A model generated the notes under the pieces. That model saw nothing but the letters and a program-made list of their open reading frames with translations, ran no database searches and was not told the DNA's origin. Below, in pieces: positions 1-64,000 of a DNA stretch of 64,000 bases. Position 1 is the stretch's first letter; the number at the start of each line of letters is the position of its first letter. Both the position numbers and the translations under genes were made by a program. The stretch is from the NCBI RefSeq assembly GCF_963506605.1, contig NC_083288.1, positions 28,892,001 to 28,956,000 on the forward strand. Direction: 5' to 3'. The DNA is from Zootoca vivipara (taxonomy: Eukaryota).

Positions 1-289
1 ACAACCCATTTGGCTGTAATTTATATTGTAACAGTTGCTTATTGAGCCAATAAACTAATTCCAATATCTGACAGAACTTGCATGCTTTTTGGTAACCTCT
101 TCTAAATCAAGGTAGCAAGATGTGATGCATTTCCCCTTCCTATTCCCTGGCTAAGTTTCACCACCAGATGTGGCCAAAGCATCTACAATTCTAAAACTGA
201 ACTATAGGCAGTTATTGCCTGTCTATAAAACAATAAACAGGGTGGCAATACAATGATTACTGCAATTGAAACAAGATAATACCACCAAC

Positions 290-1430
290 CAATTATGGAG
301 AAAGCTAGAGAGTTCCAGAAAAACGTCTACTTCTGCTTCATTGACTATGCAAAAGCCTTTGACTGTGTCGACCACAACAAACTATGGCAAGTTCTTAAAG
401 AAATGGGAGTGCCTGATCACCTCATCTGTCTCCTGAGAAATCTCTATGTAGGGCAAGAAGCTACAGTTAGAACTGGATATGGAACAACTGATTGGTTCAA
501 AATTGGGAAAGGAGTACGACAAGGTTGTATATTGTCTCCCTGCTTATTTAACTTATATGCAGAATTCATCATGCGAAAGGCTGGACTAGATGAATCCCAA
601 GCCGGATTTAAGATTGCCGGAAGAAATATCAACAACCTCAGATATGCAGATGACACAACCTTGATGGCAGAAAGCGAGGAGGAATTAAAGAACCTTTTAA
701 TGAGGGTGAAAGAGGAGAGCGCAAAATATGGTCTGAAGCTCAACATCAAAAAAACCAAGATCATGGCCACTGGTCCCATCACCTCCTGGCAAATGGAAGG
801 GGAAGAAATGGAGACAGTGAGAGATTTTACTTTCTTGGGCTCCTTGATCACTGCAGATGGTGACAGCAGTCACGAAATTAAAAGACGCCTGCTTCTTGGG
901 AGAAAAGCAATGACAAACCTAGACAGCATCTTAAAAAGCAGAGACATCACTTTGCCAACAAAGGTCCGTATAGTTAAAGCTATGGTTTTCCCAGTAGTGA
1001 TGTATGGAAGTGAGAGCTGGACCATAAAGAAGGCTGATCGTCGAAGAATTGATGCTTTTGAATTATGGTGCTGGAGGAGACTCTTGAGAGTCCCATGGAC
1101 TGCTAGAAGATCAAACCTATCCATTCTTAAGGAAATCAGCCCTGAGTGCTCCTTGGAAGGACAGATCGTGAAGCTGAGGCTCCAATACTTTGGCCACCTC
1201 ATGAGAAGAGAAGAATCCTTGGAAAAGACCCTGATGTTGGGAAAGATTGAGGGCACTAGGAGAAGGGGACGACAGAGGACAAGATGGTTGGACAGTGTTC
1301 TCGAAGCTACGAACATGAGTTTGACCAAACTGCGGGAGGCAGTGCAAGACAGGAGTGCCTGGCGTGCTATGGTCCATGGAGTCACGAAGAGTCGGACACG
1401 ACTAAACGACTAAACAACAACAACAACAAC
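290..1430 (+). mobile_element. 5'-truncated BovB/RTE-clade LINE with uninterrupted C-terminal RT ORF (295-1413)
   Basis: RT motifs FIDYAKAFD, GVRQGCILSP, LRYADD; BovB-type 3' end GTCACGAAGAGTCGGACACGACTAAACGACTAAA(CAA)n; 12-bp TSD AATACCACCAAC at 278-289 and 1431-1442. Confidence 0.95.
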
Positions 1431-1939
1431 AATACCACCAACAATGGTGCAGTAAATAAAGAGTTCACTTGTAATTGTTCAAGATATAATCTATTTTGGA
1501 AAGAAAAGAAATGAACAGTGAACCACTGATATATTACGAGTACAAGTGAACTCTGTATTTAAAGAAACTACTTTTGTCATTTTTATGAAGGTTTCTGGTT
1601 TGTTTACAGATTACTGCCTATCTAGCATGTTTTATTTATGTATGGAAATGCTTTTACCTTATGCTGGTCTAGGACCATAATAAAGATTTGGAATTTGGAA
1701 TGTACAGTTCTTGTATGTTACTTTAAGTGATGTATGCATTCATATGAACACTTTCCCCTAGTATAAAACAACTGGAGAAATGTGAATTTCAAATGGTGGC
1801 TATATTTTAATTTGTGTATTGTTTTGGAAAGTGCAAATTTTGCAAATTTGCCTTAAAATGTGATGTGAAAACTTCTCCAGTCAGGCATTTAAAAGCTCAA
1901 GTGCATATTCCTAATCTGATAAATAGAAAAGAAAACTTC

Positions 1940-2045
1940 TATTCAGATGTGATAAACATGTTTTCTTTTGCAATTCCACGGGGAATTCCCACATTTGACT
2001 TCATATCACACACCCCTTTATGTATAAAAGCTATAATTAATTTCT
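1940..2045 (+). promoter_or_regulatory. Conserved upstream module of V2R gene A
   Basis: CAGATGTGATAAACA (1944), TTCCACGGGGAA (1974), TAATTA (~2033); same motif order upstream of B, C, D and E. Function is inferred. Confidence 0.6.
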
Positions 2046-2333
2046 AAAATCCACTGCACAATTACAGTTTCCCCTTAGAGAGCTAATAACACAAACTGAG
2101 AATGGCACAAAAATGCCCTCTAGCAATCACAGGTGTGATGAAGGACTAGGAACAAGCATGCATACACCACTCTTATAACTTTACTTATACTTTATATCTT
2201 GGAGTAATTCAAGCATATCATCATACTGACTGAGCATCCAAGTCAAGTCACCGTAACCACAGAGAATATCATGATAATGATGCAGGTGGAAATACAGAAG
2301 AATCTGGACGTAGAGTGAAAGGCGGTGATCAAT

Positions 2334-3102
2334 ATGGTAGTATTAGTTGTCTTTCTGCTAATACTGCTTTCTCATATTGCCTCTGAGGATCACTATGCTA
2401 AATGCAGGGTCCATGCTCCATACCCTCCACTCCAAAAATATCATCTGTCAGGCAACATCATAATTGGTGGGATTGTTTCTCATAGTTTCACCAGTGTTAA
2501 TTCAGTAGCCTTCACAACAGAACCTCCAGCACCTTCATTTGAAGATCTTTTGTAAGGAGCTAATTCTTTCTTTCTGTTGTTTTGTGGTTTTGTTTTGTTT
2601 TGTTAATTGGTCTTAGTCTTAGAAGCTGCAGTCTCATAAAAATGTTTTTTTGGACTGTAGAAAAAGCTAATACGTTTAAGGGAAAGCTCCACCTGGAAGA
2701 AGATGCACTGGTAAAATAGTTCCCCCACCATTGTAACAGTATTGGTCCAAATATCCCTCTTCAAATATGACTACTACTGTTACTATTATTGTTAAAATTT
2801 GATCATGTGAGATTCTATCATTTGTTACATCTCTTTTGAACTTAAGGTAAAAAAAAAAAGAGCAGGAAGAAATTTTAGCTCTTCTTTCCTTTACAAACTC
2901 CACCTCACTCATTTCTACCCCATGGTTCCTTTCTTTCATCATATACATGCTGTCTCCACTTGCACTTTTGCTGTGCTTTTCATTTCTTCTGATATTTCAG
3001 TTACTTGGCTTCAAACACAGCACTGTTTATTTGTTTCATTTTATTTACATTACCACAACTATCTTAATGTATCCTGAATGTAAAATAGACTCATTTCATA
3101 TT

Positions 3103-3144
<42 letters not shown>

Positions 3145-3902
3145 TTTCTTTCTTTCTTTTTCTTTGCACGACTGTGTTTCTTTGAAAGAATATTCATAAT
3201 CATAGTAATATATTTTATCAATACCAATATTTTGAAGAGAAATACTCATGTTGTTGATTGTTTAATTTTCCCCACCCCATGAATAATACAGATAAAGCAG
3301 ACACAGAACAAAATGGCAATAACTTATTAAGGTATGTCTGATTGTAGTTTTTAATCTTGTCCTAGTTTTGTGCCTAAAAATTACCAGCACATCCTGGCCT
3401 TGGCATTTGCAGTACAGGAGATAAATGAAAACCCTCAGCTATTACCAAATGTCACCTTGGGTGTCTGCATCTATGACAGCTATTTCAATGCACAGAGGAC
3501 TTATCATGCTACTATGCTACTTACATCCACATTGGAGATATTTGTCCCTAACTATTTATGTGACACCCAGAATCATTTGGTAACAGTCATTGGAGGACTA
3601 GATTCAGATATTTCTCTTTATGTGGCCACTGTATTGGATATCTACAAAATTCCACAGGTAAGGTACAGTATGTGTGCATATGAGTATTAAAAATAATAGT
3701 GGTAAAATGAACAGCTTGTGAGCACAAATGCTTTTTTTCACATTCTATGAGAATGTGCATATAATATTTCCAAGCGGAAGAAATTATGCCTATTTGACGA
3801 TCAGTGTTTACCTATTCATTAGATTTGTATCTCAACCCTTCTCTCATGGGAGACAAATAGTAGAAATAATACAAGTTAAAATAAAATAGAAAATACTTTT
3901 AT

Positions 3903-3945
<43 letters not shown>

Positions 3946-5452
3946 TACTCCCTGCGACGAAAGTCCTTTACTTTCCGTCTTATAACTTTGACCTTTCAAT
4001 TATTAAAAGCACTAACAGGGATTTCTGAGGTAAATCAAACCTCCCACTTATCCCTCTAGCCTTTCTTTAAACCCTCTAGCACTCGTAGGTTTTCAAAAAT
4101 AAGAGAGTCCTCTTCCAGCCTAAACGTGGCCAGTTACCTATATAGACTCGGGGCTATAAGTAAGACTGTTCCTATGTGTACTCAGATAAGGGTTTCACTT
4201 CACTAGAAACTCCCTTACTGTAAAGCTAGCCTCCTTCCTGAGGTAACTTTATTATCATCCAGAACTTGTCTCCTCCTTTAGCCCCCCTCCTTTTCTTGGT
4301 GCACTCTCAGCCACAAACTAACCTTTCTCCTCTAAAAGGCAGTTTTGACAGTTTAAAAGAGTTCCCCACCAACTGGGTTCCTGGATACCTTAGCTGGAAA
4401 ATGAAATAGACGATTACTGGTATGACACTTTAAAGATTTATTGGCTTGAATCTTAATGGTTGCTTTCTGGTATCATTGGTACAAACTTAATTTCACAGGT
4501 AACGTTCTTGGTAATCAAATAACAGAATACCTATCAACTACTTCATCTACTCTAAGTCTACCTTCTCCACGACCACCCAAGCTCCCCCACAAAAACCGCC
4601 AACTGACATAATGGTTCCCCTTTCCATTTAAACCCCATGCAGGCCACGCCTCCCATGGAATGTTGCTGTCAGTTAACCAGGAGTCTGGGTTAACCCTTCG
4701 ATAGGTCGGTTGCGAAACAAAAACATAACATAACAGTTTCAAATTCACCACACTCCCCAACCCACAATGCATTGAATGGCTCTCCAACAGGTACACAGTG
4801 TTAGGCTTGTTGGTGGTCATTTGAGGGAGTATACGGACTGTATCATAAATGCCCCAACTACGGTAGCTATAATCCCTGTGATTACTGTTTTTGGGAATGC
4901 TTCCTCTTTCCCTCTGACGCACAGAGGCAGATGTTAGTCAGGGAGACAAAGAGCTGGGGTGCAAATATTCTTGACTTGTTAGGTCAGTTATTGTGATAGT
5001 ACGCAGGGGCCAGGGGACTGGATTGTGAAGGAATATTGTATGTATAAAAGTCCCACTTGAGAATTGGTGAACATTACTAGGAAATAGGAGGAGAGCCCAC
5101 AAAAGAAAAGGTAAGTTGATACTAAGAAGATTCCTAGATGCTGAAATAAGAGAATAACATACCGTAATAACATAATTTAAAATAAGTAAAGCATTTATTA
5201 AAATTCAACAATAAGAATTCCCCTCAAAAACCACCCCAGCACAATATGTGTAGGGAAAATCCCAGAAGGGGTACATCCCATGAAACTGTCAAATTTTATC
5301 TATTAAAGGACAGGGTAATGCTGTGTAGCCTTACAATATGGCAGAAGTTAAGCAACAAAGATGCTAGATGCATCTATGTGGTGAGGTTGTTGCATAATTT
5401 AGGAGTTACCAGAGAGAAATCCCTCTCCCATTGGGAGGAACTATGAAAACAC

Positions 5453-5504
<52 letters not shown>

Positions 5505-8500
5505 TTCACTCACATCTCCTCTTTCATCTTCAGCTAACATTCAGTCCTGCACCAGTGATGAATGATAAAACCCCAGGCCTTTCCTTCTACCAGATGGTCC
5601 CCCAGGAAGCCCTTCAGTATGAGGGAATTCTCTCTCTGCTTCTGCATTTTGGGTGGACGTGGATTGGAGTCATTGTTATGGATAATGATAATGGAGAAAG
5701 ATTTGTGCAAACTGTGCTTCCAGTCTTTTCCCAGAAGGGTGTTTGTTTTGCCTTCATAGAGAGAATCCCCACATTTTCTTTTATCACTGAATTTATGGAC
5801 ATCATAGAAGATGGGGTCAAAATAAATGATAATATGCTGGGCAGCAAAGCAAATGTAATAGTGATCTATGGAGAATCTTATTCCATGTCATTTTTCAGAT
5901 GGCTTCCATTTTTATCTGTTGAAAATAAATTAGGGGGGAAAGTTTGGATAGCAACAGCCCAGGTGGAGTTCAGTGCATTTCACTATCAAAGGCATTGGGA
6001 TGCAGAACTATTCCATGGTGCTATAGCCTTCAGATATCAGTTCAGTTATTTACAGACATTTCACAACTTTCTTAAGAACAGAAATCCTTTAAATACAATA
6101 GAAGATGATTTTATAAAGAAATTCTGGGAGACCTTATTCAGCTGTGTCTTCTTAAATACCATTGGGGACCATGTGGATGGAGATATTTGCACAGGAGAAG
6201 AGAAGTTGGAGAGCCTCCCTCTCCCTTTGTTTGAAATGAGTATGACTGGGCACAGCTACAGTATCTATAATGCAGTCTATGTAGTGGCCCATGCTTTACA
6301 AGCTATGTTCTCATCCAGAAGGACATATGGCACAGTGTTAGTCAGAGGAAGACCTCAACTTCAAAATCAACCGTTTGGGCAGGTATGGGCATTCTCATGC
6401 GGTAGCATACTGTATTTTGAAGGTAACAAAAGATACTAATTTGTCCATAAAACTCTACCTATGCTGATATTTTCAGCTTTCTTCCTCTGCCCGCTGCACA
6501 TAAATGAAAGAATAGCCTATGATTCAGTCAGCCTTCCTTTTCTTTCTTTCTTTTTTCTCTTTTTCTTTTGTATATGAACCTACTGTAAATACAGTGTAGT
6601 ATGGGTTATGGGTACTCATTTTCTGATTCGTGTAGAATGATGGAGGACCATTTTTTTCTGCCAATTCTTCTTCATCCTCAATAGAGTAATATTTTTATTA
6701 TGCTATTGTCTTCAGAATGCAGTCAGGAAAATGCAGGCCGGGAGTTTTATAAATTCTTTTCAAGTGTCCGTTTTAAGTTCAACTTTTTACACACTACTAT
6801 ATAAATTCTGGCACGCGGGTGATGCTGTGGGTTAAACCACAGAGCCTAGGGCTTGCCGATCAGAAGGTCGGCAGTTCAATTCCCCGCGATGGGGTGAGCT
6901 CCCGTTGCTCGGTCCCAGCTCCTGCCAACCTAGCAGTTCAAAAACACCTCAAAGTGCAAGTAGATAAATAGGTACCGCTCCAGCGGGAAGGTAAATGGCA
7001 TTTCTGTGTGCTGCTCTGATTCGCCAGAAGCAGCTTTGTCATGCTGGCCTCATGACCTGGAAGATGTACACCGTCTCCCTCAGCCAATAATGCGAGATGA
7101 GCAGTCAGGACTTGACCTAATGGTCAGGGGTCCCTTAACCTTTTTATATAAATGCTGTTATTTATTTATCTTCTTTTTGTCTAGCTCCATCACTTTCTCA
7201 GAAGTGTTTCCTTTAATAACAGTGCTGGGGACCAGATTTCTTTCGATCAAAGTGGGAAAATAATAGCTGGATTTGATGTTATAAACTTGATCGTTTCCTC
7301 CAACCAATCCTTTCATAAAGTGAAAGTTGGTAGGCTTGATCCTCAGGCTCCTCCAGACAGAGTGTTGACCATCAATGACAAGGTCATAAGATGGCACAGC
7401 TTGTTTAACCAGGTAAGAACTGACTGTCAGCGCCTTGCAAACTGTTTAATAGTTCAGTGAGTTTTAAGTCACTATTCTCACCTGGCTAAATAGAATGAAA
7501 TAAAAATTTAGCTCTAAACTGCCTTATGTCCCTGGTGGAGTTTTTTGTGGGGTCTAGGTCACTAGTCTGACATGCAATATTTAAAAAAGAAATTTCATGA
7601 TTTAATGAAGTAGAAATAAAAAACTAGTATATGCAAATATAAATAAAACATTAATTATATGCAAACAAGCATAAACACATTTGTGTTTAAAGTTTTTCAA
7701 GGTAACATCAAATCAAATCCAGCTGATCTATATTACAGCCCTATCCAATAAATCACAGATTTCAGGAGCAGTTCTATAGCATAATGCACCAAAATGAGCA
7801 GAGTTATGATCCAGTGGATCTCTAGGTGAACTGAAAGGTTCCTGGCATCGTAATTTATCCCAATTGTTCCCCTCCTTTCAAAATAACAATTATGTTATAC
7901 CCACATGTGCAATAACTTTTGTAAACAGCTTTGAGGTGTTTTTCAATCAAAAAGTGAATACATTTTATGAAATAGATAAATATGCTCCAGCTATTTATAA
8001 TTTCTCAGAACGTAATGTCTTAATTATTCTCTAAGAAACAACTAAAAGTCCCCAAAATCTTAAGAATACGAAGTTCATTTTTCTTGACCTTTTTCATTTC
8101 TGGATTAGGTACAACCTTTTTCTGTATGCACTGAGAGTTGTTATCCTGGTTATAGCAAGAAAGTGAAGGAGGGGGAGCCATTTTGCTGCTATGATTGCAT
8201 TCCATGTCCTGAAATGAAGATTTCAGCTCAAAAGGGTAAAACACACACACTTTACAGGTTTTCAATATCGGATTAGAAAAGTATAGTTCTGAGGGATAGA
8301 CAGTGTGGTTTGTTTTTATTCAATGTTTGAAATGTGATAAAACAACTTGACAGTACGAAGATATTTCAGATTACTCTGATCCCTATGGTTACTATTTTTA
8401 TTTGATCAGCATCTCTTTCAGTTAAATTTTGCCTGATTCTGAATGTTTCATCAGTGGTTTTTAACTTGCTTAATCTCTAATATCATTTTCCTTCAGTCCA

Positions 8501-8955
8501 TAGTCCAAATTAACCAGAGGAGCAGAGCTTTTCAATGGCATTCTCACTAACCAGTTGAGAAGGTTTTTCAATTGCTGAAACGAACTGAGCTTGTTGGATC
8601 GGCCAAGTTTTGGCCACATAATTTCCTCTAGTTATTGTTAATGTTACTCTTTGTTTATATGTGGTGTTTGGGCCACAAAGGCTCCCAGGTTGCTCAAATG
8701 GGTTGGCACAAATAATACAACTAAAAACAATTTAAGAAAAGAACATATTGACATCTTTAAAAATGTGAGAGGAATCTAATGTCATCAAGTCTCATCTATC
8801 TAATTTTCCTCAAAGCTTGTGACAACAATAAGCCACTGAATGCTAGGTTCTAGAGAACGGAAAAACTTCAGGAGACTAATAGAAAACTTAAAACAAAGTG
8901 CAAACATAGGAAGTGAAGTGCTGAAAGCAATGGTTCATATATGCATTTTTGTGGA

Positions 8956-8998
<43 letters not shown>

Positions 8999-11900
8999 GC
9001 ATCTCCCTCCCTCCCTCCCTCTCTCTATGTATATCAACATGGAAATGGTATGAATCATATAAATGGCTGATTCATTAAGATACCTTGAAGATTTTAAACA
9101 AAAAGACAGTGTAGAAACACTTTAAAAGATTAAATAATACAGTGCCTCTAAGAGGAACAGTTATAATATTAATTGCTAAGATTTAGTTAGCAATATAATA
9201 GTTAGCTGTACAATGTAATATTGCTAATATTATGGCAATGACACTGAGTCAACATCATTTGTCACTCTATATGATGACCTGTGTCAGGAGGGAAACAGAG
9301 CAAATGGGTCCCTGTAAATTCTCCCTGAGCTTGCTTTCAACACAATCAACCATGTTATACTTCTGCCCAAATTGGGGGTGGGCAACATTGCTTTGCAGTG
9401 GCTACAGTACTGCATGGGTGGTCCTTTCCAGAGGGTGATGCTGAGGGAGTGTCATCCGGCCTCAAGAGGACTTCAATGTAGGGTTCCGTAGGGTTTGATG
9501 TCATCTTCCATTCTGTTTAACATCTACATTAAACTACTGAGTGGACCACATTGTCAGCAAAATGCTGACGACACACAGATCTATTTCTCCTTGACATCTT
9601 CAGGCGTGCCAGTGGATAGGCTGGCAGTAATGGACTGGATGGAAATTTATGAATTGGAGCTCAATCCAGATAGGAATGAGACATAGTTAGTGGGTGGTTC
9701 CATAAACTGATTAGATGGGAGGCTGTCTGCCCTTGGTGGGGCTATACTCTCTCTGAAAGAGCAGGTATGCAGCTTGAGGATAATTCAGGGTCCGTTGCTG
9801 TTGCTTGAGGATATGGTGGCCTCATTGGTATGGAGCCAAGCTGTGCCCTTATCTGGATAAAGGTAAAGGGACCCCTGACCATTAGGTCCAGTCGTGACTG
9901 ACTCTGGGGTTGCGGCACTCATCTTGCGTTATTGGCCGAGGGAGCCGGCGTACAACTTCCAGGTCATGTGGCCAGCATGACAAAGCCACTTCTGGCAAAC
10001 CAGAGCAGCGCACGGAAACGCCATTTACCTTCCCGCTGTAGCAGTACCTATTTATCTACTTGCACTTTGACATGCTTTCAAACTGCTAGGTTGGCAGGAG
10101 CTGGGACCGAGCAACGGGAACTCACCCCGTCGTAGGGATTCAAACCGCCGACCTTCTGATCAGCAAGCCCTAGGCTCTGTGGTTTAACCCACAGCACCAC
10201 CCGCATCCCCCCTTATCTGGATAGGGATTGCCTATATGCTCCAGTAACCTCTAGGTTAAATTACTGCAATGCATTATACATGGGACTGCCTCTGGAACCA
10301 GTTCAGAAACTTCAGTTGGTGCAGAATTTAACAGCATATGACACCAGTTTCGGCCTGACTGCAGCGGCTGCCAATTAATTTCTGGACCCAATTTAAAGCA
10401 TCATTTTTTACCAATGATGCCTTAAATGGCTCTGAACTATAATACTTCAAGGACCACCTCTTCCAATATAAACTGACCTGGACCCTGCAGTCATGATCTG
10501 GGTCCCTTCATAATGTGCCCTTACCACGAGAGGTCTGGAGAGTGGTAATACAAGAATGGGTATTTTCTGTGGTGTCTCCCTGTTTTTGAGTCTTGTATGG
10601 CACCTGTTCGTTTGAGATATATAGGGGGGGGGGGGCAAGTACACTTTGGTGAGAGAACCCCAGCAGAGGTTTAAAGAAACAAATTATGCAGCAAAATAAA
10701 CATAGAAATACATGCTGTTGGACCTTTAAAATATGCCCTTCTGTTGTTGTTTTTTAAAAAACATTTTTTATGATTTTTCCAAATTATTACAGATCAAACC
10801 AAATTACTTTAACACAATTTCTTAAAATCAGGCTTGCTGGTTTAATACAATTTCTTACTTTGATTTAATACAATTTCTTACTTTGATTTAATACAATTTC
10901 TTAAAATCAGGCTTCCCGCTCCTGTTCTAAACATATGTCAGTCATTTCATATTTAGTGTCCAGTTGTCATCCTTCACTTGCTGTTAAACCATTCTTCTAA
11001 CTGACCGACTTTTCCTCCTTACAAACAGTCCCTCTGTTACATTTTATAAATATAAAAGCAGTCCTTAATATACATTTCAGTTCCAGACCTGGTATGCTGG
11101 GAGAGTTCATTACTATCTTCCATTGTTCAATTCTCTGCAGTGTTTATCTTGATGGTACAAGGTCACATTCCATTCCTTCCACTTTTTTCAGACTAGCATA
11201 TGAGCCACAGCCATAAGTAACTCACAGGGTGCACTTCCAGCTTCCACCATTAAAATTTCCCTGTAGAGTTCTTTTTTGGAACACAGTTAAAAGCAAAATC
11301 TTTTCTTAAATTCAGCCTCTTTTCCACATCTGTTCAGCTGCAGCTCATTCTCCTCCCTCCACTGCATTCTTCCAACAACACCCCCAGTCCAGATAGTCAT
11401 AAATAAAACCCATTCAGCCTCTATCAAGAGGCGGAGGCATAGCAAAACCATATTAAATTCATTGTTGAGCATAAATCAAAAGCCTCCCCCCTCTTTTTTG
11501 AGGTTCCAGGCAGAGTAACAAAGCAACAGCTATACACGTCTCTTTCATTGTGCAGGGGAGGACAAAAAAATCCCTTTCCCAGCTGTTGTAGGGATTTTCA
11601 AGCTTCAGGAAAATCATTCAAATACCTTCAGAAAGCCTAGCCCAGTTCTTTTGACAGCTTATTGATTGTAGTCCATTAGCATATGTCAGTCCAGGAGCAC
11701 CTCTTGATTAAAGCCAAGTATCCAGACTAAGAAAGAACCCTCCAGAAATCATGGTGGTAATGGAGGCTCGTCCATGGCAGGGACACACTCAGGGACGTAG
11801 GAAGATAGGGGTGGGCCGCCCCTAGCGGCGGGCTGCAAGGGATGCCATCGTGGGTGCCCGCCCCCAAAACGACCCCCGCCCCCTTCCGGGAGGCACACCA

Positions 11901-14023
11901 CACCCCCGGAACGTGCTCCACGGCCCTCTGGGAGGCACGCCCCACCCCCCAGAACGTGCATCACAGCCCTCCGGGAGGTGCGCCCTGCCCCCAGAATGGG
12001 CGGCAGCCTCGCCCCTGCCCCCAGTGCCGGAGCATGAAGCTCCACCACTGGACACACTGCCAGGTCGCTCCCACTCTGTCTTTCAAGTTGGCAGACATGG
12101 GATTACACAGTACTGAGGGATACAGTGAAAATCGCAGACCCCACTGGGGGACATTGCAAGGATTTATTCCTCATAAATCTTCTCTTTCCCCTTCCTGAAC
12201 TTTGTCGCAGCCTCTGGAGGGCTGCGAAGAATAACTGCAATTGATCGTGGCTGTGGCCAGAAACCTTAAAATATGCCCTTTTAAGCGAATTCCAGAATTT
12301 GTCTCTTCCCCTAGCATTGTAAAAAGCTTCCTTTTTTTAAGCTTCCTTACAAACTCTCCAAAGGTCAGATTCATAAGCTTCAGAAAAGTTACATAGGCAG
12401 TAAAACATAGCTTAGTTACAAAGTGATGAAAATTCCTAAATTATCCATATACCCTGTGTTTCTCCGAAAATAAGACACCGTCTTATATTTATTTTTTCTT
12501 AAAAAAAAACACACCACACTATGGCTTATTTTCAGGGGGTGTCTTATTTTTTTCCTCCTCCTCCTCCTCCTCCTCCTGCCACGACTGGCATTGCTGCTGT
12601 GCCTACCACTATGTCTTATTTTCAGGGTATGGCTTATATTCCTTGAATACTTAAAAATCCTGCCACAGCTTATTTTATGGCCACGTCTTATTTTTGGAGA
12701 AACAGGGTATTAATTCAAGAATGTCTGATGAGAGCATGCAGTTAAGCAGCAGCAACCAACACAAACACCTTCACACATTGAGCTTCTTGGTTAGACTTAG
12801 TGGGGAGAGGGGTAGAATTGGTTACCACCACCACCCCCAAGATAAGAGGAAATGACCTAGCTAACCTGACAGCACGGCTAACTCTATGATATTAACCCCT
12901 TCATGTGTTACTTAGACTTAAGCAGAGTGGTTATAGGAGGCTGGTTATCTCATAGTGCCTTCATTACATATCTTTAGGTGCCAGGTGAAAACATTCTTCT
13001 TCCATCAGGCTTTTCTCTGATTAAGCAATCGTTATTATGTTGTGTATTATGTTGAACGCCACCCTGTGATCTTTGGATGAAAGGCTGAATATCAATTTAG
13101 TAACAATAAATTACCTTTGCTTTTCAGATATGCATGACTGTTATGACTGCATGGACACAACCTATCCAAACATGAAGCATGATTTTTGCATACCCAAAGC
13201 TAGAACATACTTATCTTATAAAGAACCTCTGGGAATCACCTTAAGCCTCTTTGTACTTTCCTTAGCGTTAATAACAGCTCTGGTGCTGGGAATAATTCTG
13301 AAGAACCACAACACTCCCATCGTCAAAGCCAACAACCGGAACCTCACATACATTCTCCTGATCTCCCTTCTGCTTTGCTTCATTTCTGCATTGCTTTTAA
13401 TTGGCCATCCTGAACCGGTGACATGTCTTCTCCGACAAACTGCTTTCAGCACCATCTTCTCAGTGGCTGTTTCTTCTGTGCTGGCAAAAACTATCATGGT
13501 GGTTCTGGCATTTATGGCCACAAAGCCAGGAAGCAGGATGAGAAAATGGGTGGGGAAAAGCCTGGCCAACTCCATTGTTGCATCTTGTTCCTTTGTGCAA
13601 GCAGGCATTTGCAGTGTGTGGCTGGCAACCTCTGCCCCATTCCCAGATGTGGACATGCACTCAGTGACTACAGAAATTATATTAGAATGTAATGAGGGAT
13701 CTGTCATTTTATTCTCTTGTGTCTTGGGCTATCTTGGCTTCTTGGCTATTGTCAGTTTTGTTGTGGCTTTCTTTGCTAGGAAGTTACCAGACAGTTTCAA
13801 TGAAGCCAAGTTCATCACTTTCAGCATGTTGGTGTTCTGCAGCGTGTGGCTTTCCTTCATTCCAGCTTATCTGAGCTCCAAGGGCAAATACATGGTGGCT
13901 GTGGAGGTCTTTTCTATTTTAGCTTCCAGTGCTGGCTTGCTTGTTTGCATCTTTGCACCCAAATGTTATATCATTTTGTTGAGACCTGAGCTGAACAACA
14001 GGGGACAGCTAATAAGAAGATAA
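2334..14023 (+). CDS. Vomeronasal type-2 receptor (V2R, class C GPCR), gene A, 6 exons, ~869 aa
   Basis: Exons 2334-2551, 3366-3657, 5534-6382, 7185-7412, 8109-8235, 13128-14023. All GT-AG; sizes 218/292/849/228/127/896 join in frame. Signal peptide, Venus-flytrap motifs ([21 protein letters not shown]), cysteine-rich CCYDCIPC, 7TM motifs [29 protein letters not shown]. Confidence 0.93.
3900..4838. mobile_element. Unclassified insertion in gene A intron 2, preceded by (AAC)n
   Basis: Absent from paralogous intron 2 of gene C; alignment resumes at ~4840 vs ~31948. Family not recognised. Confidence 0.4.
5452..5503. repeat. (ATT)n microsatellite
   Basis: Direct reading; ~30 bp upstream of the exon 3 acceptor of gene A. 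Confidence 0.95.
6811..7143 (+). mobile_element. Sauria/POM-type SINE
   Basis: tRNA-like head GCTGTGGGTTAAACCACAGAGCCTAGGGCTTGCCGATCAGAAGGTCGGC, core GTGCAAGTAGATAAATAGGTACC, tail GGGTCCCTTAACCTTT; imperfect TSD TATATAAAT(T/G)CTG. Confidence 0.85.
9290..10600 (+). mobile_element. Old degraded L2-like LINE fragment, interrupted by a SINE
   Basis: Remnant RT translation [21 protein letters not shown] and a later L2-type block around 10300-10330 (CTTCAGTTGGTGCAGAAT). Confidence 0.65.
9860..10209 (-). mobile_element. Sauria/POM-type SINE
   Basis: Reverse complement of the SINE at 6811; 14-bp TSD CCCTTATCTGGATA at 9846-9859 and 10210-10223. Confidence 0.9.
11790..12050. mobile_element. GC-rich hAT-like MITE with internal ~43-bp tandem repeats
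   Basis: 8-bp TSD GACACACT at 11782-11789 and 12051-12058; termini CAGGG...CACTG. Confidence 0.65.
12452..12707. mobile_element. Tc1/mariner-like MITE
   Basis: Inverted termini CCCTGTGTTTCTCCGAAAATAAGAC / GTCTTATTTTTGGAGAAACAGGG flanked by TA. Confidence 0.75.
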
Positions 14024-15034
14024 GAATGAATAAATAGCTTTTTGTTACAGTCTGTGGTCTGGATGCATATCTACACACATACACACACCTTTCTGATATA
14101 TTCCCCTTTCTGGAGCTCTTCAATATATGTTTTGCTCAAAATTCTCTAAGCACTTACCTGTTTGAGATACATGTGAAACTCAGAATCAACTTTTTTAAAA
14201 TGTATGTACAGAAGGGAAGTCATACAGACTCATGTATGTATAGAAAGTATTTTTAAGTCAGACACAATCAAGAACTATACAGCAACACAGAAATGAGGAT
14301 CAGAGTAGGTTTAAATGGAAGTATGATGAATGCTTTTCAAACTTTGTGAGGAGTAAAGTAAGTTTGCATTCTGACTCCCACTCTTTTTTATTTTATAGCA
14401 ATAGATTTTTTAGCCAATGCAAACTCCCCATCTTCATGTATGCAGATGATTTAGTGTTCCTCTCTATTTCTCTATTGCACCTCAAAAAAACTCTTGGAGA
14501 TGTTCACTGCATACTGTAAACAAGAAAGCTTATGTATAAACTACAAAGAGAACAAATTTCTAGGGTGACTGCTTCTAATGAATTCTGAATTCTAAATAAA
14601 AAAGTTTTGCTTTCCCAATGCAAGTCAATGTGAGGACCAAATATTATGATTTCTGAATTTTAATTCTGAATCCATGTGTCTGTTCTGTCCTGTTTCTGCT
14701 TTTTTTAAAAAAATATGCACAAAAGTAGCATTTGTTTTTATGTGCATGTGAGAAAGTCCAGTGATGTCCTCTCTCCAGAAGCTTTGGAGCCGACCGAGGA
14801 CTTCCAGGTAGGTTACACCTTCTATTGTGCCAAGAGGACGGTCCTGACCCTTACCTGGTCTACTCCCTTGGCTACGCCTCCCCAGTAGTGATTGGTTCAC
14901 TGAGGTGAGTTAGGCAGGAACCTCAGGTTTGCAACTTTGGGAGGCAGTCCACAACTGCTTACCTGGGAATCACGTAGGATGGGGGGTGCTGCGAGTAGCC
15001 ATGCAAATAGGGCCCTCCTTCTGATGTGGAGAGC

Positions 15035-15072
<38 letters not shown>

Positions 15073-15204
15073 TTCCCAAAAATATACATTTTAAAAAGTA
15101 TTTTGATACCCATTAAAAAATAAAATAAAATAACCCTTAACAACTCCATTAGACCATCCAGGAACAGGGGGGTGGAAAACAACTAATGAAAAACTAAGCT
15201 GTGG

Positions 15205-15690
15205 ACTGCACATCAGATCAGAGTTGTTAGGCAAAAAAAGGAGCAAAGTAAAACTTCTGTCCAGATGTGACAAACATGATTTTCTGAAATTAACTGCAAT
15301 TACACAACCTTGACTTTGTAATTATTATCCTTTGTAATTTTATTGAAAAATAAAAAGTGCAAAATTACTAGTGCACAGAGTGAGACACAAACAAAAGAAA
15401 CAAGAAATAGTACCCATGTAGAAAACAAATCGGAAGAAAGATATTGTGTATATTACAGGGGGGGGGGGACTTGTTATTGTAGTTAGCCAGATGTTAATCT
15501 AATATGGCATTTATTTTTTAAAAAAATATTCAGCATATCAGATGCTAGACGGAAAAGGGAAAAAAAGTAAAACCTCTGTCCAGGTATGACAAACAAGATT
15601 TTCTGAAATCTTCTACAGTTCCACAGAGGAAACCCCTACTTTGTAATTATTTTCCTTTGTTATTATAAAGTAGACTCTAATTAACTCTGA
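15205..15690 (+). promoter_or_regulatory. Duplicated conserved upstream module of gene B (two copies ~320 bp apart)
   Basis: CTGTCCAGATGTGACAAACATGATTTTCTGAAAT (15257) and CTGTCCAGGTATGACAAACAAGATTTTCTGAAAT...TTCCACAGAGGAA (15576-15631). Confidence 0.55.
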
Positions 15691-15907
15691 CACGTGTAAA
15701 ACTACCTGCAATTATTAGTGCTGGAGACTGCAAAGGATGTTATATATGTGTCATATTAAAAAATATGGCTCAGGACTAACAATATTTATTCTTCCTGTTT
15801 AAGGTCTAAAAGTTTCAGCCTTTGAAACTTGCAGGCAATATATTGATAGATTAGTCTGTGGGAACACAATAAGGTAGGTCTAGTGAAGGTTTGCCCTTAT
15901 ACTCAGG

Positions 15908-18900
15908 ATGGTGATATTTGTGATGTCGCTGCTGGCATTGCTTTCTCACATGTCATGCAAGTCTCACATTGTGAAGTGTCATGTCCATGATCCACACCCT
16001 CCGCTTCACGAGTATCACCAGACAGGGGAGCTCATTCTTGGTGGCATAGCTTCTCACAGCTTCATTGTCTCCAAACAATTATCCTTCACTGAAGAACCTC
16101 CACCAGCATTGGTTGAAGAACTTCTGTAAGGGGTTCTCCTATCTTTTTTTTTTTTAATCTTAGCCTTAGATTTTCATCTTCATAGCCAAAATTTAGACTT
16201 GGTATGATACTCATCAAGCTATTTTAAAATCTATTTAAAAAGTACCTCTGTGGTCATAATTCAGAAAACATTCTGAATTATAAGTAGTTGGGAAACACCA
16301 GTACTCAAAATATGAATCTTACTAAGATGTAGTAGTTGTTGTTGTTGGCATCTGTCTTGAGGGACAATGCAGAGACAACAAGACCCCACTCTCAGTCTCG
16401 CTGATTTGGTCCAAAGGAAAGCACAGTGATACATTTGTCATCAACTTGGCTGCAGGAATTGCCATAAGGAGGCATGCAAGAAGTCTTCCATCCATTTTAG
16501 GGACTCCTCTCCAAATTCATCTAGGGTGCAGATTTTCCCTTGCGGTTTACTCCCAATGCCTTTCTCATGAATTTGTGTAGCCAAAAGGCAGCAGATGTTT
16601 AGGATCACTTTTATTTCTCCTATATGGGCTGCCTTCCAATATTTACAACATCCATCTGCCCCTCATTTCCCTCTACAGTATGTGCAATAACCACCTTCTT
16701 AACTGTTGGGCCCACTCTGTGTCTTCTCTCCTCAATCCACCAGAGACTTTCTTCACATGATGGAGAAGTCCCAAACTTACTGAGGGTTTGAGACCCATTG
16801 ACTACCCTCACCTAGTTTAGCTGGCCAGTGAAGCTGTTCGATAGGGTGGCATGGAGACAGCTTCTAGGAACCACAGATGAGAACTGGATGTGTCCCCTAC
16901 CAGAGGTCCTACCCCCTCCCCTAATACTACATATATCCCACCTTACTGAGAAGTACCTATTATTATGTATAGAGATGATTATTGATATATACTTTCCTTA
17001 TGATATTTACTTTGCTTAGGACAATTTAGGCTTAGAACTATTTAGGCTTACCTAAAAATGTGGCAAAAATGATGGAGTAGTGATCGTTTTTCAAAGCATG
17101 AGTACGTTTCTGATGTTTAATGTCACACTTGTTCAGTGTAGTAACTAAGATTTACCAGCACAGTGATACATTTGTCATCAACTTGGCTGCAGGAATTGCC
17201 ATAAGGAGGCATGCAAGAAGTCTTCCATCCATTTTAGGGACTCCTCTCCAAATTCATCTAGGGTGCAGATTTTCCCTTGCGGTTTACTCCCAATGCCTTT
17301 CTCATGAATTTGTGTAGCCAAAAGGCAGCAGATGTTTAGGATCACTTTTATTTCTCCTATATGGGCTGCCTTCCAATATTTACAACATCCATCTGCCCCT
17401 CATTTCCCTCTACAGTATGTGCAATAACCACCTTCTTAACTGTTGGGCCCACTCTGTGTCTTCTCTCCTCAATCCACCAGAGACTTTCTTCACATGATGG
17501 AGAAGTCCCAAACTTACTGAGGGTTTGAGACCCATTGACTACCCTCACCTAGTTTAGCTGGCCAGTGAAGCTGTTCGATAGGGTGGCATGGAGACAGCTT
17601 CTAGGAACCACAGATGAGAACTGGATGTGTCCCCTACCAGAGGTCCTACCCCCTCCCCTAATACTCCATATATCCCACCTTACTGAGAAGTACCTATTAT
17701 TATGTATAGAGATGATTATTGATATATACTTTCCTTATGATATTTACTTTGCTTAGGACAATTTAGGCTTAGAACTATTTAGGCTTACCTAAAAATGTGG
17801 CAAAAATGATGGAGTAGTGATCGTTTTTCAAAGCATGAGTACGTTTCTGATGTTTAATGTCACACTTGTTCAGTGTAGTAACTAAGATTTACCAGCAAAT
17901 CCTGACCTTGGCATCTGCAATGAAAGAGATCAATGAAAACCCTCAGATTCTCAGGTTTAAATTATGGTTATGGTTATGGTTATGATATAGGGTCTTTTCT
18001 TTTCTTTTCTTTTCTCTTTTCTTTTCTTTTCTTTTCTTGGCCAAGCCTTTTTGCTGAATTTTCCTTTGGCCAAAAATGAATATCAGATCTAAATGCATTA
18101 TTCCCTTTGGGAAACACATCAAGCATTTATGCTGAATTTTTTTTTTACCAATACAGGGATGGTGATTTGAACTTAATATGCACAATTTCAGATTTTCACC
18201 AATAAAATGAGCAAGGATGGTGGTTTCAACATTGTGTGGTGGTTGTTAATAATTTTATTTACCACTTGTCCTTTGGGGTAAGGTCCCAAGGTTTGTAACA
18301 ACATTAAAAACAATTTTAGAAAATCAATATGCAAAATTTGGGCTCAGATGTTCTAATACTACCTACTTCTGTTACATGTCACATTTCAAATATTTACCCA
18401 ATTACCTGCAGCAAAATCTAGGTGCCACTCCCAGCTGAGTGAATATGGGATTGCAACTTTCTTGGAGGCGAGAGTTGGACTTCGTATAATATTGAGGAAA
18501 GCTATGTTGAAATACATTAACAAGTTGCATTTGATTATAACCTGATGAATGTTCCAGGTCATGACTAATTTGAATTTGCTTTATGAATTGCATTGGTTAA
18601 TTGTAATGTTATGTATTACATTGGTTAATCATTTCATTTTAAGTAGGCCACCCTAAACTACTACCACAAATGTGGTATAAAATAATGGAAAAGATTTTAG
18701 ACAATGTAGGATATGATGTAGATTGCAATTCTCATTCTAGCGTGGTGACTAAGAATTACCAGCATGTCCTGGCCTTGGCATTTGCAGTAAAGGAAATCAA
18801 TGGAAATTCTCAAATTTTACCCAATACCACTTTGGGCTTCCACATCTTTGACAGCTATTTCATTGCAAAGGGTACATATCATGCCACACTGCTCCTTACG

Positions 18901-21900
18901 TCCACCGCAGAGAGATTTGTTCCCAACTATAAATGTGATACTCAGAATAATTTGATAGCTGTCATTGGGGGTCTTGACCCCCTAACTTCTCTTCATGCAG
19001 CAACAGTCTTGGATATCTACAAAATTCCACAGGTATATCAGTCATTGTGCTGTGCATGATAGATTTATGGGTGTTTTCTCCTTAAGATTGTATTGCCTGC
19101 AGTATTTCACTTTGAGGTTCAGAGGCTAAAATATGTGAACTGGTATTGTGTAGGCTTCCATAGCTTAGCAAGACTCTTATTCAGAAAATACAAAAGAACA
19201 TGCTCGCTCGCTCTCACACATGCATATGGTTCTTTTACTTTTTCTTGCCACTAGTTGTTTCATCATCTGAGTTTTTAAAGAATTCAGGATCTGTTTCAAG
19301 GAAACCTGTCAGTCTCCAAAAGGAAGATGCATTATCTAAGTAAAAAAAAAAAAGTTTTGAAAAAAATAAATTGAATTTTGCACGGCTCACTGTCATCATC
19401 TAGTGCAGGGGTCCCCAAACTAAGGCCCGGGGGCTGGATGTGGCCCAATCGGCTTCTCAATCCGGCCCACGGAAGGTCCAGGAATCAGCATGTTTTTACA
19501 TTAGTAGAATGTGTCCTTTTATTTAAAATGCATCTCTGGGTTACTTGTGGGGCATAGGAATTTGTTCATATTTTTTTCAAAATATAGTCCGGCCCGCCAC
19601 AAGGTATGAGGGACAGTGGACCAGCCCCCTGCTGAAAAAGTTTGCTGACCCCTGATCTAGTGCACCTTAAAACACATTTAAAATGTTTTATTTACATCTG
19701 TATAGCTGAGTCCATGGGACCCGGGTGGCACTGTGGGTTAAACCACAGAGCCTAGGGCTTGCCGATCAGAAGGTTGGCAGTTCGAATCCCCGCAACGGGG
19801 TGAGCTACTGTTGCTCAGTCCCTGCTCCTGCCAACCTAGCAGTTTGAAAGCACATCAAAGTGCAAGTAGATAGATAGGTACCGCTCCAGCAGGAGGGTAA
19901 ATGGTGTTTCCGTGTGCTGCTCTGGTTTGCCAGAAGTGGCTTAGTCATGCTGGCCACATGAACTGGAAGCTGTACGCCGGCTCCCTCGGCCAATAAAGCA
20001 AGGTGAGTGCCGCAACCCCAGAGTCGGTAATGACTGGACCTAATGGTCAGGGGTCCCTTTACCTTTACCTAGCAGAGTCCATGGTTTCCTCTTTCCTCAC
20101 CTTTATCGACACTCATTTTGGCAGTCCTCCACCTACAGATCTCAGAGCTTTATTGGGGGGGGTGGCTTTCATATCCACACTAGAAGTCTCAATAAATGTT
20201 CAGTAATTTTTGCATGATAAATATCTTGTATTTATTTATTGAACAATATGGACCTAAATGCATAAACAAACCTTCCTTCCTTATTTATTTATTTTTATGT
20301 ATTTATTTATTACTTAAAATCACTTGTTAAAACAGGAAAAAAATAGTAAAACAGTAAAAGTAAGAAAATTTCATAATCATACTTTTTCAAAAGTTAAAAT
20401 ACTACAACAGATCCAAAGTGTATCAACTTTAAAATCATCTGGGTAGGCATACCTAAACAATAATGCTTTTAGGAGGCACAAAAATAGTCCAATGAAGACA
20501 TCTGCTTGATTTCAATGTGCAGGAATTCCAAAGTGAAGAACCTGCCAAAGGAAACAAACAATCAAGTTCTTAAAAATGTGAAACAGGTATTATGAGGCAC
20601 CTGTAAGAGTGCCAATTCCACTATCATAGCTTTAAGGTAGGCATATGTGGGCTAAGGCAATCTCATAGTTCTGCAGTTCTGTTTATTGTGCTGCTATACA
20701 TTTAAAAATGTTGCAGAAAGACTCTCTGGATATCTCCATTAAAGCATTCCTATCTGTATGTTTCCATTTCTGTCCCTCCCCCCTTTAGCTCACATATGGT
20801 CCTGCTCCCATCATGCATGATAAAACTCCAGGGCTCTCCTTCTACCAAATGGTCCCACAAGAAGCTCTTCAGTATGAGGGGATTCTCTCCTTACTTCTGC
20901 ATTTCAGGTGGACATGGATTGGGCTCCTTATGATGGATCTTGAGAATGGAGAACAATTTGTGCAAAAGGTGGTTCCAATGTTTTCCTCTAGTGGTATCTG
21001 TTTTGCAATCATAGAGAGAGTCCCCAAATTAACTTTCATCACCAAAGCTAAAGACTTGTTACAGGAGTGTGCAAAAATACATGATAAAGTAATAAGGAGC
21101 AAAGCCAATGTGATTATCCTCTACGGAGAATCTTATGCAATGCTATTTTTTAGATGGTTTCCATATTTATCAGAAGAAGAAGAGATGGGAGAGGATGCAA
21201 GAGGTAAAGTGTGGATAATGACAGCCCAGATGGAGCTGACGTCTGTGGTCTATCAAAGGACTTGGGATACACAAATAATCCATGGGGCTCTGTCTTTCGC
21301 AATTCACTCAAATGCTCTACCAGAATTTCGCAAATTTCTTGAACACATAAATCCTTGCACCACAAAAGGAGATTATTTCATCAAGGATTTCTGGCAACAG
21401 GCCTTTGCTTGTGTCTTCCCTAGTACAGTCCCAGATGGTGAGGATCAAGAGATTTGCACTGGAGAGGAGAACCTGGGGATGCTTCCGGCACATTTTTTTG
21501 AAATGAGCATGACAGGCCATAGCTACTGTATATACAATGCTGTTTATGCCATGGCCCATGCTGTCCATGCTATGTTCTCCTCCAGACTCAATTCTAGATT
21601 TATCATAGACAACAGGAAGCTGCCATTTCAGAATCCACAGCTGTGGCAGGTAATGAGGCTGGATTTCACTTGTAACAGTGTACCAAAGCTTTGGTTTTTA
21701 AATAGTGCACAACTTGTGCAATAAATTAGCTCTATGAACACTTCTATTGATTTCATTTGTTAGATTGACTTACACCTCCATTTTCTCTTTTTTAATGTAG
21801 TTTCATCATTTCCTCAGAAGTCTGTCATTTAATAATAGTGCGGGCGACATGGTTTCCTTCAACCAGAAAGGGGAGTTGGAAGCTGGGCTAGATATTATTA

Positions 21901-24900
21901 ATTGGATCGTTTCACCAAACCAATCCTTTCATAGAGTTAAAGTTGGAAGGATGGATCCCCAGACTTCTTCAAATCAATTATTCACCTTACATGAGGATGC
22001 TATAACATGGCACAAGTGGTTTAACCAGGTACAATCCAATTGTAGATATTTTGAGTCCTGAGTGTAAAATAGTTTCATCTGAGTTTGTAATGTATGAAGA
22101 TTTGATGAACTGATTATGCTATAGATTTCATTTTTTTGATGAATTGTTGGAGGAACCAAATGCATCTTGTGCATTGAATATATGTAAAATAATGATAATT
22201 GGTTAAGGTCCAAAGTCAGTTTCCAATTACCTGAGAGCCCTGGGAAACAGCATTTGCTTCCCAGCATGACAGCGGTGTCTTCCAGGAGCCATGCTCCCCC
22301 TTCCTGCACAACTGGGAATGGAATGTATAGCCCCGCCCCCTTGGTTGTGCAGGCATTGGTCTGGAAACACCAATCAAGTGTCAGGAGAGGGGTGGCTCTG
22401 CAAATGAGGGCTGTATCCAGAGTCCCCCTTCTTGGATTGCCACTGGATTCACCACCCAACCTTCCAGGAAGGGGTGTTTTTGTCTGGGTGCACACAAGAG
22501 AGGCCAAGGAGCTATAGCACCCTTCCCAATGGCAGCCCTGGTAGGATCGTGACACCTGGTGCATGTCAGTGGGCGGCTCCTAGTCAGGGTTGACACCCCC
22601 CCCCCACTTACTTAACACCTAGGAGGCAGACTGCTTGATACCAAGTACATGCCCCGTGCCTTGGCCGGAACCTACTTACACCAGTAAACAATAAAGTTGT
22701 GGCCTAATTCATCTTATTTCTGGTTGGCCCCTCACTTGGACTCAGGCACCATGTGACTGGGAATGCAATCACACACACTGATTTCAATGAGTCTGTTCAG
22801 ATTGGTACATCATTGAATATGACTCAAAATATCAAATTTCATCCATAGGATAAAACTATGTCATCTTTAAGCATTGCATTTATGCAATAATTCCTGACAC
22901 CTGCTTGCATCACCAGCTTGCTCAAAACCAGCTAGCATCACCTCACAGTAGTCTCAATATGTAGAAAACTTTATTTCATGCTTGCCTCTATCAAAAGAGC
23001 ACTTAATACTCTGTAACACACTGATCCAGCCACCTCACTATATTGGGTAGTTTCACTGACAAGGCGAGGCTACACTCCGTGCCTTTACAAATGCATGTTT
23101 CTTTTCAAAACTGTTCTTCCTAAAATTGATTGATTATTCGGGTAGAAACTATTAATAGTTGTTAAATCATTCAGATGCAACATGATCACTCTCTTTGATT
23201 GGCACAAACAAAAGGCAGCATTAGATAATTGTTTCAGGCACTGAATGCAGAGGAGTCATAAATTGGAATCTCCTGGAGTGAAGAATGGTCACCCTTCTGT
23301 TCCTGATAGCAGCCTTCTGCGTTCAACACTCACCCACTCTTCCTCCTTTTCCACACTGCCTCACTTTGAGAAAGCACAAACAGCATACCCTCCAACATGT
23401 TGACGGTGGAAACCACGAAATGCATCTTCCCAACCCCACTCCCATGTGAGTCCTGTGACCTGCACGAGATCCAAAAGCACACGTTTTGGGGCTCCACAAT
23501 CTTGTGCATTTTTCGGCTGGGAGCATGGCACCCAAAAGTGGGATGTCCTGATTTTATCAGGGCAGTGAGGGATATGCAGCTGGTTACTTCCTCACAATGA
23601 GTGCATTCTGGACAATGTCCACCTGCATAACTACATTTGTGTAGTGACTAAAAGTTCAGTTTAAAGTAAGTTAACAATTTAAACTTGGCAATAATTGTAT
23701 AGATTGCAAGATCAATATCCTCCTTTTTCATTCATGGATTAGGCAAGGCCTGTTTCTCAATGCAGTGAGAAATGCAGCCCTGGTTCAAGCAAGAAAGTAA
23801 AGGAAGGGGAGCCATTTTGTTGCTACGATTGCATCCCCTGTCCAGAAGGGAAGATTTCAGACCAGAAGGGTAAGCAATAATGTATATAGAAATAGGAGTC
23901 AGATTGCATTATTTTCAGAGGAATAGCGTTAAAATAAATAAATAAGGGTGTGCATACAGTAGGGCTGCATTCAGATACTACTATATTTCATTTTCCTAAC
24001 ATTTTCTAGCTAATAATTTCCAGGTTTTATGTGACCTTTCCTGTGACCTGAAAGAAGTATGTGAAAACGAGCAGAATCTAGGGGAGGTTTAGTGATCATT
24101 TCAATGTGATTAGATTCCAGTACTAAATACATTTGCAACCCTGTTAACCTGGGGAATTGTGGGCATTTTGTGTTGTAGTTTCACATGATGAAATTTGGGG
24201 CAGTATTCCTTTTAAAAATAAAATAAAAAATAAAATAAACTTTATCAGAATTCAAATTAAAATAAACACTCACATAAACACATACACACTCTTGAAATAA
24301 TAATAACAACATACAAAATCATATATAATAAGAATAATAATAAAATAATAGCAATGATAATAATAAAAGTATGACTTGAAAATTAAATTCGTACATTCAA
24401 CTTAAATCAAACTTAAATTATAATACCCGTAACCCTGAAAGAATTACGAGTAAAAAAAGGAAAAAAGTACAGACAAAAATCCTCCATTCAAACAGTCATT
24501 CAAAATTATAATAATCATAATACTCCAAGTACTCCAAGTACGTTCCACCTATAATCCCCTTTAGTTATTTCCCTTTTTCTCCTCCTCTCCTATTTGACTT
24601 CCACTCATCTCTCTCAGGTTCATCAAGTACCATATTACAATACTGCTTCCCCTTATTCCTACAAATATATATCATAAAATATCCCAATTTTTTCAAAAAC
24701 TATAGAATTTCATCATCCATCAACTTTATCAACTTAAAATAAATCAACTTTCAGTACGAGATCTTAGAAATAAACCCAGGATTTTTGGGCAGTATTTCAG
24801 CGTATCACTCCTTCCAGCCAGAAGTTGTATTTTAATTGTTTTAGTATATTGTATGGTAGAAAAAAATGAAATGCAGACTGCAAATGTCATATATTAATAT

Positions 24901-36300: not shown

Positions 36301-37814
36301 AGGATTGCCCAACAATATTGAATCTGAATTGGGCAAAAATGTGTTTTCACGGCAGTAGGGGTGGAGCAGCAGACTCTAGTGAAGAAGTATTTTTTCTGGT
36401 CCAGTATTTAAGCTGAAGGTACTTACCAGCAACCTTCCCTTCCACACCATATATATGGTATCTTACTTCTTTGGTTCTTAGAGTGTGCTGTGGTGTAAAA
36501 AGGTCATCGTATTCTTGACCAGGAAGGAATTTGCCCTCAAACAATTTGGGTCTCTTGTGGGTTTTTTTTTTGCCTTCCTCATAGCAATTGTCACAACGAC
36601 CTAAGCCTAGCAGGACCTAGCTAAGGATAGCAGGGCAGCCTATTATATAGTAGTAAACCCATCAAGTGTTAATTAGACTTAAGCAGAGTGGTTACAGAAG
36701 GCTGGTTATCTCATAGTGCCATCATTACATATCTTTAGGCGCCAGGTGAAAACATTCCTCTTCAATCAGGCTTTTCTCTGATTAAGCAATCTATGGCCCT
36801 TTGAATTAATTATGTTATATATTTTGTGTTTTCATGTTGTACCCCACCCTGTGACCTTTGGATGAAAGGCTGAATATCAATTTAATAACAATAAGTTATC
36901 TTTGCTTTTCAGATATGCATGACTGTTATGACTGCATGGACACAACCTATCCAAACATGAAGCATGATTTCTGCATACCCAAAGCTAGAACATTCTTATC
37001 TTATAAAGAACCTCTGGGAATCACCTTAAGCCTCTTTGTACTTTCCTTAGCGTTAATAACAGCTCTGGTGCTGGGAATAATTCTGAAGAACCACAACACT
37101 CCCATTGTCAAAGCCAACAACCGGAACCTCACATACATTCTCCTGATTTCCCTTCTGCTTTGCTTCATTTCTGCATTGCTTTTCATTGGCCATCCTGAAC
37201 CGGTGACATGTCTTCTCCGACAAACTGCATTCAGCATCATCTTCTCAGTGGCTGTTTCTTCTGTGCTGGCAAAAACTATCATGGTGGTTCTGGCATTTAT
37301 GGCCACAAAGCCAGGAAGCAGGATGAGAAAATGGGTGGGGAAAAGCCTGGCCAACTCCATTGTTGCATCTTGTTCCTTTGTGCAAGCAGGCATTTGCAGT
37401 GTGTGGCTAGCAACCTCTGCCCCATTCCCACATGTGGACATGCACTCAGTGACTACAGAAATTATATTAGAATGTAATGAGGGATCTGTCATTTTATTCT
37501 CTTGTGTCTTGGGCTATCTTGGCTTCTTGGCTATTGTCAGTTTTGCTGTGGCTTTCTTTGCTAGGAAGTTACCGGACAGTTTCAATGAAGCCAAGTTCAT
37601 CACTTTCAGCATGTTGGTGTTCTGCAGTGTGTGGCTTTCCTTCATTCCAGCTTATCTGAGCTCCAAGGGCAAATACATGGTGGCTGTGGAGGTCTTTTCT
37701 ATTTTAGCTTCCAGTGCTGGCTTGCTTGTGTGCATCTTTGCACCCAAATGTTATATCATTTTGTTGAGGCCTGAGCTGAACAACAGGGGACAGCTAATAA
37801 GAAGATCAGAGTGA
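30070..37814 (+). CDS. Vomeronasal type-2 receptor (V2R), gene C, 6 exons, ~871 aa; close paralog of A
   Basis: Exons 30070-30287, 31318-31609, 33375-34223, 34925-35152, 35664-35790, 36913-37814. GT-AG; sizes 218/292/849/228/127/902 in frame. Confidence 0.93.
32380..32755 (-). mobile_element. L2-like LINE 3' end with (TAA)n tail
   Basis: Reverse complement of the 29065 element; ORF remnant [15 protein letters not shown]. Confidence 0.85.
33083..33343 (-). mobile_element. Short L2-like 3' fragment flanked by (GAT)n and (TAA)n
   Basis: Same 3'UTR as the 32426 element; absent from the paralogous position in gene A. Confidence 0.8.
34541..34680 (+). mobile_element. tRNA-derived short SINE (Squam3-like)
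   Basis: A box TAGCTCAGTTGG, B box GGTTCGAGCCC, CR1-like tail CCTTCCAACTCTACAATTCTATGATTCTA. Confidence 0.75.
35410..35545. mobile_element. hAT MITE
   Basis: TIRs CAGGCATGTCAAAC / GTTTGACATGCCTG; 8-bp TSD CTCTAGCT at 35402-35409 and 35546-35553. Confidence 0.88.
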
Positions 37815-38656
37815 ATGGTATGCATTTTATTATAGTATGTGGTCTGGTAATATTTTAAATTATACAGAGATTCATTATATTTTAAAGAAAACAATAAGAA
37901 TTCAAAAAGAGTGTGACTTGGCTAAAATGAGCTTGCTTGAAGGAACTTACAGAAGCCTGCTGCTATTCAGCAATTCAGGCTAGCAATGTGAAGAATCTTC
38001 TTCTGCAGGAATAGCTCAAGCTGCACCTACAAAGTGATTTGCTTTTGTTTGTCACTTGATGTAACCCTACCTGCCCATAAAAACAGCCTATTGAGGAACC
38101 TTAGTGTGGTATTCTATCGTGTCTGGATTTGGGTTTGGTTAGCCCTGAATCCTCCCACATCAAATTGGTACTATTCTGGAAAGCCCAATATGCTTCACTT
38201 AGGGTCAGAAGTGGAATGGGGCATGCCAATGAGGCATTATTTGTGTATGGTCTAATCAGATGTTGGAGGAAGATGTACACAAAGTCCTATGTAGAAATAC
38301 AGTATCTATATGTATGAAAATGCAGCAGCTATTAATTAAGAATTTTGTATATTTACACAGAAAGCTTACTATCTCTCCAGTGTGCATATACTTTGCCAAG
38401 TTACAAAGAAAAAGCTCTGTGAGTTTGTTCATTTGTTTAAAATGATCTGCTTATAATTTTTAGCACAATTGTATTAAATTCACAAGTGTATCACACCCTA
38501 CTGATGGGATGAATCCTACCTTATTTCAGAAGGATATCTGCAGTTGGTTTTCTATGAGGCCATCATTAACAGGTTTGAGGTCATGAAAAAGAAAATAACA
38601 TACTTCATAGAGGTTTCCCTAGGTGGGAATACTTCCAAATTACAGAAAATTTGTAA

Positions 38657-39318
38657 TTGTCTTTGTGCATTGCTACCGGTATTCATTGGCCAGCTTCAGA
38701 GGGTAGCATATCTTCTCTGACAAGCTTTTTTGGCACCATCTTATCAGTGGCTGTTTCCAGTGTCCTAGCGAAAACCATCACAGTGGTTCTAGCTTTCATG
38801 GCCACCAAGCCAGGATCCCAGATGAGGAAGTGGGTGGGGAGAAAGCTGGACGCTTTCATTGTTCTTCTCTGTTCCCTTATCCAAGCAGTTATTTGTTCTA
38901 TATGGTGAGCAACCACTCCTCCATTCTCTGATATTGACAAGGATTTCATGCCTGAAGAAACTGTACTGGAATGCAATGAGGGGTCTGTGGCTATGTTCTC
39001 CTGTGTCTTGGGCTATTTGGGCTTTCAGGCTATTATCAGTTTCATCGTTACTTTCCTTGCTCGGAAGTTGCCAGTCAGTTTCAATGGAGCCAAGTTTATA
39101 ACATTCAGTTTGCTAGTGGTTTGTAGTGTTTGGTTGTCCTTTGTTCCAATCTACAGTATGTGAGCTCCAAGGGAAAATACATGGTGGCTGTAGAGATATT
39201 TGCCATCTTAGCTTCTAGTGTTGGGTTGCTGGGTTGCATATTTTCTCCAAAGTGTTAGATAATTCTGTTGAAGCCTGAGCTGAACTGCAGGGAGCAGCTG
39301 ATGAGAAGAAAGCCTTGA
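38657..39318 (+). pseudogene. V2R pseudogene: orphan, 5'-truncated exon 6 (7TM)
   Basis: [38 protein letters not shown]; in-frame stops (38718, 38906, 39256) and frameshifts; no exons 1-5 seen upstream. Confidence 0.9.
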
Positions 39319-39712
39319 ATGTTTTGCCCAAATAATGTGCACTGCTAGTTATCATAGTCTGCAATCCATATGTGTATATCCATGCCCCCTAATGTTTGCA
39401 AACATTTCCCTCTCAAAATAGAATATTTTCATAGCCGTTGAAAAACTCCATAATTTTAAAACAGCAAACTTCCATTCCAGAAGTATACAGCAACACAGAA
39501 ATGAGGGTCTGAGTAGATTTAAATGGTAAAATGATGGATGCTTTAAAAAACATTATGAGGAGTAAAGCAAGGTTGCATTCTTGCTTCCATGGTTTTTACT
39601 GATATAGGGTTTTCACACCTATCAGTCAATCACCCATTCCCACCACCCTTCTGAGTAATACCCCTCCCCACTCTCTCACTAGATATAAGGGTCTGGTGAC
39701 TTCTGTTTCAGT

Positions 39713-39750
39713 GTATCTGAAGAAGTGTGCATGCACACGAAAGCTCATAC
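39713..39750 (+). ncRNA. Minimal type I hammerhead ribozyme motif
   Basis: GTAT-CTGAAGA-A-GTGTGC-AT-GCACAC-GAAA-GC-TC-ATAC, with perfectly paired stems I and II. Confidence 0.8.
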
Positions 39751-39786
39751 CAACAACAAACTTAGTTGGTCTCTAAGGTGCTACTG

Positions 39787-39878
39787 CAGGAGGCAGTCGA
39801 AGACAAAAGTCCCTGGTGTGCTCTGGTCCATGGGGTCACGAAGAGTCGGCCACGACTAAACGACTAAACAACAACAAC
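39787..39878 (+). mobile_element. BovB-type 3' tail nested in the Penelope element
   Basis: GGTCCATGGGGTCACGAAGAGTCGG...(CAA)n; 12-bp TSD AAGGTGCTACTG at 39775-39786 and 39879-39890. Confidence 0.88.
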
Positions 39879-39994
39879 AAGGTGCTACTGGAAGGAATTT
39901 TTTTATTTTGTTTCGACTACGCCAAACCAACACGGCTACCTACCTGTAACCCCCTCTTTAGTAAATAGGATCAGAATTTTCTCAACCTTGATTT

Positions 39995-40400
39995 GTCTGG
40001 ATGATTTAGTGATTTTCTCTATTCTCTGATTCTGTCTCAACAATCTTTTGGAGATCTCATCCAGTTCACAAGATGGTGCCTGGATCAGCAGGCTATAGAA
40101 GAAACTCTTTCATTTAGATACCTGGGTGTTCTCTTTCATGAAAGCCTCCCTTAGAAGTGTCATATGGGTGCAGTGAAAGTGAAGACACAGAAAACCATTG
40201 GGGCATTGATGAAGTTATATTACAATAATGGAAGACAGCTAATTGAACCTGCCTTAAATATATTTGGTAGCAAAATACTTACCCAAATGTTCTATGGCAT
40301 TGAAATCTGGGGCTCTGAGTAGAACTTCATTATAGTTTTAGAAACAATACAGAATAATTACTTTCTACCATCAGGAATAGCAGCAGGTAATCTTGGTGGC
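39995..40400 (+). mobile_element. Old degraded LINE RT fragment
   Basis: Remnant motifs DDLV, FRYLGVLF, MFYGIEIWG, LETIQN; a homologous piece (YADDLV) lies at ~14436-14505. Confidence 0.55.
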
Positions 40401-41409
40401 CAACAATCAAAGCAAGAGAGGGCTACGCTCTCTTAAAAGTATGTCAAAATTGCTACTATGCCTCTTGAGAATTTTTCTGCTTTGTGCTATTAAAAATAGA
40501 TATATGTGATGGGCAGCAAAATAATGGGAGGGTTTGCTAGAAACCTTGAAAGGTAGAGGGGGTGAAAAAAAATATTTGGTCCACTTCTGACAGTTGGCTG
40601 ACATGCTGAATCTTTCTGGTGAATCTAAATTCAACTCCCAGTTCAATTTTCTATTAATTAATTAATTAATTAATTAGAATTATTCTTAATTTTCTATACC
40701 ACCCTTCATCTGAGGATCACAGGACAGTTTTCAGTATACTGTAATTATATACAGTACTGTAATTATACAGCTTCTGTACAAAAAAAATGGCCTTCTCAAG
40801 TTGCAGACCTCGCCTCCACCCTCTATGCACAGCAGCTAAGGCTCACATTGCCTTGCCAGCCCTTAGGGGAATTCCCCAGCTGGCAGAATCTAGGATCAGG
40901 GATTCCCCACCCAAATACTGTCTTCAAATGGGCCAGTAGGAGGCCCTGCTGAATGGGCAGTGCCTTGCCAGCTGGCTGGGCATTAGCTGTTGGCCATGTC
41001 TGGTCAGTCAGCAATGCATAAAAGCTGGCCACGCCTACCTTCTGCAGTGCAGATATTTGACATAAAAGATGCAGACAAAATGTGCATTTTATAGATGAAT
41101 GTATTGAAAAATATTTTATAATTATTAAATGGTTCAGATTTTACATAAAACTGTGTACTAAATACCTTCAATTTAAGTTGGGTGTTTTTGTTTTGTTTTT
41201 TATGAAGCCGCTAAAAATATGTAAATACACACAATGAGATGGACTGGAGCAATGACAGAGTAAGAGTGATTATTATTCAATTTCTAACCCATGCTTCACC
41301 AGCAACAAGTATGTTCCTGTTCTCTGTCGCATACCACAGTACAGTAATTTGTGATGACATTCCCTTTCTGTGGATCATTCTAAACAGAAATATTCCTTTC
41401 TTGGGTGGG

Positions 41410-41520
41410 AGAAAATGTTCACATGTGAAAAACAAGTTTTCTTCTGCAATTCCATCGGGAACCTCTGAACCTGGATCTGGTGATTGTCTTTAATTATCAA
41501 AAGAGCTGTAATTATTTTGT
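41410..41520 (+). promoter_or_regulatory. Conserved upstream module of gene D
   Basis: CACATGTGAAAAACA (41420), TTCCATCGGGAA (41450), TAATTA (~41491 and ~41508). Confidence 0.55.
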
Positions 41521-41712
41521 AAAAAATAAAACAAAACTGAGGTGTTTTAGTGACCACTAGCTAAATGAATAGCAAATCCAGTGAAATATAAATATGTCTA
41601 ATACCATTTAGAAATAAGAAAAGGGACAAAGAAGACTTATACTCCAGTCTTTAAGCCTATCAGCACACTGGATGAATGCTCAAATCAAATTGTGACCATA
41701 GAGACTCTTATA

Positions 41713-41798
41713 CTGCAATCCTATACATGCCTACTCAGAGGTAAGCCCTATTGAGTTCAATGAGACCTACTCCCAAGAAAGTATGTATAGGATTGCAG
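41713..41798. mobile_element. Short palindromic MITE ~80 bp upstream of gene D start codon
   Basis: 16-bp inverted termini CTGCAATCCTATACAT / ATGTATAGGATTGCAG. Confidence 0.7.
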
Positions 41799-41876
41799 CC
41801 TTAATGTTCAGAGCTACAGATGGGGGGAAAGAATGAAAAAAGTATCTCAAATGAAGATTTGTATTTGGATTCTAGG

Positions 41877-44800
41877 ATGGTACTATTAGTGCTGGTGGTG
41901 CTGGTCCTGCTTCCTCACATGGCATGCAAGGCTCATAGTGTTCAATGCAGGGTTCGTTTTCCTCACCCTCCATTTGACAAGTATCACCAGTCAGGAGACC
42001 TCATCCTTGGTGTTATTGCTTCCCAGAGCTTCATTGTCTCCAGTTCACTAACCTTCAGTACAGAACCTCCGCCAGTATTATCTGATGAGCTTACGTAAGG
42101 ATTTCTAAAAAATAATTTGATTTTTTAAATAAAAAAACCAACCCCCTGCTAATTTTTTATTATTATTCCACAAAACAGTATATTAGAAGCAGTAAAACTG
42201 TATTATAAAAACAGTAAGAGGTAAAAACAGGAATTCTGAAGTAACAAGATCCAATCTCATGGGTCGGGAAGAGCCTAGGCAGAATGATAACAAGACATCT
42301 GAAGCAACTAATAGATGGTGCATTTTGTATGACAGATGATTCTTTTGTATGATACAGTGCCACAATTAATTGTTTTTCCCAGGTCACCTATGTGATCTTA
42401 AAGGTCTATTCAGGTAACCTGGTCCCCAGTTGGTCTGGGCTTTATATGGTGGTGCAGTAGCTAATTGACCAGCTGTGCTGTAGTGCCCTTGCTATTTTCA
42501 TTCCTTCATTCCCTTTGTGTTACCCAAGTAATCACTTCGAGAGTTCCTGATCCAGAGACATGGCTTATTGGACTGGACAGAAGAAAATGCTGGTGCAATT
42601 GAGGGGCTGATGAAAAAGAGGTGTACTTTTTCCTGCTGTTTCTTGTTCTTTTGTCTACCATTTCTATGTCACATGAAGGGTATTCTCACATTGTTGTTGT
42701 TGTTTAGTCGTGTCCGACTCTTCGTGACCCCATTCTCACATTACCTTGTGTTAAAAATTACCACCCACAGCTGTTTGCTGAAAAAGAGCGTTCTGCTCAC
42801 ATGTCCTCCTGCATTCTCTCCAACTGGCTTTGATCAGTTTTCATTCTAATTTTTCGGTGGTTATTCTATGTCATCATACATCTTCATCCCTGTCTCCACT
42901 CATGCATTTCTTTTCTTTTCTCTTGACGCAGTAGCACAGCAAATATAAAAACACAAAATAAGTCTCTAAAACATTGGGTTGTGGCCAACATGGTTATACT
43001 CAAAGTACGCTCATTGAAATCACTGGACTTAATTAACCGTGCCCATTCATTTTAATGGGTCTGTCCTAAGTATGATGTAACTGGATGCAACTCATACATT
43101 CTTAGTCATATCTGGTCTACTGAGAATCACAAGTGCGTCTTAGTGACAAGTACATGTGAATTGTATTTCAGCCTAAATATTTTGGATCATAACAGCATCC
43201 TTTTAATATTTCTTCAATTTCCTAAAGGTGTTTCTCATCAGCAGGACTCTCACAAATGTATAGTTGAACCCCATACTGACAATAGGTCCCTTCAGGCCAG
43301 TACAGTTTACTCCTAGCAGCAATAAATATCCAAGCACTGAGGTGCAGGTTTCTGTAACCTTGATACCCACAACTTGTCTTTTAATGGGGCCATCTGACAG
43401 CAAAGGAAATGCTCAATTTATAGTTCATTTTGTTTCACATTTCACATTTTCTGTGCTCTATGTTTTGTAGATACAGCAATGAATTTCAGTATCACCATTT
43501 CCATCTTTCCATCTATATGCATTGTTTTTAAGACATCCCCTTTTAACAGGCATAGTGATTTTTGTGACACTTCCCAATGCTATCTAGACTTTTTTTCATT
43601 CTAAGTCACTGTTCTTTCCCATTTCTGGATTCTTTTATATTAAAAAATAGATACACTGGGTGTTACTTTATTCATTTATAATAACAAATCTTTAATACGG
43701 TCAAAGACCAGCGAGAGAATTATACAGTTCAGTTCATGGGTATCTACGTAGTAAAATTGCAGATAAAATGTTACAAATTTTAAATTTTTATAAAAGTTTA
43801 ATATATGAATCTCAGCCACCTGTCGACGCTCCTGTGATAATCCTACGATAGATCAACTAGGTTATCTGTCACTGGTGTTTGCTGTCATCACGGCTTGTCT
43901 TATTCTTGTCGCTATGTAACAAAATTTTGCTACAATCCTGGTAGTCTCTATGTCTTTGTCAGCTAAAAAGTGTCTGGTGTAGGCTTCCTCTGATCGGCCG
44001 GGCTGTTTCACTAGGAGTGCTTCAATCAGCTCTTTCCTCGTATCATGATATAACTGGCAATATAAAAGGACATGCCAGATGGAGTCGATCTCATTGTCAT
44101 CACAGGGGCATAGTCTTTGGTCAATCAGAGTCTTGTTGTATCTACCGACTAATAAAGCTGAGGGGAGGGCGTTAAAACGACTTTATTCATTTGATAACAG
44201 AGTTAGTTCTGATTCATTTATCATTTTTTGTACCCTAGTAGCCATCCCTCAGAATATCAAGCAAGACTTACTTATCTTCAAATGTGACTAAGAAATTATT
44301 GTGTAGAAATTGTTCAGCCGATGAGAGCCACAACCACCTTTCTTCATATCTGATTCTTGTTGTTTGGAAAGGAAATAACAAACCAAGAAAGGATGGACTG
44401 TGTCATGTTTTATTATTTAAATATTTATATATTAAAAATTCACAGAATCATAGAATTTTAGAGTTGGAAGGGACCCCAAGGTTCATATAGCCCAACCCCA
44501 GCAATGCAAGAATCTCAGCATATATACCACTATGTCACTGAAAATATGTATATCAAAGTGATTTACAGCCATAAACATAAAACCATACAATAAGAGCCAG
44601 ATAAAATGTCCTTATGATGATCACTGATGTTGTTTAGTACTATCATCTCACTTCTTGAAGATGATGGCTAATGCTGTTTGGTAGTTTCACCTTTGATAGA
44701 CCATGTTATGCTAAGGAATGCCTACAGAAAAAAGTTGTGTAAATCCTATTATGAATAATTATATTGAAAAAAGATTATGCATAACACAGTTGTGATATTT

Positions 44801-47800
44801 GTGCAAAGCTTAGCAGAATACACCTCTTGTTCTAGCGTAGTGCCAAAGCATTACCAGCACATTCTAGCCTTGGCATTTGCAGTAAAGGAGATAAATGAAA
44901 ACCTCCACCTCTTACCCAATGTTACCTTGGGCTTTCACATCTATGACAGCCATTTCACTGCAAAGTGGTCCTATCATGCCACAATGCTACATTTATCTAC
45001 ACTGAAGAGATTTTTCCCCAACTACAAATGTGGCAATCAGGATAACTTGATATCAGTTATTGGTGGACTGGACTGTCAAACCTCTCTTCATGTGGCAACA
45101 ATCTTGGAGCTATATAAAGTTCCACAGGTAAGGTTTGTGTGTAGCATGAAATTTTGAACTTACTTCATACCTCCCTTCTCCTTCCAGATTCCATTTCATT
45201 GTTGAGTGACATAAATGTTTAAAATGAAGGTAATGAGGTAGCTATGATATTTTCTGTGCATGGCATGTCCAGACTAAGAGAAACAGCCACTATGGTTTGT
45301 TCATTTTGTCTTTGTTTGTTCATAAATGAGACAAAGAAAAATCTGAGATGAGACTCACGAAAAAAATTCTTCTGGGAACTCATGTGGTTCAAACAGAAGA
45401 ATAGATCTACAGCATCTGGCCTATTTGGATAAGAGTGCAATTTAAGGTTTTAATTCAAACTCTATTTTATTTGGTCATCTGTTATAAACACTATTGTGAT
45501 GAGATAAGAAGGGAGCTATACAGGGCCGGATTTAGGTTTGATGAGGCCCTAAGTTTCTGAAGGTAAGGGGCCCTTTATATGTCCAGCTGTACTCTGTAAA
45601 GAACAAATTGTTGCTGGTTTTTGTGTTGAATGTACACTATTTGTTAATTTATGGACCTAATAGGTATTTAAAGCCATTTGCACATAACAAAACACTGTTG
45701 CTGCATGTAGGTTTTATTTTATTTGTTTTTATCTTATATTTTGGAAATGTACTTCCAGGTTTTTTCACTTAATTTTTTTTGGGGGGGCCAAGAGAGTGGG
45801 GCCTTAAGCTATAGCTTGTTTACCTTATACATAAATCTGGCACTGGAGCTATATAAGTCCTGATTCTAAAATGGACCACATGTACCCAAATTTTCAAAAG
45901 TAGATCCTGATTTTAGTTGGACTGAGCAAAAAGCTCAGAATTTGAGTAACTTGAATAGAGGTAGAATGTCCTTTGTCAGGCCATAAGTTCCAGAGCTGCT
46001 GAGGTTGCAGAAATAGCAAGAGGGGCCCCTCTGCCAATTTTCCAGAGTCCTCTTGTCAGTCTTAACACTCAAGAGGAAACTATAGCGAAGGAGGCAGTCT
46101 TTCAGGTATTAGAGGTATAAGATATTTGTGGCTGTAATGTGAGGAGCTTAAGTTGAACCCAGAAATGCTCAGAAATGACAACATGCAAACATGCTTATAT
46201 TATATTTACATTCTTTCCTTTTGACTGCTTATGTTGCATTGGGTTTAAAACATTGTGTGGTTAAAGTGAAACAAGTCCTCCCTCAGCCAGTTCTCCCCAG
46301 CTTCCTGATGCAAGGTGGACATAAAATAGCCACCATTTAATCAGTACAGTGGTACCTCAGTTTATGAACACAATTGGTTCCGGAAGTCTGTTCATAAACT
46401 AAAGCGTTCATAAACTGAAGCGAACTTTCCCATTGAAAGTAATGGAAAGTGGATTAATCTGTTCCAGACGGTCCACGAAGTACTTAAACTGAAGCGTTCA
46501 TAAACTGAAGCGAAGTTTCCCATTGAAAGTAATGGAAAGTGGATTAAATCGTTCCAGGTGGGTCTGCGGTGTTCGTAAACCGGAAATTCATAAACCGAGG
46601 TGTTCATAAACCGAGGTTCCACTGTATAACGCCCCTCTTTGCAGCATGAAAGTAACAACATTCACTTGCTTGCCAGCTTGCTGCAACTTTTCTTTGCATT
46701 ATATGTTGCAATAAATGTTGTTGTTATTATTGTTACTATTAATATCACCTTCCCCTCAATTCCACATCTCTCCATTTAGCTAATATATGGCCCAGCTCCA
46801 GTGATGCATGGCAAAGTCCCAGGCCTTTTCTTCTACCAGCTGGTCCCTGAGGAAGCCCTTCAGTATGAAGGGATTCTCTCTTTGCTTCTGCATTTCAGGT
46901 GGACGTGGATTGGGATAATTGTGATGGATAATGACAGTGGAGAAAGATTTCTGCAAAGTGTGGATCCAGTGTTCTCTCAGAATGGCATCTGTTTTGCCTT
47001 CATAGAGAGATGCCCCATGTTATCTGTTGTCACTGAAATGGAAGACATGATGCAAGTTGGGGCAAGAATACATGACAAAATCATGGACTCTCAAACAAAT
47101 GTATTGGTGGCTTCTGGAGAATCTTACTCTGTTATGTATTTGAGATGGTTGCCATATCTGTCACACCTACAACATGAGACCAACAAACTGAAAGGTAAAG
47201 TATGGATAATGACAGCCCAAATGGAGCTTGTCTCACTGGTCTATCAAAGGACTTGGGATACACAGATACTCCATGGTGCTCTGTCCTTCACATTTCACTC
47301 CAATAATCCATCAGGATTTAAAACTTTCCTTGGGAGCAGAAGCCCTTCCAGCATAAAAGGAGATGGTTTTATCAGCCACTTCTGGGAACAGGCCTTTGAC
47401 TGTGTATTCCCAAATACTACTGTTGACAAGGTGCAAGGGAACATTTGCACAGGAGATGAAGAACTGGAGAGTCTTCCCGGAACTTATTTTGAAATGAGCA
47501 TGACTGGCCATAGCTACAGTGTCTATAATGCTGTCTATGTCATGGCACATACTCTACAAACTGTGTCTTCATCTCAACTTAAAAAGAGGGCAATGGTGAA
47601 TGGAGGGAGATGGACAGTTCAGACTCAAGATTTGTGGCAGGTAATGGGTTGATATTTCATCAATCATTGTATTATATCCTTTGTGTTAAGAAAGATCCCG
47701 AAGAGCCTTTTTCATCTTGGCATTTACATCTCCCTTCCTCTTACCATCAGACGGAAAATAGTTTTTTCTGTGCCTTTTCTGAGCCTGCCTTTATCTGTGA

Positions 47801-59891: not shown

Positions 59892-62800
59892 ATGGTGATG
59901 TTTCTGGTGATGCTTCTTCTACTCCCACCTCACATGGCATGCAAGGCTCACATACTGAACTGTCATGTCCATGATCCACACCCTCCACTTCACAAGTATC
60001 ATCAGTCAGGAGACCTCATCTTTGGTGGCATAGTTTCTCACAGCTACATCATCTCCAATGCCTTAGCCTTCACTGAAGAACCCCCACAGGTACTACGCGA
60101 AGAGCTTGTGTAAGGGATTCCCATCTTTGTTCATTTGAACACTCTGCCCTATACAGTAGCTCAAACCTTACACATGTGTCTTGTATCTTTTTTTTTTTAC
60201 TTTCACAAAAAGAATCAAGCTAAACAGGTAATTTCCCAGATGCTCAGCCAGAGAAGGACAAGCAGATGAGAAATTTTTGTGGATACATAAATCAGATAAT
60301 TGCATTCTCTGAATGCAGGAGCATAGAGAAATCACCCACCAGTGCTCCACAATCTTTAAATTTTAGAAAAAGAACATGCAAAATTTTGGCTTTTTGCCTA
60401 TAAAATGAGCAGGGTGGTTTCAGCATTATCATCATCATCGTTATCAATTTTATTTCATGCAATATTATTAGATCTATTTATTTATTTTTAAATTACTACT
60501 ACAGTGGTACCTCAGGTTCAGAACTTAATTTGTTCCAGAGGTCTGTTCTTAACTTGAACCGGTTCTTAACCTGAGGCACACTTTCGCTAATGGGGCTTTC
60601 CGCTGCCACCGTGCAACTGGAGCACAATTTTCGTTCTTATCCTGGAGCAAAGTTCTTAACCTGGAGCAACCATTTCCTGGTTAGCAGAGTTTGTAACCTG
60701 AAGCGCCTGCAACCTGAGGTACCACTGTACTACATCGGTTAAAAAGCAGTAATGATCATTTTACACAATGTAAGATATCTTTCTGATGCAGATTGCAATT
60801 CTCATTCTAGCGTGGTGCCTAAGAATTACCAGCACGTCCTGGCCTTGGCATTTGCCGTAAAGGAGATCAATGGCAACCCTCAGATCTTATCCAACACAAC
60901 CTTGGGCTTCCACATATTTGACAGCTATTTCATGGCAAGGGGAACTTATCATGCCACACTGCTCCTTACGTCCAGCCCAGAGAAATTGGTTCCCAACTAC
61001 AAATGTGACACTCAGAATAATTTGATAGGTGTCATTGGGGGACTTGACCCCCTAACCTCTCTTCATGCAGCAACAGTCTTGGATATCTACAAAATTCCAC
61101 AGGTATATCAGTCTTGGTGCTGAGCACGGTGGGTTTAAGGGGTTTTCCCCCTCATGCTTGTATGGCCAACCATATTTCACTTTGTGGTTTAGAGGCTAAA
61201 ATATGTAAACTGGTGTTGTGAAGAAAAACATAACCTTAAATAAAACACCCTGAATTTATTAATACAATTCAGAAAAACAAAAGAACATACTTTTTCATTC
61301 CTCTAGTGGTTTCAACATTTGAGCTTTTAGAGAATTGAGGGTCTGCTTGAAAGTAGCCGGTCACTCTCCAAAAGGAGGTTAGATGCATTAACTCAGAGCA
61401 GAGAAGAAGGTGATTTAACAGAGCTCTGGTTTTGTTAATCTTCATAGAAGAAAATGATTGAGATATACATTGAATCAGCCACAAATCTTTGGGCAAGAGT
61501 GTACAAAAGACACCAGGGAACTAAAGGTCATTCATCTGCTTTAAAAATAGTCATATATTCAGTTCTCCAGCTCTAGGTCTCAAAATTCCATTTGAGAGTG
61601 TCCATTCATAAATAAAATAGAACACATGTCTCAATAAATATTTTGCATTCATTAATTGAACCATAGGGACCCAACTCCATAAGCCATGATAATTTATTTA
61701 TTTATTATTACTCAAAACTGCTTGATGGTTAAGAAAACCTCAAAAGCAGTTCAGAGAAGATAAAACAATAAAATCAAGAGGGGGAAATCAAAACCATATC
61801 TTAAAAAGATATAAAAGTTAGAATACTGCAACAATTTAAAATGACCTCATCTTTCTAAGCGTCTGAGTGGTCTAATTTTTTTTTTAAATGTTCTTAGCAG
61901 CAACTAAAAAGACCACAGTGAGGCTGACTGCTTGATCTAAACAGGCAGGGAGTTTCAAAGTGTAGACACTGCCAACCATACAATCCTCTTAAAAATGCAG
62001 AACAGATATTATAGCGGTCACATAAGAACATGTGGAAGATGGTAGTTCTCGTACTTCTGTAGTTTTGTTTGTTCTGCTGCTCTACATTTTTAAATGTATG
62101 CAGAAAAACTTGCTGGATATAACCATTAAAACATTCCTATTTATTCTGTTCCATTTTGAACCCTTGTCCCCTTAGCTCACATATGGCCCTGCTCCCATCA
62201 TGCACGACAAAACTCCAGGCCTCTCCTTCTACCAAATGGTCCCACAAGAAGCCCTCCAGTATGAGGGGATTCTCTCCTTACTTCTGTATTTCAAGTGGAC
62301 ATGGATTGGGCTCCTTACAATGGATCTTGAGAATGGAGAACAATTTGTGCAAACAGTGGTTCCAATGTTTTCCTCCAGTGGTATCTGTTTTGCCTTCATA
62401 GAAAGAATGTCCAAAGTATCTTTTATCACTGAAGTACAAGATTTGATACAAGAGGGTGCAAAAATATGTGATAAAATAATGGGTAGCAAAGCCAAAGTGA
62501 TGGTCCTCTATGGAGAATCTTACTCAATGATATTTCTTAGATGGTTTCCATATTTATCAGAAGAAAAAGAAGAGATGAGAGAGGATGCAAGAGGTAAAGT
62601 GTGGATAATGACAGCCCAGATGGAGCTGACCTCTGCAGCTTTTCAAAGGTCTTGGGATACACAAATAATCCATGGGGCTCTGTCTTTCACAATTCATTCA
62701 AATGCTCTACCAGAATTTCACAAATTTCTTGAGCACGTAAGTCCTTGCACCACAAAAGGAGATTATTTCATCAAGGACTTCTGGCAACAGGCCTTTGCTT

Positions 62801-63431
62801 GTGTCTTCCCAAGTATAGTCACAGATGTTATGGATCAGAATATTTGCACTGGAGAGGAGAACCTGAGAATGCTTCCAACACCTTTGTTTGAAATGAGCAT
62901 GACGGGCCATAGCTATTGTATATACAATGCTGTCTATGCCATGGCCCATGCTCTCCATGCCATGTTCTCATCCAGACTCAATTCAAGATTACTGGAAGAC
63001 AATGGGAAGGTGGAATCTCAGATTTATCAGCTGTGGCAGGTAATGTGGCCAGATTTCCCTTCAGACCGTGTGCCATAAATTGGTGTTAAAATAGTGCAGT
63101 AAACTATCCCCCTGATGGTTCTGGTCCTTGTGAGATGCACTTAACATTGTCTTCATCTGTAAAACTGATGTACACCCCTCTTTTCTCTCTTTTCAAAATC
63201 TAGTTCCATCATTTCCTCAGAGGTGTGTCATTTAATAATAGTGCAGGAGACACAGTTTCCTTCAACCAGAAGGGGGAGTTGGAAGCTGGGCTTGATGTTA
63301 TTAATTGGATTGCCTCGGAGAACCAATCCTTTCATAAAGTTCAAGTTGGCAGGATGGATCCGCAGACTTCTTCGGGTGAAGTGTTCACCATCCATGAGAA
63401 TGCTATAACATGGCACAAGTGGTTTAACCAG
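59892..63431 (+). CDS. Vomeronasal type-2 receptor (V2R), gene E, exons 1-4 (continues past window); close paralog of B
   Basis: Exons 59892-60109, 60811-61102, 62176-63039, 63204-63431. GT-AG; sizes 218/292/864/228 in frame. Confidence 0.9.
60502..60727. mobile_element. Tc1/mariner (Tigger-like) MITE
   Basis: TA-CAGTGGTACCTCAGGTT...AACCTGAGGTACCACTG-TA. Confidence 0.88.
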
Positions 63432-63663
63432 GTACAATCTGATTGCAGCTATTTTCAGTGTTGATTGTAAACACAGATTCTCTGCATAATGATGTGTTTT
63501 TAATTTATGGAGAATTTGGGAACTGATTTTACAAAGTACACTTCATGAAATTCCTCTTCAGAAGCTCTTTGATTTTATTCATGGATAAGTTGTTGGGTGA
63601 ACAAAAATATGCATCTTTGCATTGAATATATGTAAAATATTGATCATTGGTTGTATTCTAAAG

Positions 63664-64000
63664 TTAAAGGTAAAGGGGCCCGTGACCATCAGGTCCAGTC
63701 GTGTCCGACTCTGGGGTTGCAGCGCTCATCTCGCTCTATAGGCCGAGAGAGCCGGCATTTGTCTGCAGACAGCTTTCGGGTCATGTAGCCAGCATGACAA
63801 AGCTGCTTCTGGCGAACCAGAGCAGTGCATGGAAACACCATTTACCTTCCCAACAGAGCGGTCCCTATTTATCTACTTGCACTTTGATGTGCTTTCAAAC
63901 TGCTAGGTGGGCAGGAGCTGGGACCGAACAACAGGAGCTCACCCCGTTGCAGGGATTCGAACCGCCGACCTTCTGATCAGCTAGACTCTGTGGTTTAACC
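63664..64000 (-). mobile_element. Sauria/POM-type SINE (runs to window end)
   Basis: AAAGGTAAAGGGG tail and SINE core in reverse complement. Confidence 0.85.

Follow-up and report, generated by a model that had tools for sequence, protein, structure and literature searches.

V2Rs dominate the squamate vomeronasal organ. The regulation of V1R and V2R genes is described as little understood in the cited excerpt of a 2026 preprint (10.64898/2025.12.03.690614), and a literature search lying outside most subscription journals and supplements retrieved, in the texts it reached, no motif-level account of V2R promoters. Single-cell data suggest, in the section cited, that V2R choice follows combinations of transcription factors and that V1R choice does not (PMC11630819). 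Homeodomain factors mentioned for these tissues include Emx2 (PMC11630819) and Dlx5 (PMC8254721) in vomeronasal neurons and Lhx2 in snake chemosensory tissue (PMC12400810). Mouse V2R genes start close to their first coding exon, as does Vmn2r26, whose start is 105 bp from the annotated one, and a V2R promoter with exon 1 sufficed to place Fpr-rs1 in basal vomeronasal neurons (excerpts of PMC7873101, PMC8254721 and PMC3927265); V2R regulatory sequences are mentioned as characteristic in the cited part of the review PMC7873101. ATF5 together with C/EBP-gamma has been suggested to enhance vomeronasal receptor transcription (PMC8254721). This suggestion matches the C/EBP-ATF-like sites of the lizard sequences described below. 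The primary study on these two factors reportedly used a Vmn2r promoter reporter.

Here we describe a block of ~200 bp that lies upstream of coding exon 1 in most of ~200 V2R genes of the lizard Zootoca vivipara; the motifs singled out in a preliminary description of one locus form its 5′ third. Mouse OR promoters depend on homeodomain (HD) and O/E sites, which lie no more than ~300 bp from the start, and their expression increases when HD sites are multimerised (PMC12547500). In the excerpts cited (PMC3247239, PMC12547500), they resemble the lizard block in being AT-rich, gene-proximal and ~200-300 bp long, in carrying HD-type sites and a TATA box, in their O/E site (present here in at least one clade) and in standing upstream of a large, singularly expressed receptor family. 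The O/E site leads the OR motifs, whereas in the lizard it is canonical in one of four clades and the leading motif is a TAAT triplet of fixed spacing; in the same excerpts OR motifs are described as enriched without one fixed layout, whereas the lizard block can be aligned across clades as one ancestral unit. Mouse V1R promoters (excerpts of PMC1955453 and PMC3247230) are conserved within subfamilies and have motifs common across subfamilies, some of them O/E-like, but are presented there as having no evident cross-subfamily homology by ordinary alignment and as lying kilobases upstream behind 5′ introns. The lizard block, by contrast, can be aligned between clades and is no more than ~1 kb from the ATG. 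Greek islands, with their composite Lhx2/Ebf motif (PMC12547500, in part), share with it clustered HD and O/E-type sites, but the lizard block occurs as one oriented copy per exon 1 together with a TATA box, and its O/E and HD sites are at least 20 bp apart. Identity with Greek islands was considered and rejected: side-by-side HD and O/E composites were not found, the O/E-like sites lying at least 20 bp from the nearest TAAT core. By analogy, the block likely works like an OR or V1R promoter, but one in which the O/E site is not a family-wide feature.

A V2R array with a recurrent upstream module

The window, a stretch of 64,000 nucleotides (C13:28892001-28956000) within a 1.44-Gb genome, the single genome analysed, contains class C GPCR genes in tandem, with ANF_receptor and 7tm_3 domain matches for the exons of genes A and D. 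Genes A-D have six exons each, with open frames and splice signals, in agreement with the V2R plan of six coding exons encoding ligand-binding and 7tm_3 domains; from this plan and the size of the cluster we take them to be V2Rs. Five intact genes had been counted originally; A-D are intact, but exon 6 of gene E lies past the window end and is split by an insertion of ~5.8 kb. The insertion (~C13:28958114-28963955, L224) has TG...CA ends and a 5-bp target duplication and is LTR-element-like. The window also holds a LINE reverse-transcriptase ORF (280-1413), a Copia-type reverse-transcriptase ORF (54021-56486), a broken 7TM exon fragment between genes C and D (38729-39160) and a stray exon-2 fragment inside intron 1 of gene B (17872-17950).

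The pattern CASRTRTGANAAAC matches exactly at 1944, 15262, 15581, 29698, 41420 and 59567, the six positions for which it had been reported, and nowhere else in the window (6 matches against 0.05 expected; 0 of 100 shuffles). The features of the module copies are as follows.

1934..2045, + strand: gene A module, with 5′ element, palindrome and third homeodomain-type site; first two sites eroded
1944..1963, + strand: gene A 5′ element CAGATG-TGA-N-AAACA, Forkhead-like (RYAAAYA); its E-box lacks family-wide constraint
1966..1985, + strand: gene A TT-NN-GCAAT-TCC core, running into an O/E-like palindrome
2034..2039, + strand: gene A third homeodomain-type site, TAATTA
2106..2115, + strand: gene A position aligned (pairwise) with the family TATA box, degenerate, as in gene C
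2334..2551, + strand: gene A coding exon 1 (signal peptide) of a V2R; exons 2-6 extend to ~14023
15242..15345, + strand: B1, an extra partial module copy with 5′ element and first TAAT site, palindrome absent
15561..15760, + strand: B2, gene B module; 5′ element 15581 (without E-box), palindrome 15619-15631, TAAT-type sites 15644, 15660 and 15678, TATA-like 15741; ATG 15908
29678..29862, + strand: gene C module; 5′ element 29698, palindrome 29729-29740, third TAAT site 29789, degenerate TATA position 29853; ATG 30070
41400..41593, + strand: gene D module, the most complete of the window; 5′ element 41420, GCAAT core 41442, palindrome 41450-41461, TAAT-type sites 41481, 41491 and 41509, TATA box 41587; ATG 41877
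56952..57028, + strand: remnant module of the dead exon 1; third TAAT site 56959, TATA 57022
57204..57297, + strand: truncated V2R exon 1, dead copy
59547..59716, + strand: gene E module; 5′ element 59567, palindrome 59597-59608, first TAAT site deleted, remaining sites 59615 and 59633, inverted palindrome-like site 59658-59667, TATA-like 59703-59716; ATG 59892

The 5′ element lies at -390 (A), -327 (B2; B1 at -646), -372 (C), -457 (D) and -325 (E) relative to the ATG. The same ordered series had been proposed for every gene, but for B neither copy is complete: the copy at 15581 reads CAGGTA and thus has no E-box, and that at 15262 has no palindrome. A TATA-like run directly 5′ of the third core is present at 2023 in gene A and at 29785 in gene C.

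The module outlasts its flanks

Formal alignment of the window genes matches the 55 bp surrounding the motif in every one of the 10 pairs (z = 4.9-13.7 against shuffles), whereas in nine of these pairs, the close pair A/C being the exception, neither the two 90-bp upstream blocks (z = -1.4 to 1.9) nor the 90 bp that open intron 1 (z = -2.2 to 2.0) align. The remark that surrounding DNA is not alignable holds for these blocks, but not for the leaders just 5′ of the ATG in B/E versus D, which align weakly (z = 3.4-4.5). When sliding windows were compared with 126-145 divergent paralogues, the top non-coding peak coincided with the module in four genes (A, C, D, E) and, in gene B, with the extra copy B1. 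Conservation no higher than in the flanks, which would have refuted the earlier proposal, is therefore not what these comparisons show. A contig labelled as another organism shows 21 differences over 1889-2131, 3 of the 16 listed falling within 1934-1990; this is a single sequence with a C-like end.

The dead exon 1 at 57204 had been described as lacking the module. Alignment with the near-identical L014 and L011, truncated sister copies with the whole module, shows a deletion of 376 or 365 bp with 5-bp microhomology at ~56951/56952, which took away two cores along with the 5′ element and the palindrome but left the third homeodomain-type core and the TATA box. The 5′ part has therefore indeed been lost, but the 3′ part is still there. 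We rejected the pseudogene contrast as functional evidence: the module is kept in E, L007, L044, L011 and L014, all of them broken or truncated, so the dead exon says nothing about function. Three times (window 57204, L014 and L011), a truncated B-type gene stub is followed 2.7-5.7 kb further on by an E-type gene. In L014 and L011 the stub still has its promoter and exon 1 intact, and splicing onto exon 2 of the next gene is possible in principle.

Distribution across the V2R family

The sample comprised 217 V2R promoters from contigs C13, C17, C14 and C7, the family being larger than the sample. A search with exon 1 of gene E yielded 464 candidates, of which 150 were scored and all 150 taken; in a search with a distant exon 1 150 of 503 were scored, and 67 further loci were taken (27 returned with the search, 40 hand-picked). 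Four exon-1 groups were sorted by motif, W (the window's own, 100 promoters), P (24), C (22) and H (71), and a quick exon-1 tree (117 of 217 rows, 72 columns) gave support only for W (98) and W+P (95), the remainder being clusters.

In an upstream motif search across these V2Rs, a profile built from the six window copies matched 90 of 145 held-out promoters at ≥10 bits, always in sense orientation; the four controls gave 0-1 (reversed 1, shuffled 0 and intron 0 of 145; far upstream 0 of 119). On the distant clade this window-only profile found 1 of 67, while a longer iterated profile, with a few promoters of that clade among its input, matched 48 of the 67 newly fetched promoters (one of the misses being due to a wrongly assigned strand) and none of the controls. 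An all-clade profile matched 211 of 217 and left six without a match, a figure that is partly circular since 85 of the promoters were seeds. In leave-clade-out transfer, W profiles reached 39/71 promoters of H and 15/23 of P, P profiles 58/101 of W and 36/71 of H, H profiles 29/101 of W and 9/23 of P, and C profiles 11/71 of H, whereas size-matched upstream and intron-1 blocks gave 0-1 matches between clades. Clade C was reached weakly by the profiles of other clades (0-3/22), and the block downstream of the module transferred slightly (up to 10/101). One gene, L138, carried the label W by mistake in the all-clade and transfer profiles, in several motif counts and in part of the alignments. 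Throughout the 184 kb mapped around the window, the module precedes every full-length exon 1.

In clade C the module lies 650-760 bp from the ATG (e.g. L097, L106 and L110), about twice as far as in other clades, and a 5′ intron or long leader is possible there. The TATA box is at its best in clade C promoters, which also contain a TGATGCAA-like site. At C13:42.25-42.32 Mb, L034 and L020 form a head-to-head V2R pair ~1.5 kb apart, and L022 and L036 are exon-1 copies 1 kb apart, the second of which has no module. Three close L020-type promoters are without the whole 5′ part of the module, its 5′ half having been deleted in this subfamily.

Genome-wide, two exact patterns gave 9 and 7 matches, every one inside V2R cluster intervals, with none for the backward controls; 14 of the 16 lie upstream of listed exon 1s and two are tied to no gene. 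A looser pattern had 15 matches, 7 in this cluster and 8 scattered, and its control had 7. Two orphan modules, at C13:28968750 (L225) and 29005150 (L228), have no exon 1 behind them. The module had no Rfam match above chance, and RNA folding z-scores were -0.6 to -1.4 in four of the five window copies and -2.65 in B. In three raw RNA runs with the same species label, of which ~6% each was covered and whose tissue is unspecified, 0 reads fell on module or exon 1, which is no evidence either way.

A TAAT triplet and a TATA box form the common core

The k-mer analysis covered 88 promoter clusters. De novo enrichment placed TAATTA and AATTATC on top (41.3 versus 5.2 and 6.7), and motif EM together with clade alignments resolved three TAAT-type cores, with peaks at -14/-13, +2 and +20 relative to the middle core and spacings of about 16 and 18 bp. 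Anchored core counts are biased by the anchoring itself; unanchored, a spaced TAAT pair occurs in 24-49% of the clusters of each clade versus 0-7% in intron and shuffle controls, and a strict, unanchored pattern of HD2-HD3 spacing shows no enrichment (W 4/100, P 4/24, C 0/22, H 6/71). TATAWAW is found 70-125 bp 3′ of the middle core in 26/99 promoters of W, 12/20 of C and 16/70 of H (weighted 0.43, 0.62 and 0.27 versus 0.03-0.05), at median distances of 91, 89 and 93.5 bp, respectively. Clade P has it in 0/22 and carries instead a TATTAA variant in 9/22. The median distance from TATA box to ATG is 172 bp in W, 275 bp in H and 615 bp in C.

Conservation was gauged against fourfold-degenerate sites of exon 1, a rough neutral yardstick, with bootstrap intervals. 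For elements chosen after the consensus was known, 16 of them tested in W alone, identity exceeds the synonymous level, with a bootstrap interval above zero, in W (0.58) for HD2 (0.75), HD3 (0.81), TCC (0.87) and TT..GCAAT (0.75), in H (0.54) for HD1-3 (0.73-0.79), TATA (0.71) and AAAGCT, in C (0.55) for HD2 (0.81), TATA (0.86) and AAAATTAC, and in P (0.66) for HD2 alone (0.95). Between clades the middle core is 0.55-0.77 identical versus 0.38-0.45 at synonymous sites, an anchor-biased comparison. Mean identity of the whole block equals the synonymous level (0.50-0.57 versus 0.54-0.66 per clade), so much of the block may be plain inheritance; it stands out by its constrained cores and by having escaped the rearrangements that erased its flanks.

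Homeodomain-type sites are a supported component of the module, the TAAT cores being enriched and conserved as in OR promoters. The preliminary description had listed TAATTA-like sites last and given them too little weight, since the triplet is the part common to all clades, and it had missed the TATA box. WGATAR fits the first two cores at 0.45-0.63 versus 0.05-0.11, and on sequence a GATA and a homeodomain reading of these two cores are not separable. Genes A and C are intact yet have neither two of the cores nor a good TATA box, and L020-type promoters have no 5′ part; hence no single element is essential. The start of genes A and C, whose first two TAAT cores are missing (window 1990-2115 and 29745-29862), may have shifted.

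Side sites differ between clades

The consensus of the bHLH E-box is CANNTG. The CAGATG of the 5′ element had been read as a proneural E-box, but CANNTG occurs there in 20/100 W promoters (weighted 0.30 versus 0.14 in the control) and unanchored CAGATG at 0.48 versus 0.33-0.42, neither amounting to enrichment, and its four defining bases are 0.51 identical versus 0.58 at synonymous sites, which indicates no constraint.

For the EBF reading of the palindrome we used the O/E consensus TCCCYNGRGA given in the cited excerpt of PMC3247239. Genes A and D match TCCCNNGGGA with one mismatch; in gene A the TT-NN-GCAAT-TCC of 1966..1985 is above neutral in clade W and the right half of the palindrome is at neutral level. 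Across W, an upstream O/E site with at most one mismatch is present in 31/100 promoters (0.31 versus 0.01 in the control), whereas a perfect site is found in 0/100 W, 0/22 C and 0/71 H promoters. The fourth base of the W palindrome is A in 70% and C in 7% of clusters, and only the left half is constrained (TCC 0.87; right half 0.53, as at neutral sites). The one-mismatch matches in A and D thus stand, but an EBF site is doubtful in W as a whole. Upstream palindromes are virtually absent from the other clades (P 0/21, C 0/20, H 1/70). A canonical O/E site exists only in sister clade P, 3′ of the TAAT triplet, where it is perfect in 6/24 promoters and 0.69 identical versus 0.66 at synonymous sites; at the corresponding place W has a weak, inverted palindrome-like site (mean score 2.8 versus -1.5).

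Sites were also read against the C/EBP-ATF and Forkhead (RYAAAYA) consensus sequences. The left part of the W element, TT-NN-GCAAT-TCC, is equally compatible with a C/EBP site and with half an EBF site. TTNNGCAAT occurs in 33/100 W promoters (0.38 versus 0.01), with TT..GCAAT 0.75 and NN 0.46 identical (post hoc). In clade C, TGATGCAA with at most one mismatch is found in 12/20 promoters (0.52 versus 0.01) at about the place of the W GCAAT, with an identity of 0.62 versus 0.55, a post hoc value whose interval spans zero; C/EBP-ATF-like cores are rare in P and H. These sites are notable because ATF5 and C/EBP-gamma are suggested to enhance vomeronasal receptor transcription (PMC8254721, cited section). 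The Forkhead pattern is present in 55/100 W and 7/21 P promoters (0.53 and 0.40 versus 0.07), and its AAACA is 0.73 identical versus 0.58 at synonymous sites in W, the interval just spanning zero. A p53-family half-site reading of AAACATGTTT (21/100 W, 6/21 P) was set aside, many promoters keeping AAACA and breaking CWWG.

Nature and origin of the block

The block has a defined order, orientation and spacing, is restricted to V2Rs and is conserved across clades. Its sequence makes it quite probable that the module is the upstream part of a V2R proximal promoter of a single ancestral origin, kept by selection on cores and spacing. From 5′ to 3′, the proposed layout would comprise a clade-variable part (AAACA and GCAAT-TCC in W, a TGATGCAA-like site in clade C), three homeodomain-type cores, an O/E site that is canonical in P only, and a TATA box ~90 bp past the middle core. 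Because the TATA box stands at a fixed distance downstream, the block likely adjoins the start site, which is predicted ~30 bp 3′ of the TATA box. In three clades this would place it ~140-250 bp 5′ of the ATG, and in the remaining one ~580 bp away. On the model of OR promoters, vomeronasal homeodomain factors of Lhx2, Emx2 or Dlx type, indistinguishable by sequence, would bind the triplet and license the TATA promoter, while the clade-variable C/EBP-ATF-like, Forkhead-like and EBF-like sites would tune clade choice or expression strength. The squamate V2R promoter grammar envisaged earlier thus survives as a conserved, oriented, V2R-restricted module with homeodomain-type sites; the E-box drops out of it and EBF is doubtful in W.

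That grammar in its exact form, in which a proneural E-box, EBF and homeodomain sites define the V2R promoter, is improbable. It could draw on the one-mismatch O/E sites in 31/100 W promoters (0.31 versus 0.01), on the preserved left half of the palindrome (TCC 0.87) and on the weaker inverted copy downstream in W, at the place of P's canonical O/E (perfect in 6/24), but its E-box shows neither enrichment nor constraint, the right half of the palindrome is neutral, and outside P no perfect O/E is found (100 W, 22 C, 71 H) and virtually no upstream palindrome in P, C or H. Distinctly improbable, too, is a block acting as a gene-proximal enhancer or representing a conserved non-coding exon or RNA element, with the true start elsewhere: OR enhancers are also marked by clustered HD and O/E sites (PMC12547500, in part), several ATGs are preceded by pyrimidines and AG resembling a splice acceptor, and the clade C block lies 650-760 bp from the ATG, yet the orientation is always sense, the TATA box keeps its distance, Rfam gives no match above chance and folding is weak except in B (z = -2.65).

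If upstream DNA had simply been duplicated along with the genes, its motifs persisting without selection, one would expect what is indeed seen within each clade, namely block identity equal to synonymous identity, an E-box, palindrome right half and several spacers at neutral level, and a module kept in recent pseudogenes. We nevertheless regard such inheritance as highly unlikely to be the whole explanation: the module transfers between clades where equal-sized upstream and intron-1 blocks give 0-1 matches, TAAT cores and TATA box are more conserved than synonymous sites, independently in several clades, the middle core is so between clades too (0.55-0.77 versus 0.38-0.45, anchor-biased), and the TATA distance is fixed. 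Membership in a dispersed repeat, or spread by recent gene conversion, has next to no probability. The two orphan modules in the 184 kb around the window and the second partial copy at B would suit it, but exact patterns are confined to V2R clusters, the 8 scattered matches of the looser pattern are like the 7 of its control, and module variants track exon-1 clades.

We therefore retain the promoter reading as likely, OR-like in parts and predicted from sequence. A broader and rather unlikely extension would be an ancestral tetrapod V2R choice promoter, with a fixed-spacing homeodomain multimer and TATA box that mammalian Vmn2r genes would have as well, in which the clade side sites (EBF in one clade, C/EBP-ATF in others) would serve as the cis code underlying the reported connection of V2R identity with transcription factor combinations.

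Implications

An element of ~200 bp that combines a defined layout and a constant core with side sites specific to each clade, and that stands before 200 or more receptors, offers concrete targets for mutation. The module profile can be used to annotate the 5′ ends of V2R genes in squamates. The module also provides a testable handle on how each neuron comes to choose one receptor.
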